DNA from: Gemmatimonadota bacterium
GTDB taxonomy: Bacteria > Gemmatimonadota > Gemmatimonadetes > Gemmatimonadales > Gemmatimonadaceae
DNA: 64,000 nucleotides
Reading direction: 5' to 3'
NCBI GenBank assembly: GCA_040389905.1
Contig: JAZJZK010000023.1
Coordinates: 64,307-128,306 of the forward strand
Below are positions 1 to 64,000 of this stretch, piece after piece (the stretch's first letter is position 1; each line of letters starts with the position of its first letter). A model generated the notes under the pieces. It saw nothing but the letters and a program-made list of their open reading frames with translations. It searched no databases and was not told the origin of the DNA. Made by a program: the position numbers and the translations under genes.

Positions 1-36
1 CGCGCGCGACACTTGGAAAGAGCTGAACCGCAACTG

Positions 37-192
37 ATTTCACCGCAGAGGGAGCAGAGAAACGCAGAGGAAAAGCGTACCAGCAGGTGCAGACCCCTCG
101 ACTCGCGTTGCGAAGCGAAGGGCCTGCACCTTCCGAAGTTCCTTTCGCAGTCCTCCGCGTGCCTCTGCTCGTCTGCGACCTCTGCGGTAAAT
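37..192. repeat. REP/MITE-like inverted-repeat element (CGCAGAG / CTCTGCG arms)
   Basis: ATTTCACCGCAGAG..GCAGAG..CGCAGAGG at 37-70 is mirrored by CTCCGCG..CTCTGC..CTCTGCGGTAAAT at 153-192. Confidence 0.7.
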
Positions 193-261
193 GCGACCCG
201 AGGTTTCGTCCGTGACGACAGCAGACGCCGGTTACAACGGTCTCGACCGCGGCGACAGAAC

Positions 262-275
262 GGCACATCGATTGC
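262..275 (+). promoter_or_regulatory. sigma54-type -24/-12 promoter
   Basis: GGCAC-ATCGA-TTGC, about 50 nt upstream of the CsbD-family start. Confidence 0.6.
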
Positions 276-327
276 CTTGTCTCCTACCAAGCGAAAGACG
301 ACTGAACCTCGCATGGAGGATAGACGC

Positions 328-528
328 ATGGCCAAGGATCTCGGCACGGATGGGTTCGAAAACCAGGTAAAGGGCGCTGCGAAGGAAGTTGAGGGCAAGG
401 TTCGCAAGAACGTCGGCGACATGACCGACAACCACAGCGAAGAGCTCAAGGGCAAGGCGAAGGAGATGGAGGGCAAGGCCCAGCGCAAGATCGGCGAAGC
501 CGAGTCGGATCTCGATCGCAATACCTGA
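328..528 (+). CDS. CsbD family stress protein
   Basis: 66 aa, KGAAKEVEGKVRKNVGDMTD..KGKAKEMEGKAQRKIG; RBS GGAGGA at 315-320. Confidence 0.9.
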   Translation: MAKDLGTDGFENQVKGAAKEVEGKVRKNVGDMTDNHSEELKGKAKEMEGKAQRKIGEAESDLDRNT

Positions 529-546
529 CCTCGAGTCTCGCGAATG

Positions 547-590
547 TGAACGGGAGTGCCGGCGGCAACCGGCGCTCCCGTTCATCGTTT
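547..590 (+). terminator. intrinsic terminator hairpin
   Basis: TGAACGGGAGTGCCGG / CCGGCGCTCCCGTTCA stem followed by TCGTTT. Confidence 0.65.
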
Positions 591-720
591 CGTAATCCGG
601 CGATCACAAAGACATCACGGGACGAAGAGCCAAGGTTAATCGCCGCATCACGAGCGCCTTAGGTCCGCGGCGTATTGTCGTTGAGGAAGCACGCTCACGA
701 CACCGAACGCGGAGGAAGTC

Positions 721-1431
721 ATGTTCACGACACTGTTGGAATCACGCGCTGTGCGCACGCGCCGGACCGGTAGTACCACCGTCAGCGCACTCTTGCACGG
801 CGCGCTCATTGCCGGTGCGGTCGCGCTGACGCTGCCGAGCCAAGGCGACGCCTACATCGAGGATCTCACGCCGCGCGACACGATCATCTACGTACCGGTA
901 TCGCGCCCGGTGACGAGCAATCCAGCGCCGAGCGTGCACTCCACCACAACCGTGTTCAACCCGGCTCCCGCTCCCGCGTTGCCCGTGATATCGATCAACC
1001 TCACGGAACACACGCTTCCTCCCGTGGATATGCCGCTCGCGCCACCAATTCCCAACGGCGAATTCACGGGCCAGGGAGTTGGTAGTTCGAGCAGCCACGA
1101 CGCGGGAGGCGCGTCAATTGGAACCGGTGGCGAGGCCATCGACGTCAACTACGTCGAGCGCATTCCGCGCGTGCTCGGCAATCCACCCGTGCCGCGCTAT
1201 CCCGGCGCGCTCCGTCAGAGTGGGGTGTCCGGCCAGGTCGTCGTCCGCTTCGTGATCGACACGCTGGGACGCGCAGAACTGGGTGGCGTGACGATTCAGG
1301 AGAGCTCGCATCCGCTGTTCTCGGAAGCCGTACGCAATGTGCTACTTCAATATCGCTTCGCGCCGGGAGAAGTCGGCGGCCGAAAGGTGCGCACGATGGT
1401 GCAGCAGCCATTCACCTTCACACTCAAATAG
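721..1431 (+). CDS. tonB: TonB family energy transducer
   Basis: N-terminal TM with SxxxH (SALLH), Pro-rich linker, TonB_C domain (PRYP..GQVVVRFVIDTLGR..RFAPG); RBS GGAGG. Confidence 0.88.
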   Translation: MFTTLLESRAVRTRRTGSTTVSALLHGALIAGAVALTLPSQGDAYIEDLTPRDTIIYVPVSRPVTSNPAPSVHSTTTVFNPAPAPALPVISINLTEHTLPPVDMPLAPPIPNGEFTGQGVGSSSSHDAGGASIGTGGEAIDVNYVERIPRVLGNPPVPRYPGALRQSGVSGQVVVRFVIDTLGRAELGGVTIQESSHPLFSEAVRNVLLQYRFAPGEVGGRKVRTMVQQPFTFTLK

Positions 1432-1432
1432 A

Positions 1433-1520
1433 GAATCCGGCAGTTTCCGTCCTGATCCGGTGAATCCGTTCCTCAATCAGTAAACAAGTGTGAGGAACGG
1501 ATTGACCAGATGCGACGGAA
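1433..1520. repeat. ATCCG/CGGAT inverted-repeat element between convergent genes
   Basis: AATCCGTTCCTCA / TGAGGAACGGATT perfect stem plus flanking ATCCG units. Confidence 0.65.
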
Positions 1521-1533
1521 CAAGCCCGATCGT

Positions 1534-3048
1534 CTACTTCAATAGGGATGTATTGCCGACGAACGCAATCCGCTTCCCGTCCGGCGACCACGACGGCACG
1601 TTGATCGTCCCCTGACCGCCGTAGAGATAGGCCAACACCTTGGCTTTGCCGCCCTCAGCGGGAATCAGCTTGATGTACACGTGCTTGTAAAACGGGTGAT
1701 CGCCGGCCGGTATGTCCTTCGGGAACGCGATATAAACGATCCACTTTCCGTCAGGAGAGAAGTGCGGGAACCAGTTGTTGTAGTCGTCGTGCGTGATCTG
1801 CTCCTGCTGGCTGCCGTCCGGCTTCATGCGCCAGATCTGCATGCGCCCGGTTCGTGCCGAATTGAAGTAGATGTACTGCCCATCGGGTGAGTATTCCGGA
1901 CCATCGTCAACACCCTTCGTATTGGTGAGCTTCTCATCGTCGCCGCCCGCGCTCGAGACGCGATAGATGTCGAACTCTCCGTCACGCAAGCCGGCGAATA
2001 CCATCCATTTCGCATCGGGCGACCATCCGTGGAGGTACGACGGCCCTCGCTTCGTGACGCGCTTCGGTGTGCCGCCCTCGAGTGGGACGGTGTAGATGTT
2101 CGACCGTCCGCTGTCATCTGCCGCGCCATGACTGATGCCGAGCATCTTGCCGTCGAACGATAGGACGTGATCGTTGTTGTTGCGGTTCGCGAACGCGGTG
2201 TTCAGCACCGACGGCGTACGCGTCGCGAGATTGAAGCGATAGATCAGGCCGTCCTGGCTGTACAACAACTCCTTGCCGTCGAGCGTCCAGTTGGGCGCCT
2301 GAAGCGATCCCGGAATCTCGTGCAGGATCATCCGGTCGCCCGTCGCGACGTCCATCGTCTCCAGATGGCTGCCGATGTACTCGCGGTACGGAACAAAATC
2401 CTTCCTCGCCGGAATTGTGATGCGCACGTTGTCGAATGTCGCGCGCTCCGTGACTGCGTCATCGTGCGAGCAGATGTACATCCCGACGTACACTTCGTCG
2501 GGCAGCGTGACGTCATTCAGCTCATTGCTCACCAGTGTATCGCCGTACCGCGACACCGACATGATGTACTTGCCGTCGCGCCGCTCGAGCTGAACGATGT
2601 GCTGGCCCATGCGATCGGGGAGGCTGTCGGTGACGCGCTGCTCCGACGGCCCACCGACGGTGCGTCGCGTCTGCAGTGACGCCATGCCATTGCCGTGCAT
2701 CGCCGCGGTCACGTGGGTCGAGTTGGTTTCCAACGTGGGGCGAATGCTCCAGCCCACTTTCCGGTGCTCGTTCCCACCGGCGGTTGCGAACTGCGTCCGC
2801 ATCGTGAGAATGAAGTTGCCTGTCATCTTCCGATACACGAAATGGAAGTCATCGTGATCAGCCCACATGTTCTGACCCGCCCCTTCGATCGTGTAGCGCT
2901 GCGTTGCGACGTCATACGTCGCCGTACCGGGGCGGCTCGTCTTGCCCACGTCCACCTGGGATTCGAAGACGCCGAGCGGAAGCTGTTGGGCGAGCACTGG
3001 AGTGGATGAGAAGGCGAGAGTGGTGGCAACGACGAGGCGAGCATTCAT
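1534..3048 (-). CDS. TolB-like PD40 beta-propeller protein with N-terminal beta-sandwich domain
   Basis: Signal peptide; repeated WSPDG/FSPDG/YSPDG motifs. Confidence 0.85.
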   Translation of the reverse strand: MNARLVVATTLAFSSTPVLAQQLPLGVFESQVDVGKTSRPGTATYDVATQRYTIEGAGQNMWADHDDFHFVYRKMTGNFILTMRTQFATAGGNEHRKVGWSIRPTLETNSTHVTAAMHGNGMASLQTRRTVGGPSEQRVTDSLPDRMGQHIVQLERRDGKYIMSVSRYGDTLVSNELNDVTLPDEVYVGMYICSHDDAVTERATFDNVRITIPARKDFVPYREYIGSHLETMDVATGDRMILHEIPGSLQAPNWTLDGKELLYSQDGLIYRFNLATRTPSVLNTAFANRNNNDHVLSFDGKMLGISHGAADDSGRSNIYTVPLEGGTPKRVTKRGPSYLHGWSPDAKWMVFAGLRDGEFDIYRVSSAGGDDEKLTNTKGVDDGPEYSPDGQYIYFNSARTGRMQIWRMKPDGSQQEQITHDDYNNWFPHFSPDGKWIVYIAFPKDIPAGDHPFYKHVYIKLIPAEGGKAKVLAYLYGGQGTINVPSWSPDGKRIAFVGNTSLLK

Positions 3049-3944
3049 CGGAAGCGATACCCGAGGGTCTCGAGGTGAGTTTTGCTGAGGCGTGCGGTTT
3101 CGAGCGGAGCCGTGGCTTGCGAGCCGGACGAGGGATTGAGCTCGACCATCAACATCAAGTCATTCGGCGCCGTTTCGAGAAGATTCACGACGCCAGCGAT
3201 ATCGACGCGCCCGTGGCCGAGTGGACAGTAGCCGTCGTTCGTCGCACCACCGTTGTAGTCCTTGAGGTGCGCGTGCCGAATGAGGGGAAGAAAGTCGCGA
3301 ATGATCGGCAGTGGGTCGGCACCGCCGGCCATCAGTTCGCCGACATCCGGGGCGAGCTTCACGATGGAGGTATCCACCGCCTCCATGACGGCGTACACGT
3401 CATCGCGTGTCTCGATGCAACTGCCGGAATGCGGATGGAGCGCCCCGATCACGCCGGTATCGGCGAGCGCTCGACCGATGTCATTCAGTGTTGCAACGAT
3501 TTGCGTTTGATTCGCGCGCATGTCGAACGTCGAGCGCGTGACGTTGTTCGGGCCAATAACGGCAACGGAACCACCAGCGGCGCGGATCAACTTGCCCCAC
3601 CGCGTGGCCGCAGCGAGTGTCGCGGCGCGCTTCGCGCTGTCAGTCAACTCGAACGGACAATAGGCCGATCGCAGTGGAAGATTCGCCTGCTCCAGCAGGC
3701 GCTTGAGCCCTCCGCGCTGATCCCAGTATTCCAGCACGCTCCCGAACGATTCGAACGCGTGATAGCCGAGCGAGCCAACATCCGCGATCGCGCGCTCGGC
3801 GTTGGCGGGCGCGTAGCCCCACGTGATGCCGGTGTGACCAACGAGCAACTTGCGCGCTGGCGGCGACGCGACTCCGGCGCGCGCGCACGCCAGCCCGCCG
3901 GCGACGACGCCGAGAAAATCGCGGCGCGAGAGTGACCTGTTCAC
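3045..3944 (-). CDS. Tat-exported sugar phosphate isomerase/epimerase-family TIM barrel
   Basis: SRRDFL Tat motif; LHPH, PDVGEL, HLKD, MVE metal motifs; GTG start overlaps the upstream stop. Confidence 0.82.
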   Translation of the reverse strand: MNRSLSRRDFLGVVAGGLACARAGVASPPARKLLVGHTGITWGYAPANAERAIADVGSLGYHAFESFGSVLEYWDQRGGLKRLLEQANLPLRSAYCPFELTDSAKRAATLAAATRWGKLIRAAGGSVAVIGPNNVTRSTFDMRANQTQIVATLNDIGRALADTGVIGALHPHSGSCIETRDDVYAVMEAVDTSIVKLAPDVGELMAGGADPLPIIRDFLPLIRHAHLKDYNGGATNDGYCPLGHGRVDIAGVVNLLETAPNDLMLMVELNPSSGSQATAPLETARLSKTHLETLGYRFR

Positions 3945-6232
3945 GGAAGTGTGAACACCACGTAGCCACCACCGCCTCGCGGACCGTCCGCGCCAATGCC
4001 GCTCTCTCGCGATCGGCGTCCCCACGTCAATGGGGTCGTCGCGTTCACGACGAGATGCACCTTGCCGTTGATCTCGTACATCGCCGGAAGTCCTTCCGTT
4101 CCCATCGGCAATTGGCCGGTCCAGAGTACTTTCCCGTTATCCGCGTCGAAGGCGTAGACGTGACCGTCTTTCGCCGTCGAGAAGACGAGTCCTGTCGACG
4201 TGACGACCATGCCGTTGCGTTGCGTGCCGCGCGGCACGCCGGTGTTCTTTGCGCCCGCTTCCGTCGCTCGGAGATCCTGTCCGATCGGCACTTTCCACTT
4301 GATTGTGCTGCGATTGAGATCATACGCGATCAGCGTGGACCAGGGCGGCGCCATGATGTATGGATGACCAAGTCCGTAGTCCGTGCTGTACCGACTCGCC
4401 GGCGCTTCGACGCCTGCTGGATAGCCCGGCCGTGCGGCGCCTTGTCCGCGACCACCACCGCTCGCGGGAGGACGTGGTGCGCCACCCGTCGCCACAACCG
4501 GCCCACTCGGCGGCATCGATCCTCCAACCGGAATCTGAAACGCGGGACCTGACGCATTCCCGCCAAGGTAGGTGTAGATGTCCCTGATCGTCTCGTCATC
4601 GAGGTGCGCGAAGGCAGGCATCTGCGCGCCACCCGCGCTGACGATGAAGCGAAAATCAGCCATGCTCAGGCGCGAGGCGGAGCTTCCCGAGAGTGCAGGC
4701 CCGGAATCGCCCACGCCACGCGCACCGTGGCAGTTCTCGCAATTCGTGGCAAACGTCTTCGCACCACGCGTCCCATTGCCGGATGCAGTGTCGTCGCGAT
4801 CACGCGCAGCAGCACGCTTCTCCAGCCGATAAAACGACGGGAAGTCCTGATTGAGCACGTAGACGATTCCTCGCTCCGGATCCGCGGCGGTGTTCCCCCA
4901 GTTCGATCCACCAACCGCGCCCGGTACTGAAACGGTCTCCTGCGTCAGCGACGGAGGATTGAATAGCCCCTTCCGCGCGGCATCGATCCGTTTGGTCCAC
5001 GTCACGCGCTCTGCCTCGCTCAAGAAAATCGGCGTGAGCATGTTCGACGTGAACGTCTGCCGTGCGAACGGCGGAAGCACGGAGGGAAACGGCTGCGTCG
5101 GCCACGCATGTTCGCCGGGCACATCGCTCGGCGGCACGGCGCGTTCCGCGATGGGCCACACGGGCGTGCCTGTGACGCGATCGAACACGAAGAGAAACCC
5201 CTGCTTTGTCGCCTGCGCCACGGCGTCGATCGATCTGCCGTCTTTCGTCACGGTGATGAGCTGTGGTGCCGCCGTAGGATCGTAGTCCCAGAGGTCGTGA
5301 TGGACAAACTGGAAGTGCCACAATCGTTTTCCCGTTCGCGCATCGAGCGCGAGCAAGCTACTTCCAAAGAGATTCGCACCCGTTCTGTCGGCACCGTAGT
5401 AGTCATACGTGGGTGAGCCAACGGGGAAGTACGCGATGCCTCGTTTCGCATCGAGCGTAATCTCGCCCCAGGTATTGACGCCGCCCGCGTACTTCCATGC
5501 GTCCTTCGGCCAGGTGTCATAGCCGAATTCACCGGGTTGCGGGATCGTGTGGAACGTCCAGGCCACCTCGCCCGTAATCACGTTGTAGGCGCGGATGTGG
5601 CCCGGCGTGGAGAAGTAGTCCTCGCCGGTGCTCGAGCCGAGCAGGATGAGGTCCTCGAAGATCCGTCCCGGCGTCCCCGACTGCACTCGGCTAATCGTAT
5701 TGGGGTCACGACCGAGGCTGTCCCGCAGGTCGACCGTGCCGTTGCGCCCGAACGTCAGGATCGACTTGCCCGTCGTCGCGTCGATGGCCTGAAGCGTCGA
5801 GTTGAGGGTGAACAGCAAGCGACGGTCGCGACGGTCGACGCTTTCCCAGTAGTTCATCCCGCGCCGAGTCATGCCGCGAAGATTGGCGTGAATCCAGATC
5901 TCCTTCCCAGTCGCCGCATTCAGCGCCACGAGCGAGTTGTTCTTCGCGACCACGTACATGACGCTATCGACGATGATCGGATTGAACTGGTATTGGCTGC
6001 TATCGGCTGTCGAGTAGATCCATGCGACTCTCAGTTTCGAGACATTCGCCTTCGTGAGCTGTTTGAATGCGACGTACTTCGACTGGTCCTGGCTCCCTCC
6101 GTAGTCCAGCCACGTACGCCGAGGGTCGCGCGTGGTGCTCACGAGCGAGACGTCGTTCGACGCGGGGGTCTGCACCGCATTCTGGCACGCGAGTGGTGCG
6201 AGCAGGAGCAGTGCGAAGGTGCGGCGAATCAC
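3941..6232 (-). CDS. PQQ-dependent (glucose dehydrogenase-like) dehydrogenase with cytochrome c domain
   Basis: PQQ propeller repeats, WHFQFVHHDLWDYD, PTQP, CENCH heme motif; lipoprotein-like signal LAC; GTG start inferred. Confidence 0.88.
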   Translation of the reverse strand: MIRRTFALLLLAPLACQNAVQTPASNDVSLVSTTRDPRRTWLDYGGSQDQSKYVAFKQLTKANVSKLRVAWIYSTADSSQYQFNPIIVDSVMYVVAKNNSLVALNAATGKEIWIHANLRGMTRRGMNYWESVDRRDRRLLFTLNSTLQAIDATTGKSILTFGRNGTVDLRDSLGRDPNTISRVQSGTPGRIFEDLILLGSSTGEDYFSTPGHIRAYNVITGEVAWTFHTIPQPGEFGYDTWPKDAWKYAGGVNTWGEITLDAKRGIAYFPVGSPTYDYYGADRTGANLFGSSLLALDARTGKRLWHFQFVHHDLWDYDPTAAPQLITVTKDGRSIDAVAQATKQGFLFVFDRVTGTPVWPIAERAVPPSDVPGEHAWPTQPFPSVLPPFARQTFTSNMLTPIFLSEAERVTWTKRIDAARKGLFNPPSLTQETVSVPGAVGGSNWGNTAADPERGIVYVLNQDFPSFYRLEKRAAARDRDDTASGNGTRGAKTFATNCENCHGARGVGDSGPALSGSSASRLSMADFRFIVSAGGAQMPAFAHLDDETIRDIYTYLGGNASGPAFQIPVGGSMPPSGPVVATGGAPRPPASGGGRGQGAARPGYPAGVEAPASRYSTDYGLGHPYIMAPPWSTLIAYDLNRSTIKWKVPIGQDLRATEAGAKNTGVPRGTQRNGMVVTSTGLVFSTAKDGHVYAFDADNGKVLWTGQLPMGTEGLPAMYEINGKVHLVVNATTPLTWGRRSRESGIGADGPRGGGGYVVFTLP

Positions 6233-7098
6233 GGCGTCTCGGCTGGTAGCGAGGAGACGATGCCGCCAGCGGGAACGTCGATACCAGCCGCCCAGGCGAT
6301 CCCATTCAACAGAAAACGGCGATAGTCCTCGAGCTTCATGTTGTCGTGATAGTCGACGCCACCCATCACGAATCCCCTCCCGCCGTCCGCACGCTGATAC
6401 GCCCACGATACCACCTGGGGCCCGATCGTAGCACGTGCCGGCGTACCAACGAGGAGATCGGTGCGTTTGGGATCGTCCGGCAGGAAATAGCGGGAAAAAA
6501 TCTCGTCGCGATACGACCAGGGCTTCACACCGCGGAGGATGGGATGCGACTCGTTGCGCAGTGCGATCGCCCACTGGTCGTTCGGGTTCTTCGACATCAT
6601 CTGCACCCAAAGGCCACCGGTCCAGTCGATGTAGTAGGCGCGCGCCGCCCAGTTCTCGACCCAACTGGCGTAATGAATGATCACGATGCCGATATGCTTG
6701 CGCTTGATCAGTGAATCGAGCCCGGCGAGGTATGACTTCGTCTCTGCGTCGTAACCGGTGTGGTTCGTCGTCGGATCAGGTGGAAAGAGCGGATGAATCT
6801 CATTGGCGGCGCGATCGGAGCTGCTCTCGATCACGAGAACGGACGCATTCTCCAACTCGGCGAGATTCCTCGGCGCCTTTCCGACGATCACCTTGGTCGT
6901 GACCCCAGGAAGATTCGACGCGTGGTCGAATCCGTAGGCGAGGACCCGAAGGTCCTTCTCGTACTCGTGTCGTCCGGGCGCTCCGTGGTCGCGCGGACCA
7001 GCGAGGAACACGATCTGCTTGCCCCCCGCCGGCGTTTGCCCATGCCCGGCGGTGGCGAGCAGTGCGAGGGCGATGCTCGAAACGAGGACGTGTCGCAT
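6229..7098 (-). CDS. ThuA-like domain protein, exported
   Basis: IVFLAGP.DH..G.HEY, HPILRGV..W...DE, GGRGF...G..H..N.....RRFLLNGIAW; signal peptide. Confidence 0.78.
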   Translation of the reverse strand: MRHVLVSSIALALLATAGHGQTPAGGKQIVFLAGPRDHGAPGRHEYEKDLRVLAYGFDHASNLPGVTTKVIVGKAPRNLAELENASVLVIESSSDRAANEIHPLFPPDPTTNHTGYDAETKSYLAGLDSLIKRKHIGIVIIHYASWVENWAARAYYIDWTGGLWVQMMSKNPNDQWAIALRNESHPILRGVKPWSYRDEIFSRYFLPDDPKRTDLLVGTPARATIGPQVVSWAYQRADGGRGFVMGGVDYHDNMKLEDYRRFLLNGIAWAAGIDVPAGGIVSSLPAETP

Positions 7099-7259
7099 GC
7101 GACTTCTCCATGTGGTCAGGTCGCCAATATGGAGAGGCGCATTCTCCCATGAAATGCCACCGGGAGAGGTCAGGAAATAGGGTTTCCTTATCATCAACCA
7201 CACGGCAGAGCTGGCTAAAATAAAAACGCCGCGTTCGAAAGCGTACATTCCCATCGAAA

Positions 7260-7413
7260 CATTGAACGCGGATTGAGCGAATGGAAAAGAAGAACAACGA
7301 TAAAGCATGAACCAAGTGCTCTTTCTCAAAAACAAACCGCTGCGAGTCGCCTCGGTCATCCTCACTGAACAAATCACTTTTTTCAGTTCAATCCGCTCAA
7401 TCCGCGTTCGATG
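7260..7413. repeat. ATCCG/CGGAT inverted-repeat element
   Basis: CATTGAACGCGGATTGAGC / GCTCAATCCGCGTTCGATG (18 of 19 paired) around an AT-rich spacer. Confidence 0.7.
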
Positions 7414-7446
7414 TGCCGGCGCTGACATTCACGACGGATAGTAACG

Positions 7447-10050
7447 CTAGAATTCCCAACTCACCCCGAAACTCGGCAGACGCGGCATCAACGAGTCGAC
7501 GCGCTTCGTGTAGACGATGTTGCCATGAATGACGCTGGTCGACGGATCGTACGCGCGCGCATTCGCCCTGTCGTAGACGTTGAACAGATCGCCGAAGAGT
7601 GACACTCGCGTCGCACCGACGCTGATGTCGCGCAGGATTCGCAGGTCGAGACGATGATAGCTCCGCAGACGATCGGCGTTGCGCGCACCGTACACGCGAT
7701 GCGCGAGTGTACGCCTGTTCGATAGGGTATCGACGGCGAACTCGAAACCAGTGGTCGGCCATCCAGAGTGGAAGAGCCACGCGCCGCTCAGCTGCCACCC
7801 GGGTGCCGGACGCCAACTGGCATCCAGCGTCACCGTGTGTCTCTGGTCGAGGGTGCGGGGAACCGTGACGCCATCGATCACGTCATTCGCGATGGCATAT
7901 GCGTAGCTCCCGCTCCACGTGGCGCGATGCGCGGGCGATCTCGAGACGAGTACCTCGACACCGCGGGCGATTGAACTGGAGGGAGCGATACGAAGGCGGT
8001 CAGGCTCGATCTCTGGAAAGACGTCGACACTATTGTCCACGCTGATGTAGCGCGGACGGACGCGAAGGACGCGACGTTCGTACGCCTCGATGCGCGCAGA
8101 AATGCCACCGGACAGGTGCTGCTCAATTCCGGCGACTCGATGCTCGGCGAGCTCCGCTGGATCGAAAGCGGTGACACCATCCTGCGTTTGTAGCTCATGC
8201 AGCCCTTCGGGCTGTGCATAGCGTCCCCACGCTGCGCGAATCGTCGTACCGGGTGTCGCGGCGAACGCCGCGGCAACGCGCGGCGAGAGTTGGTGTTCTC
8301 GCGTGTAGCTCTGATAGTCCGCACGACCGCCAAGCTCCATCGTCAATCGCTCGCGTGGTTGGAACTTCGCCGCGATGAAACCGCCACTGTTCATGCCGCT
8401 CGGTGTCGTGTGCACGTACAGGTCCTTGCTGAGCGGCTGTGCCTGGCCACCGACTGCGACGAGCGCGCGCTCGGTCTTCTGATAGTCGTACGTCGCGTTG
8501 CCCGACCGCAGAGAGCCCCCCAACGAGAAGAGAACGTCAGGTGACATGCTCCAGCTCCAATCGTGGCGTACCGAGCCGATCGTCAGATCCCGCACGTCGC
8601 GAATGGCGAGATCCTGAGCGCCGTCATACGTCGAGACGCGAGTGCCCGCGCGGTCCCATGTCAGATTGCCCAGCGACAATATCGTCTCTGTCGTCACCGT
8701 CGGGCTTACAGAAAACTGCGATGTCAGCCAGGCGTAGCTGCTCCCATAGTCGCTCACGATGCGCGGTGTATCGTCGTCGTCCTGATACGTCAGCTTGTCG
8801 CCCGCATGGAGCACATGGACGGCGATCGACCCACGATTGCCGAGTCGATACGTCGCCTTGCCGAGCATATCATAGTAGCGCGGATTGATGTTGTCCTGCT
8901 CACCCGCGGCACGGAGGGCATATTCGAGAAAGCCTCGGCGCGCTGAGATGAGCCAACTGCCGTTGCCGTTTCCGAACGATCCGTGCGATGTGCCGCGCGC
9001 GGTCATGAGAGTCAGGGCGAGTTCGGTGCGCGCGGGCTCGCCAGGTGGCGCATCCACGACGCGCATGCCCATCACGCCGGTCAGATGATCCCCGTACTGC
9101 GCGCCGAAACCACCCGTGGTCAGGTCGAGGCCCGCAATCGCCGCGACGTCGATGATCGAGAGCGCGCCATCAAAATCCTTGAGATGAAACGGCTCCAGCA
9201 GCTCGACCCCGTCGAGTGTGGAGTACACCTCGCGATTCGCACCGCCCCGAACGCGGAAGGCCGAGGAGAAGTCGCTCGCGGAAACACCGGGTAGGCGATT
9301 CACGGATCGGAATAGGTCGTCGCCGATCTGTGGCGCGGCGCGAATCTGTTCGCGCGAGAGCGTCTGGGCCGCGCTGACGTTCTGCTCCATCATCCCGTAG
9401 AAGCCCGGTGTTACGACGACGGCCGACAGCGGAACCGGCGCGCGTACGAGATGCAGCTCAACCGTCGCATCACCGTCAACGGTGGCACGCGCCGGCGCGA
9501 ACCCGAGCAGTCGCGCTTGCACGAATACGATCGTGCGCTCGCGCGAGCCAAGATGAAATGCGCCATCGGAGCCGGAGGTCGTGGACACGATGAGAAGGTT
9601 GTTCACGTCGAACCCATCGACGCGCGCACCGGCGATTGGCGTGTTAGCGGTGTCGCGAACCCGCCCACTCACCTCGCGGCGAGTCGTCTGCAAGTCCTCA
9701 CGCCGTTGGAAGGGCCGCGCTACGAGCGTCGTTCCGGTAACCGATAGAAGAAGCTCGACATCCGTCCCGCGAACGAGGGCAAGCAGCGACGCGCCGAGCG
9801 TGAGTGTGTCCGCGTCGAGCGTCACGTGCCGTTCGAGCGCGGGGAGTGTCCCTGGTGCATAAAGATCGATTCCGGCTCCGCGGGTGAGACGGCGAAGCGC
9901 GTCGCCAAGCGACTCCGCATGTACATGCACGATGGTCACGCGATCGAGAGCGGTGACGCCGGTGCGTCCCGCCCTGAGCGGTACGAACGCGTCCTGCGCC
10001 GTCGCCGACTGCGCGAGGAGGGCGATCAGGATGGCAATGCGCCGGCTCAT
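7447..10050 (-). CDS. TonB-dependent receptor with N-terminal signalling and carboxypeptidase-regulatory-like domains
   Basis: Plug motif LPGV..VRGG, barrel strands, C-terminal F (VSWEF); directly follows FecR. Confidence 0.9.
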   Translation of the reverse strand: MSRRIAILIALLAQSATAQDAFVPLRAGRTGVTALDRVTIVHVHAESLGDALRRLTRGAGIDLYAPGTLPALERHVTLDADTLTLGASLLALVRGTDVELLLSVTGTTLVARPFQRREDLQTTRREVSGRVRDTANTPIAGARVDGFDVNNLLIVSTTSGSDGAFHLGSRERTIVFVQARLLGFAPARATVDGDATVELHLVRAPVPLSAVVVTPGFYGMMEQNVSAAQTLSREQIRAAPQIGDDLFRSVNRLPGVSASDFSSAFRVRGGANREVYSTLDGVELLEPFHLKDFDGALSIIDVAAIAGLDLTTGGFGAQYGDHLTGVMGMRVVDAPPGEPARTELALTLMTARGTSHGSFGNGNGSWLISARRGFLEYALRAAGEQDNINPRYYDMLGKATYRLGNRGSIAVHVLHAGDKLTYQDDDDTPRIVSDYGSSYAWLTSQFSVSPTVTTETILSLGNLTWDRAGTRVSTYDGAQDLAIRDVRDLTIGSVRHDWSWSMSPDVLFSLGGSLRSGNATYDYQKTERALVAVGGQAQPLSKDLYVHTTPSGMNSGGFIAAKFQPRERLTMELGGRADYQSYTREHQLSPRVAAAFAATPGTTIRAAWGRYAQPEGLHELQTQDGVTAFDPAELAEHRVAGIEQHLSGGISARIEAYERRVLRVRPRYISVDNSVDVFPEIEPDRLRIAPSSSIARGVEVLVSRSPAHRATWSGSYAYAIANDVIDGVTVPRTLDQRHTVTLDASWRPAPGWQLSGAWLFHSGWPTTGFEFAVDTLSNRRTLAHRVYGARNADRLRSYHRLDLRILRDISVGATRVSLFGDLFNVYDRANARAYDPSTSVIHGNIVYTKRVDSLMPRLPSFGVSWEF

Positions 10051-11030
10051 CGCGCTCGCATGGTCACGGACCGTCCGACCCTCTCATACCGCGCGTCCAC
10101 CGCAAGGCTGATCGCGCCGAGCAACACGTCGAGCGGCGCGCGATCACCAACACGAACATCGGCCGTCAGCGTTCGAGCGGCGAGCACACCATCCGTCACA
10201 ATGAAGTCAACATCGTACCAGCGCTTCAGTTCCACGACAACGTCGCGCAAGGTCGTCCGTTCGAAGTGGACGCGCCCGCCTGTCCAGCCCATGAACTGTT
10301 CGGGCGACACATCCGTGCGGACGATGATGCGACCACTCGATGGATCCACATGCCCAAGTTGTCGCGCACCGAGGACAGGGCTACCGGAGTCCGTTGGGGT
10401 TCGAAGCCACACGCGACCCGTTGCAACCACGACGTCCACCGTGTGGTCGGCGACATTCTCGCGAACATCGAATTCGGTGCCGAGCACGCGTGCGGTCACT
10501 CGCGTCGTCCGCACAGAGAATGGTCGCGATGCATCGTGTGCGACCGTGAATGACGCCTGGCCGGAAAGACTTACCCTTCGAGCAGCGGCACCGAATCGCG
10601 CGGGATAGCGCAGCTCGCTCAATGGAGCGAGAGTGACACGCGTGCTGTCGGAGAGCACAAGATGACGCACTTCGCCGACGCGGGTCATGGCCACCAAGGT
10701 TTGTCCGTCGACGGCGCGTCGCGAGAGTAACCTCGGCACGAGGAACGCGCCGCCGACGATGACGAGTATCGACGCGGCGATGCGCATGAGCACGCGTCGC
10801 GTCGCCCATCGGCTCTGTGTCCGAGGCGACGCATCGAGCTTTCCGCGCACGATTTGCCACGCGCGCAGCGAATTGAACCGATCCTCGTTCCCGCGAGCAT
10901 GGAGCGCGTCACGGACGGCACGACGAGGGTCGTGTTTGCCGACGCGCTGTCGCAGTGCCGCCTCCTCGGCCGGTGTGCATTCGCCAGCGAAGTATCGATC
11001 GAGCAACGCGTCCGGCAGCTCGTCACTCAT
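10047..11030 (-). CDS. FecR family anti-sigma/transmembrane sensor
   Basis: Single TM; LSDSTRVTLAP.SEL, LSGQASFTVAHD..RPF.V, VLGTEF. Confidence 0.9.
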   Translation of the reverse strand: MSDELPDALLDRYFAGECTPAEEAALRQRVGKHDPRRAVRDALHARGNEDRFNSLRAWQIVRGKLDASPRTQSRWATRRVLMRIAASILVIVGGAFLVPRLLSRRAVDGQTLVAMTRVGEVRHLVLSDSTRVTLAPLSELRYPARFGAAARRVSLSGQASFTVAHDASRPFSVRTTRVTARVLGTEFDVRENVADHTVDVVVATGRVWLRTPTDSGSPVLGARQLGHVDPSSGRIIVRTDVSPEQFMGWTGGRVHFERTTLRDVVVELKRWYDVDFIVTDGVLAARTLTADVRVGDRAPLDVLLGAISLAVDARYERVGRSVTMRAR

Positions 11031-12103
11031 CGTGCGGCAGGCAGCGGGACGCTTCCATCGACAAACGCCGCGATGAATTCGCGGGCGATGCTGCTCGACT
11101 TGAGGTCTCCGTCTCCCAAGCGTGTCGGGCGGCTGAGCATGTCGCTATTCGCCAGGATGATGAAGGCAATGTTGCGCGAAGGCACCTTGATGATGAGCGA
11201 CGAGTTGCCCGTCCAGTACCCGTAGTGCCAGATGATCCGTTCTCCCGACACAATGGTCGAGAACCAGCCGAGGCCATAGGGAAGGGTCTCGCCACTCGTC
11301 GATATCGTTGGCGCGTACGCCAATGCCTTTGTTGCGGGCAGCAGGAAGGCGTTCGTATCCATGGCAATCGAGTACGCGGCGACGTCGAGCACGGTTGAGA
11401 CCAGGCCCGCCGCGGTTCCGAAGTACGAGGGGTATGCCGACAACGCGTTGGTCCCACCTTCGAGGGCGTAGGGCTTGGCGAGCCGCGACAGGAAGAGATC
11501 GCGGTCGAGGCCCATGGCGCTGAAGCCGCGCCCATCGAGCGGATTTGGGGCGGTTCGTTGCAGCTGGAGCGGACGCAGGATTCGCTCCGACACGCGCTCG
11601 GCGAACGGCTGGCCACTCGCGCGTGCGATGACCGAGTCGAGCAGGCCAAAGCGCGCCCCGTTGTAGCTGTAGCGGGAGCCCGGCACTCCTTCAGACGTAT
11701 GCGACATCAGGTGGCGAACGCGTACGACGCCAGAACTCGCGATCACGATATTGTAGTTCGACACCGGATCGTCGAGGCTCACCTTGCCTGCATCCACCAA
11801 CTGCAGAATGACCGTCGACGCGAAGGTCTTGGTGAGCGAGGCGAGGTGGTATTCGGTTTCCGGCGTCGCTGCGACCCCTCGCTCGACGTCAGCGAGACCG
11901 AACCCCTTCGCCCAAACAATAGTCGTTCCCTTGACGAGCGCCGCGGAGTAGCCCGGAATGCTGAGCGCACCGCGCAGCTCCTCGAGATGCGATTCGAACT
12001 CGGCCAGCGAACGCGCCGGAGGTAACGACGGGAGGGAAGGGCCCGTTGCCGAAGCGCAACCAGCAAGGAATACCAGAACGGGAAGACAACGCGTGTGTCG
12101 CAT
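11027..12103 (-). CDS. Beta-lactamase-family serine hydrolase lipoprotein
   Basis: Lipobox LAGC; SxxK (SLTK), YxN (YSYNG), HYG motif. Confidence 0.88.
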   Translation of the reverse strand: MRHTRCLPVLVFLAGCASATGPSLPSLPPARSLAEFESHLEELRGALSIPGYSAALVKGTTIVWAKGFGLADVERGVAATPETEYHLASLTKTFASTVILQLVDAGKVSLDDPVSNYNIVIASSGVVRVRHLMSHTSEGVPGSRYSYNGARFGLLDSVIARASGQPFAERVSERILRPLQLQRTAPNPLDGRGFSAMGLDRDLFLSRLAKPYALEGGTNALSAYPSYFGTAAGLVSTVLDVAAYSIAMDTNAFLLPATKALAYAPTISTSGETLPYGLGWFSTIVSGERIIWHYGYWTGNSSLIIKVPSRNIAFIILANSDMLSRPTRLGDGDLKSSSIAREFIAAFVDGSVPLPAAR

Positions 12104-12162
12104 GTCCTAACGACGACGAGGGTGGCGAATACCCCACGTCACCCGTCCCCTGTCCCCGTCGT

Positions 12163-12726
12163 CTAGTGGCGTTCACCAACCATAAACTTTCGCAATGCGC
12201 GCAGCGCTCGCGTGATCTGAATCTCTACTCCCTTCGGAGAAATCCCGAGCGCTGCGGCGATCTCGCGGTGGGACAGCCCGTGTCCCCATCGCAACGTCAC
12301 GACGAGCTTTGCACGCTCGGGGAGGCGCCGCACCGCATCGGCCAGTGTGCTGGCCCGTTCGGCAGCCTCGAGCTCGGCGTCCGCGTCAGGAGTGGAATTG
12401 TCGATGCGGCTGTCGAGCCATTCCGGCCGCGCCGCCCATTTCTTCTCGACGGCCACCCGTTTCAGGTGATCGAGTGCTGCGTTCCGCGTTGACGCGAAGA
12501 GATACGCGCGCAGGCTCGCGACGACAGGGAGCTGCTGCCGGCCACTCCATAGTTTGAGAAACACCGATTGTACGATGTCCTCTGCGACTTGTGGCGAGCC
12601 CACGATCTGCTCCGCGAACGCGCACAGTGATGCATATTCGCGGTGAAATAGCTGCTCGAAGGCACGCTCGTCTCCACGACGCACGAGGGCGGCAAGCGTG
12701 TCCTCGATCGGCACTTCGGCATTCAT
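12163..12726 (-). CDS. ECF RNA polymerase sigma-70 factor
   Basis: AFEQLF..AEDIVQSVFLKLW..RNAALD region 2; LP..GLSHREIAAALGIS region 4; start uncertain (12726 or 12735). Confidence 0.9.
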   Translation of the reverse strand: MNAEVPIEDTLAALVRRGDERAFEQLFHREYASLCAFAEQIVGSPQVAEDIVQSVFLKLWSGRQQLPVVASLRAYLFASTRNAALDHLKRVAVEKKWAARPEWLDSRIDNSTPDADAELEAAERASTLADAVRRLPERAKLVVTLRWGHGLSHREIAAALGISPKGVEIQITRALRALRKFMVGERH

Positions 12727-12786
12727 GTGCAGCACATACCCGGCAGGTTCCAGAAAGTCGCGCGACGCGCAACGACCAAACGTGTA

Positions 12787-14103
12787 TCAGTGCTGCGTTA
12801 CGAGGAAGCTCCCAAGGCGCGCGGCGTCGGCGACGATGGACCAGCCGGCGTTCAATGTCAGTACCCAACCCGCACCGCGTATCACGTGATTGGCCGCAGC
12901 GAACGTACCTGTGTGCGCCCCGACACGCACGACACGATAGTCGTTCGCGACAAAGGCTCCGCCCTCCGTCACCTCGAGCGTTCCCCAACCGGAACTGAAC
13001 GTTCCCGTCGGATAGATCGTGTGGTCGTCATCGAACGGGAACAGGCTCAGTGGATCGAAGTTTCGATTGAGGGATGACTGAGTGAGCGTCAGCGTCGGGC
13101 CGTCGACCAGTCGCGCCGCGTAGGCTGCCAGCCTAGCCTTCCGCTGAGAATCGCGAGCCAGTTCGTCGCGATCGATGATGGCGCCTCCATAACGCACAGC
13201 AATGCGTTCGGTTTGTCGTGCCAGATCCGCGTCTGCGCGGGGCTGGATCGCGCGGCTCAACAGGCGTGCGAGGTCCTTGGTGCGGCCAATCTCCGAGCGC
13301 CAGTCTGGTGAGAAATGATCGAGCAGGAGGCCGAGTGCCGGTCCAGTCGCATAGGCGAACGAGCGCACGTAGGTCGGAGTCGACTGGAACTCACGAAGGC
13401 GGCGAGCCACGCGCGAGGACGTTTCACCCGTCGCCGTAAGGGCGAGCCGCACTCCGGTATACTCGGCGAGCCCTTCCTGCATTTCGAGTGCTGGTTCGAC
13501 TGAGTCCGCCTGCGGGTAGATGGCGCGTCGCCGTGCGCGGAACAGCAGCGCGTTCTCCGTATGGCCGCGAGCCATCGTGTCGTCGCGACCCAGTGACTCG
13601 AGCGCCGCCGCGAGCGCGTTGAGCTCCAGGCGGAGCAACCGACGACCATCATACTGATCGAGGTGGCCGTTCGGTGGATCCCCACCGAGTAGTGCGAGGG
13701 CAGCTTGTTCCCGGTGAAAGACCTCGTGCATCACGAGTGCGATGCGGTCGAAGCGGTCGGAGGGAAGGGGAAGCATGATCATCGCCCACTGTCGACCAGC
13801 CCACGCGAATGAAGTGTTGGCGAATCCCACGCCAGAAGGCGCCGAGGTGACGAAGGCATCGCCATACGGCAAGTAGCTACGCGCCGGCACGGTGTCGTTC
13901 GCGATGACCAATCGAGTCTGGCGGTCCACTAACGCGATCGGTCCGCAGACGGAACGGGACCACAGCGCACCGTGGTCGGCTTCGCACACGCTGCGTGCGT
14001 CGCGGAGCGCACGAAGCGCGCGGAGACTGTCCATCTGCTGGGCGGAGGACGATGATCCGCAAAGGCAAAGCGCGGCAAGGAGAACGAGCGCGAAACGTCC
14101 CAT
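12787..14103 (-). CDS. Exported protein with gluzincin-like HExxH motif (putative metallopeptidase)
   Basis: Signal peptide; HEVFH and downstream EGLAEY. Confidence 0.65.
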   Translation of the reverse strand: MGRFALVLLAALCLCGSSSSAQQMDSLRALRALRDARSVCEADHGALWSRSVCGPIALVDRQTRLVIANDTVPARSYLPYGDAFVTSAPSGVGFANTSFAWAGRQWAMIMLPLPSDRFDRIALVMHEVFHREQAALALLGGDPPNGHLDQYDGRRLLRLELNALAAALESLGRDDTMARGHTENALLFRARRRAIYPQADSVEPALEMQEGLAEYTGVRLALTATGETSSRVARRLREFQSTPTYVRSFAYATGPALGLLLDHFSPDWRSEIGRTKDLARLLSRAIQPRADADLARQTERIAVRYGGAIIDRDELARDSQRKARLAAYAARLVDGPTLTLTQSSLNRNFDPLSLFPFDDDHTIYPTGTFSSGWGTLEVTEGGAFVANDYRVVRVGAHTGTFAAANHVIRGAGWVLTLNAGWSIVADAARLGSFLVTQH

Positions 14104-14134
14104 GGTTCGTTGGGGAGCGAAGGGTCTCGACAAA

Positions 14135-14177
14135 GTACGATGAACGTCGTACATTGACAGTACGATGTGTATCGTAC
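14135..14177. promoter_or_regulatory. Tandem BlaI-type operators flanking a TTGACA -35
   Basis: GTACGA-N6-TCGTAC at 14135-14152 and 14160-14177; TTGACA at 14154-14159. Confidence 0.8.
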
Positions 14178-14188
14178 ATCGTCAAGAC

Positions 14189-14575
14189 ATGGCCTCCGCA
14201 CCCACGCTTCCAACCGGCGCCGAGCTGGACATCCTCCGCATCTTGTGGGCGCGAGGACCGTCGTCCGTCCGCGATGTGCACGAACGACTCGATAACGACA
14301 CGACGTACACATCGACGCTGAAGCTGATGCAGATGATGTTCGCAAAGGGGTATGTGCGCCGGGACGACGCACAGCGCCAACATGTGTATGAAGCGGTCAT
14401 CGAACAGAACGGCACACTCGACGGCCTCGTGAGCCGGTTCGTGCGCCATGTGTTCGACGGATCCGCGGGTGCGCTGGCGGTGCGCGCGCTCGGGGAGGGA
14501 TCTGCCACGCGCGAAGAATTGAAAGAACTCAAGCGGCTTATTCGCGAGATGGAACGAGACCCTGACCGCAAGTAG
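14189..14575 (+). CDS. BlaI/MecI/CopY family repressor
   Basis: ELDILRILW.RGPSSVRDV..YTSTLKLM..KGYV. Confidence 0.92.
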   Translation: MASAPTLPTGAELDILRILWARGPSSVRDVHERLDNDTTYTSTLKLMQMMFAKGYVRRDDAQRQHVYEAVIEQNGTLDGLVSRFVRHVFDGSAGALAVRALGEGSATREELKELKRLIREMERDPDRK

Positions 14576-14577
14576 CG

Positions 14578-15831
14578 ATGCTGGCCTACCTGTCTGGCCT
14601 GTTCGTCTGGTCGGCGCTCCATGTGCTCTGGCAGGGAGTCGCACTTTCCCTCGCGTTCGCCTGGTGGTTGCGTACGGAGCGGTCGCCAGCAGTGCGTCAC
14701 CAAACCGCGATTGGCGGACTGCTCATTCTGTGCCTGTCGCTGCTCGCAAATGTGGCCGTCGCGCATCTCGCGCTCCTGGCCAATGCACGTCTTGGCGGAG
14801 ACGGCGCGCTTGTGGCGGAGTCACACGGGCTCGTCGACGCTACGTTGCGCGCGTTCGATCGATCGTTCGAGATCGTGCCGGCGCTCGTCGTCGTCTGGCT
14901 GCTGGGCGTGGCAACCGGTGCGGCGCGCCTGGCCGTCGGTGCGTTCCATCTTGCCCGGGTGCGCGCGGCGGGCACGCAGGCGTCAGACGAGTTGCTCGCT
15001 CGCGTCGCGCATCATGCCGCGCAGGCGAGGCTTACGCGTGTTCCATCCGTGCTTGTATCCGCGGAAACTCTGGTTCCCTTCGTCACAGGCGCAACGACCC
15101 CACTCCTCGTCCTGCCGATGCATTGGCCGCCGAGCGAAGAACACGACGCGCTCATGCAGCATGAACTCGCACACGTGGAGCGCGGTGATACGAGGACGAA
15201 CGCGCTCCTGCGCCTGGTGCAGACCGTCTTCTGGTTCCATCCCGCGGTCTGGTACCTCGCCAACCATGCGACCCGAGCGCGTGAGGAAGCGGCCGATGTC
15301 CTCGCCACGTCACGGGAGAGCAGACGACTGGCGCTCGCACGTGCGCTGGTGAATCTCGAGTCGACACGTCAGGGAAACGCGGTGGCGCTCGCTGCGACCG
15401 ACGGTGCTCTTGTCACGCGCGTCCGGCGTCTCGTCGCGCCCCCAACGTCGCACACGTGGAGCGAGAGCGTGGTCCTGCCTTTCCTCGCGATGCTCGTTGT
15501 CTTCTCGACCGGTACCACGAGTGCTGCACGCTTCGCGACCGCGAGCGACGTACTGGCTGTCATGTCGGCGTCCGCCCGGGTGGTGCCGAGTGAAGTGGCG
15601 CATATCACGGCGATAGATCCTGCGGGCCGGTTCACGCTGACCCTTCTGAACGGCCGCGTGGCGCGTGCCACGGTTGCTGGCATCGCCGTGGCGCGGAGCG
15701 CTATTCACAGGCACGAACGTGACATCTCGCTCGTCAATCAAGGTGGAGACGCTGTTCTCACCGTACACCTCGATCCCCGCGGTTCCATTCGCTGGACGGC
15801 CCGCTCGCTGCGCTCGCTAGACGCATTCTGA
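14578..15831 (+). CDS. M56 family (BlaR1-like) membrane metallopeptidase
   Basis: TM segments, HELAH, FWFHPAVW, REEAAD. Confidence 0.9.
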   Translation: MLAYLSGLFVWSALHVLWQGVALSLAFAWWLRTERSPAVRHQTAIGGLLILCLSLLANVAVAHLALLANARLGGDGALVAESHGLVDATLRAFDRSFEIVPALVVVWLLGVATGAARLAVGAFHLARVRAAGTQASDELLARVAHHAAQARLTRVPSVLVSAETLVPFVTGATTPLLVLPMHWPPSEEHDALMQHELAHVERGDTRTNALLRLVQTVFWFHPAVWYLANHATRAREEAADVLATSRESRRLALARALVNLESTRQGNAVALAATDGALVTRVRRLVAPPTSHTWSESVVLPFLAMLVVFSTGTTSAARFATASDVLAVMSASARVVPSEVAHITAIDPAGRFTLTLLNGRVARATVAGIAVARSAIHRHERDISLVNQGGDAVLTVHLDPRGSIRWTARSLRSLDAF

Positions 15832-15866
15832 TATTTGCCGTCAAGCGAGCGCCAGCGACCGAGCCG

Positions 15867-16840
15867 TCACTTGAGCCTGACGATGTAATAGCGGAACGCA
15901 CCAGGCGCGAAAACGCCTGCCTTTGCGCTGCCCGACGCCGTTCCACGAATCTGGCTTCGGTCGATCGTCCCGAGTCCCACGCCGGTGAGATCGAGCGCGC
16001 CAGCGGCCGAGGGCTCGGCGCGCGCGCCCACACCCACGGTGACGCCCGCGGCCTCGGCCGCTGGCGCGACGCTACCGGTCGATTTCAAGGCAGCGCTGGC
16101 CACATACCCATCATTGGCGTCGAGAATGAAGACCACGCGCTCGATGTCGGATCCCGCCACGAGGACGCCTGGATAGTGCTTCTCGACGAGCGAGCGCACG
16201 AGTTCCTGATTCGCCGCAACGCGGGCGGACATGACGCTCATGCCGGCACTTGCCAGCGCCGTCCCGCCGGCGGCGGCGGGGACCGGCGTCTGGGCAACGG
16301 CAACGCTACCGGCCAGCGCGAGACCGACGAGGAGCGATGAAGCGAACACCGGGTGCCGTGGTTGAATCGCAGTCACTGCGTAAATCCTCCGTTCGAGAAA
16401 GGGTTGTTGTTCCGCGAGGGAAATGGCGAGGGGAAGCCGACGACTGTGGCGCTCGCCGACGGCCACGAGAAGCAATCCATATTCACGAGGATGTCCGACC
16501 TGCCGGATCACCCGTGCGTCGCAGTCGACTTCCAGGGCGAGGCGAAGCCGGCGAACCATCCACCAGATCCCTGGCTGACGGCGTCGATCGTCCTGCTGGG
16601 TGTGTTCAGCCGTGCGCTCCTCGTCCTTCGGTTGCGTGGGCATGGGACTGATGTGGAGCCGCGCGCAGCGGTCGCGTGGTCAAGCCGTGAGAGAGGCAAC
16701 ACCGCTGCGGTGAGGAGCGCGACGATCCACACGAAGCGCCGCTGGACCGACCAGATCGAAAGGACCCGTTCGATCGCCAGCGCGATGCCACCGATGCAGA
16801 CACCGCTGACGCTGGCATAGGCGACCCATGCGATCGTCAT
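15867..16840 (-). pseudogene. M56 peptidase gene with internal deletion and frameshift
   Basis: N-terminal TM part (from 16840) and C-terminal PGIWWMVRRLRLALEVDCDARV part are in different frames, junction near 16575; no HExxH in either part. Confidence 0.75.
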
Positions 16841-17220
16841 GACCCCTTCTCCTGTTTCGCCGCGAGTCGTTCGTCGAGCACGCTCCGCAACCGCTCGAGA
16901 TCCTTGGCATCGAGGTCGCGATCACTCATGAACTGTGTGAGTAACAGTTCCGGTGAGCCGCCGAACATCTTGTCGAGCACACGAGACAAGGCGCTCCGGC
17001 CCGCCGCGTCCTGGGCAACGAGGGGCACATACCGATGCGCCTTGCCCTCTGCGATGTGTGCGACGAACCCCTTCTCCTCGAGTGTCCGGAGAACGGTCAG
17101 GACCGTGGTGTACGCGAAGTCCTCGGCGAGCGCATCGCGCACTTCGGCCACGGTGCCCGATCCGTTCTGCCAGAGCACCACCATGATGTCCAACTCACGT
17201 TCCGTGAAGACAACGTCCAT
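16837..17220 (-). CDS. BlaI/MecI/CopY family repressor
   Basis: RELDIMVVLW..GSGTVAEV..AYTTVLTVLRTLEEKGFV. Confidence 0.93.
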   Translation of the reverse strand: MDVVFTERELDIMVVLWQNGSGTVAEVRDALAEDFAYTTVLTVLRTLEEKGFVAHIAEGKAHRYVPLVAQDAAGRSALSRVLDKMFGGSPELLLTQFMSDRDLDAKDLERLRSVLDERLAAKQEKGS

Positions 17221-17229
17221 CGTCCCGTC

Positions 17230-17291
17230 CTACTAGAAGTCTAGTAGACAGTGACGTCCTTCGGTGCGCCTGTCAACTAGCTTTCTAGTAG
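17230..17291. promoter_or_regulatory. Two BlaI-type operators and a minus-strand -35
   Basis: CTACTAG-AAGT-CTAGTAG at 17230-17247; CAACTAG-CTTT-CTAGTAG at 17274-17291; TTGACA on the minus strand at 17271-17276. Confidence 0.8.
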
Positions 17292-17302
17292 TTGTTGCCA
17301 GC

Positions 17303-18304
17303 TCACCGAAGTGTGGTCGAGTCCACGGCCCGCAGGTGCGAGCGGACGGCGGCGATCATCGCGTCCGGATTGTCCCACGTCGTCATGTGCGCCGCGCCCG
17401 GAATGACGACGACCTTCGCCCCCGGTACCAGCGCTGCATGCTTCTTGATCGTCACCGGGTCTGCTTCATCGACATCGCCGACGGTGAACAACGTCGGCAC
17501 CTTCACGCTCTTCAGGAACGGGCGCGCGTCGTACTGCTTCAGCGTGCCCGTGATCGTGAATTCACTGGGGCCCTGCATGAAACCGTAGATGGCGGCATTC
17601 ATCTGCTTCATGGTGCTGTCGAGGTCCGCCTCCACGGGACGAAGCCAGACATACTTCCCGTAGAACTCCTGAATCGCCGCCTGATAGTCCGGCGCGTCGA
17701 ACTTCTTCTCGGCCTCTCGCGTCTTCACGACCTTCTGTGTGGAATCGGGGAGCGTTGCGAGCAGGGCACGCGCGTGTCGCTCCCACTGCGGGATGTCGAG
17801 TGCCGCGCTTGCAAGGGTAAGACTGGCGACGTGTTCCGGGTGCGCGCGATAGTACTCGAGTCCAAGGATCGTGCCCCACGAGTGTCCAACCAGGTGCACC
17901 TTGTCGTAACCGAGCTTCGCGCGCAGCGCCTCCAATTCCTCCACGAAGTGGGGAATGGTCATCTTCGTGGTGTCGGAAAGCCCAGCCGATTTTCCACCAC
18001 CCAGCTGGTCGTACCGAATGACTTTCCGGTCGTCGCCGAGTGCCTCGAGTGGTTTCAGGTAGTAGCTGCTGAATCCAGGGCCACCGTGCAGAAGGATGAC
18101 GGGTGTGCCGGTGCCGCCTCCCGACGTCCGGTACCAGATCTCTCCGCCATCGACAGGAAGTCGCGCCTCGCCCGGAGCGAGGGCCGATGTGGTGGCAACT
18201 GACGGCGCGCCGGCACTGTCGGACTTCGGTGGCGCTGACTTGTCGGCGCATCCTGTCAGAAGTATCAACGCCAGGACTGGAGGGGTCGGGCGAAGCAAAC
18301 GCAT
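17303..18304 (-). CDS. Proline iminopeptidase-family alpha/beta hydrolase lipoprotein
   Basis: HGGPG, YDQLG, GHSWG nucleophile elbow, GPSEF; lipobox LTGC. Confidence 0.88.
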   Translation of the reverse strand: MRLLRPTPPVLALILLTGCADKSAPPKSDSAGAPSVATTSALAPGEARLPVDGGEIWYRTSGGGTGTPVILLHGGPGFSSYYLKPLEALGDDRKVIRYDQLGGGKSAGLSDTTKMTIPHFVEELEALRAKLGYDKVHLVGHSWGTILGLEYYRAHPEHVASLTLASAALDIPQWERHARALLATLPDSTQKVVKTREAEKKFDAPDYQAAIQEFYGKYVWLRPVEADLDSTMKQMNAAIYGFMQGPSEFTITGTLKQYDARPFLKSVKVPTLFTVGDVDEADPVTIKKHAALVPGAKVVVIPGAAHMTTWDNPDAMIAAVRSHLRAVDSTTLR

Positions 18305-18391
18305 ATCGTCTCCTCGTGAAGGATCACCTTGATACGACGTCGTTCGCAGAGTGGATGCTTCGGCGCTGCACAACCAGGCATTTACCGTTCT

Positions 18392-19543
18392 TCACGGCAG
18401 TCGCTTGAGGAGCACCGTAATCGGAGTCGTATCGCCCGGAGAGATCGTCACGGAAAGAGAATCTGTGCGGTAGCTCGGCTTGCTCAGGGTCACGCGCCCC
18501 TGACCGGGCTGCATGAACGCCAGCGCGACCGTGCCCGTCTCGGTGCTTCGTGCGCGAACACCGGTCGTCACGTCGAGTACATCCACACCCTCGACTGGAA
18601 GCCCCGTGTCGACGTCGAAGATGCCTAGTAACCGAAGCCGGAAGCTCTCGACGACTGCTGGCCGAGGGAGCGAAATGCGCTGGAGCAACTCACGCTGCGT
18701 CGAGTTGTCGATCACGTGGCTGCCGATGCCTGGCTCGAAGCCGATTCCATCCTTGAGCGCAACGAAGATCGCACTCTCGGTGCCGACGGTATCGATGGAC
18801 CTGTCCATGCAATCGTGGTATTCGATCGACTCGATGTGCTCCGGCTTGATGGTAACCAGCACCGAGACGGTGGCCAGCGGAAGCGAATGCAGCATCGAGC
18901 CCTTGCCGGCAGTTCGTGCTCGCGCTTCCGCCATGTCGTTCGTGGGCGGATAAATGATGCGCTTGCCGTTGACCCAGATGTTCTTCGCAGAGAGGCAGTT
19001 GTGCGCCACGATGTCCGGCGGTTCCAGCGTCATGTTCGGTCGCAGCTTGCTGATGACGTCGAGTGCGTCCATCAGGTTGCGATCGCTCGCCGAGATGGCA
19101 TCGGCATCCACGAACGTCCGATTGCGCTTCACGCTCTGCTCGGCAGTGACGGTCACCGCCGTGAGTTGCTGCGCTACGCGGTTGAGGGTGACGGCAACGC
19201 GCACGGTGTCGCCCTTGGTGGCGTCGACGAACGAACTCGCACGCGCGTATCCGAGCTTCCGTACCTCGACCTGCAACGCAGCGGCATCGGTGGTGACACG
19301 CACGACACTGACGCCATCGCGATCCGTCGTCCCGCCGATGAGTCGTTCGTTGAGCCCGCGAACGACGGCGACGTCGGCGCCGGACACCGGGAGCCGCGCG
19401 GCGTCCACGACGCGCACGCGTACCACGACGGCGGCGGGCACCTGCGTACCCGCCGCTTGCGCGACGAGTGCGACTGCAGCGACCAGCCGCGCCGCCCGTG
19501 CTATGGCACCACCGGCTGCTTCGGTTCGAGCTTCGCCGACCAT
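18392..19543 (-). CDS. Carboxypeptidase regulatory-like domain protein
   Basis: PVSGADV..TTDRDG..VRKLGY Ig-like domains at both ends, central plug-like IESIEY; start uncertain. Confidence 0.65.
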   Translation of the reverse strand: MVGEARTEAAGGAIARAARLVAAVALVAQAAGTQVPAAVVVRVRVVDAARLPVSGADVAVVRGLNERLIGGTTDRDGVSVVRVTTDAAALQVEVRKLGYARASSFVDATKGDTVRVAVTLNRVAQQLTAVTVTAEQSVKRNRTFVDADAISASDRNLMDALDVISKLRPNMTLEPPDIVAHNCLSAKNIWVNGKRIIYPPTNDMAEARARTAGKGSMLHSLPLATVSVLVTIKPEHIESIEYHDCMDRSIDTVGTESAIFVALKDGIGFEPGIGSHVIDNSTQRELLQRISLPRPAVVESFRLRLLGIFDVDTGLPVEGVDVLDVTTGVRARSTETGTVALAFMQPGQGRVTLSKPSYRTDSLSVTISPGDTTPITVLLKRLP

Positions 19544-19613
19544 AATCCCGAGTTGAAATCGGGCGATCTCCATACGGCGTCTATCGTTACGGGAAAGCGT
19601 CGTTCGGGGGGGA

Positions 19614-19753
19614 ATGAAACAGAGTTTGACGGATTTCACGGATTGGACGGATTAATTCATCACAAGACAATGAGGCTTCCAGCGGCGACCTCTCTTTCGC
19701 GAGTGCTGAAAGTGATCCGAGACAATCCGATCAATCCGTAGAATCGGTTTCAT
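19614..19753. repeat. ATCCG/CGGAT inverted-repeat element
   Basis: ATGAAAC..(CGGATT)x3 ... (ATCCG)x3..GTTTCAT, roughly 9-nt periodicity. Confidence 0.65.
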
Positions 19754-19847
19754 CACCTCCGAACAATGCCTTTCCAAACGGCTTCAGGCAATCCAAACCC
19801 TGCCCATCTCGCCGTTGTCTGATGGATACCCTTCCCTCGAGGCGACA

Positions 19848-20651
19848 ATGCGTTGGCCAACCGGTTTCCTACTCAGCGCCGTACTTACCGCGTCGCCATT
19901 ATCCGCGCAGGACCTCCAGAGTCAGCGCGACGCATATTCCTTGAAGGAGCGCGTACCGCCCGGACAATGGCTGCGCGTGCGCAGTCTGAAAGGCGCGATT
20001 CGCGTCACGGCGTCGAACACGGACAATGTTGAAATCGTCGCGGTGAAGACGTGGCGGCGCGGCGATCCGCAGGCGGTTCGCGTCGTCACGCGGCGATCTC
20101 CCGACGGGAGTGTGCTCGTCTGTGCCCTCTGGACGGAGAACACTACCTGTACGGACAACAGCTACACCGTGCGTGGTGCGCGGGGCGCGGGGGCGAGCGC
20201 GGATCGTAGTGATGTGCAGCTGCACTTCGACATCCGAGTGCCGAAGGGAGTGAAGGTCGGCGTGTGGACGGTCAACGGCGACGTCGCCGTCGAAGGCGTG
20301 ACGAGCGACGTCAGTGCGGGAGCGAACAACGGCAACGTCACCGCCGTCAGCACCGGCGGGTTGGTTCGTGCGAATTCCGTCAATGGCAGCGTACATGCGA
20401 GCATGACCCGCTTCAGTGGGAACGAGGACCTCGCGATCACGACGACGATCGGATCGGTCATCGTCGACTTTCTCGAGGACATCAACGCGAACATCGATCT
20501 ATCGACAACGACAGGAATGTTCAGGAGTGACTGGCCTGTGACGATCACCGGCCGCATCGAACCGCGGCGGCTGCGTGCGATCGTCGGGAAGGGCGGGGCG
20601 AAGCTGCGGCTCGCGACGGTGTATGGCGACGTCGAGCTACGGAAGCATTAG
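19848..20651 (+). CDS. DUF4097/adhesin-like beta-strand repeat protein
   Basis: Signal peptide; TVNGDV, NGNV, SVNGSV, TVYGDV repeats. Confidence 0.8.
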   Translation: MRWPTGFLLSAVLTASPLSAQDLQSQRDAYSLKERVPPGQWLRVRSLKGAIRVTASNTDNVEIVAVKTWRRGDPQAVRVVTRRSPDGSVLVCALWTENTTCTDNSYTVRGARGAGASADRSDVQLHFDIRVPKGVKVGVWTVNGDVAVEGVTSDVSAGANNGNVTAVSTGGLVRANSVNGSVHASMTRFSGNEDLAITTTIGSVIVDFLEDINANIDLSTTTGMFRSDWPVTITGRIEPRRLRAIVGKGGAKLRLATVYGDVELRKH

Positions 20652-20710
20652 CACTGCGGGCCTCTCCTGTCATCACGCCCGTGGTTTCCAAAATGGCAGG
20701 AGACCGGGCT

Positions 20711-22993
20711 CTACCCCGGTCCGAACAGGACCAAGCCTCGAATGTTCTGATGTCCTGAGCCTTTCGTTCCCTGGGCACCGCGAGGGCAGGCGCGCGAACA
20801 AGCTGCGTCTGGGGTTTCGCCGCGGGCCCCCGCTCGATCAGTGACGAAGTGTTGCGCGCCACGCACAATGTCCAACGCTCCTTGCATGTAATGAAGACGA
20901 TTCGTCGCATCGAGTTTCGATCGCGCGACGTATGCCCGAAGTTCGCGCTCCGCATGAATCGGCAGCGGCTGTTGCAATGACTCTCGAATCGCCGCGGCGA
21001 GCGGGGCACCAATCGCCCGCTGGTGCCGAGGAAGTGACAAGAGAGCACTCGCCAACCATTTGTCGACATCGGCAAGGATCTGAAGCCCGGCGCTTCCGGT
21101 CCCGTACAATGCCGAGAGCGAGTCCATGTCGAGCCAGACGGCAAGTTGACCGAGAGCCGCATCGGCATCATCGGACGTCATCGACCGTTCAGGTCCTTCC
21201 GCGGCGCTTGCCGCGATGTTGAGCGACGCGACATCATCGGTGACCCTCCCATTGACGTTGCACACAAGACGCCCATCGTCGAGTGCCGCGATCCAACCGC
21301 GGACATTCGCCACCGCCGCCCCCGGCCTGCACCCTTCGCTGTACCTTCCGGCGCCGCTCCACTTTGCCAGCCGAGTTGCCAGCGCGCCCTCATCCGCGGC
21401 GTTTGCCGAAGCACCCTCGTTGTTTCGCGCGGCGTCGGATGTTCGGGGTGCCAGGGGAGGCAGGACGCTGAAGCCGGGTCCGATAATCTGCGATGCGGCC
21501 GCGAGCTTGCGCCGCATGCGCCCATCCGCGTCGAGCAATTCCGCTGCGCGCGCCGGCGGTGCGATCAGGTAGGATCGTATCGTGGTCGCCCCGCCCGGGC
21601 GGCGGACGCGACCCACCCGCTGCGCGAGGCGAGCCGGGTTCCACGGAAGATCGAGGTGGACGACGATGCTCGCGTCCTGAAGATTCACGCCTTCGGAGAG
21701 AAGGTCGGTGGCAAGGAGCAACGTGACCTGCTCGTGCGACGGCGACGCGCGTGCATGCCGCGCGAGAGGCGCGAACCGATCCAGCATTTCCCCTCGACTG
21801 ATCACGCCGCTAGCGATGCGCGCTTGGTGAGAGGTCATCGCGCCAATCCCCACGTCGCATCGCATCGATCGAAAGAATGCCACGATAGTGCTCGCGTACT
21901 CGCTGAACGCGAGGATCCGCTCGTGCGGATGACGGGCACGCAGTTGGCGCAGCGCAGCAACGCGCGCAGGGTCAGGATCGGGAGTGGACGCGATCACCGT
22001 CCGCAACGCGTGCATCGCCTGACGGTCGCCTTCGAGCGCCTCCGAGAGCGCGTCGAGCGCACGTTCCTCGAGCGAACCCTGCATCAGGAGTGACGCAAAT
22101 CCGAGCTGGACGTCCTGTTCCGATCCCTGCCACGCCTGCATCTCGCGCTTCGTGGGTACGCGCCCCTCGGCGAGTCCCTGCTCGATGGCGGCGGAGCGCC
22201 GCTGCCGCGTCGCCAACGTCGAGACGAGTGCGGCTCTGCTCGACGCCCACGCGCGAACGAGCGCAATCACACGCAACGCGCCGGCATCGCCACCATCAAG
22301 GGGTCGCGGCGGAGGTGGAAGGTCGAGCACCGCACGGAGCGTCCGCGAGTCATCGACCTGTACATCGATCCATTCGGGCGGCGCCACGCCTGGGAGGAAC
22401 GCATGAACGGAGTCGTCGCCGCGAACGACAGCGCGCGAGAGCGATGCGAAGTCGAGTGCGAAGGCGCGCTCACCGAGAAAAAGGGCGAGCTGGCTGGCCA
22501 GGTCATCGATGCGATTCTGCAGTGGCGTTGCCGACAACAAGACAACAGGTGCGCGGGCCGCGAGTCGAGCGAGCAGCTCATACCGGCGCGTTGCGCGATT
22601 GCGAAAATGATGCGACTCGTCCACGATGATGCCATCGAAGGGTGCCGACGGCATCGAGCCACGACTCAATGATTCATGCGAGATCACGCGCACCGTCGAC
22701 GCCGTTCGCCGCGCCGCATCTCGCCAGAGGTCTGTCAGTGCTGCAGGGACGACGATCAGTGGCGCCAGCCAGCGCCTGGAGATCGCAAGTGCGACGTACG
22801 TCTTTCCGCGCCCGACATCGTCGGCGATGAGGCATCCTCCCAAGCGACGGAGAATGCGCTGTGCGCGCGACTGAAGCAGACGTTGATCATCACGCAGCGT
22901 GATCGTGCCGACCGTTGCCGCGGGGAGCGCGTCGAGACTCGCGGCGGCGATCGCAGCGCGCGCGCGTGTCAGCTCGCCAGGAGCGCGTGACAC
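20711..22993 (-). CDS. SNF2-like (SF2) helicase/ATPase
   Basis: ADDVGRGKT, DESHH, LSATP, LLSEGVNLQ, LPWNPARLAQRVGR; GTG start inferred, overlapping the MTase end. Confidence 0.85.
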   Translation of the reverse strand: MSRAPGELTRARAAIAAASLDALPAATVGTITLRDDQRLLQSRAQRILRRLGGCLIADDVGRGKTYVALAISRRWLAPLIVVPAALTDLWRDAARRTASTVRVISHESLSRGSMPSAPFDGIIVDESHHFRNRATRRYELLARLAARAPVVLLSATPLQNRIDDLASQLALFLGERAFALDFASLSRAVVRGDDSVHAFLPGVAPPEWIDVQVDDSRTLRAVLDLPPPPRPLDGGDAGALRVIALVRAWASSRAALVSTLATRQRRSAAIEQGLAEGRVPTKREMQAWQGSEQDVQLGFASLLMQGSLEERALDALSEALEGDRQAMHALRTVIASTPDPDPARVAALRQLRARHPHERILAFSEYASTIVAFFRSMRCDVGIGAMTSHQARIASGVISRGEMLDRFAPLARHARASPSHEQVTLLLATDLLSEGVNLQDASIVVHLDLPWNPARLAQRVGRVRRPGGATTIRSYLIAPPARAAELLDADGRMRRKLAAASQIIGPGFSVLPPLAPRTSDAARNNEGASANAADEGALATRLAKWSGAGRYSEGCRPGAAVANVRGWIAALDDGRLVCNVNGRVTDDVASLNIAASAAEGPERSMTSDDADAALGQLAVWLDMDSLSALYGTGSAGLQILADVDKWLASALLSLPRHQRAIGAPLAAAIRESLQQPLPIHAERELRAYVARSKLDATNRLHYMQGALDIVRGAQHFVTDRAGARGETPDAACSRACPRGAQGTKGSGHQNIRGLVLFGPG

Positions 22994-25900
22994 CAGACAA
23001 CGAGCGGTGCAACGTCGTCTCGGCGCACACCATAGGCGCGACACGCCGCGGTCAGGAGCTCTGCGCTCGTCGGGGTGTTGCCGGCCATGGCGCGCTGCGC
23101 GAGAGGCGCCAGAATGTCTCGCGCACGTTCCCAATCCGCGGGCAGCGGAAGCAGTGAGACGGTCCACGCGAGGTACCGGTGCCAACCGCCCCGCGCCGGC
23201 TCCGCGATCGCATTGAGCCATGCCGCCGCGAGCGGAGTATTGAGCAGCGCGGCAAGTGCCATTGCGTCGACAGGATCATCGCAGCTCACGACATAGCAGC
23301 TGTTCAGCGGAACGGTCCGGTCACCGGCGGGAAGGATCGCGGCGCGCGGGACGCGTCCAAAGTCACTCCAGACCACGCGCGTTCTCGACGAATCTGCACT
23401 CTCGGTGCGGAACAATGCCCACCAGTTTCGGCTACCGCGAAGGTCGGTGCGATTCGTGAGTTGTCGCCGCCATGGAGCGAGCCACCGCGACGCACCGGCA
23501 GGAAGCGCGGGAAGTGGCAAGCCCCCTGGCGCGTGCGTCCATACGATGGCGCTGCGAGAATCCGGGATGTTCCACGCGGACACACCGTCGCCGCGGAGGA
23601 GTGGCCGAATGAGCTCGCGCTCCACCATTCCCTTTCTCCCACGATACGCGACGGCGACCGAATCCGCGACGTGATCACCTGCCTCCACCATGAACGCCTC
23701 GTTGCAGCCACATTTCACGCCGAGCATCGCACGCCCGAACGTGCTCTCGCCGAGTGGACGCCCACGAGTCGAGATCCGGTCGAACGCCGTCCGAACGTCG
23801 AGAGGCAGGAGCAGCCACGGACTGCCGGCGTCCCGCTCCTCGAGGCGCAGGGACGATGGCGCGTCATTCCAGTCGACGCTCATCGCGGGGCGACGAACGC
23901 TGACCGCTACCTCATCGGCGTCGTGCGCGGAGCGCGACGCGATGATGACCGAGGGGTATACCGCTGCGTCGAACGCCGCAGGTGCCTCGGACCAGTCTTC
24001 AATGACACGGAGCGATGTTCGCGCCGCGAGCAATCGGCGGACGCCCCCTCCGGCGAGCGATCGCCACAATTTCGTCGGCAGCAGGAGCGCAATGCACCCG
24101 GTATCGGCGGCAAGAGCCACGCTGCGCTCGACGAACAACGCCGCCAGGTCGACCTGCGCCGCAAAGCCGCGCGCCGTATGGCTCTGGCGCGCGCCGCATT
24201 CCCACGCGGCATCGCGGAAAACGTCATACCGCTCACGCAGGGCCAAACGTGTTGCGGCGGGGATGTTGTGCAGGCGCACCCACGGAGGGTTTCCGATGAT
24301 GAGACCGAATCCGCCGCGGGCGTGTGCCGCACCGAAATGCGACGGAAAGGAAAAGGGAAGTGCACCGCCGTCCTCGATGCGCCGGCGCTCGCGCCGGAGT
24401 GCCGCGGCGCGTTGGCGCGTGACGCGCATCTCCGTTCGTGCTTCGGCAGAGGGGCGCGTGCGTTCGCCAAACATGTTGGTGCCGCGTTGCACCTCGAGCC
24501 GTTCGCGCCGGATCCGGGAAAGCGTGTCGAGCTCGCGTGCAATCGCCGCGAGTGCACGCCGGCGCTCCTCGCGTGCGAGCGCCTTGCGCAACGGTGCTTT
24601 GCTCGGACCGGCGGCTCGCACGTAGCGTTCACGCAACCGCATGAGTGCAGCCGGTGGTCCAGCTACCGTCGGGGGGGCTGCAAAGGCATCTCCCGACAGC
24701 GTGTCTCCTACGCGAACACTGCAATCGAGGTTCGGCAGCGGAGGCACCGCGGACATCCGCGTTTCATCGCTCTCGATCACGACGGAAAGCCACAGTCGCA
24801 ATTCACAGAGCCACACCGCCGTCGGATTGATGTCCACGCCGTGAATCGCACGAGCCAGCACATCTCGGCGAATCGCGGCCATGGTGCGTGCGTCACCGGC
24901 AGCGCGGTGCAGGTCGCCCAGTCGTTCGAGGACGTAAACGAGAAAGGCGCCCGATCCGCACGCGGGGTCGAGTACCGTGAACGTGCGAAGCTTCACGCGG
25001 AGGCGATCGGCGAGCGACGGCCGCAGGCGCTCCCCAGCCAGTGCGCGCGCGATCTCAGTTTCCGGTATGCGATCGGTGCTCAGCGCGACCATGAGCGCAC
25101 GATCCGCAACATGCGATACCATGTCCTGCGGCGTATAGAACGCACCACTGACCCGACGTTCGCGCGAGGCCATTAACGATTCGAACGCGCGCCCCAGCAT
25201 CTCGGGATCGATCGCGGCCTCGGACCAGAGCGCCTGACCTTCCCGTCCCGTGAACCTGTACTTGCCGAGGAGGTCGCTGAATAACGCGCCGATCGCCTCA
25301 TCGGAAAAGTGCATCGTCGAATGCCGCCGCTCGAGCGCGCTCTTCGAGAACAATCCGCCGTTGAGGAACGGAATCGCGCCGAACGCTCTCGCGCGAGGGG
25401 CACGACGCCGGAGCGGTGTATTCAGCGTGCCGAAGAACAAGGGCAGAAGTACGCGACGATGAAAGCCACCGCCCGATGCCATGCACTCGTCGAATGTGCG
25501 CGAGAGGAAGGCGCGATCGCCGTCGAGCCAGCCCTTCGTCTCGAGGAAGGAGAGGAAGAGCAGGCGAGAGACACATAAGAGGGCGAGCTCCGCCCGGTCG
25601 GCGGTTCCCACACCCGCCAATGAATCGCCGAGCGCGCGGACCCGTTGTTCAAGGATGCGATAGAACTGTCTCGACAACGTTTCTCGGCCGAGCACGTCGC
25701 ACCAGTGTGCGTAGACCAGGAGGTCATTTCCGGTGCGTCCGGCCGCGAGCGCACAGAGCGCCTCTGCGTCACTGGCGACGATGTGCTCTCGGTGCGCGAC
25801 GAGTGCGACCACACGAGCGCCGCGCTTCGAGGGTGTCCAGCACGCCACGCCGACATCATCATCGGATGAGCCAATGAGGACCCACAGGACGTGCGCAGTA

Positions 25901-26166
25901 TTGCCGGCGAGTGATGCAGCGAGCCGCGTAAACGTCTCGCGCAAGCCTTCACCGCCTCGTGCGGAGAAGAGCAGCGCTCGCAGGGCGGCGTGTCCTCGAA
26001 TGACAAAGGCATCGGCCGCCTCGTCGGAAATCCCCAATCGGCGCGCCGACTCGGCATCGACCGGAACGGGCGTGTCATCGAAGCCGAGCGCCGCCGCGAG
26101 GGCGACTCGTCCATCGACGGTATTTGCTGCTGCGAGCCGCTCTGCGGCATGTCGGAGTGTCTGCAC
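22969..26166 (-). CDS. Eco57I/type IIG-like N6-adenine DNA methyltransferase with TRD
   Basis: IPFLNGGLF, GAFYTP, VLDPACGSGAFL, GVDIN, PLPNL, IIGNPPW; 1065 aa. Confidence 0.9.
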   Translation of the reverse strand: MQTLRHAAERLAAANTVDGRVALAAALGFDDTPVPVDAESARRLGISDEAADAFVIRGHAALRALLFSARGGEGLRETFTRLAASLAGNTAHVLWVLIGSSDDDVGVACWTPSKRGARVVALVAHREHIVASDAEALCALAAGRTGNDLLVYAHWCDVLGRETLSRQFYRILEQRVRALGDSLAGVGTADRAELALLCVSRLLFLSFLETKGWLDGDRAFLSRTFDECMASGGGFHRRVLLPLFFGTLNTPLRRRAPRARAFGAIPFLNGGLFSKSALERRHSTMHFSDEAIGALFSDLLGKYRFTGREGQALWSEAAIDPEMLGRAFESLMASRERRVSGAFYTPQDMVSHVADRALMVALSTDRIPETEIARALAGERLRPSLADRLRVKLRTFTVLDPACGSGAFLVYVLERLGDLHRAAGDARTMAAIRRDVLARAIHGVDINPTAVWLCELRLWLSVVIESDETRMSAVPPLPNLDCSVRVGDTLSGDAFAAPPTVAGPPAALMRLRERYVRAAGPSKAPLRKALAREERRRALAAIARELDTLSRIRRERLEVQRGTNMFGERTRPSAEARTEMRVTRQRAAALRRERRRIEDGGALPFSFPSHFGAAHARGGFGLIIGNPPWVRLHNIPAATRLALRERYDVFRDAAWECGARQSHTARGFAAQVDLAALFVERSVALAADTGCIALLLPTKLWRSLAGGGVRRLLAARTSLRVIEDWSEAPAAFDAAVYPSVIIASRSAHDADEVAVSVRRPAMSVDWNDAPSSLRLEERDAGSPWLLLPLDVRTAFDRISTRGRPLGESTFGRAMLGVKCGCNEAFMVEAGDHVADSVAVAYRGRKGMVERELIRPLLRGDGVSAWNIPDSRSAIVWTHAPGGLPLPALPAGASRWLAPWRRQLTNRTDLRGSRNWWALFRTESADSSRTRVVWSDFGRVPRAAILPAGDRTVPLNSCYVVSCDDPVDAMALAALLNTPLAAAWLNAIAEPARGGWHRYLAWTVSLLPLPADWERARDILAPLAQRAMAGNTPTSAELLTAACRAYGVRRDDVAPLVVWCHALLAS

Positions 26167-26284
26167 GCGAGCAGCCTATCCGGCCGCCTCGCGAACCGCG
26201 TCATCATACTATTGCACGCGCAATCTTAAATGCGCAGATGCGGTGAAACGCGCATTTCGTTTGTTATCGGACACAAGCGCCGAA

Positions 26285-26492
26285 TATCATCCCGGCGAAG
26301 TCGAGGGATCTGCACCTACGCCGTTCAAAAGGATGGTGCAGGCCCTTCGCTTCGCTCAGGGCGACAAAACAAGCGGATTGTCATCCCGAGCGAAGTCGAG
26401 GGATCGGCACCTGCCGCCGTGTACGAGCTGCAGGCCCTCTCGACTCGCGGAGCCTGCCCTGAGCGCAGTCGAATGGGCTCGCTCGGGGTGAC
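26285..26492. repeat. Two tandem GTCATCCCGAGCGAAG-type palindromic REP-like units
   Basis: TCATCCCG(A)GCGAAGTCGAGGGATC occurs twice, closed by CCCTTCGCTTCGCTCAGGGCGACA and GCTCGCTCGGGGTGAC. Confidence 0.75.
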
Positions 26493-26501
26493 CGTGTGAG
26501 C

Positions 26502-27659
26502 TCACTCCACGAGATACTCGCGCCCTTTCCACTCCACGCGCCGGCCCCGCGCGACGGATCGCCCGAAGATGTAAACGAGCATCGCGGAACCAAGTGGGCT
26601 CAACAACGCGTAGAGCGGTGATTCGCCAAGCCACAGATATACTGCGAGCCAGAAGGCGAGGTTCGACGCTGATACGATCGCGGACCACACGAGAACTCCG
26701 TGGCCAAGCCATCCCGCGAGTGCCAGGATGAGCAGCACGGGCGGCACGATGCCGCACAGGCCCGGCATCAACAGTACCAATGGAAACACGACGCGCCCCG
26801 CGACACCGAACGGAATCGTCGAACGCCCCGCCGCGTAGACATTCTTTCCCCAACCGTCGATGATCTCGCGCAGCGACGTGTACATCCGCGTGGAGAGCTG
26901 CTCGAGGCCCAAAAGGAGAACAACGCGCTTGCCGCGCGTGAACCACAGTTGCGCGAGCGCGAGATCCTCAGCGGCCTTGTCACGAACGGCGACGTGCCCA
27001 TCGAGCTCCGCGTAGGTCAGCCGGGAGACGAAAATGCACTGCCCGTTCGCGATCTTGTCACTGGCACGGCGCGAGTTGTTCACGATTTCGGTGCCGCCGT
27101 AGCGGGTGAGCATGACGGCGAACACCTGGGGCTGCACCAGTCGTTCCCAGAAGCTCCCGAGTTCCTGCCGGCCGCCAATCGTCACCATGTCGGCGTTGGC
27201 GTCGAGCATGGCGTTCACGACGCGGGGAACGAGATCGGGCGCCTGCGTCGTATCCGCGTCGAGGAAGCCAATGATTTCCCCCGTGCACGCATCGGCGCCA
27301 GTTGCGCATGCCCACTGCTTGCCGAACCATCCAGGTGGCAGGGGCGGCGGTACGACGAGGCGAAGACGTGAATCGCCCGCCGCAATCGATCGAAGAATGT
27401 CGCCGGTCGAATCGGTCGAGTGATCATCCACCGCAACGACTTCGAGCCGCGGATAGTCTGCCGCGAGCGCCGAGCGCACGCAGCGGCCGATCGAACGTGC
27501 CTCGTTGCGCGCAGGGATCACCAACGAGACCAGCGGCGCATCGCTCCGCGGGACTGGTGACTCATCTGCCAGCGACCGCGATCGTCGCGCCCGAAGGATG
27601 GTGGCAATTGGTAGAGCGACAAAGGGCAGGGCCAGCATGGCCGCTACGAAGGTGGTCAT
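26502..27659 (-). CDS. GT2 family glycosyltransferase (CrtQ/HpnB-like)
   Basis: IPARNE, VDDHSTD, GKQWAC, FLDAD, ANGQC, AEDLALA, C-terminal TMs. Confidence 0.88.
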   Translation of the reverse strand: MTTFVAAMLALPFVALPIATILRARRSRSLADESPVPRSDAPLVSLVIPARNEARSIGRCVRSALAADYPRLEVVAVDDHSTDSTGDILRSIAAGDSRLRLVVPPPLPPGWFGKQWACATGADACTGEIIGFLDADTTQAPDLVPRVVNAMLDANADMVTIGGRQELGSFWERLVQPQVFAVMLTRYGGTEIVNNSRRASDKIANGQCIFVSRLTYAELDGHVAVRDKAAEDLALAQLWFTRGKRVVLLLGLEQLSTRMYTSLREIIDGWGKNVYAAGRSTIPFGVAGRVVFPLVLLMPGLCGIVPPVLLILALAGWLGHGVLVWSAIVSASNLAFWLAVYLWLGESPLYALLSPLGSAMLVYIFGRSVARGRRVEWKGREYLVE

Positions 27660-27713
27660 GCTGGAAAGATGACAGGGGACAGAAATCCTGTCCCCTGTCC
27701 CCTGACTCCTGTC

Positions 27714-27965
27714 TTATCGCCGACTGGTGTTGATCGGACCACCCGACTGGTTCTCGTCCCGCATGTCACTCGACGGCGACCCAGTGCGCGACGACGACTG
27801 ATCACTTCTCGATGAGCCGCTCATTCCGCGAGACGAACTCAGGGAATCGGAATCGGAGCTCGACTGCCCGTCGCCCTGCGACGATCCACGAAGATCACGA
27901 TTGGATTCGCTCGACGACTGGTCGCTGTTCCGGTCGGAGCGCTTTCGGTTTGATCGATTGGTCAT
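27714..27965 (-). CDS. Small Ser/Asp/Arg-rich disordered protein
   Basis: 83 aa, low-complexity and hydrophilic; strong RBS AGGAGG; sigma54-like promoter upstream. Confidence 0.65.
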   Translation of the reverse strand: MTNRSNRKRSDRNSDQSSSESNRDLRGSSQGDGQSSSDSDSLSSSRGMSGSSRSDQSSSRTGSPSSDMRDENQSGGPINTSRR

Positions 27966-28049
27966 GGGTGTCCTCCTGAAACCGTGGACTTCCGCGAAGC
28001 GCTGGATGCGCGGCCCGTCCGCTGCACCAGCTTCACACCGCTGTTCGTT

Positions 28050-28063
28050 GCATATCGGGTGCC
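28050..28063 (-). promoter_or_regulatory. sigma54-type promoter
   Basis: Minus strand GGCAC-CCGAT-ATGC. Confidence 0.5.
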
Positions 28064-28135
28064 TTTCGCGAGACACCGATGAGGTCGCGCGATGGCCGGT
28101 TGCACGATGGAGAAGCGCGCTCTACGTTGCCCAAA

Positions 28136-29035
28136 ATGCGATTGCCACCCGCTCTTGCTCCCGGTGCCCGTGTCGCGCTCGTCGCGCCCTCCGGACCGCT
28201 TCGCAACCCAGGCGAGGTGGACATCGCTGTCACGCAAGCTCGTGCGTTCGGCTGGGAGCCCTGCGTTGGCGCCCATGCGCTCGCGCGACACGGATATCTC
28301 GCCGGTTCCGATGACGAGCGCCTTCACGATTTGAATGCAGCGCTACGCGACGACACGATTGATGGAATTTGGTGTCTCCGCGGCGGCTATGGCGCGATAC
28401 GCCTGCTTGATCGACTCGATGGGGAAGCCCTGCGGCGGCGCCCCAAGGCCATCATCGGCTACTCAGACATTACCGCCCTGCACGCCGCACTCGGCCGCTC
28501 GGCGGGCATCGTCACCTTCCACGGGCCAACCGCGCGCGCACGTGCGACGCCGTTCTCTCTCTCATCGCTGACGCGCGCCGTCATCGCGCATCATGATCCA
28601 TGCGGCCACGCGGACAATGCGCGCACGCTGCGCGGTGGCCGGGCATCAGGCCGCCTCGTCGGCGGCAACCTCGCAATGCTCGCGGCGCTTGCGGGAACTG
28701 CATTCACGCCGGACTACGCGGGCGCCATTCTCGTGCTCGAGGATATCGGCGAGGCGACCTACCGCATCGACCGCATGTTGCGACAGCTGTTGTTGAGCGG
28801 CACCCTCGCCTCGCTCGCGGGCATCGTGTTCGGACATTTCACCGACGGCACAGCGGCCGACGATCCTTCCAGCTGCGCGCTCGACGACGTGTTGCGCGAA
28901 GCGGCGGATTGCGCTGGTGTGCCCGCGTTCGCCGGTGCGCCAGTCGGACATATCGACGACCAATGGACTCTCCCACTCGGCGCCATCGCCGAGCTCGATG
29001 CCGATGCGCACACACTGCATGTAAACTTTGGCTAG
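28136..29035 (+). CDS. LD-carboxypeptidase (peptidase S66)
   Basis: RGGYG, GYSDITAL, GGNL, LEDIGE, GH motifs. Confidence 0.92.
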   Translation: MRLPPALAPGARVALVAPSGPLRNPGEVDIAVTQARAFGWEPCVGAHALARHGYLAGSDDERLHDLNAALRDDTIDGIWCLRGGYGAIRLLDRLDGEALRRRPKAIIGYSDITALHAALGRSAGIVTFHGPTARARATPFSLSSLTRAVIAHHDPCGHADNARTLRGGRASGRLVGGNLAMLAALAGTAFTPDYAGAILVLEDIGEATYRIDRMLRQLLLSGTLASLAGIVFGHFTDGTAADDPSSCALDDVLREAADCAGVPAFAGAPVGHIDDQWTLPLGAIAELDADAHTLHVNFG

Positions 29036-29080
29036 CCGACCAGCTGCAATGCCGTTCACGCACAACCCTTGGGAGCCCCG

Positions 29081-29431
29081 ATGAAGAGTGGCACCGACCT
29101 GATCAACGAATCGAAAGCGCGCATCACGCAGATCGACGCGGCTGAAGCGCTGAGCCGGCATAGTCGCGGAGGCGCAATCTTCCTCGACGTGCGCGACCTC
29201 CAGGAGGTCAACCTCGGCAAGATTCCGGGCGCGCTCCACATCTCGAAAGGCAATCTGGAAACGAAGATCGAAGGCGTGGTGCCGAGGGACGCGGAAGTCG
29301 TCATCTACTGCGCGAGCGGGAATCGGTCGGCGCTCGCGGCGGATACGATGCAGGAGATGGGCTATACCAATGTCTGCTCGCTGGCTGGAGGTTTTCGCGG
29401 TTGGGCGGAATCCGGCGGCGAGATCGATTGA
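29081..29431 (+). CDS. Rhodanese-like domain protein
   Basis: LDVR, IPGA, YCASGNRS, LAGGF. Confidence 0.9.
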   Translation: MKSGTDLINESKARITQIDAAEALSRHSRGGAIFLDVRDLQEVNLGKIPGALHISKGNLETKIEGVVPRDAEVVIYCASGNRSALAADTMQEMGYTNVCSLAGGFRGWAESGGEID

Positions 29432-29456
29432 CGATGTCGGGCGGTCGTCTGCAGTG

Positions 29457-30080
29457 ATGAACGACGCGGAGCTCGACCGCCTCGCGTCGCACCCGGTCGT
29501 CGCGCGCTTTCGACGCTCGCTCGCCGAGCGGCCGGGGGTGGAGATCGAGCCGGTCGGTCCGGCGCGGCTCGCGGCAATTCTCCTCGTGCTGCGCGCTCGC
29601 GCTGACGGCGAGCCCGAACTGCTGATGATCAAGCGCGCCGACGCGGAGGGTGATCCGTGGAGCGGACATATTGCGTGTCCAGGTGGGCGCATGGAGCCCA
29701 CGGACATCGACCTCGCAGCGACCGCCACACGCGAAACGTGGGAGGAGACGGGCATCGACGTGTCGCGCGATGGCCGGTTGCTCGGTCATCTCGACGATCT
29801 GGCCCCGCGCTCCCCGATGCTTCCACCCATTGTGATTCGGCCGTACGTGGCCATCGTGCGCGCGCGTGTCCAGATCGTTCCATCACTCGAAGTGGCGAGT
29901 GCCTTCTGGGTACCGCTCTCCGCGCTCCGCGAACCTGCCTCGTGGGGAATGGGGCTCGTCACCGTGCGCGATGGTCAACGAACCGAGAGCACGTTCCGCC
30001 ACGGCGAGCATACCGTTTGGGGCCTCACTGAGCGCGTGCTCCGGCAGTTCCTCGAGTATGCCGGAGAGATGATCGATTAG
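29457..30080 (+). CDS. Nudix CoA pyrophosphatase family
   Basis: PWSGHIACPGG..TATRETWEETG, VWGLT. Confidence 0.88.
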   Translation: MNDAELDRLASHPVVARFRRSLAERPGVEIEPVGPARLAAILLVLRARADGEPELLMIKRADAEGDPWSGHIACPGGRMEPTDIDLAATATRETWEETGIDVSRDGRLLGHLDDLAPRSPMLPPIVIRPYVAIVRARVQIVPSLEVASAFWVPLSALREPASWGMGLVTVRDGQRTESTFRHGEHTVWGLTERVLRQFLEYAGEMID

Positions 30081-30137
30081 CGATTGTCCTGAAAGATGCG
30101 AATCGGCTTGGGTGTCATCCCGAGCGAAGTGACAACG

Positions 30138-30518
30138 CTATCGAGGTTTCTCGCACATCAGCGCCATCGCATTTCCGTCCGGATCGCGGAACGCGCACAG
30201 CCAGAGATCGTGATCGGGCATCGGCGCGATGAAGTGGGGTTCGTCCGTGAACACGACGCCTCGTGCCGTCATCTCGGCATGTGCGCCTTCGATATCGGCC
30301 ACCTTGAAATACAGGACGGAGCTCACGCCGGCCGTGAACTCTCCTTCCGGTGGTGCGAGCATCAGGCGCACTCCACCGATGTCGAAGAACGCGAGCGACG
30401 GCGGCGCGGCAAACAAGAAGGTCAAGCCCACCGCGTCACGATAGAAGGCGACGGCGCGGTCGACGTTGGAGACGGTGAGCGCAACCTGCCGAAGTCCTGC
30501 GATCGAGGTGCTCGACAT
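30138..30518 (-). CDS. VOC/glyoxalase family protein
   Basis: QVALTV..AFYRDAVGL..FRDPDGN. Confidence 0.9.
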   Translation of the reverse strand: MSSTSIAGLRQVALTVSNVDRAVAFYRDAVGLTFLFAAPPSLAFFDIGGVRLMLAPPEGEFTAGVSSVLYFKVADIEGAHAEMTARGVVFTDEPHFIAPMPDHDLWLCAFRDPDGNAMALMCEKPR

Positions 30519-30544
30519 ACAATCCTCCTGAGCCGTTGAATTAT

Positions 30545-30557
30545 TTAGCTACGCTAA
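30545..30557. promoter_or_regulatory. Probable MarR operator between the divergent VOC and MarR genes
   Basis: TTAGC-TAC-GCTAA palindrome in an AT-rich intergenic region. Confidence 0.5.
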
Positions 30558-30572
30558 CTAACTTAGAGCGCC

Positions 30573-31031
30573 ATGAGCCCACGTCAAGCGCCCACCGGTG
30601 CACCGCGCGCCGGATCGTCCGACGCGATCGCCGACCGGTTGCACTCCGCGGCCATTCACCTGCTGCGCCGGTTGCGCCGGGAGGACGACGCGTCTGGCAT
30701 CAGCGCACCGCGCCTCTCCGCACTGTCAGTCGTTGTCTTCGGCGGCCCCATCGCCATGGGCGTCTTGGCAGCCGCTGAACAGGTGCGAGTGCCCACCATG
30801 TCGCGGCTGGTCGCGACGCTGGAACAGGATGGGCTGGTGACCCGGGTGATCGATACCAATGATCGGCGAAGCGTCCGGATCGAGGCGACGGAGGCAGGGA
30901 GAACGCTCCTGAATGCCGGCCGGCGTCGCAGGGTCGCGGCGCTGTCGGCGGACATCGCCAGCCTCAAGGCAGACGATCGCCGAACGCTGCTCGCGGCCAT
31001 CCCTCTTTTGGAAAAACTGGCGGGACGCTGA
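30573..31031 (+). CDS. MarR family regulator
   Basis: PTMSRLVATLEQDGLV.R..D..DRR. Confidence 0.9.
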   Translation: MSPRQAPTGAPRAGSSDAIADRLHSAAIHLLRRLRREDDASGISAPRLSALSVVVFGGPIAMGVLAAAEQVRVPTMSRLVATLEQDGLVTRVIDTNDRRSVRIEATEAGRTLLNAGRRRRVAALSADIASLKADDRRTLLAAIPLLEKLAGR

Positions 31032-31149
31032 CGGTTGTCACTCTTCGCGCGGGATGACATCCGCAGCGATGCGCTCCAGCAGTTCCAGTTTAGGCGACCG
31101 CTAGTCTAGACGAAACTCAGCCTTGCATTCCTTCCGGCTCATATTAGAG

Positions 31150-31163
31150 TTAGTTGAACCTAA
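31150..31163. promoter_or_regulatory. DtxR/MntR(SirR)-type operator upstream of mntH
   Basis: TTAGTTGAACCTAA, 12/14 match to the TTAGGTTAACCTAA palindrome. Confidence 0.65.
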
Positions 31164-31204
31164 ATAATTCATGAGCCTGACGCACGACTGAAGCGAGTCG
31201 GAGC

Positions 31205-32584
31205 GTGACTACCCTGAACGTGCATGTCCCTATGACGGCGATCGAAGAGGTAACTCCCCATCGTGACGATGGTTGGCGCAGGGCACGCGTCGCCCCAAGC
31301 CTGGCTGAGGTCTACCGAAGCGTACCCACCGCCGGACGCACGAAGTGGCGGAAGATGCTCGCCTTCGCCGGCCCGGGATATCTTGTGGCTGTCGGCTACA
31401 TGGACCCGGGCAACTGGGCAACCGACCTCGCAGGCGGCTCTCGGTTTGGATACGCGCTCCTCAGCGTCATCCTCATCTCGAACCTGATGGCGGTTCTGCT
31501 GCAAGGCCTCGCCTCGAAGCTCGGAATTGTCACGGGGCGCGATCTCGCACAGGCCTGCCGAGACGAGTACAGCAAGCCCGTCGTCTGGGCACTCTGGTTC
31601 CTCTGCGAAATCGCCATTGCGGCGTGTGACCTCGCCGAAGTGATTGGCTCCGCGATCGCACTCAATCTTCTGTTTGGCATCAAGCTGCCCGTCGGCGTCG
31701 CGATTACCGCGCTCGACGTTTTGCTGCTCCTGTACCTCCAGAACAAGGGCGTGCGGGTGCTCGAGGCCCTCGTCATCACGCTCGTGGCAACCGTCGGTGC
31801 GTGCTTCGCCTTCGAGTTGTTGCTCGCGCGGCCGGACATCGTGGGCGTCATGAAGGGCTTCATCCCAACGACGTCGATCATCACCGATCGCGAAAAGCTC
31901 TACATCGCCATCGGCATCCTCGGCGCGACGGTGATGCCGCACAACCTGTATCTCCACTCGTCGATCGTGCAGACGCGGAAGTACGAAGAGAATGCCGCCG
32001 GCCGCAGGGAAGCGGTCCACTACGCGTTCATCGACTCGACGATTGCGCTGTCGATCGCACTCTTCATTAACGCGGCCATCCTCATCGTTGCGGCCGCGAG
32101 CTTCCACACCACGGGAAACTCCTCGGTCGCAGAAATTCAGGATGCATTCAAGCTGCTGACGCCACTGCTGGGCGCGGGCGCGAGCACGGTCTTCGCCCTG
32201 GCGTTGCTCGCGTCCGGGCAGAACTCCACGCTCACCGGCACCCTCGCCGGCCAGATCGTCATGGAGGGTTTCCTCGACATCCGAATCCGTCCGTGGCTGC
32301 GTCGCCTGATCACGCGCTTGATCGCCATCGTGCCGGCGGTCATTGTGGCAATCATTGGAGGCGAATCTGGCACGGCAAAATTGCTCGTCCTGAGCCAGGT
32401 CATTCTCAGCCTTCAGCTTTCGTTCGCGGTATTCCCGCTGGTAATGTTCACGTCGGACAAGCTGAAGATGGGCGAGTTCGTGAACCCGGTGTGGCTCAAG
32501 GTCCTGGCGTATCTTGTTGCCGCGGTGATCGCGTCGCTCAACGGCTGGCTGCTCTTCCAGACGTTCGCAGGCTGGCTCGCGTAG
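31205..32584 (+). CDS. mntH: Nramp divalent metal (Mn2+) transporter
   Basis: [25 protein letters not shown]. Confidence 0.95.
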
Positions 32585-32641
32585 CAGCGCATCGCACGGC
32601 TCGTCGCAGGCTCCGTTCGTCAACGCACCTCGCAACCCACC

Positions 32642-33085
32642 ATGTACACGCGAATTCTCGTTCCACTCGAACACTCGGACTACGACGACGCCATCCTCAC
32701 CCACGTCCGCGATCTCGCACTGTTGTGCAAGGCGTCCGTGGTGCTGATCCATGTCGCGGACGGATGGGCAGCGCGCAATCAGCAGCAACTGGCGCTCCGC
32801 GAGAGCGACGAAATGAAGCGCGACCGCGACTACATCGAAGCGCGCGCGGGCGCACTGGGTGAGGCCGGCCTCGCGGTCGAGAGCGTGCTCGCTGGCGGAG
32901 ACCCAGGCAGCGAGATTGCCGCCGCCGCGGAACGGGAGGGGTGCGACCTCGTGGCAATGAGCACACACGGCCACAAAGGTGTGCAGGACCTCATCCGGGG
33001 CAGCGTCGCGAATGAGGTCCGTCACCGGACCACGGTGCCGGTGCTCATGGTGCGCGGTTCGTTGAGGAAGCTCCGTTCGGTATGA
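32642..33085 (+). CDS. Universal stress protein
   Basis: ILVPL..GDP..DLVAMSTHG..GSVA..PVLMV. Confidence 0.9.
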   Translation: MYTRILVPLEHSDYDDAILTHVRDLALLCKASVVLIHVADGWAARNQQQLALRESDEMKRDRDYIEARAGALGEAGLAVESVLAGGDPGSEIAAAAEREGCDLVAMSTHGHKGVQDLIRGSVANEVRHRTTVPVLMVRGSLRKLRSV

Positions 33086-33774
33086 GCGCCGCGCACGCAG
33101 TGCCGTCGCTGACGGGTCCCGTCGAAGACTACCTCAAGGCGATCTACGATCTCGAACGGGTCGGTGAGCCGGCCGCGACGAATGACATCGCGCTGCGCCT
33201 CGCCATCTCGCCGGCGTCGGTGAGCGGCATGATGCGTCGCCTCGCCGACCAGGGGTTGATCACGCACGAGCCGTACAGGGGCGTGCGGCTCACGACCGAC
33301 GGCCGTCGTGCAGCGTTGCGCACCCTGCGCCGGCACCGCATCCTCGAGTGCTATCTCACCGAGGTGCTTGGCTACCCATGGGACAGAGTGCACGAGGAAG
33401 CGGAGCAGCTCGAGCACGCCGCGTCCGAAGAGCTCATCGATCGAATGGCCGCCGCACTCGGTGAGCCGACGCGCGATCCGCACGGCGCTCCCATTCCAAC
33501 GCGTGATGGTCGCGTCGAGGAAAGCGCGCTCCGCAGTCTTGCCGAGATGGCGCAGGGCGACCACGTGCGCGTGCGGCGCGTGCAGGATGAGGACGCCGAA
33601 CGCCTCCGCTACCTCGCGGAACTGGGCATTCGACCGGGCGCACAGGTGCGCATCCTCGACAAGGCACCATTCGACGGACCCATTACCGTCTGGGTCGACG
33701 ACGCGGGTGGTGGCTCTACGCGAGCGATCGGCGTCGGCCTGGCTGGTCAGGTGTTCGTCGACACACTGGACTGA
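33082..33774 (+). CDS. mntR: DtxR/MntR metal-dependent repressor with FeoA-like domain
   Basis: EDYLKAIY, RRHRILE, EAEQLEH, DPHGAPIP. Confidence 0.9.
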   Translation: MSAAHAVPSLTGPVEDYLKAIYDLERVGEPAATNDIALRLAISPASVSGMMRRLADQGLITHEPYRGVRLTTDGRRAALRTLRRHRILECYLTEVLGYPWDRVHEEAEQLEHAASEELIDRMAAALGEPTRDPHGAPIPTRDGRVEESALRSLAEMAQGDHVRVRRVQDEDAERLRYLAELGIRPGAQVRILDKAPFDGPITVWVDDAGGGSTRAIGVGLAGQVFVDTLD

Positions 33775-33780
33775 AACGAG

Positions 33781-33814
33781 CATCACCCCCGAGCGACCAC
33801 GCCCGGGGGTGATG
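33781..33814. terminator. Hairpin between convergent genes
   Basis: CATCACCCCCG / CGGGGGTGATG perfect 11-bp stem. Confidence 0.6.
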
Positions 33815-33830
33815 GTTCACGTCATTGCCC

Positions 33831-34487
33831 TTAACGAGAGTCGAGGCGGCGAGCGGAGTCCGTGGCATCGGGTCCCGGCTTCGACGCCGGATTGCCATCG
33901 ACGCGATCCTTCATGTCGTCCGCAACGTCCGCGATCTTGTTCCCCGCATCGCGTGTCGTGTCAGCCGCCCACGGCGCCGCGTTCTTGAGAATTGCGCGAC
34001 CGCGATTGAAGCCCGCGCCGGCGTAGCCGCTCACGGAATTCCAGTCGCCATACTTCTTCGACTGATCGACTGACCAACCGCGCTGGAGATCACCTGATAC
34101 CTCACTCCAATCTCTGTTGGCGTAGTCAGGATTGTGCGCGGCCACGTGCCCGAGGTGGTACGCAGGACGCACGTCTTCATAGCGACGGTCAGCGAGCTTC
34201 GATGAGCGCTCGTAATCGGTCCGATAGAATTCGTCATCGCTATCCGTGAGCTTGGTCGCCGCCTCGGTCACCGCGCGCCCGGCCCACCATCCGCCGAGTG
34301 CACCGGCGACGCCACCGATCAACGTGCCGACCGGCCCGATCGCCGAGCCAATCGCTGCGCCGGTGAGTACGCCGCCAATTCCGCCAACGCCTTCTCCGGC
34401 CTCATCCACATGACTGGGATGACTGTCGTGTTTGCCGAGCGCGGCGTCCTTGGCCCTCTCGATACGTCCGTCCGTCGAATCATTCAT
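33831..34487 (-). CDS. Glycine-zipper-containing hypothetical protein (stress/LEA-like)
   Basis: GGIGGVLTGAAIGSAIGPVG; RBS GGAG; sigma54-like GGTCC-TGATT-TTGC at 34544-34531. Confidence 0.75.
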   Translation of the reverse strand: MNDSTDGRIERAKDAALGKHDSHPSHVDEAGEGVGGIGGVLTGAAIGSAIGPVGTLIGGVAGALGGWWAGRAVTEAATKLTDSDDEFYRTDYERSSKLADRRYEDVRPAYHLGHVAAHNPDYANRDWSEVSGDLQRGWSVDQSKKYGDWNSVSGYAGAGFNRGRAILKNAAPWAADTTRDAGNKIADVADDMKDRVDGNPASKPGPDATDSARRLDSR

Positions 34488-34597
34488 GGCCGTCTCCTGC
34501 TGATGGGGTGTGAGTTTGTCGCTAACGATGGCAAAATCAGGACCGCCACTCACACCCGAGCTTGACAGGCGCGGTCCGCTCGCGCCGATTCAACAGC

Positions 34598-35407
34598 ATG
34601 AGCGCGCTCGTCCGTCTCGGGACGCAGGGCTGGAACTACGACGCGTGGGTCGGCCCCTTTTATCCAGTGGGCACGCGACCCGCGGACTATCTCACCGTCT
34701 TCGCCCGCGCGTTCGACACGGTCGAGGTGGATTCGACGTTCTATGCAATTCCGCCGGTAAAGACGATACGCGCATGGTATGCGCGCACGCCGTACGGTTT
34801 CACCTTCGCGTTGAAGATGCCGCAGGAGATCACGCACGAGCGGAGATTCCGGGACTGCGCGGATGTTGCCGACATGTTCTACGATCGTGCACGAGAGCTT
34901 GGCGAGAAGCTCGGCCCCGTCCTCATCCAGCTCGCGCCCGATTTCGGACCGAATGAGTTGCCCGCCATCGCGAACCTGCTCCCGGCGCTGCCGCGCGACA
35001 TCAAGTTCGCGATCGAGTTTCGCCATCGTGGCTGGATCAACGAAGGCATCGTGGCCTTGCTCGCGGAGCATGCCGTCGCGTTGGCGATCACCGATGCGCG
35101 GTGGATTCCGCGCAAGCAGATGATGGCGCTCGCGACGCGACCGACGGCGGGCTTCAGCTACTTCCGGTGGATGGGTGCGAATCGCGACATCGTGGACTAT
35201 TCCCGGATCCAGATCGATCGCTCCATGGAACTCGAACATTGGACCGGGGTGCTGGAGACGCTCGCGAATATTCGCGTGAAGGTCTACGGTTACGTCAACA
35301 ATCACTTCGCCGGCCACTCACCACAGACTGTCCGAGAACTACAACGCATGCTCGGCATGCCGCAGGTCGATCCCGACTCACTTGGAGAGCAGATATCGCT
35401 GTTCTGA
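34598..35407 (+). CDS. DUF72 family protein
   Basis: GTQGW.Y..W...FYP, VEVDSTFY, FAIEFRH, VNNHFAG. Confidence 0.92.
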   Translation: MSALVRLGTQGWNYDAWVGPFYPVGTRPADYLTVFARAFDTVEVDSTFYAIPPVKTIRAWYARTPYGFTFALKMPQEITHERRFRDCADVADMFYDRARELGEKLGPVLIQLAPDFGPNELPAIANLLPALPRDIKFAIEFRHRGWINEGIVALLAEHAVALAITDARWIPRKQMMALATRPTAGFSYFRWMGANRDIVDYSRIQIDRSMELEHWTGVLETLANIRVKVYGYVNNHFAGHSPQTVRELQRMLGMPQVDPDSLGEQISLF

Positions 35408-35425
35408 CAGCCCACACTGACTGAT

Positions 35426-36610
35426 ATGGCCACCACCGTCGATCTCCTTCACGGCCCGTACACCGCCACCGTCGGGCCTCGCGCACACGTCGAATCGTTC
35501 GTCTGGCACACGTATGCCGTCGTACTCGCAGCCACGATGCTCGTCGTCGGCTTGATCTGGGACATCTCGTGGCACATGTCGATCGGCCGCGACACGTTTT
35601 GGACGCCCGCGCACCTCCTCATCCAGGGGGGTGGGTTGCTCGCCGGACTGTCCTCGGGTGCGATCGCGCTGAATACGACCTTCCGGGGATCGGACGATGC
35701 GAAACAGAGCAGTGTACGCTTCTGGGGATTCCGCGCTCCATACGGCGCATGGGTGTGCGTTCTGGGCTGTGGCGCGATGCTCACCTCCGCTCCCTTCGAT
35801 GACTGGTGGCACGGCGCCTACGGACTCGACGTCCGCATCGTAAGCCCACCGCACATTCTGCTGGGCATCGGAATGATGGCCATCGTACTTGGCGCCATGT
35901 TGCGAACGCTCGCCCTACAGAATGGAGACGAGGAACGCATCCGCTCGCGCGCCGCGCTGATGTTCGCATGGTCCTCCGGCTTGTTCATCACGATACTCGG
36001 GACGCTGTTGCTCGAGTGGTCGGACCGCGGCTACATGCATCTGGGCACCTTCTACATCGCCTGGGGCATCAGCGTCCCGATCGTGCTCGTGGGGACGACG
36101 GTGAGTGGCCGCAGTCGTTGGCCCGCAGCGACCGCGGCGCTGATCTACATGACCGTACTCGCGCTCACCAGCTGGATCCTCATGCTCTTTCCCGCCACGC
36201 CCAAGCTCGGTCCCATCTATCGCGATATCACGCACTTCGTCCCGCTCGACTTTCCGATCCTCCTCGTATTCCCTGCACTCGCCATCGACCTGACGTGGCG
36301 TCGCGTTCGCGAGTGGCCGGTGCTTCGTGCGAGTGCGGCACTCGGGATCGCGTTCATGCTCACGCTCATGCTCGTGCAGTGGCCATTCTCCAGCTTCCTG
36401 ATGGCGAACGGCCGCAACTGGTTCTTCCACACCGACAACTTCGTGTACTGGCAGGACATCGCGTCGGAACACTTCTCATTCCAGTTCTACGCGCAGGCCG
36501 ATGATGCCCCGCCGCTGATCGTGCAGTTTGCCTACTCCATCGTCGCCGCAGTGATTGCCAGCCTCGTCGGGCTATTGCGTGGTCGGTGGATGACGCGGGT
36601 ACGGCGGTAA
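35426..36610 (+). CDS. Polytopic membrane protein with two PmoC/AmoC-like D-x3-H-x12/13-H motifs
   Basis: About 9-10 TM segments; WDISWHMSIGRDTFWTPAH and FDDWWHGAYGLDVRIVSPPH. Confidence 0.8.
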   Translation: MATTVDLLHGPYTATVGPRAHVESFVWHTYAVVLAATMLVVGLIWDISWHMSIGRDTFWTPAHLLIQGGGLLAGLSSGAIALNTTFRGSDDAKQSSVRFWGFRAPYGAWVCVLGCGAMLTSAPFDDWWHGAYGLDVRIVSPPHILLGIGMMAIVLGAMLRTLALQNGDEERIRSRAALMFAWSSGLFITILGTLLLEWSDRGYMHLGTFYIAWGISVPIVLVGTTVSGRSRWPAATAALIYMTVLALTSWILMLFPATPKLGPIYRDITHFVPLDFPILLVFPALAIDLTWRRVREWPVLRASAALGIAFMLTLMLVQWPFSSFLMANGRNWFFHTDNFVYWQDIASEHFSFQFYAQADDAPPLIVQFAYSIVAAVIASLVGLLRGRWMTRVRR

Positions 36611-38127
36611 TGCGAACACTCACGCTTGTTGTGCGTTGCGCCGCGGCGCTCTCGCTTGCGGTTTTGCTGGCGGCGCACATTGGAAGCCCGAATGTCTATT
36701 TGTCCGGAAAGGCAGGACCATATACGGTCGATATTACTGTCCGGCCACCCGATGTCGTCCCTGGCATTGCCCAGGTGTTTGTCAACGTGAATGACACGAG
36801 CGTTTCGCGCGTGGTCATTCGCCCCGTGTTCTGGCGGGCGGGCAGCAGGGGCGCTCCTCCTGGCGACGACGCCAAAGCCGTGAAGGGATCACCCGGCGCG
36901 TATGCGGGTGAAGTCTGGTTGATGGCGTCGGGCAACTACGCGATCGACGTCACCATCACCGGCAAGGCGGGTGCAGGTACGCTCCGCGTGCCTGTCACAG
37001 CGCTGGCAACGGCGCAGCGTCAACTCGGCCCATTCCTCACGGTGTTGCTCGCGATTCTCGGGACGCTCCTCCTGGCCGGGGCGATTACCGCTGTCAACGC
37101 CGCCGCGGGCGAGAGTCTCGTTCCACCGGGCGAACCGGTCGCGCCGGAACTACGGAAGCGTGCGCGCCGAGCAACGATCATTGCGATTCCCGTGTTAGCG
37201 CTGGTTGTCTTCGGCGGCGCGAGTTGGTGGAAATCGGAAGCGGACCAATACCGCCGCACGTTGTATCGTCCGCTGAAGACGAAGACCAGCGTCGCTGTCG
37301 TTAATGGCGTGCCGACGTTGACGATGGAGCTCGCAGAGGAGAACGCGCGACGCGCATTCGGGCGCCCAATCATGCCCGACCATGGCAAGATCGCGCACAT
37401 GTTCATCGCCAACGCCGACTCGACCTTCGTTTTTGCGCACCTCCATCCGGCGATGCCGGGGCGGATGACGTTCACGACGCCCTTGCCGGCGCTCCGCGCG
37501 GGCAAATACCGCGTGTTCACGGATGTGGTGCACGAGACGGGCTTTCAGCGAACGCTCGTCGATTCGATCACATTGCCCGCCGCGCTCGATTCCGCCGGCG
37601 AGAAACGCCTCGGCGTGGATGACGCGTGGTTCTCCGATAGCGGCACGGCGGTCACGCGATTCGTCACGATCGTTCGTGGCCACGAGGAGGGTCTCTATGT
37701 GCGATGGGCAGGTCCCGACAGCGTCGTCGCCAACCGCACGGGCGTGTTGCGCTTCGGAATGTCCGACAAGCACGGTGCACCGGCGATGATCGAACCGTAC
37801 ATGGGCATGTCCGGTCACGCCGTCGTGATGCGCGACGATGGCAAGGTCTTCGTGCATCTCCACCCAAGTGGCACCGCGTCGACCGCATCGCAACTCGCGC
37901 TCGATCTTCGCGATCGCGGCGATACGTCGCGAGATGGCCGCTTGCGCCTGGACATGGCGTCGCCTGCGCACGACATGGCGATGCTCCCGACGCCGATGCG
38001 CGATATCAGCTTTCCGTACGCGTTTCCTTCGCCGGGCCGCTACCGCATCTGGCTCCAGGTGCGCCTGCACGACAAAGTGCACACGACCGCGTTCGACGTC
38101 GTCGTGGCTCCAGAGTCGACGATGTGA
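36610..38127 (+). CDS. Exported, membrane-anchored His-rich putative copper-binding protein
   Basis: Signal peptide ending LAA|H, two central TM helices, two H..HLHP motifs; TAATG overlap with the upstream gene. Confidence 0.78.
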   Translation: MRTLTLVVRCAAALSLAVLLAAHIGSPNVYLSGKAGPYTVDITVRPPDVVPGIAQVFVNVNDTSVSRVVIRPVFWRAGSRGAPPGDDAKAVKGSPGAYAGEVWLMASGNYAIDVTITGKAGAGTLRVPVTALATAQRQLGPFLTVLLAILGTLLLAGAITAVNAAAGESLVPPGEPVAPELRKRARRATIIAIPVLALVVFGGASWWKSEADQYRRTLYRPLKTKTSVAVVNGVPTLTMELAEENARRAFGRPIMPDHGKIAHMFIANADSTFVFAHLHPAMPGRMTFTTPLPALRAGKYRVFTDVVHETGFQRTLVDSITLPAALDSAGEKRLGVDDAWFSDSGTAVTRFVTIVRGHEEGLYVRWAGPDSVVANRTGVLRFGMSDKHGAPAMIEPYMGMSGHAVVMRDDGKVFVHLHPSGTASTASQLALDLRDRGDTSRDGRLRLDMASPAHDMAMLPTPMRDISFPYAFPSPGRYRIWLQVRLHDKVHTTAFDVVVAPESTM

Positions 38128-38131
38128 TCGT

Positions 38132-39553
38132 CTACGCGGGCTGCAGTGTCAGCGTGAACGTCGAGCCAACGCCGAGCACACTATCGGCGACGAGGTCGCC
38201 TCCCATTCCGCGCGCGAGGATGCGGCTGATCGACAGACCGAGGCCAACGCCTTCGCGGGGCGCGTGCCCGTTGATCTGAACGAACGGCTCGAAAATCATT
38301 CCGAGCTTGTCCTCAGGGATGCCAATGCCGCTGTCCGAAATGGCGATGGAAATCGGGCGGTCCAGCGTCGTGCCGCGCGTGACGCGAACACGAATGCGGC
38401 CGCCGGGGGGCGTGAACTTGTTGGCGTTGCCCAACACGTTGAGAAGGATCTGATGCACCTTCTCCCGATCCGCGTGGGAGAGTATCGGCGTATTCGCCGG
38501 AGCGCATTCGACGTCGCACGTGAGCCCGCCGGCCGAGAAGAGCGGTTCGAGCAACGCTGTCACTTCCGCGACGAGAGTATCGACCGAAAGGGTCTCGACC
38601 TCGTACCGCACCTGTGATGACTCGAGGCGCGCGAGGTTCAACACTTCATTGATGAGACCCAAAAGATGCCGCTGGCTCTTCTGGACTCGCGCCAGCGCCT
38701 CATGCTGCTTCTCGCTTACGGGGCCCAGCAGTTCCATGTCGATCAACTGCACGTGCCCTCCGATTGCGTTGAGCGGCGTGCGAAGCTCGTGGCTCATCAC
38801 CGCGAGAAACTGGTTCTTCGCGCGATTTGCCGACTCCGCGCGTTCGAGCGCAACGCGCAGTGAGCGTTCCAGCACGTTGCGCCGCTCGAGTTCCGTCTCC
38901 AGCGCCTGCGCGCGCTGCTGCAGGATGGCAATTTCCCGCAGCCGCTCCGAAGTGCTCGCGCCGACGTAACGCTCGGTCGGGATAACGTGGGCATGCGTGC
39001 CGCAGATCGATTGGACCGAGGCGGTTTGCGTCCCCTCGGCGAACGTGCGCATCGAGTATCCACACAGCAGTGAGAAGCGGTACGTCTGCGCGAGTTCGTT
39101 CCAGATCTCCTCCAACTCGAGCGCGCCCTGGACATTGCCTGCTCGGCACAGCACGTCGACCATCTCGCCGTAGACGCGCACGGCGCTGGTGCTCAAGTTG
39201 CTGCTGAACTGCCGGAGGATCGCGCCGACGGTTACACGGCAGCGTTCCGGATTTGGATGCGCCCCATCCATGAAGGCTGCGAGCATCTCAGCGGCATCCT
39301 GCAGGCCGAGCTGGCCGCGGAAGATCGCTCGGTCGACATCGAATCCACGTGTCTCGAGATGCTCGCGGAAGCCGGCGAGGTGCTCGAGCGTCGCGACCGC
39401 GATGACAGGCTGTCCCTGCGCCAGTCCACTCGCCAGAAAATCTCCGACGGCGTTGACGAGGAACTCGTCGTCGTCATAGAACTGGACGGCGTGGGTTCGT
39501 TGTATTCCAACGCCAATTGCGTCGTACGACTCGACGATCGACGTACTCGCCAT
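38132..39553 (-). CDS. MEDS-domain sensor histidine kinase
   Basis: HAVQFY..GEMVDVL..LEEIWN..LLCGY (MEDS); SHELRTPL, NANKFT, DSGIGI, GLGLSI. Confidence 0.88.
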   Translation of the reverse strand: MASTSIVESYDAIGVGIQRTHAVQFYDDDEFLVNAVGDFLASGLAQGQPVIAVATLEHLAGFREHLETRGFDVDRAIFRGQLGLQDAAEMLAAFMDGAHPNPERCRVTVGAILRQFSSNLSTSAVRVYGEMVDVLCRAGNVQGALELEEIWNELAQTYRFSLLCGYSMRTFAEGTQTASVQSICGTHAHVIPTERYVGASTSERLREIAILQQRAQALETELERRNVLERSLRVALERAESANRAKNQFLAVMSHELRTPLNAIGGHVQLIDMELLGPVSEKQHEALARVQKSQRHLLGLINEVLNLARLESSQVRYEVETLSVDTLVAEVTALLEPLFSAGGLTCDVECAPANTPILSHADREKVHQILLNVLGNANKFTPPGGRIRVRVTRGTTLDRPISIAISDSGIGIPEDKLGMIFEPFVQINGHAPREGVGLGLSISRILARGMGGDLVADSVLGVGSTFTLTLQPA

Positions 39554-39678
39554 CTCCTCGCTGGCCTGACGAACCGCGACTCCCATACCGATACACCCCG
39601 CTCGCCGAATGGCGGCAATCCTGTGACAACGGTTGTGCGCGCCTGTGACGCAGGCGTTACAGGCTTTAGTATCTGCAC

Positions 39679-40395
39679 ATGCCGCGCCGCATCTGGGTTT
39701 TCTGTTTCTTTGCAGCAGTCTCAGCCGCTCTCTTCCTGCGGCTCGGCGTCTGGCAGAGCATGCGGCACCTGGAGCGGCAGCGTCACAATGCGCTCGTCGC
39801 GCACCAGAAGCAGGCTGTTCTCACGCGCTTTGTGTCCTTGCCGCGCGACACAGGCGAGGCACACTACAGGGCCGCTGTCGTAAACGGACGGTTCGATTAC
39901 ACGAACGAAATCGTGGCCAGTCCGCGAACCCGCCGCGGCTCACCTGGCGTCGAATTGCTCACGCCGGTGCGCGTGGCCGGTAGCGATACGGCGATCCTGG
40001 TCAACCGTGGCTGGGTCTATTCGCCGGACGCTGCGACCGTCGATCGCAAGCGTTGGATGGAGGGCGATTCCGCTCACCTGACCGGCTATGTCGAGTTGTT
40101 CGCAGACGATACGGTCGTCACGACCGCCAGCGATCCGCGTATTGTGCGACGAGTCAGTCAGCGGGAAATCGCATCGAAAGTGCCGTATCCGGTGGCACCG
40201 TACTACCTCGTCGCGACCGGGGACACTGCGGACCTCGCGCACCCGGCACGGCGCGATCTCCCCGCGATGGATGAAGGGCCACATCGAGGCTACGCGATCC
40301 AGTGGTTTTCCTTTGCCGCCATCGCCGTGATCGGCGCGGGGATCGTGGTGTACCGCGAGAAGCAGGACCGCGGAGTAGTTGAAGGGTCGTCGTAG
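39679..40395 (+). CDS. SURF1 family protein
   Basis: LGVWQ, ILVNRGWV, H.GYAIQWF. Confidence 0.9.
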   Translation: MPRRIWVFCFFAAVSAALFLRLGVWQSMRHLERQRHNALVAHQKQAVLTRFVSLPRDTGEAHYRAAVVNGRFDYTNEIVASPRTRRGSPGVELLTPVRVAGSDTAILVNRGWVYSPDAATVDRKRWMEGDSAHLTGYVELFADDTVVTTASDPRIVRRVSQREIASKVPYPVAPYYLVATGDTADLAHPARRDLPAMDEGPHRGYAIQWFSFAAIAVIGAGIVVYREKQDRGVVEGSS

Positions 40396-40423
40396 CGGTC
40401 ACGCTCGTTTCGTCGCCGTGGAT

Positions 40424-40468
40424 GCTTGTTGTGTCGCCCTTCGTTTCACTCAGGGCGACACAACAAGC
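40424..40468. repeat. REP-like palindrome, likely bidirectional terminator
   Basis: GCTTGTTGTGTCGCCCT / AGGGCGACACAACAAGC perfect 17-bp stem between convergent genes. Confidence 0.75.
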
Positions 40469-40478
40469 AGCACTTCCG

Positions 40479-41144
40479 CTATAGCCCGCCGCGCAGCGCC
40501 TGCGTCTTGAGCGTCTGATTCGCGTAAATCGCGATCTCGACTCGGCGATTCTTCTGCTTGCCCGCTTCAGTGTCGTTCGGAGCAACCGGTTCACTTTCCC
40601 CACGACCCACCGAGCGGAGCCGGCCCGACGCCACGCCCTGCGACGAGAGATAGGCCTGCGCCGAGGTCGCGCGCCGCGACGACAATGCCGCATTGTATTC
40701 GTCTGTGCCCTGGCTGTCCGTGTGCCCGACGATCAGGATGTCGGTGCCCGGATACTTGTCGAGACTCTTCGCAAAGGTCGCGAGATTGCTCTTCGCCTCT
40801 GCACGAAGCACGTCGGAGTCGTAGTCGAAGAGCAGGCCAGACTCGAAGGTCACCTGAAGTCCCTCACCCACACGTTCAACCGTGGCGCCTGGGATGTTCT
40901 GCTTGATCTCCTTGGCCTGCTGGTCCATCTGGTGGCCGATGATGGCGCCGGCGGCACCGCCCACGGCGGCACCGATGATCGCGCCCTTTGCCGTTGACCC
41001 ATTGGCATTCCCGACCGCAGCGCCGATCGCGCCACCTGCCGTTGCCCCGATGATGGCGCCGGATTCCTTCTTGTTGAGCGAGGCGCACGCGCTGGCAGAC
41101 ACAAGCACAGCCACCGCGGGAAGTAGACGAATGAATGATCGCAT
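40479..41144 (-). CDS. OmpA family lipoprotein with glycine zipper (YiaD-like)
   Basis: Lipobox SAC, GHTD..N..LS.RRA, NRRVEI. Confidence 0.93.
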   Translation of the reverse strand: MRSFIRLLPAVAVLVSASACASLNKKESGAIIGATAGGAIGAAVGNANGSTAKGAIIGAAVGGAAGAIIGHQMDQQAKEIKQNIPGATVERVGEGLQVTFESGLLFDYDSDVLRAEAKSNLATFAKSLDKYPGTDILIVGHTDSQGTDEYNAALSSRRATSAQAYLSSQGVASGRLRSVGRGESEPVAPNDTEAGKQKNRRVEIAIYANQTLKTQALRGGL

Positions 41145-41247
41145 GAATCGAGCTCCTTGCTGGTAAACGCGGCGCTTCGAGTCGCCACCGCGTACCGAGC
41201 CTACCCCGCAAGAAGCGTAGCGGTATCAGCGAACCCAGCGGTTCACG

Positions 41248-42141
41248 TCATTTTTGCGCTGCCGGCGCTCGTTGCGGGAGTTGCAGAAGAATCACCGCAA
41301 GGGCGATGAGCAGTCCGCCGGCGTAAGTGCGTGGTCCCAGTAGCTGCCCCAGCACGACACCGCCAAGCAGTGCGGTCCAGAGTGGTTCGATTGTGCTGAT
41401 GATTGCGGTGCGCACGGGCCCGATGATCGACAGGCCCTTGAGGAAGATGATGAAGGCGATCACGGTACAAACGACGGCCAGCGCGGCGATTGCCATCCAC
41501 GCCGAGGGCGTGAAGTGAGTGCTCGGTCCGCCTTGCATCAGGGCCGCAATCAACAGGACAACCGCAGCGCCACCTGCCGCAAAAACGGCCGTGACCGCAG
41601 GCGACAAACCTCTCCCGAAATGGTCAATCATCGGGATGTACATCGCGTACAGGAGCGCCGACGCCAGTGCAAGCGACACGCCGACCGTATTCAAGCCTCC
41701 AGACCCCGGCATTCCGACCATCAGGGCAATTCCAGCGAGCGAGAGCGCCAGCGCACCAAGCCTCGTCGCGGTCAGCCGCTCCGTTCCGCGGATGGCCGAT
41801 ATCAGGGCGACCCACGCTGGATAGGTATAGAACAGGAAGGTGAGTGACGCGGCCGGTATGTACTTCAGCGCGGAAAGACTCACGAAGGCGATCGCAGCCT
41901 GTCCGCCCCCGGCGAATACGAGGAGGGGAAGCGCGGCGCCGCCTGCGGCGCGGACGGTCGATAGCCCGCCGCTGACGATCACCAGGAGCACCGCGGCGAT
42001 CGCGTAGCGCCAGACCAGGACATCGATGAGCGCTGCACCGGTGCGCATGGCCAGTGTGATCAGGATCGCGATGGATCCGAAACAGCATGCGCTGACGAGC
42101 ACCAGGAGCGTGGCGCGTGACGTCGAGGTTGGGGGCCTCAT
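41248..42141 (-). CDS. DMT/EamA family transporter
   Basis: About 10 TMs; YTYPAWV, STIEP. Confidence 0.88.
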   Translation of the reverse strand: MRPPTSTSRATLLVLVSACCFGSIAILITLAMRTGAALIDVLVWRYAIAAVLLVIVSGGLSTVRAAGGAALPLLVFAGGGQAAIAFVSLSALKYIPAASLTFLFYTYPAWVALISAIRGTERLTATRLGALALSLAGIALMVGMPGSGGLNTVGVSLALASALLYAMYIPMIDHFGRGLSPAVTAVFAAGGAAVVLLIAALMQGGPSTHFTPSAWMAIAALAVVCTVIAFIIFLKGLSIIGPVRTAIISTIEPLWTALLGGVVLGQLLGPRTYAGGLLIALAVILLQLPQRAPAAQK

Positions 42142-43556
42142 AGCAATGTGCCGCGAAGCACCAACAGAGCGACCGAGAAGTAGATGATCAACCCTGACAC
42201 GTCGACAAGCGTCGCAACCAGCGGCGCCGATGCACTCGCCGGATCAAATCCGATGCGGCGCAATGCAAAAGGCAACATCGAGCCAGCCAGCGAGCCGAAG
42301 GTCACGATTCCGACCAGCGAGAACCCGATCGTCGCTGCAATCAGTTGCCAATGCGGGTCATAGTCGAAGATACCGAGCTTCTGCCAGAGCGTGATGCGTA
42401 TGACGCCGATGATTCCGAGAATCGCCCCGAGGGCCAGTCCGGTAGGGAGTTCCCGGAGGGCGACTCGCCACCAATCGCGGATACTGATCTCTCGAAGCGC
42501 CATTGCACGAGTGATGAGCGACGTGGCTTGCGAGCCGGAGTTTCCTCCGGAGCTCATGACGAGCGGCACAAACAGGATGAGCGCCGCAACCTTCTTGAGC
42601 TCCCCGTCGAAATACTGCATGGCTGACGTGGTGAACATCTCGCTGACGAGCAGGATGCTCAACCAACCAGCTCGCTTTTTCAGCATGTTCAGAAAACCGA
42701 TCTGCATGTACGGCTCGTCCAGGGCCTCCATACCGCCGAACTTCTGCACGTCTTCCGTCTGCTCTTCCTGGATCGCGTCGATGACGTCATCGACCGTGAT
42801 CACGCCCATCACGTGTCCGGATTCGCTCACGACCGGCATCACGACGAGATCGTAGTTCGAGATCAGCCGCGCGACTTCCTCGCGATCTGCGTTCGGCGAC
42901 ACGCTCTGGACCTCTGTCCAGGCCACGTCTGTGAGCTTTGCCCCTTCCGGAGCGGCAAGCAACTCACGCAGCGACAGCACGCCGGCCAGGCGTCCGTGGC
43001 TGTCGGTCGTGTAAATGGCGTAAATCGCCTCCCGCTTGCCGCTCCGCGCGATGATGCGAACCTTGCGGAGCGCCTCCTCTACCGTGGTATCAGCAGACTC
43101 GGAGACGAACTCCGTCGTCATTAGTCCGCCGGCGGTGTCCGGGTCGAAGGAACGCAGGCGTTCTGTTTCGAGACGCGCCTCTTCGGGCATCTCCTCGACG
43201 ATCTCGTCGGCGCGCTCCTCGTCGAGCTCTTCGAGCACGTCCGCGCGCTCGTCCGGCGTCATGGCGCTGACGAGTGCCGCGGCTTGCTCCGGCGACATCG
43301 CCTCGAGCACCTCCGCGCGCAGTTCTTCGTCGAGATACTCGAGCACCGACGCCGCGCGATCCGTGGGCAGCGCTGCCAGGAACACCGGAATGCGCTCGAA
43401 CGGCATCGCCTCGGCGACGTCCGCGAGGTCTGCCGGGTGCACCTCTTCCGTCTCCGCCGCGATTAGCGACGGCGACTCATCGAGGAGTGCGAGGATATCC
43501 GGGGCGAGCAGCGCGCCGATCGGACGCTCCTCGGGTTTGCGCTGGGATGGCGTCAT
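42138..43556 (-). CDS. mgtE: Magnesium transporter MgtE
   Basis: CBS pair, SSGGNSGSQ, DPASASAPLVATLVD. Confidence 0.95.
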   Translation of the reverse strand: MTPSQRKPEERPIGALLAPDILALLDESPSLIAAETEEVHPADLADVAEAMPFERIPVFLAALPTDRAASVLEYLDEELRAEVLEAMSPEQAAALVSAMTPDERADVLEELDEERADEIVEEMPEEARLETERLRSFDPDTAGGLMTTEFVSESADTTVEEALRKVRIIARSGKREAIYAIYTTDSHGRLAGVLSLRELLAAPEGAKLTDVAWTEVQSVSPNADREEVARLISNYDLVVMPVVSESGHVMGVITVDDVIDAIQEEQTEDVQKFGGMEALDEPYMQIGFLNMLKKRAGWLSILLVSEMFTTSAMQYFDGELKKVAALILFVPLVMSSGGNSGSQATSLITRAMALREISIRDWWRVALRELPTGLALGAILGIIGVIRITLWQKLGIFDYDPHWQLIAATIGFSLVGIVTFGSLAGSMLPFALRRIGFDPASASAPLVATLVDVSGLIIYFSVALLVLRGTLL

Positions 43557-43633
43557 GGCGTCCTCGGCGTCGGCAATTAACGACTAGCCCGTCAAAGTAG
43601 GACGCGGGTCACGATCGGGACAACCCCGGAACT

Positions 43634-43810
43634 GCAGGTGCCGGCCCTTCGTTTCACTCAGGGCGACAAAACAAGCGGGACAGGGCGGAAAACAGCAACG
43701 AACAATGAAGCAAGATTGTGCGGATTTGGCGGATGAATGCGGATACAGCCTCGAGAAGATCGAACGTGCAGTATCCGTCAAATCCCAGAATCCGGCAAAT
43801 CTGCTTCATT
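43634..43810. repeat. REP-like unit plus ATCCG/CGGAT inverted-repeat element
   Basis: CCCTTCGTTTCACTCAGGGCGACAAAACAAGCGG (also near 26343 and 40437); AATGAAGCA..(CGGAT)x3...(ATCC)x3..TGCTTCATT at 43704-43810. Confidence 0.7.
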
Positions 43811-43861
43811 GTCAGTTGCAAAAGTCCAGGGCCCACGAGCAACGCCGATGAATCCTTGCAC

Positions 43862-44092
43862 CTACAGGACTGGCAGACCTCGCCGCTCCTCCGTCGCCTC
43901 GGAGACCGAATATCCGGCTTCCTCGATCGCGTCGCGCATGGCGTCGATCGTCGCGCGCCCGTCGTGCTCGATGACCGCAGCACCAATGGATACCTGGGCG
44001 GAAGTAATCCCGGGCACTGGTGTCAGTGACGTGAACACCGCGTTCACGCAGTGTTGGCAACTCATGCCGTCGATGCGAAGATGGGTTATCAT
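43862..44092 (-). CDS. copZ: Heavy-metal-associated domain copper chaperone (CopZ-like)
   Basis: GMSCQHC, AIEEAGY. Confidence 0.85.
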   Translation of the reverse strand: MITHLRIDGMSCQHCVNAVFTSLTPVPGITSAQVSIGAAVIEHDGRATIDAMRDAIEEAGYSVSEATEERRGLPVL

Positions 44093-44128
44093 AGTCGGAA
44101 TATCGTCACACCACTCTCGCCCGCCAAC

Positions 44129-45013
44129 ATGTCAAATGTCGCTTTCCTCGGCCTCGGCGCGATCGGTCGCCCGATGGCCGCGTGCCTCGCTCGTGCGCCG
44201 GGCGTCTCGCTTACTGTCTGGAACCGAACCGCCCACAAGGCAGCGTCCTTCGCGAACGAGTTTGGCGCTCGGCACGCGGCCACACCTGCCGACGCCGTAG
44301 CTGGCGCTGAGATCGTCATCACCTGCCTTCCCGTTTCCGCCGACGTCGAGTCCCTGCTCGCTGACGCGGCGGGTGCCATCGCGCCGGGTTCTGTGCTCGT
44401 GGACTGCACGTCCGGCGACGCGGCGACATCGCGCCGCATTGCCGCGAAGCTGGCGGAGCAGCGCGTCGATTTCCTCGATGCCCCAGTCAGTGGCGGCGTG
44501 AAGGGTGCAGAATCTGGGACGCTCACCGTGATGGTCGGCGGAGACGCCACCGTGCTCCAGCGCGTGCGACCGACGCTCGAGACATTTGGCAAGAAGATCG
44601 TCCACTGCGGCGGTGTTGGTGCCGGTGACGCGATCAAGGCGGGCAACCAGGCGTTGCTTGCGATTCACGTGTGGAGTGCGGGCGAAGTCCTGGTGATGCT
44701 CGCCAAGGCCGGAGTGAAGCCGGATGTCGCGCTGGACGTCATCAATGCGTCGAGTGGCCGATCCAATGCGTCGATGAACCTGTTTCCAGAGCGCGTGCTC
44801 GGACGCGCATTCCCTCGGACCTTTCGTCTCGCGTTGCTCGACAAGGACATCGATATCGCAGCCGTCATGGCGCGCGACCTCAAGGTTCCGGTGCCCCTCA
44901 TTCAACTCACCGCAGACCTCATGCGGATCGCGCACAACGCCCTGGGCGAGGAAGCCGACCACGTCGAAGCCGTCAAGGTCCTCGAGGAGTGGGCGGGGCA
45001 GGTGATCGAATGA
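44129..45013 (+). CDS. 3-hydroxyisobutyrate dehydrogenase-family NAD(P) oxidoreductase
   Basis: FLGLGAIG.PMA, DAPVSGG, K..NQ, KD. Confidence 0.9.
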   Translation: MSNVAFLGLGAIGRPMAACLARAPGVSLTVWNRTAHKAASFANEFGARHAATPADAVAGAEIVITCLPVSADVESLLADAAGAIAPGSVLVDCTSGDAATSRRIAAKLAEQRVDFLDAPVSGGVKGAESGTLTVMVGGDATVLQRVRPTLETFGKKIVHCGGVGAGDAIKAGNQALLAIHVWSAGEVLVMLAKAGVKPDVALDVINASSGRSNASMNLFPERVLGRAFPRTFRLALLDKDIDIAAVMARDLKVPVPLIQLTADLMRIAHNALGEEADHVEAVKVLEEWAGQVIE

Positions 45014-46230
45014 TTCGGTCTGTTGAGTCCATTCGAGCGGATTTCCCGGCACTCGAGCGCATCGAAAACGGCTACCCCGTTGCGTACTTCGACGGACCCG
45101 GCGGCACGCAAGTGCCGCGCGCCGTCGCCGAGGCGATGACGGACTACCTCTTTCACCACAACGCCAACACGCACTGGGCGTATCCCACTAGCGCGGAAAC
45201 GGACGCGATGCTCGATGACGCGCGCGCCGTGTTCGCCGAGTTCTTCAATGCGACGCCGGCGGATGTCGCGTTCGGCAACAACATGACCACGCTCACCTTT
45301 CACGTCGCGCGCGGGCTCGCGCGAGGCTGGAAGAGCGGCGATGAGATCGTCGTCACCGAGCTCGATCATCATGCGAACGTCGCTCCGTGGCGCGCGATCG
45401 CCCAGGATCACGGCTTCGTGGTGCGAACCGTTCGTCTCGACCCACAGACGTTCCGCCTCGATCCCGATGCGCTCGCGCGCGCGATCGGACCGCGGACACG
45501 CCTCGTCGCCGTCGGTGCGGCGTCGAACGCACTCGGCACCATGACGAATGTGACCGATGTCTGCGCGATGGCTCGCTCAGCGGGAGCGCTGTCGTATGTC
45601 GACGCCGTCCACTTCGCGCCGCACAACCTGGTGGACGTGCAGTCGATCGGCTGCGACTTCCTCGCGTGTTCGTCGTACAAGTTCTACGGACCGCATGCGG
45701 GAATCCTGTTCGGGAAGCACGACGTCGTGCAGGCGCTCGATATCCCCAAGTTGATTCCGGCACCGGAATGGGCGCCCGAGCGACTGGAAACGGGGACGCA
45801 GAATCACGAGGGCATCGTCGCCGCGGCGGCCGCCGTGCGGTACATCGCCAGCATTGCGGGGGCCGAGGGTTCGGTACGCGCCCGCCTCGCGTTGGCGTTT
45901 GCGGAACTCCACGCTCGCGGCGATGCCTTGCTCGCCCAGTTGTGGAATGGGCTCTCGGCCATTGACGGTGTGACGCTATATGGGCCGCCGCCTGGAACCG
46001 CGCGTTCTCCGACCGTGTCGTTCACCCTGGCCGGTCATACTACGGAAGCGGTCGCGCGCCATCTCGTGAGCCGAGGCGTCTATGCGTCCAATGGCGATTT
46101 TTACGCGAAGACCGTCGCGGACGTGCTCGACCGTGGTGAAGATGGCTTCGTGCGCGCCGGCGCCGCGTGCTACACGACCGAGAAGGAAGTGGGTCGTCTC
46201 ATCGACGGCGTTCGTGAACTCGTGAGATGA
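45010..46230 (+). CDS. Cysteine desulfurase-like PLP enzyme (class V aminotransferase)
   Basis: YFDGPGGTQVP, DHHANV, SSYKFYGPH, ETGT; GDFYA in place of the catalytic-Cys loop. Confidence 0.88.
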   Translation: MIRSVESIRADFPALERIENGYPVAYFDGPGGTQVPRAVAEAMTDYLFHHNANTHWAYPTSAETDAMLDDARAVFAEFFNATPADVAFGNNMTTLTFHVARGLARGWKSGDEIVVTELDHHANVAPWRAIAQDHGFVVRTVRLDPQTFRLDPDALARAIGPRTRLVAVGAASNALGTMTNVTDVCAMARSAGALSYVDAVHFAPHNLVDVQSIGCDFLACSSYKFYGPHAGILFGKHDVVQALDIPKLIPAPEWAPERLETGTQNHEGIVAAAAAVRYIASIAGAEGSVRARLALAFAELHARGDALLAQLWNGLSAIDGVTLYGPPPGTARSPTVSFTLAGHTTEAVARHLVSRGVYASNGDFYAKTVADVLDRGEDGFVRAGAACYTTEKEVGRLIDGVRELVR

Positions 46231-47066
46231 GGTTCCTACGAGCCGTCGTGGTTGTGCTCGCGCTGCTCGCTCCACGCGCGGCGCGAGCGCATCCGCCGGT
46301 ATCGATCGTTCGCGACTCGCACGGGAATGTGTACTACAGTGATCTCACGCACGTCTGGCGGCTCGCGCCGTCAGGCGAGAAGTCGATCGTCGTACACAAC
46401 GTGCACAGCCACGAGCTCTATCTCGATGCGAGCGACAATCTCTTCGGCGAGCACCTCTGGTACGAGGGCGACGCGACGAAGAAGTGGGGTTATCGCGTGT
46501 GGAAGCGCGCGCCCGATGGCCGGATCACGGACGTCATCCCTGCGACCGAGGGTTTTCGCGCGCACTACAGCTTCGTGCGCGATGCCGAAGGCACCATGTA
46601 TTTCGCCGATGGGCTCGAACGCGCGGCCGTCATTCGAAAACGAACATCCGCTGGTGCCGAGACGGTGCTCAGTAAAGGTCCGTTCACCGATGTCCGCTGG
46701 CTCGCGGCGACTCCCGACGGAAATGTCTATCTGATCGACGATGGTCGTCTCGTTCGAATCGACAGGGCTGGGCAGATTCGCGAACTCGTGCACGATCTGC
46801 GTGATCGCTCGGTGACGCGCGCGCTCGTCGACAAGCGCCACAGTGTGATGGGACTCTATCCGGATGGACGAGGGAATGTCTACGTGGCGCGATACGGCAC
46901 GGGTGAAGTGCTGAAAGTCACCAGTGCTGGAAGAATCACCACCGTCACCACCTCGACGATGCCATGGTCGCCGAGCGGCGTGATGGTTACGCCGGACGGT
47001 GGTCTCTACGTCCTCGAGGCGTCGGTGGACAATCGGGTGCGCGTGCGGCTGGTCAAGCCGACGTAG
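46227..47066 (+). CDS. Secreted NHL/beta-propeller repeat protein
   Basis: Signal peptide ARA|H; repeated D..GNVY/DGNVY/DGGLYV motifs. Confidence 0.75.
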   Translation: MRFLRAVVVVLALLAPRAARAHPPVSIVRDSHGNVYYSDLTHVWRLAPSGEKSIVVHNVHSHELYLDASDNLFGEHLWYEGDATKKWGYRVWKRAPDGRITDVIPATEGFRAHYSFVRDAEGTMYFADGLERAAVIRKRTSAGAETVLSKGPFTDVRWLAATPDGNVYLIDDGRLVRIDRAGQIRELVHDLRDRSVTRALVDKRHSVMGLYPDGRGNVYVARYGTGEVLKVTSAGRITTVTTSTMPWSPSGVMVTPDGGLYVLEASVDNRVRVRLVKPT

Positions 47067-47364
47067 GCTCGGCAGGCTTGAATATCCACCGGCACCTGTT
47101 CGGCGATGTGAAGCGCAGTTCCACTACTCCGTCGGCGTGGGCAAGTAAGCGAATCAATTGATCCAGAGAGAAGCGCTCCAGCCTGTCGTTCCGAAGGTCC
47201 GAGATTCGTGGTTGATCGATGTGCAGCAGCGCCGCCGCATTACACTGGGTCCATCCGTCGATCGTGCGCACGATGGCTCGCGCGACGTCCCGTTTGAGCT
47301 CCGGTATCGGGTCGATGTAGGGGTGGGCGGCCTGCGGCGGGCGACGTGTAGGTAGCGACATCAT
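47053..47364 (-). CDS. XRE family HTH protein (HTH_37/antitoxin-like)
   Basis: TQCNAAALLHIDQPRISDL....LERFSLDQLIRLL. Confidence 0.8.
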   Translation of the reverse strand: MMSLPTRRPPQAAHPYIDPIPELKRDVARAIVRTIDGWTQCNAAALLHIDQPRISDLRNDRLERFSLDQLIRLLAHADGVVELRFTSPNRCRWIFKPAEPTSA

Positions 47365-47447
47365 CAAAAAATGTCTCACGACGCTGGCTCATGCGTCACC
47401 CAATCAAGGCACGGGTGATCGTTTTCTTGCGTGAGGGGTCTCGTGAG

Positions 47448-47477
47448 GGGCTGTATGGCAATATTACCATACAGCCC
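47448..47477. promoter_or_regulatory. 30-bp near-perfect palindrome upstream of the XRE gene
   Basis: GGGCTGTATGGCAAT|ATTACCATACAGCCC, one mismatch. Confidence 0.6.
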
Positions 47478-47682
47478 GAAAGGATTACCCAGCGTGTTTC
47501 GCCGGGCGACGCGCTATTCAGGAGAGTAGGCCCGAGTGAGTGCGGGCCAACTGCCGTTCTATTCATGTTTCCGCGTGCGTTCAGACCTTTACGACCGTCA
47601 CGCTTCTTTCACTGCTCCTCAGAGGCGCTCATGTGGGCCTGCGACACGAGAGCTCTCGTTAACGTCAACCCACTCCGCGAGT

Positions 47683-48840
47683 TCACTTCTTCCTGGACAC
47701 CAGCTCTTTCTCGAGCGCCGGAAGAAACGGCTCGTACCTCGAGCCCGGACTCCATAGCACCCAGCCGTCGTAGCCGGCCTCGTACGCACCCTTCTTCTGT
47801 GCTTCGATTTCGGCCGGGCCGTAAGCCGGCTTTCCGAGCGTGAAGGCTTGCAGCCAAGGCCGAACATGCTCTGGTGTTGTGATGCCGAGCTTCGCGTCCC
47901 GCTTCCTAGCGGACGTCAATGAGATCTTGAGCACCTCATACGGCTGCGCATTCGGGACGGCGAGGCCCAGATCACCGCGCGGGTAGTGCGAGGGATACAC
48001 CATCGGGAGAACGACGTCCAACACCGGTGACACCTTTTCCCACCACTGCCCGATCTCGAGCGGTCCGTTCACCGTCGTGACTAAGCCAAAGATGTCGGCC
48101 GTCGTCCGAGCGCCGTGCTTGTCGATGCGCGCGTTCGCTTCCTTCAGAAATGCCGCGAGTGCGTCCGGCTTCTTCTCGCCCTTGCTGTCCGGGAACACCT
48201 GATTCGGCAGCGACTTGTACGGCTCGGGAAAGCGGATGTAGTCGAACTGGATCTCGCCGAAGCCCATCTTCGCGAGCTCCTCGGCCAATCCGATGTTGTA
48301 CTCCCAGATCTTCCGGTCGTACGGATTTACCCACGCGAGTCCCTTCTTATCGCGCCACACACTGCCGTCTTCGCGCCGGATGGTGTGCTGGGGATTCATG
48401 CGCGCCGCAACAGAGTCCTTAAAGACGACCAATCGCGCGATTGGCAGGATGTTGTGCGCCTTGAGCGTGTCCAGCATCCCCTTGAGATCCCTGATCACGC
48501 CGGCATTTCCAGCGTTCTTCTGCCACTCCTTATTTTCGGGCACGTAGTTCAACCCGAATTCATCCTTGAGGTCGATGACGAGCGCATTGATCTCGGTCTG
48601 ATCGACGATCTCGATGAGACGGCGCATGGACTTCGCACTCTGCGCGTGCGATCGATTGACGTACAGCGCGCGAACGACGGGAAAACTCTTGTCGACGTCG
48701 ATTTTGGTAGAGGTGGACGCGGGCGGGAGCTGTGCGGGTGCCGGCGTCCGGACGGTAGCGGCCGCCAACGCGGGCGGCGGGGACTGCTCGGATGTACTAC
48801 ATGCCGAGAGAACAACGAGAAGCAACACAGAGTGGCGCAC
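47683..48840 (-). CDS. Putative glycoside hydrolase lipoprotein (DUF4015-like)
   Basis: NALVIDLKD, ARLVVFKD, EIQFDYIRFP, PMVYPSHY, RPWLQAF; lipobox LSAC. Confidence 0.85.
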   Translation of the reverse strand: MRHSVLLLVVLSACSTSEQSPPPALAAATVRTPAPAQLPPASTSTKIDVDKSFPVVRALYVNRSHAQSAKSMRRLIEIVDQTEINALVIDLKDEFGLNYVPENKEWQKNAGNAGVIRDLKGMLDTLKAHNILPIARLVVFKDSVAARMNPQHTIRREDGSVWRDKKGLAWVNPYDRKIWEYNIGLAEELAKMGFGEIQFDYIRFPEPYKSLPNQVFPDSKGEKKPDALAAFLKEANARIDKHGARTTADIFGLVTTVNGPLEIGQWWEKVSPVLDVVLPMVYPSHYPRGDLGLAVPNAQPYEVLKISLTSARKRDAKLGITTPEHVRPWLQAFTLGKPAYGPAEIEAQKKGAYEAGYDGWVLWSPGSRYEPFLPALEKELVSRKK

Positions 48841-48935
48841 GAACGGACAGGCCTGGGAGAGGGTGTGGGAAACAGAATTTACAATGGCAGCTTTCGCGCC
48901 GTCCCCAAGTCGGCAATCGCTATATTGGAATTCCG

Positions 48936-50198
48936 ATGCGCCTCACACGTCTCGTCCTCGCGACTCCCCTGCTGCTTTCGGCTTGCCGAGCGGCTCCGCC
49001 CGAGGCGGTCGCACCGCCCGCTGAATTCGTCGTCGCCGCCGGCGACTCGGCGTTCTGGGTCACGAGCGACGCGAAGGGGTTGCGCAGTCGCGCCGCGCCC
49101 ATCGAGCTCTCCGAAGTGGACGGACGCTATTTCGAGATCTACGTCGTCGACGACGACCACTCCTTCCATGGCGCCGATCTCGTCGGGCAGAGTGTCTTTC
49201 GTCGCGACCTCCGGACCGGTGACTCGATCCGTGTGTTCACGGACAGCGTGGTGCCAGCGCTCGCGCGCGCATACGCGCGCGCGCATCCCGACGACCATCG
49301 CATCGGGCCGGACGAGGAGCCGGATGACGAGCCCGATCTCCGTGCGACGGCGACGCTCGAGGTGGAGGCCACGCATGGCGTTTTCGTCTCGTATTCCCTT
49401 CACACGGATGTCGAGCGCATCGGGGAGCCCCTCTGGCACATGAGCCGGCGCGGCGTGCTCGACCTGAGGCACGGCTCGCCCGCCGTGCTCGCGTCGATCG
49501 CCGGGCCGGAGGCGCGAGCCATCGAACGCCAACGAGACGAGGCACTCAAGTCGGCGCTGGACTCGATTCGTGCCAGCCACGATGAACGTGGGGTGCGCGC
49601 GTCGGCGCTGCTGTCGCACTATCGGCTCGACCCCACCAGCTTTTCGATCACGACCGTGCGTGGTGCGCCGGCGGTTAGCTATGCCTTACCCGGCTCCGGT
49701 ACCGGTGACGCCGGCCATATGTTGCCGCTTACGCCAATCCTGTTGACCGACCCGGCGTGGTGGCCTGCGGTCGCCGCGACGCTTCCGGTGGCCTCGGCGG
49801 ATGGGTCACGAGACGTCTGGCAACACCGCGGGTACAGCGTCGTGGTCCGCTACGACGAAAGTGGGGATGCCCGGCTGTCACTGCGCGATACGACCTCGCG
49901 TGAATGGGCCGTCGGCGCCATTTCCGCGCCGGCGCGTCGGATCTTCTGGCTCGATCAACCGGGCTTCGACGGGGACTCGCGCACGGCGCTCACCAAGGCA
50001 TTCAATGAGGCCGCGGCGTACGATGGCGACTCGCGGACGGCGAATGGCCTCGCTCGGCACCTGCCCTTCGCATTAGATTTCCAGAATGCAGCTCTTCACC
50101 ATCGATCAGGCGAACCGCACCCTGCCACTGGTGCGCCGTATCGTCGAGGACATCGTTCGCGAGCACCGGCGCTGGCAAGAAGCGGTCGTCGAGCTTGA
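48936..50198 (+). CDS. Hypothetical lipoprotein
   Basis: Lipobox LSAC; long ORF whose 3' end overlaps the next gene by 113 nt. Confidence 0.7.
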   Translation: MRLTRLVLATPLLLSACRAAPPEAVAPPAEFVVAAGDSAFWVTSDAKGLRSRAAPIELSEVDGRYFEIYVVDDDHSFHGADLVGQSVFRRDLRTGDSIRVFTDSVVPALARAYARAHPDDHRIGPDEEPDDEPDLRATATLEVEATHGVFVSYSLHTDVERIGEPLWHMSRRGVLDLRHGSPAVLASIAGPEARAIERQRDEALKSALDSIRASHDERGVRASALLSHYRLDPTSFSITTVRGAPAVSYALPGSGTGDAGHMLPLTPILLTDPAWWPAVAATLPVASADGSRDVWQHRGYSVVVRYDESGDARLSLRDTTSREWAVGAISAPARRIFWLDQPGFDGDSRTALTKAFNEAAAYDGDSRTANGLARHLPFALDFQNAALHHRSGEPHPATGAPYRRGHRSRAPALARSGRRA

Positions 50199-50487
50199 TC
50201 TCCTCTCCTCCGTTTCGCACCCGGAGCTTTCCAACCCGCGAACAGTCGCGTTGGAGCGGAAGATCAAGGTGATGGCACGCGAGATCGATGGCTATCAGAC
50301 GGAACTCGAGCGGCTGGGCATCCAGCTCAAGGACCGGCGCATTGGATTGATCGATTTTCCGAGTGAGCTCGACGGACGTCCCATGCTGCTGTGCTGGCAG
50401 CTGGGCGAGCCGTCGGTGCAGTTCTGGCATGATCTCGATTCCGGCTTTGCCGGCCGCCAGCCGCTGTCGCCCACGCTCGTCGGTTGA
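50086..50487 (+). CDS. DUF2203 family protein
   Basis: FT..QANRTLP, KD...GLIDFP, LCWQLGE, WH....GFAGR.P. Confidence 0.9.
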   Translation: MQLFTIDQANRTLPLVRRIVEDIVREHRRWQEAVVELDLLSSVSHPELSNPRTVALERKIKVMAREIDGYQTELERLGIQLKDRRIGLIDFPSELDGRPMLLCWQLGEPSVQFWHDLDSGFAGRQPLSPTLVG

Positions 50488-50503
50488 CCTTCCCTGAACG
50501 AGA

Positions 50504-50779
50504 ATGATGAAGACCTATACCGCACCCGACGGGATCATCTGGGGCGTCAAGATTCAATCGCCCGGTTCGAGCAACGCGATGATCTTGTTTCGCCACCCCG
50601 ATGGCCGCACGTCGCGCCTCGATCGCTACAACTGGGTCATCACCAATGGCCCGGAGTCGAAGAGCGTCACCTCTCGTCTCGATCCGGATATGGTGCTCGA
50701 GCAATTGAACGATGCGACGATCGCGCGACTGTTCGGGCGGTCGATGGCGGTGAGCCGGCCGGGCGAGCTGCCCTCGTAG
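50504..50779 (+). CDS. Hypothetical protein
   Basis: 91-aa ORF with normal composition, co-oriented with DUF2203. Confidence 0.7.
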   Translation: MMKTYTAPDGIIWGVKIQSPGSSNAMILFRHPDGRTSRLDRYNWVITNGPESKSVTSRLDPDMVLEQLNDATIARLFGRSMAVSRPGELPS

Positions 50780-50780
50780 G

Positions 50781-51713
50781 CTAGCCCTGCTCGACGTCCC
50801 GAAACGGGACATCCAGCTCCAGCCCGTCCTTGCCAACGACCGTCCGTTCGAAGCACTGACGCGCTTCCTTCCCGAGATCACTCGCGTCGTGGGAATAGCG
50901 CGCGGAGAAGTGCGTCAACACGAGCGTGCCGACCCCGGCGTCCCGCGCCACCATCGCCGCCTCTCGAGCGGTGGAATGCCCGGTTTCCACGGCGCGCACC
51001 GCTTCCTCGTCTCCGAACGTTGCCTCGTGGACCAGGACGTCCGCGCCTCGGGCGGCCTCGATCGTGGCGTCGCATGGGCGTGTGTCCCCCGAGAGGACGA
51101 TCTTGCGCCCTGAACGCGGGGCACCCACGAGCTCGTTCGGTTCGATGATCCTTCCGTCACTGAGCGTCACTGGGCGTCCGCGGTGGATCTCTCCCCAGAG
51201 CGGTCCCTCCGGAATGCCAAGCTCCCGCGCGCGCTCAGGATTGAAGCGTCCCTTTCGGTCATCCTCCACGAGCGCGTATCCCAGCGACCGCGATCCACGG
51301 TGATCGGCAGCATAGGCCACGATGGCGTAGTCCTTTCGCGCCACGCGCTCTCCGGGCTCCAACTCCACGACCTCGATCGGAAAGGACAACCGGTCCATCC
51401 CGAACTCTTCGGCGCGTTTGAGCGTGCGGACCGCGCCACGCGGACCCCACAGGCGCAGCACGTCGGTGCGACCCTGGAGCGACATCGTTCGCATCAGGCC
51501 GATCACCCCAATGACGTGATCTGCATGAAAATGGGTAAAAAACAAGTCCGCCAGGGCAAAGGAGACGCCGTACCGCATCATCTGGCGCTGGGTTCCTTCC
51601 CCGCAGTCGAACAGGATCGTTTCGCCCTCCCGGACGACGGAAGCGGACGCGACGTTTCGCTCGACGGTTGGACGGGATGCCGAGGTACCGAGTAGACGGA
51701 TAGAGAGCGACAT
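50781..51713 (-). CDS. rnz: Ribonuclease Z
   Basis: LGTS, FDCGEG, THFHADH, GP exosite, SGDT, HEATF, HST, THFSARY. Confidence 0.95.
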   Translation of the reverse strand: MSLSIRLLGTSASRPTVERNVASASVVREGETILFDCGEGTQRQMMRYGVSFALADLFFTHFHADHVIGVIGLMRTMSLQGRTDVLRLWGPRGAVRTLKRAEEFGMDRLSFPIEVVELEPGERVARKDYAIVAYAADHRGSRSLGYALVEDDRKGRFNPERARELGIPEGPLWGEIHRGRPVTLSDGRIIEPNELVGAPRSGRKIVLSGDTRPCDATIEAARGADVLVHEATFGDEEAVRAVETGHSTAREAAMVARDAGVGTLVLTHFSARYSHDASDLGKEARQCFERTVVGKDGLELDVPFRDVEQG

Positions 51714-51747
51714 GGCCGCGAAATATACCCGTCGTGGCAGACGCGGC

Positions 51748-51761
51748 GGCCCGGGGCTTGC
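51748..51761 (+). promoter_or_regulatory. sigma54-type promoter
   Basis: GGCCC-GGGGC-TTGC upstream of the KGG gene. Confidence 0.5.
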
Positions 51762-51887
51762 TTCTCTGTCCGCTTGGGCGGGCGAATCCGTCTTCTACGG
51801 ATGGGTCCGTTGTTTGCAGCAGAAGTACCGTGACGCGGCGCTGATGGGCCGCGACGAGGTGGGCCATACTTTCAGGAGGAGTTGTAC

Positions 51888-52460
51888 ATGGCGATCAGAC
51901 CGAACGATGAGGAGCGCGGCTTCGGCGCAGACCGGGAGCGTCAGCGCGAAGTGGCCAACGAGAGCGGACGCTCGGCGCGCGCTTCGAACGGCGAGAACGC
52001 CTCGGACGCAGAAAGCGCGTCCGGAGCGGAGGGATCGGCCCAACGTGGGCGCAGCAACCGTGGCTTCGCATCCATGGACAGGAGCAAGCAGCGCGAAATC
52101 GCGAGCAAGGGTGGCCGCGCAGCGCACCAGAAGGGTACCGCGCACGAGTTCGACTCGGGAGAAGCTCGCGCTGCAGGGCGGAAGGGCGGTGTCACAGTGA
52201 GCAAGAACCGCGAGCATATGGCGGCGATTGGTCGACGTGGTGGAGAAGCGCGGGGTGCAAACCGCGCCGCTCGCTTACAGGGTTCGGCCGAGGCCTCGAC
52301 CAATGGCGGGAGCATGCCGTCCGACCGCGAAGTCGGGCTCAACGGCAACCAGGCTCAGCAGCGAACGGCGGCTTCACAGCCGGCACGGCCCAGTGGCAAT
52401 TCGTTGGGCGGTGAGTCCCGGTCCGTCACTGCGCCAGAGCAGAGCGTCGAGCGGTCGTAG
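51888..52460 (+). CDS. KGG-repeat general stress protein
   Basis: RGFASMD..KQREIASKGG, AGRKGG, MAAIGRRGG; RBS AGGAG. Confidence 0.9.
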   Translation: MAIRPNDEERGFGADRERQREVANESGRSARASNGENASDAESASGAEGSAQRGRSNRGFASMDRSKQREIASKGGRAAHQKGTAHEFDSGEARAAGRKGGVTVSKNREHMAAIGRRGGEARGANRAARLQGSAEASTNGGSMPSDREVGLNGNQAQQRTAASQPARPSGNSLGGESRSVTAPEQSVERS

Positions 52461-52481
52461 CGCGCCGTTTTCAGCAGGAGT

Positions 52482-52524
52482 CTGTCCGCCGTCCGCGCTC
52501 GCTGCGGATGGCGGACAGTTTTTT
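52482..52524 (+). terminator. Intrinsic terminator
   Basis: CTGTCCGCCGTCCGC / GCGGATGGCGGACAG stem followed by a T tract. Confidence 0.8.
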
Positions 52525-53464
52525 ATGCCTCGATGATTTTACGCCAGACGGCTTGATCAATGTTGCCGCCCGAAACGATGACGGCGATGGGGCCGACAAA
52601 CTCTGGACAAGCCGCGCACCGCATCGCGGCCACCGCGCACGCGCCGGAGCCCTCGGCGCGCATGTCGTGCTCATGCGCAAGCCAACCGATGGCGGACGCC
52701 ACTTCCTCCTCGCTCACCACGATCATCTCGTCGATCGCGAAGCGGCCGATCTCGACGCCCTCATCGTCCACTTGGCCCGCCAACCCATCTGCAAGCGTCG
52801 GAAGAATCTCGACATCCGTTTGCCGGCCGGCGGCAAGTGAGGCGGCCATCGCGTTCGTGACGTCGGTCTGTGCACCCACGATGCGAACGTGGGGCGCTAC
52901 GGCCCGGACGATCGCGGCGATTCCTCCCACAAGGCCGCCTCCGCCCACCGGCACCACAATCGTTCCGACCGATGGCAAATCCTCGAGGATTTCGACCCCG
53001 ACCGTACCCTGTCCTGCGATGAGCGCCGCGCCGGAGCAGGGGTTCACGAAGGGCATTTCATGCGCATCGCTGTACTCGATCGCAGCCCCGTGGGCGGCAT
53101 CGTAGTGCGGCTGTGACTCATCCACCTGGGCGCCGAGCGCCCGAATGCCGTCGCGCTTGACCCCAGGCGCCGAAGCAGGAACAAAGATCCGCGCCCTGAT
53201 GCCGAGTCGTTGCGCCGCCCACGCGACGCCAAGCCCATGGTTGCCCGCCGACGAAGCGACGATTCCCCTGGCGCGCTCGGATTCTGACAGCGACGACAAT
53301 GCGTTGTATGCGCCTCGCAGTTTGAAGGAGCCGGTGCGCTGGAGGTTTTCGCACTTGAGGTAGACCTCTGTTCCGAGTCCGGGCGCACGAAGGAGCGCCG
53401 TGCGCTCGGCAACGCCGCGAAGTCGGTGCGCGGCGGCCAGTACCTGGGCGGGAGTGGGAAGCAT
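52523..53464 (-). CDS. Threonine/serine dehydratase-family PLP enzyme
   Basis: KCENLQRTGSFKLRGA, SAGNHG, VGGGGL, SGGN. Confidence 0.9.
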   Translation of the reverse strand: MLPTPAQVLAAAHRLRGVAERTALLRAPGLGTEVYLKCENLQRTGSFKLRGAYNALSSLSESERARGIVASSAGNHGLGVAWAAQRLGIRARIFVPASAPGVKRDGIRALGAQVDESQPHYDAAHGAAIEYSDAHEMPFVNPCSGAALIAGQGTVGVEILEDLPSVGTIVVPVGGGGLVGGIAAIVRAVAPHVRIVGAQTDVTNAMAASLAAGRQTDVEILPTLADGLAGQVDDEGVEIGRFAIDEMIVVSEEEVASAIGWLAHEHDMRAEGSGACAVAAMRCAACPEFVGPIAVIVSGGNIDQAVWRKIIEA

Positions 53465-53511
53465 TGCGCAAATTAGCGTGCGTGTTACCGCGAGCCGAAA
53501 CAGTCGTCCTG

Positions 53512-53539
53512 TTGACAGTGGGGGACGCCTGGCTATGTT
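53512..53539 (+). promoter_or_regulatory. sigma70-type promoter for tRNA-Ala
   Basis: TTGACA-N16-TATGTT. Confidence 0.55.
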
Positions 53540-53634
53540 TGATCCAGTGACGGCGGCCCCGCACGGTTGCGGGGCTGTTTCTGTCTGGTATCCCAAGTTC
53601 GCGGTGGGAAACTGCCGTGAACCCGCGACATTGC

Positions 53635-53707
53635 GGGGCTGTAGCTCAGCTGGGAGAGCGCGCCGTTCGCATCGGCGAGGTCAGGGGTTCGAGCCCCCTC
53701 AGCTCCA
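53635..53707 (+). tRNA. tRNA-Ala (anticodon CGC)
   Basis: GGGGCTG/CAGCTCC acceptor with G3-U70, full cloverleaf, anticodon at 53668-53670, CCA not encoded. Confidence 0.97.
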
Positions 53708-53879
53708 TTGATTGTTCTGTGCAGTTGGCATCTGGTTTGCCGACTCAGTGTTTTTGCCCGCCGCCGGTCGGTAGGACGGAGAGTTCCAATGTCGGTGCGC
53801 GTGGCAAGTCTCAGGCAGGCCTAAAGGCCGATGCGTGGACGAACGCCGTGATCCCATCAGGGATCGCGGCGTTTTTGGC

Positions 53880-55169
53880 CTATGGCAACATCGCCCGAGC
53901 GTCTTCGCGCATGGCGCCGAACAGCTCGCGGAGCCACAGGTTCTCTTCATGCTCCACTCGCGCGCCGAAGTCATCCACGGCCGTGCCGGCGAGGGAGTTG
54001 ATGAATCGCAGGATCGCACTCTCCTGAACGGCCAATCGCGTCTGCCGGATGAGCACGGTAGGCTGATCGCCATCACCGGCGCGAAGACCCATGCGAAAGA
54101 GCGCGCCGTCGCCCGCGAAGGGGCGCCGGAGAGGCGAACGGATCAGCCGCGCCGTGATGAAGGGCAGGTTCCATTTCGGTTCTTTCCTCGCCGAGAACGT
54201 CCAGTCTCGCAAGGAATCACCGCGGGCTGAGTTGACAAACTCCAGTGGAAGCTCGTGAAAGCCGACCGTGAACATCTTCGCCTTGACCGCAAAGTCGGCG
54301 AGCAGTTGCAGCGTGTCCGGTATGGGTCGCGCGGGGCCAGCCAGTGGAACCAGGTGTCCGCCCTGGCTCCGCAGGTTGATCGTGAAGACGCGATCTTTCC
54401 CGGCGATGTCGACGAAGGCGACACCGGCGCGATCCGAGACGAGGAGCCGGATTCGCGCCGACTCGACGTATTTTCGGATGTACTCGGAGAACCACGGCAG
54501 GCGCGCTCGCAGCTTTCCGGAATGTACGGTGAATCGCAGCGACACCGAGGTACTGCCGTCGGGTAGCACGGTTGGGTGCAACGAGTCGAGCGTGAAGAGC
54601 GGCTCGAGCACGGCGGCCGTTCGCGGCGACGACGCGGCGAGATTGGCGCGCGCGTCGCGCTCGTTCAATCCCTCTCCAGCCGTGAGCAACCGAGAGATCA
54701 GCGAGGCGAACTCGCCTGGCCGAACGCTCCCGAGCGCGAAATCAACCGCGGTATCCCACTGGTAGGCGCCGTCGGCGAGCTTGCCCAGTGTGGTAATGTG
54801 CCGGCCATCTGCGGGCTTGAGTGGCGCCTGGCTTCCTCGCTGTGAGGACATCATGTACCGTCCGCCACTGAAGGTCCCGAAGGTTTCGAGCATGCGAACC
54901 GGTCCGGACATGTTGGTCCAGGCCGCAGTATCCTCGAACACCTGCGATGGGGACAGCGCACCGTGCGCGAGCTGCACACGCGCGTACTCGTATTTCGCAT
55001 TGCGCAGCACGTCGGCGTGCCGATCGGCAAGCGCCGTGAACAACTGGTCCGCGCTCGTTCGAGCGTGCGCGCCAACGCCGAGCGCTGAGACACTTTCCTT
55101 GCACCCCAGCAGTAGAGGCATGAGGAGAATTGTTCCGATGCGCGCAGCGCGATAGGCGCGACGAATCAT
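53880..55169 (-). CDS. Hypothetical lipoprotein
   Basis: 429 aa, lipobox LLGC; no motif recognised. Confidence 0.7.
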   Translation of the reverse strand: MIRRAYRAARIGTILLMPLLLGCKESVSALGVGAHARTSADQLFTALADRHADVLRNAKYEYARVQLAHGALSPSQVFEDTAAWTNMSGPVRMLETFGTFSGGRYMMSSQRGSQAPLKPADGRHITTLGKLADGAYQWDTAVDFALGSVRPGEFASLISRLLTAGEGLNERDARANLAASSPRTAAVLEPLFTLDSLHPTVLPDGSTSVSLRFTVHSGKLRARLPWFSEYIRKYVESARIRLLVSDRAGVAFVDIAGKDRVFTINLRSQGGHLVPLAGPARPIPDTLQLLADFAVKAKMFTVGFHELPLEFVNSARGDSLRDWTFSARKEPKWNLPFITARLIRSPLRRPFAGDGALFRMGLRAGDGDQPTVLIRQTRLAVQESAILRFINSLAGTAVDDFGARVEHEENLWLRELFGAMREDARAMLP

Positions 55170-55288
55170 GTAGAAAAACGGGGTGTGGATAGCGGCTCCG
55201 GCAGGCGTCCGAGGGGTTGAAGCGGCATCCTCCTCCGGCTACTTTACAAGGGTTCCGCCAATTCTGCGCTCTGGTTGGCGGTTTTTGC

Positions 55289-55361
55289 AGCCCCTTGGTG
55301 TAACTGGCAACACGTCTGCCTCTGGAGCAGAAGAGTCCTGGTTCGATCCCAGGAGGGGCTA
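55289..55361 (+). tRNA. tRNA-Gln (anticodon CTG)
   Basis: AGCCCCT/AGGGGCT acceptor, TCTGC-CTCTGGA-GCAGA anticodon arm, TTCGA T-loop; CCA not encoded. Confidence 0.95.
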
Positions 55362-55384
55362 CTCGAATTTGCAGTGTGTCTCAC

Positions 55385-55419
55385 AACGCTCCGCCATTTT
55401 GGCGGGGCGTTTGTGTTTT
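55385..55419 (+). terminator. Intrinsic terminator after tRNA-Gln
   Basis: AACGCTCCGCCA / TGGCGGGGCGTT stem followed by TGTGTTTT. Confidence 0.7.
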
Positions 55420-55424
55420 CGAAT

Positions 55425-56504
55425 CTAGGAAGGCGACTTTCGCGCCAGCGCCGCTCGCGCACCGCGCCCGTTCCACCACATCAGGAATCCGCTGATCGAC
55501 TGGCTTGCGAGAACGAGGGCAGCAATGAGCCACACCGCTTCCGTCGGCTTGCCAAGGAGATCGCCGGTGTGGACCGATCGCATCACGTTATTGATCGCGG
55601 TACCCCGCTCCGCCTCCCGACTGCTCTCGGCGAGCAGCACCGTCCCGCGGAATCGGTCGACGTATACGCGACTGCGGCCGCCAGGCGTCCGGTCCTCCGG
55701 AAACTTCAGCGCCACCACAACGGGGAGCGTCGTTTTCTCGGGAGCGGAAAGGAGCGACAGGCTCGCGCCGGGAATAGCACCGCGTGCAACCTGTGCGAGC
55801 GAATCGAATGATAGCTGTCGCGCGCCACTGTCGGTCGCCGGCTGTTTTGGTACGGCGGCCCTCGGCCGCGCGTCGAGCCTCGCGATGGCGTCTCCAGCCG
55901 CGCGAGAGTGAATGACCGCCCCGCTCGCCGTAATGGTGAACAATACGAGTGACGCCGCGATTCCCAGCGCGTGATGCAGATCGAAGACGATTCGTTTCCA
56001 CGAGGCACTCCAGCGGATTCGCCAGAGCTTGTCCGTCCACCAGAGCACAACTCCGGAGATCGTCAGCAGCAGGGCGGCGAGCGTCACGATCATGACGATC
56101 GTGCCCCCCGCATCTCCGGCCATCAGTGTCGTATGCAACACGTGCAGCCGGCGCGGCAGCGACTTGTTGAAGTCGGCCTGTGCGCGCGTGCCGAGGACGA
56201 CAGCGGTGTAGGGATCGATGAAGATCTGGATGGGTGGCGCCTGCACGAAGTACGCGCGGTCGTCCGCTTGAGCGACGACGAATCCGGTGATCGCCGCTCC
56301 CGGCACGGCCGCCTGCGCGCGCCGGGCCAGCGTGTCAAGCGATAGCGGTGCCGCCGCGGGCGTGACGCGCCAGAGGTGCGGATTGAGCCCGCGGTCGATC
56401 GCTCCTTCGAAGACGAGGCTGCTACCCGTCAGCGCGACGATCAAGATCACGATGGACGTGACGAGGGCGACCCAGCGGTGCAGCACGAGCAGTGAATTGC
56501 GCAT
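55425..56504 (-). CDS. PepSY-associated TM helix domain protein
   Basis: LHRW..TG, IDPYT..VLG, LH..G, DLH..LG, VHTG. Confidence 0.9.
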   Translation of the reverse strand: MRNSLLVLHRWVALVTSIVILIVALTGSSLVFEGAIDRGLNPHLWRVTPAAAPLSLDTLARRAQAAVPGAAITGFVVAQADDRAYFVQAPPIQIFIDPYTAVVLGTRAQADFNKSLPRRLHVLHTTLMAGDAGGTIVMIVTLAALLLTISGVVLWWTDKLWRIRWSASWKRIVFDLHHALGIAASLVLFTITASGAVIHSRAAGDAIARLDARPRAAVPKQPATDSGARQLSFDSLAQVARGAIPGASLSLLSAPEKTTLPVVVALKFPEDRTPGGRSRVYVDRFRGTVLLAESSREAERGTAINNVMRSVHTGDLLGKPTEAVWLIAALVLASQSISGFLMWWNGRGARAALARKSPS

Positions 56505-56576
56505 CTCGCATTCTCGGTATTTGGGGCGAGCACTGCAACTATGAATCAGGGGCTTGCATATCATCCACAACTGAGT

Positions 56577-56592
56577 ATCTTAGTTCTAAGAT
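56577..56592. promoter_or_regulatory. MhqR-like operator (second copy at 57113-57128)
   Basis: ATCTTAG-TT-CTAAGAT overlapping the start codon; ATCTCAG-TG-CTAAGAA upstream of the YceI gene. Confidence 0.75.
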
Positions 56593-57076
56593 GAATACGA
56601 ACACCGATCAGACGAGCCCTGTCGCGACGAGCGATCCTGCCGAGGCAAGGGCGCTGAAGCTCTGGGTTGTGCTGTCCAGGGCGCATGCTGCCATAACGCG
56701 GCACGCAACCGAGGACATCGCACAGCACGACATCTCGCAGATGGAGTTTGCCATTCTCGAGGTGCTGCACGCCAAGGGTCCGCTCCTCCTGGGCGAAATT
56801 CAACGAAAGGTTCTCGTCACCAGCGGCGGTATTACGTATCTCGTGGATCGGCTCGCGGAGAAGGGGTTGGTGAAGAGGGAAGAATGCCCATCGGACCGTC
56901 GGGCCCGGTATGCAGTGCTCACGCCAGCGGGGAGTGAACTGATTGGCCGGATCTTTCCGGCGCACGCAAAGGCGATTGCGAAGGCGGTCGGCGGACTCAG
57001 CGCGGCGGAACAAGCGCAGGCGACGGAGTTGTTGAAGAAGCTCGGGATTGCCGCAGGGGATCCCGCGAACCAATAG
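56591..57076 (+). CDS. MarR family regulator (MhqR-like)
   Basis: EFAILEVL..KGP, SGGITYLVDRL..KGLV, DRR. Confidence 0.9.
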   Translation: MNTNTDQTSPVATSDPAEARALKLWVVLSRAHAAITRHATEDIAQHDISQMEFAILEVLHAKGPLLLGEIQRKVLVTSGGITYLVDRLAEKGLVKREECPSDRRARYAVLTPAGSELIGRIFPAHAKAIAKAVGGLSAAEQAQATELLKKLGIAAGDPANQ

Positions 57077-57158
57077 CAAGTTGTTCGGATAGCTCAGCAG
57101 GTCGCGTCTAATATCTCAGTGCTAAGAATTTTACCAATAAATATCAAGGAGCTCAGCC

Positions 57159-57704
57159 ATGACCGCAGCAGCCGTAGTCCCCGTCACCACTTCCTGGAAG
57201 CTCGACGCGACGCATTCCGTCGTCGAATTCTCGGCGAGACACATGATGTTTACCACCGTGAAGGGCCGGTTCGCTCGGGTCGAGGGCACGGTGATCGCTG
57301 GCGAATCGCCAGCACTGTCCTCTGTCAACGTCACCATCGACGCCAACAGCATCGACACGCGCGTGGAGCAGCGCGATCAGCATCTGCGCTCTGCGGATTT
57401 CCTCGATGTCGCGCAGTTTCCAACGATCACGTTCCAGAGCACGAGACTCGAAGGCATCAAGTCGGAATTCCGCATGACCGGCGACCTCACGATCCACGGC
57501 GTTACACGCCCCGTCACGCTCGATGTGACGTATGAGGGATCAGGCACGGACCCCTGGGGCAATGAGCGCATCGGATTCACGGCCGCCGGCAAGATCGATC
57601 GTCGCGAGTTCGGACTCGTGTGGAATCAGGCGCTCGAAGCGGGCGGCGTGCTCGTCAGCAACGACGTCAAGATTCAGATTGAAGTGCAGTTGGTCAAAGC
57701 GTAA
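57159..57704 (+). CDS. YceI family protein
   Basis: HS.VEF, RDQHLRSADF, GDLTIHGVT, DPWG. Confidence 0.93.
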   Translation: MTAAAVVPVTTSWKLDATHSVVEFSARHMMFTTVKGRFARVEGTVIAGESPALSSVNVTIDANSIDTRVEQRDQHLRSADFLDVAQFPTITFQSTRLEGIKSEFRMTGDLTIHGVTRPVTLDVTYEGSGTDPWGNERIGFTAAGKIDRREFGLVWNQALEAGGVLVSNDVKIQIEVQLVKA

Positions 57705-57758
57705 TCGATGGGAGCTAGCACCTAGCACCCGAACACCTGTCCCCGTCCCCTATCTCCG

Positions 57759-58706
57759 ATGCAGCTCACAGGCATACATCACCTCACCGCCATATCGGCA
57801 CGCATTCGCGATAATCATCACTTCTACACGCAGACGCTCGGCATGCGGCTCGTGAAGCGGAGCGTGAATCAGGACGACACCAGCGCGTACCACCTGTTCT
57901 ATGCCGATGCGAAGGGCACGCCAGGTACTGACCTGACCTTCTTCGACTGGCCGGCCGCACTCGAGACGCGAGGACGCAACTCGATCGCGCGCACGCATCT
58001 CCGCGTGGCCGGTGGCGATACGCTGGCGTGGTGGAAGTCCCACCTGGGCGAAGCGAAGGTCTCGGTCGGCGAGGTTACGGAGCGAGACGGGCGGTTGACG
58101 CTCGATTTCGAAGACTTCGAAGGCCAGCGACTGTCTCTCGTCGACGATGGAGCAGTAGGAGACGCGTATCCATGGGAGCGGAGCCCCGTGTTGCCGGAGC
58201 ATCAAATCCGCGGGCTTGGCCCCATCATGCTTACCGTGGCCGATTTGCGCGGCACCGACGCGGTGCTCCAGAAGGGCCTGAATATGCGCCCCATCCGCGA
58301 ATACGCTGCACAAGACCATCCGGGCGACACCGTTCACGTATACGAAATGGGCGCAGGCGGGCCTGCGGCGGAGCTGCACATTGCTGTTCAGCCGCACCTG
58401 CAGCCGTCGCGGCAGGGCGCCGGCGGAGTGCACCACGTGGCTTTCCGCACTCCGGACGCAGATTACGATGCATGGGCCGAACGACTGAACGTGCTCGGGA
58501 TTCGCAACAGCGGACCGGTCGACCGCTTCTGGTTCCGCAGTCTCTATTTCCGGGAGCCGAGTGGGGTGCTGTTCGAGATTGCGTCGGAGGGGCCGGGGTT
58601 CTCGGTGGACGAGAGCGAAGAGCAGCTGGGAGAGAAGGTCGTTCTCCCCCCGTTTCTCGAAGGGCAGCGTGATCAGATCGTCAGCCGACTCAAGCCGATC
58701 GACTAA
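57759..58706 (+). CDS. Ring-cleaving dioxygenase (MhqO-like)
   Basis: GIHHLTAI, LVKRSVNQDD, VHHVAFR, DRFWFRSLYFREP.G.LFEIA. Confidence 0.93.
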   Translation: MQLTGIHHLTAISARIRDNHHFYTQTLGMRLVKRSVNQDDTSAYHLFYADAKGTPGTDLTFFDWPAALETRGRNSIARTHLRVAGGDTLAWWKSHLGEAKVSVGEVTERDGRLTLDFEDFEGQRLSLVDDGAVGDAYPWERSPVLPEHQIRGLGPIMLTVADLRGTDAVLQKGLNMRPIREYAAQDHPGDTVHVYEMGAGGPAAELHIAVQPHLQPSRQGAGGVHHVAFRTPDADYDAWAERLNVLGIRNSGPVDRFWFRSLYFREPSGVLFEIASEGPGFSVDESEEQLGEKVVLPPFLEGQRDQIVSRLKPID

Positions 58707-58723
58707 CGGCTAATTTGGAAGGC

Positions 58724-60895
58724 ATGCCACCATTCCGGCGGACCGTGCATGCCTTCCGTTCGGCGACGGAACTCGCGACCAATCGGCCGGCGTACGCGGC
58801 CGGCATCCGCGCGTCGTTCGCCACCGTCGTTCCGCTGGCCATCGGTCACGTCTTCGGGCACCCCGAAGCCGGCAGCTGGATGAGCATGGGCGGATTCAAC
58901 GGCGCGCTCTCCGACAAGGGTGGGTCGTACAGCACGAGAGCCAAAACGATGACGGCGCTGCTGGTCGCCGGCGCGTTGGGAGCGGTCATTGGCACGGTTG
59001 TCTCCGGGCATCCCATTCCGGCGCTGGTGGCCACGTTCCTCGTTGCGTTTCTCGCGAGCGTGCTGCGCGTTTGGGGGAATCCCGGCATCAGCATCGGCAG
59101 CGCCGGACTCACCGTCTACGTCATCGCGCTCGCCATCCCGCCCGACAGCCACTCCAGCGCGGTGCTCCGCGCCGCGTTCCTCGTTGTCGGCGGTGTCTGG
59201 TCGATGGGGATCGCCCTCGTACTATGGCCACTCCGCCCCTACCGACCAGCGCGTCTTGCGATTTCCGCGTGTTATGACGCGCTTGCCGATCATATCGCGC
59301 TGCTGGCGATGTCAGCGCGACTCGAGCACACATCAGAATGGCCCGTTCCGCTCTCGCCGGCAGCGGCCACCCACGTGCGCTCCGCGCTCGAAAATGCGAG
59401 GGCCGTCCTCGTCCAACTCCGCCGAGGCCGCCCGGGAGCGGTGGATCGCGGCGAGCGACTGCTCGTGCTTGGCGAGTCCGCGGACCAACTCCTCGGTCAC
59501 GTCGTTGCGCTCGGCGACACGCTTTCAACGCTGCGCGGAGCCGCGAGGAATGAGGCGCTGCACGAGCGGTGTGCGGCGCTCCTTGAAGCACTGGGTGTCA
59601 CGGCAAGAGCCATTGCGGTGGGGGTGTTGTCGGAGGACTCCGTTGCGAAGGTCGCGGTTCCGTGGAGCGGCGAGGCGCTGCGTATCATCATTCGGAACGC
59701 GCCGGCCGGAACGATCGATCCGCAATACGAACACGCGGCAATCATCTTCGATCGCGCAGCACAGTTCGCGAGTGCCGCCGCCGTGTCGCTCGACGCACTC
59801 AATGGGGGCGAGTCGTCCGCCGCATCGGCGGCGACGGCGGCACTCGTCCGCGCGCCGGCATCCGACGATGTTCGTGAGGAGCATCCGTTGTGGGACTCGT
59901 TTCAGGCGATGCTCTCACCTGGTTCGTTGATCGTCCGTTTTGCGCTGCGCGTCGCGCTCGTCACCACGGTCGCGGTCGCGCTGACCGAGGCGCTGGAGAT
60001 CAAGCGCGGCTACTGGGTGACGATCACGGTAATCGTGATCCTCCAGCCGTATACCGGCGTCACCCTCACACGCGCCGTGCAGCGCGTGCTGGGCACGGTG
60101 CTCGGCGCGCTCGTCGCGTTGGCCCTCGGGGCCTACTTCCACGACGCGAGGTCGATTCTCGTCGTCGCGACGGTGTTCGTCGCGTGTTGCGTGGCCTTGC
60201 TTCCCGTCAACTACGCGGCGTTTTCGGTCTTTCTTACTCCGACCTTCGTTCTCCTCGCGGAAGCCAGCGCGGGGGATTGGAGTCTCGCGGGCACACGCGT
60301 CGAGAACACGCTCCTCGGCGGCGCGCTGGCGCTGTTAGGCGCGCGCCTCCTGTGGCCGAGTCCAGAGCGAACGCGCTTTCCGTCGTATGCGTCGACTGCC
60401 CTGCGCGCCGGTGCCGGCTATCTCGCCTCGGTGATCGATGGATACGACGATCGAACACACACGTCGGGCGACGTGATGCGCAGTGCTCGGCGCGCGGTGG
60501 GCCTCGCCACGATCAATGCGGAAGAATCACTTCAACGCGCACTGACCGAGTCGCACGGCGACGAGAAGCCGTTGGCGCCGGCGCTGACGCTCCTCGCGTA
60601 CACCAGGCGGTTCACCGCATCGGTTGCGGCGCTCGCATTGGCGCGGCACGCCGACGACGGCACCCGCGGCGCTGCATTGGTGCGGTACCGGGAGCATATC
60701 GTGACCATCCTCGAGGATCTGGCGACGGCAGTGGACGAGGGCAGGCAGCCTCGCGCCCTGCCGGAAATGCCGGACTCGCGTGAGGACCAGAATCTTTCCC
60801 CTGTCGTGGTGTCCCGGCTGGATCGCCTGCAGCGTCAGGCGACGACCCTTCACGACGCCGTCGCGCGGATGGCGACGTGGTCTGCGACGGGGTAG
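58724..60895 (+). CDS. FUSC/YccS family membrane protein
   Basis: GYWVTIT..LQP..QRVLGT..R..NTLLG; two TM blocks. Confidence 0.88.
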   Translation: MPPFRRTVHAFRSATELATNRPAYAAGIRASFATVVPLAIGHVFGHPEAGSWMSMGGFNGALSDKGGSYSTRAKTMTALLVAGALGAVIGTVVSGHPIPALVATFLVAFLASVLRVWGNPGISIGSAGLTVYVIALAIPPDSHSSAVLRAAFLVVGGVWSMGIALVLWPLRPYRPARLAISACYDALADHIALLAMSARLEHTSEWPVPLSPAAATHVRSALENARAVLVQLRRGRPGAVDRGERLLVLGESADQLLGHVVALGDTLSTLRGAARNEALHERCAALLEALGVTARAIAVGVLSEDSVAKVAVPWSGEALRIIIRNAPAGTIDPQYEHAAIIFDRAAQFASAAAVSLDALNGGESSAASAATAALVRAPASDDVREEHPLWDSFQAMLSPGSLIVRFALRVALVTTVAVALTEALEIKRGYWVTITVIVILQPYTGVTLTRAVQRVLGTVLGALVALALGAYFHDARSILVVATVFVACCVALLPVNYAAFSVFLTPTFVLLAEASAGDWSLAGTRVENTLLGGALALLGARLLWPSPERTRFPSYASTALRAGAGYLASVIDGYDDRTHTSGDVMRSARRAVGLATINAEESLQRALTESHGDEKPLAPALTLLAYTRRFTASVAALALARHADDGTRGAALVRYREHIVTILEDLATAVDEGRQPRALPEMPDSREDQNLSPVVVSRLDRLQRQATTLHDAVARMATWSATG

Positions 60896-60905
60896 TTTCG
60901 TGCTC

Positions 60906-60919
60906 GGAACGGTCCTTGC
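60906..60919 (+). promoter_or_regulatory. sigma54-type promoter
   Basis: GGAAC-GGTCC-TTGC, about 60 nt upstream of the next start. Confidence 0.5.
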
Positions 60920-60982
60920 TCGGTTCGCACTCGCCGGCAAGCGGCCGCGTAATGCGACACCCACCCTTTCCGGCTACGCAAC

Positions 60983-61501
60983 GTGGCTGTACGGACGTTT
61001 TTGGACTCCTCCGGTATGGAGTGGGAGGTCTTCGAGGTCCATCGTGCCTCGGAAGCGCCACGCGGCGTGTCGCCAGGACTGGAGCGCGGGTGGCTCGCCT
61101 TCTCGAGTCTCGCCGGAAAGCGACGGCTGGCGCCCTTTCCTGACAACTGGGAGAGCTACGCCGCCGCCGAGCTCGAGGGCCTCTGCGATCGAGCACGTCG
61201 CGCGAATCCTCCCCGCTACCCCGAGGATGGTCCGCGCGTCTTGCGGAAGCGAATCGAAGAACCGCCTGAGCCCGAGGAAGCGCCCGAAGACCGGAACGTG
61301 CGAGAGGTCGTGCGAACCTTTGCGCGCGAAGCGCGAGCAGCGCAATCCCCGGCGATCGGTGCGATGGTCCGGCTCAAGGCGCTCCTGGCTGAGCGCTTCA
61401 ACGGCTCGGATACGCCGCCCGAGGTGAAGAAGGTGGCAGGGGACATGCGCCGGGTCCGACGGTGGTTCGTGGAAGCCTACTACTTCGAGCGCAGCAGCTA
61501 G
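60983..61501 (+). CDS. Hypothetical protein
   Basis: 172 aa; RTF.DSSG.EW.V and GWLAF..RRLAPFP.W N-terminal module. Confidence 0.7.
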   Translation: MAVRTFLDSSGMEWEVFEVHRASEAPRGVSPGLERGWLAFSSLAGKRRLAPFPDNWESYAAAELEGLCDRARRANPPRYPEDGPRVLRKRIEEPPEPEEAPEDRNVREVVRTFAREARAAQSPAIGAMVRLKALLAERFNGSDTPPEVKKVAGDMRRVRRWFVEAYYFERSS

Positions 61502-61502
61502 G

Positions 61503-61979
61503 TCAGTCCCGGTAGGGCGAGTCGTGATAGGGGGACTCCTCGTCAAACACGAGGTCGTCGAAGTTTTCCTTGACGCGGGGAACGACGGCTCCATCGGGTG
61601 CGAGTGCCTTGACGAGGTCGACGAGCATCGGACTCAGGTGCGATCCGTAGCGGCGCAGCATGGCGGCTCGCTCCCGCTTCCGAAGCAGGAACGCCAAGAT
61701 CGGCATGTCGGCTTTGGCGCCGTTGCAGTCGCTACACGCGAGCACGAGGTTGTCGCGCCGGTCAAAGGCGCTCTGTCCCCTCCGCGGGGCAACGTGGTCG
61801 AGCGTGATTGCGGTGGCGGGAACTCGCCGGCCGCAGTAGGCGCAGACTGGGCCGTGCTGCTCGATGAGCCAGCGCCGCGTTTCGGCGTATGCGGTGCGGC
61901 TTGTGGATGTGGACGTCAGCTGGGGTGCGGCGGTGCCGCGGCCCCTGCGTCTGGTGGAGCGTTTTCGTGGTGTCGTCAC
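61503..61979 (-). CDS. HNH endonuclease
   Basis: CAYC..TLDHV..NLVLACSDCNGAK. Confidence 0.88.
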   Translation of the reverse strand: MTTPRKRSTRRRGRGTAAPQLTSTSTSRTAYAETRRWLIEQHGPVCAYCGRRVPATAITLDHVAPRRGQSAFDRRDNLVLACSDCNGAKADMPILAFLLRKRERAAMLRRYGSHLSPMLVDLVKALAPDGAVVPRVKENFDDLVFDEESPYHDSPYRD

Positions 61980-62039
61980 AACAGCGGGAAGTGCGCGGCG
62001 GGGCTTCAGCCGCGTCGAGTAATCAGGTTAGGAGTACGG

Positions 62040-62275
62040 TCTCAGGCAAGGACGACCGATGAGGGGTGTGCGCCACTCGGCGCCTCAGGGTAGAAAGGTA
62101 TACCCCGGCGCGCGCCGTCGTTCCTTGGGGGGAAGCCCGCTCGCGTCGCTCGCTTGACGGCCCGCTCGCTGCGGTGCACCTCGCTGGACAGAAAAACGGG
62201 GCGAACAGAGCTGTTCCCGTCAAGCGAGCGGGCTGTCAGCCAAACTTGAGTGGCGAAACGGGCGCACGCCGGGTT
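62040..62275. other. Strongly structured intergenic region (candidate ncRNA or cis-regulatory switch)
   Basis: Nested inverted repeats, including a perfect 14-bp pair 62147-62160 / 62217-62230. Confidence 0.45.
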
Positions 62276-62334
62276 ATGGTCAGAATACGGTGCCCGGGGT
62301 AGTAAACGGACCACGAGGAAGCAGGAGTGTGCGA

Positions 62335-63291
62335 GTGCGGGCTCGTTCGATGTTGGTCGTGTTGGCTTGGGGATGCCTGGCGTGCCGGTCCGGAACACCG
62401 GGGCCGTCGTTCGCGGGCGCGGCACTGCTCGCGCCGTCGTCGGAGGCGGAGGCGGCGCATGACGAGTTGCTCCGCTCCGATTTGAGCCGCGGTGATTCGG
62501 TCTCTCGGCTTGGACTGGCGGATGGTGTGTCGAGCCTGTTCAGCAACGACGTCATCTTTCTGCGTGGTGGGCTACCGATTCTCCGTGGTCGCTCCGCAGC
62601 GCGCGCGGTCATCGCCGCCGAGTCGTTTGCCGCGAATACCGCGGTTCGCTGGCAACCGGTGCGTGCCGAGGCGAGTACCGACCGAACGTCGGGCTATTCC
62701 TACGGTTATGCGATTTACAGCGCGCCACAATCGGGCGCACCAACGATCCGAGTCGACCGCTATATCGCGTACTGGAGAAAGGAGCCACTGGGTTGGCGAA
62801 TCGCCGCCTACGCCGAGACGTATGGTTCGGAACCACCGGCGCTGGCGCTTCCGCCAGTGCTCACGAGTGCGGTCGTGGCCGACGCCCCCATGTCGATCAA
62901 GCGCGCGCCCGTCGATGCGCTCCGCAGCGCCGACATCGATTTTTCCCGTGATGCAGGCAAGCTCGGAACGGGCGAGGCGTTCGGCCGTTACGCGTCGTCG
63001 GACGCGCAGATGTTTTCCGCGCCCGGAGAATTCATCACCGGACCGGATGCGATTACCGATTCCTTTGGTCCATCGTCCAAGGGAACCTCACTGGCCTGGC
63101 ATCCCGTCGAGGGAGAGTTGACCAAGACGAGCGACATCGGGTTTACCGTCGGTAACGCCATCTTTACCGGCGAGCGCGAGGACGGGGCGAAAGTGGTTCG
63201 CTATTCGAAGTATCTCACCGTGTGGAAGAAGCAGCGCGACGGCACGTGGCGCTTCGTCGTCGACGGCGGCAGCGCACGTCCCGGTACGTGA
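62335..63291 (+). CDS. Tandem NTF2-like (DUF4440/SnoaL-like) domain lipoprotein
   Basis: Two W.P..G.SYG/GFTVG..YxxxWxK...W repeats; lipobox LAC; start uncertain. Confidence 0.8.
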   Translation: MRARSMLVVLAWGCLACRSGTPGPSFAGAALLAPSSEAEAAHDELLRSDLSRGDSVSRLGLADGVSSLFSNDVIFLRGGLPILRGRSAARAVIAAESFAANTAVRWQPVRAEASTDRTSGYSYGYAIYSAPQSGAPTIRVDRYIAYWRKEPLGWRIAAYAETYGSEPPALALPPVLTSAVVADAPMSIKRAPVDALRSADIDFSRDAGKLGTGEAFGRYASSDAQMFSAPGEFITGPDAITDSFGPSSKGTSLAWHPVEGELTKTSDIGFTVGNAIFTGEREDGAKVVRYSKYLTVWKKQRDGTWRFVVDGGSARPGT

Positions 63292-63779
63292 CGACGGCGC
63301 GCCGAACGCGGTGGATCTGGAGGTCGACGGTGTTCGTGATGTTGGCGAGTGGAGTCGGGTGTCGCGCCGCCGATTCGACGTCATCGCGGTCTGCGACGTA
63401 CATCGCGGCGTTGAGTGGCGCGCGGGAGGTGCCAGCGTCTGGGACCACGGCCTCTGGTTCCGCGACACTCACGGTGACGGGGTCGACGCTCGTGTACAGT
63501 GTGTCCACGAGCGGCTTCGCAACGCCGCTCAGTGTGGGCCACATTCACGTCGGCGGGGGCGGGCAGATCGGGCCGGTAATCGTCCCGTTCACGATCGTCG
63601 CCCAGACGGGAATGGTTGCAACGGGCAGCGTGGACCTCTCGAAACCGGTCTCTTACAACACTCTGACACTCTCGGGTGACTCGCTCGTCACTCTCATGGA
63701 CGCCGGGCTGATGTACGTGAACCTCCATACGGCAGCGTTTCCTGGAGGCGAGATACGCGGACAGATTGTCAGGCAATGA
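63288..63779 (+). CDS. CHRD domain protein
   Basis: LSG..EVP, GHIH, YVNLHT..FPGGEIRGQI. Confidence 0.9.
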   Translation: MTTARRTRWIWRSTVFVMLASGVGCRAADSTSSRSATYIAALSGAREVPASGTTASGSATLTVTGSTLVYSVSTSGFATPLSVGHIHVGGGGQIGPVIVPFTIVAQTGMVATGSVDLSKPVSYNTLTLSGDSLVTLMDAGLMYVNLHTAAFPGGEIRGQIVRQ

Positions 63780-63790
63780 GGGCATGGGCT

Positions 63791-63866
63791 CGGGGTGGGG
63801 CTTTTGACCGCCGGCTTGGGCGCGGGGTGGGGCTTTTGACCGCCGGCTTGGGCGCGGGCTGGGGCT
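63791..63866. repeat. 32-bp G-rich tandem duplication
   Basis: CGGGGTGGGGCTTTTGACCGCCGGCTTGGGCG twice, plus a partial third copy. Confidence 0.85.
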
Positions 63867-63938
63867 AGGGCCCGGGATTGGGCCTACCTGCAGGCTCGGG
63901 GGTGGGGCGGGGGCCTGCGCGTGGGCTGCAAAACGAGT

Positions 63939-64000
63939 CAGACAGCAGACAGCAGACAGCAGACAGCAGACAGCAGACAGCAGACAGCAGACAGCAGACA
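63939..64000. repeat. CAGACAG heptamer tandem repeat running off the window end
   Basis: About 9 perfect copies. Confidence 0.95.

Follow-up and report, generated by a model that had tools for sequence, protein, structure and literature searches.

Two overlapping genes in a window of 64,000 nucleotides from a Gemmatimonadota bacterium raise the question of whether their products are related to the copper membrane monooxygenases (CuMMOs: pMMO, AMO and HMO) and, if so, what such a relative would do. According to PMC13058606, catalysis by CuMMOs is proposed to take place at the sites of the C subunit, the catalytic copper site of pMMO/AMO (CuC, CuD or both) is still debated, all activity was lost in CuC mutants of HMO (section 12), and there is one report only of purified active AMO. 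The computations described here identify gene 1 as a distant homologue, in one chain, of the CuMMO core formed by PmoC and PmoA, while the gene 1/gene 2 pair is not itself a CuMMO member. The family has at least 7,629 matches at 90% clustering and is covered by no Pfam or NCBIfam model, and both genes score below the cut-offs of PF04896, PF02461 and PF04744. No description of it was found in the titles and abstracts covered; subscription papers and supplements fall outside this scope and may bear on novelty. PMC13492269 and 10.1101/197269 deal with canonical operons only.

The earlier note had described two translationally coupled genes with paired Asp/His motifs in the first, and this description is borne out (Table 1). 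Base 36610 belongs both to the stop codon of gene 1 (TAA) and to the start codon of gene 2 (ATG), an overlap of 1 or 4 nt is found in 41/63 complete pairs, and gene 2 follows gene 1 in 77/80 loci. No sigma-70 promoter match was found, and no RNA holder came up. Across the family there are two genes, or one in fused forms, and not three separate C, A and B genes. A search of this branch for natural fusions of the two genes gave a single 806-aa match, which appears to be a frameshifted read-through, and the apparent C/A split in G029 is a one-base frameshift rather than two genes.

Table 1 Features of the two-gene module, in positions of the window.
Feature	Position	Strand	Remarks
Gene 1	35426..36610	+	Polytopic membrane protein of 394 aa in which a PmoC-like and a PmoA-like part are fused
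PmoC-like four-helix half of gene 1, residues 18-165	35477..35920	+	Model helices; hhalign 94.8%
CuC-type triad D46-H50-H63 with conserved W49, R55, D56, P61	35561..35614	+	
CuD-type triad D125-H129-H143 with conserved W128, D135, P141	35798..35854	+	
PmoA-like half of gene 1, residues 168-394	35927..36607	+	VIA Z 13.2 to 7s4h_B
TAATG stop/start overlap, gene 1/gene 2	36608..36612	+	
Gene 2, His-rich partner	36610..38127	+	505 aa counted from ATG
Gene 2 signal peptide (predicted) with the invariant His23, probably the mature N-terminus	36610..36678	+	
YtkA/CrdA-type Ig domain of gene 2, residues 26-131	36685..37002	+	PF13115, CrdA fold match
Two membrane helices of gene 2, 141-166 and 179-215	37030..37254	+	
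Tandem His-rich beta-sandwich pair of gene 2	37270..38112	+	

The N-terminal half of gene 1 carries the motifs DISWHMSIGRDTFWTPAH (D46, H50, H63) and DDWWHGAYGLDVRIVSPPH (D125, H129, H143), which share with PmoC/AmoC/HmoC (PF04896) the D-x3-H-x12-H and x-x3-H-x13-H triads, their order and their W-H, R-D-T and P-x-H context. The PmoC homology proposed for this half is supported by its hhalign match to the PmoC/AmoC/HmoC profile (94.8%, score 54.8; 30 shuffles reached at most 23.3) and by the colinearity of both triads, D46/H50/H63 aligning with PmoC D128/H132/H145 (L087 numbering) and H129/H143 with H203/H217. The conservation check suggested in the earlier note gave a uniform result: all six ligands are invariant in 86/86 close and 25/25 distant relatives. 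This includes Asp125 as the third CuD ligand, a position that is Asn in 33/33 reference C subunits. Second-shell residues W49, R55, D56, P61, D135 and P141 are conserved in near and distant branches. The triad spacings alone are not unique (5/48,134 six-frame ORFs of the genome carry both, 60-90 residues apart); the triads rise above chance because the ligands are invariant among relatives and the N-half matches the PmoC profile. Apart from the Asp for Asn exchange, gene 1 differs from PmoC/AmoC/HmoC in having the four-helix core only, in its fusion to an A-like domain and in the long branch that sets it apart. PF04896 does not match gene 1 and matches 10/86 family members (best E 0.0024). PDB sequence and profile searches found no pMMO/AMO chain, and the fold search against viral models gave no clear match; weak PDB matches to CD20 and Fab (E 0.014-0.18) were set aside.

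The six ligands probably lie at a single membrane face, the outer one, because they are found where helices 1 and 3 end and where helices 2 and 4 begin, and because their loops contact the exported Ig domain in the predicted complex. M118, E197, H205 and D288 are conserved in the near branch only. No His, Met, Cys or acidic residue outside the two motifs is conserved in both branches, and there is therefore no family-wide relay through the membrane.

The C-terminal half (residues 168-394) has the fold of PmoA/AmoA (PF02461; 7s4h_B, 9pxf_D), with a VIA Z of 13.2 and an rmsd of 3.8 over 203 aligned residues of 7s4h_B. PmoA/AmoA chains fill the nine best rows of the fold comparison (Z 11.7-13.2), the next row having a Z of 9.2. 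The gene 1/PmoA alignment pairs FP-x-ALAID and QWPF with FPS-x-PGAI-x-D and NWP, at 10-15% identity, and the A-like part of gene 1, unlike PmoA/AmoA, is fused behind a C-like half, with which it stays across family forms. This fold supports the suggestion that the C-terminal residues of gene 1 stand in for PmoA. The S-components of ECF transporters (5edl_A, 4rfs_S), which came up among helical bundles, resemble this half less well (Z 8.8, rmsd 3.7, 162 aligned), and neighbour scans found no conserved ECF module beside the pair.

In the gene 2 product a predicted signal peptide is followed by a beta-sandwich domain, a pair of hydrophobic helices and two more beta-sandwich domains. Of the 'PmoB-like' label first given to it, the layout is supported, and no homology to PmoB was detectable. 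Gene 2 shares with PmoB/AmoB (PF04744) a signal peptide, a likely mature His, a soluble part, two helices and a further soluble part, and holds, like PmoB, the third position in the C-A-B order. His23 is invariant (78/78) and preceded by Ala or Gly in 76/78, in keeping with the proposed mature N-terminal His, the cleavage being deduced from sequence; this His is absent from 4/7 short separate partners and several fused forms. Compared domain by domain with PmoB profiles, gene 2 gave no match (at most 10.9%), and its Ig domain scored 19.7 against PmoB-N (30 shuffles at most 16.7, probability 2.4%). The best fold matches of the whole 505-aa model are Ig-type domains including CrdA and CopC, with no PmoB among those listed. 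Of the CuB ligands of CuMMOs (N-terminal His and HxH in the first B domain), gene 2 has His23 and lacks the HxH, with no conserved His in residues 24-135; its HxH motifs, unlike those of PmoB, are in the C-terminal pair, away from gene 1 in the model.

The first domain of gene 2 is of the YtkA type (PF13115, E 1.3e-5, 26.1 bits with a cut-off of 25.9; Z 10.5 to the CrdA fold), and a membrane-tethered Ig domain of this type is common to gene 2 and the copper proteins CtaK and YcnJ of B. subtilis and CrdA of H. pylori (9ll2). The C-terminal pair (D257, H258, H263, H277, H279; M400, H403, H416, H418) is related to the X protein of copZ-X-copA operons (e.g. AAur_pTC10131, MYCCH_RS28025), whose tandem His-rich pair matches the gene 2 profile with E 3e-26 and 3e-22. 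The X protein stands in copper-export operons, whereas the pair in gene 2 is fused to an Ig domain and a membrane anchor.

Multimer modelling, as the earlier note had proposed, predicted that the two proteins dock: three runs of the 1:1 complex gave an ipSAE of 0.80, against 0.00 for the best control (116/157 solved and 2/215 mismatched pairs attain the mark for this score), with contact agreement of at least 94% and partner pLDDT of at least 84. Zinc was included in the prediction and the output holds no metal contacts. The predicted complex places the Ig domain over the metal-site loops of gene 1 and packs the first membrane helix of gene 2 against gene 1 helix 106-124; the C-terminal His-rich pair makes no contact with gene 1 in the model.

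In a quick, unrooted tree with archaeal AmoC left out, a single branch (SH-aLRT 99) splits 49 family rows from 33 reference rows, and the distance to PmoC/AmoC/HmoC of about 3.6 changes per site leaves ample scope for functional change. In Chloroflexota and Actinomycetota the partner is fused or shortened and the remaining core is C+A+Ig; single chains of 475-490 aa occur in cultured Streptomyces, Mycolicibacterium and Leifsonia. Examples of the single-chain form are WP_024126299.1 of Streptomyces sp. F2 and WP_014805643.1 of M. chubuense, and Chondrinema has a two-gene form (WP_284688389.1/390.1). The family is patchy and mostly single-copy, and its carrier groups are not known to oxidise methane or ammonia. 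No canonical pmo/amo genes were found in this genome (84.6% complete), which agrees with the lack of methanotroph or nitrifier genes in the window stated in the earlier note. A COX1-family gene is present in 18/18 family-positive genomes and in 126/151 across the phylum sample, kin among these not being independent.

Gene calls for the neighbourhood scans came from a picker of our own that missed the module in 13/102 loci; the scans covered 135/199 and 88/88 representatives, with proteins clipped to 420 aa. Neighbours are heterogeneous, with no dedicated downstream pathway. These scans revealed no conserved third gene and no dedicated dehydrogenase or reductase near the pair, so that no pathway points to an organic substrate. 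Queries for CopA, CopZ, multicopper oxidase, CsoR, CopC, cupredoxin, YHS, DUF305 and Csp matched at 0/80 loci of this branch (889 kb) and 0/18 Chloroflexota loci, the background in this genome being 11/362 windows; its CopA/CsoR/multicopper oxidase/CopC cluster is on another contig. Pfam searches of the neighbours marked a single HMA gene and a single Cu/Zn SOD. Actinobacterial plasmid loci, which are few and partly related, adjoin annotated copA, copZ, csoR, multicopper oxidase, cupredoxin or copC in 5/7 cases and YHS/CopY-type genes in a sixth; one has copC directly upstream. The M. chubuense island carries a C+A+Ig fusion and an X protein about 7 kb apart. These copper islands also hold envelope enzymes.

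The reading that we tentatively favour, at a little under even chances, is that the pair is a copper-dependent redox enzyme with a substrate other than methane. With the same reserve, the family may be an undescribed, widespread sister of the CuMMOs: a copper enzyme of one or two chains that activates O2 at CuC/CuD on a fused C+A core, has a copper-loading Ig partner replacing PmoB, and oxidises its substrate in heterotrophs of soil and sediment. In such an enzyme O2 would be activated at the two adjacent Asp-His-His sites of gene 1, where the metal is presumably copper, and the substrate would be hydrophobic and membrane-borne, neither methane nor ammonia; a lipid or small hydrophobic compound would be a guess. 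The His-rich pair of gene 2 may gather periplasmic copper and, with the Ig domain, load or shield the sites, so that gene 2 would fill the place of PmoB with no detectable relation to it. Counted for the enzyme were the colinear triads and second shell, the role of CuC in HMO, the retained PmoA-like half, the missing membrane relay, the loci without core copper-gene matches, the co-occurrence with COX1 and the complex score. Counted against it were the lack of a pathway partner, the copper-trafficking kin of both partner domain types, the plasmid copper loci, the CuD change from Asn to Asp, the losses of the N-terminal His and the roughly 3.6 changes per site.

A close rival, which we hold to be quite possible though below even chances, is that the pair handles copper: the partner would capture periplasmic copper and pass it to the two Asp-His-His sites, where it would be retained, oxidised or reduced, or released towards uptake or the assembly of an oxidase. 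It is close because most actinobacterial plasmid copies sit in copper islands, the M. chubuense island among them, and with the copZ-X-copA kin of the C-terminal pair these have strengthened the copper-trafficking alternative already raised in the earlier note. The YtkA-like first domain and the resemblance of the gene 1 C-half to ECF S-components are also in its favour; PMC13344008 describes a supporting role in CuA assembly for the YtkA domains of CtaK and YcnJ. By analogy the pair may be likened to CopC-CopD-YtkA (YcnJ), which likewise joins a membrane subunit to an exported His-bearing domain; however, neither gene has a Pfam or NCBIfam match to CopC or CopD, and the membrane part is PmoC/PmoA-like. 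The absence of core copper-gene matches in this branch and in Chloroflexota, the lack of a ligand relay deeper in the membrane and the small number, partial relatedness and mixed content of the plasmid islands also argue against copper handling.

It is improbable that the triads bind zinc or iron in a membrane hydrolase or lipid-modifying enzyme built on the PmoC/PmoA scaffold. Two-His-one-carboxylate sites are common for both metals, and Asp is the carboxylate in each of the gene 1 triads. Lgt, Lnt or sortase genes lie close to three distant homologues, and zinc and iron have been associated with pMMO/AMO sites (PMC13058606); the partner domains and the actinobacterial context nevertheless point to copper.

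Convergence, with PmoC mimicked by a four-helix bundle of generic type and PmoA by a fold like that of S-components, is very unlikely. In its favour, Foldseek matches to PmoA/AmoA have E-values no better than 0.06-0.2, the PmoA profile matches the C-half weakly (8.8%), the wide fold search paired the N-half with generic bundles, and no PmoC chain was among the fold matches listed for the whole-chain model (one chain per entry, A chains given). Against this, two independent halves match two subunits of one enzyme in operon order, the best fold rows are exclusively PmoA/AmoA, the PmoC profile matches 38/47 family members (pairwise E < 0.01), and the nearest Atlas family to gene 1 is AmoC (score 0.88, a lead only). 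Least credible of all is that the pair is a genuine monooxygenase of methane or ammonia that has diverged very far: it retains the PmoA fold and the two triads that are candidates for the active site, but the family falls outside the PmoC/AmoC/HmoC side of the tree, PmoB homology was sought in gene 2 and none was detectable, the neighbours are mixed, and its patchy distribution is in groups without known oxidisers of this kind.

Both triads are kept, there is no CuB-type domain, and single chains occur in cultured bacteria, and thus ordinary genetics and spectroscopy can address the catalytic-site question. If the pair is an enzyme, it would serve as a minimal model, open to genetics, for the active site of pMMO/AMO and would shed light on where pMMO/AMO came from. 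If the family instead handles copper, the methane and ammonia oxidation centre would be linked to a copper-trafficking protein, which would bear on the origin of these enzymes.

Gene 1 and gene 2 are joined by a TAATG that links the stop codon of the first with the start codon of the second, and their coordinates bear out the two coupled genes described in the earlier note. Gene 1 has no match in Pfam or NCBIfam; the sole match of gene 2 is a YtkA domain (residues 34-114). The nearest named relatives are from the Gemmatimonadaceae. The source genome (84.6% complete) has a single copy of each gene and no match to the profiles of the canonical C, A and B subunits of the copper membrane monooxygenases (CuMMOs), which fits the earlier remark that the window shows no methanotroph or nitrifier genes.

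Positions of the gene pair, its neighbours and related genes at other loci
Feature	Position	Strand	Length	Remark
Nramp/MntH-like transporter, universal-stress-type protein, DtxR/MntR-like regulator	31205-33774			1.7 kb upstream; presumed identities, from reading the translations
DUF72 gene	34562-35407			stops 18 nt upstream of gene 1, same strand
Gene 1	35426-36610		394 aa	
Gene 2	36610-38127		505 aa	
MEDS-domain histidine kinase	38132-39586	-		downstream of pair
SURF1 gene	39679-40395	+		downstream of pair
Paralogues with the PmoA-like half	L214:5502-6644, L215:5347-6834, L216:4855-5997			some or all ligands lost
X protein	L212:4647-5642, L213:4692-5630			between copZ and copA
Distant protein	L225:1552-2247			Asp-x3-His ... 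Pro-x-His motif

The likeness of the N-half of gene 1 to PmoC, proposed from the sequence, is upheld by profile comparison. The match to the C-subunit profile was 88.5% using close relatives and 94.8% (E 5e-8, score 54.8) using a broad set; the broad comparison scored 9.9 with its columns reversed and never above 23.3 in 30 column shuffles. Reference alignments for C, A and B were from metagenome loci and M. chubuense HmoCAB, three of each being verified against Pfam. Both triads fall in a single colinear block (PmoC residues, numbered as in locus L087 where the earlier note followed M. capsulatus, are D128/H132/H145 and N199/H203/H217). D46, H50, H63, D125, H129 and H143 are conserved, as the earlier reading required, being invariant in 86/86 aligned relatives and in 25/25 distant sequences from the Chloroflexota and Actinomycetota; of the 150 best 50%-representatives, 129-137 cover these positions and 127-134 keep the residue. 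The C-subunit HMM matches 38/47 family members (pairwise E < 0.01) and PF04896 is matched by 10/86 (best E 0.0024); the nearest named family in the Atlas is AmoC (0.88, a lead only). In a wide fold search with the gene 1 model the N-half matched generic four-helix bundles. The related motif in the more distant L225 protein (E 8.7e-4) suggests that there may be a wider superfamily.

Gene 1 was modelled with high confidence (pLDDT 92.3), and pMMO and AMO chains take the top two Foldseek places (probability 0.99 and 0.98; E ~0.06). After realignment the first nine rows were all chains of pMMO/AMO with the length of an A subunit, and eight of them cover residues 168-394; 7s4h_B was best at Z 13.2 (203 residues aligned, rmsd 3.8), against Z 9.2 for the next row that is unrelated. 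The model thus favours the earlier guess that the C-terminal residues of gene 1 may replace pmoA. In the wide search the C-half matched ECF S-components (Z 8.8) and PmoA 3chx_B (Z 8.0), and by profile it resembles PmoA only weakly (8.8%; score 26.6 versus at most 17.6 for shuffles). Convergence is hard to invoke when each half matches a different subunit of the same enzyme and the order is that of the operon. An uncharacterised 236-aa Hyperionvirus protein, A0A3G5AC47, weakly matches the gene 1 model (probability 0.66, E 0.79, TM 0.41 by target).

The model of gene 2 (pLDDT 93.3) has a signal-like helix followed by three beta-sandwich domains and two membrane helices, and fold searches with it lead to Ig/FnIII domains. 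Among the best matches of the first domain are CrdA (99 residues aligned, Z 10.5, rmsd 2.5) and CopC (95 residues aligned, Z 8.9, rmsd 3.4), many generic Ig domains having similar Z. His23 is invariant and is preceded by Ala or Gly in 76/78. Domains 2 and 3 are mutual repeats (93%, profile comparison) with nine invariant Asp, His or Met residues, and match proteins encoded beside copA. The X protein, an unnamed product, carries a tandem His-rich domain pair to which no Pfam family corresponds. The description of gene 2 as PmoB-like holds for its layout: no domain matches the PmoB profile, and within the reach of these tests the likeness goes no further.

Modelling of the complex supports, as a prediction, binding of gene 2 to gene 1. 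Over three runs the ipSAE was 0.80, the highest of three controls being 0.00; 116/157 solved and 2/215 mismatched pairs reach the mark, counts that apply only roughly here; contact agreement was at least 94% and partner pLDDT at least 84. In the model the first membrane helix of gene 2 packs on gene 1 helix 106-124. The Ig domain of gene 2, with the invariant W103 and M105 taking part, touches gene 1 residues 55, 127-141 and 258-265, predicted loops that surround the triads. The interface as listed names neither domains 2 and 3 nor His23.

With about 8,000 candidates scored for each gene, relatives number at least 7,629 for gene 1 and 2,527 for gene 2. The linkage anticipated in the earlier note recurs: a gene 2 homologue lies directly downstream in 77/80 genome loci fetched with gene 1, one other locus reaches a contig edge and two have no such homologue within 6 and 3.2 kb. 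Overlaps of 1 or 4 bases occur in 41/63 complete pairs. By record titles the family is found in the Gemmatimonadota, Acidobacteriota, Verrucomicrobiota, Myxococcota, Methylomirabilota, Chloroflexota and Bacteroidota. Its presence is patchy: 33/151 genomes in the phylum of the window, 18/151 in that of a Thermomicrobiales record (the Chloroflexota sample), 12/201 in that common to genomes G185 and G336 (11 without the unpublished G360) and 2/301 in that of a Mucilaginibacter record, each count including its own centre genome, with 6-15 candidates scored per genome.

Other architectures occur. Seven loci of the Chloroflexota sample have a C+A gene and a short signal-Ig-membrane-helix gene (the N-terminal His is absent from 4/7 of these partners), and in other Chloroflexota loci the Ig domain is fused at the C-terminus of C+A. 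On actinobacterial plasmids the protein is a single chain, and most copies have an AxA-His-Asp-Pro motif within it, ahead of the Ig domain; one is without that His. The common core is therefore C+A+Ig+helix, to which the His-rich pair was added in the branch of the present pair. A divergent Chloroflexota subfamily on a long branch (L249, L247, L250, L240, L241) has Phe replacing Arg55, and the gene 2 profile has no match beside its members. The three paralogues keep the PmoA-like half; all triad residues are lost in L214 and L215 and some in L216, and no partner gene lies within ~5 kb of L215 or L216, for which the downstream sequence is long enough to tell. In a quick unrooted tree without archaeal AmoC, a long branch (SH-aLRT 99) stands between 49 rows of the family and 33 of PmoC/AmoC/HmoC.

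In the branch of the present pair the neighbouring genes vary from locus to locus, and none was found to be a dedicated dehydrogenase or reductase. Core copper-gene queries matched in 0/80 loci of that branch and 0/18 Chloroflexota loci; three related loci match just a BlaI/CopY-type regulator query. The DUF72 neighbour recurs among close relatives only (a cluster of 9), and SURF1 in 13 loci, all close relatives. Nramp and DtxR genes also adjoin a distant Chloroflexota homologue (L266), and TetR-family regulators directly adjoin four distant homologues (L210, L263, L264, L277). The actinobacterial plasmid loci, few (n=7), partly related and with envelope enzymes present too, adjoin annotated copA, copZ, csoR, multicopper oxidase, cupredoxin or copC in five cases; a sixth adjoins genes annotated as YHS and CopY-type, and the seventh adjoins none of these. 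The M. chubuense NBB4 plasmid (L277, L258; NC_018022.1) carries canonical hmoCAB, a member of the family fused as C+A+Ig and a copZ-X-copA operon.

Although the plan of gene 1 is that of a CuMMO C+A core, the family is placed outside the CuMMOs by its gene structure and its place in the tree, by Pfam cut-offs and by the criteria of CuB ligands and a CuD Asn. A search of literature other than subscription journals and supplements found no description of it. Homology, the partner domains and the plasmid context indicate that the metal of the triads is likely copper. We tentatively favour a copper redox enzyme, given that the two triads and their second-shell residues survive very great divergence and the A-like half stays with them, that no deeper-membrane metal relay is conserved across branches, and that the branch of the present pair has no tie to copper operons. 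Copper handling, in which Cu(I) oxidation is counted here, is a close rival and a real, if lesser, possibility: copC lies directly upstream of the fusion on one actinobacterial plasmid, and YtkA domains support CuA assembly in Bacillus subtilis, according to one study (PMC13344008). A COX1-family gene occurs in 18/18 family-positive genomes of the Chloroflexota sample versus 126/151 overall, a weak co-occurrence that fits both readings. Oxidation of methane or ammonia by the pair is very improbable. The redox and copper-handling readings would converge if the substrate were copper itself, the pair then oxidising Cu(I).
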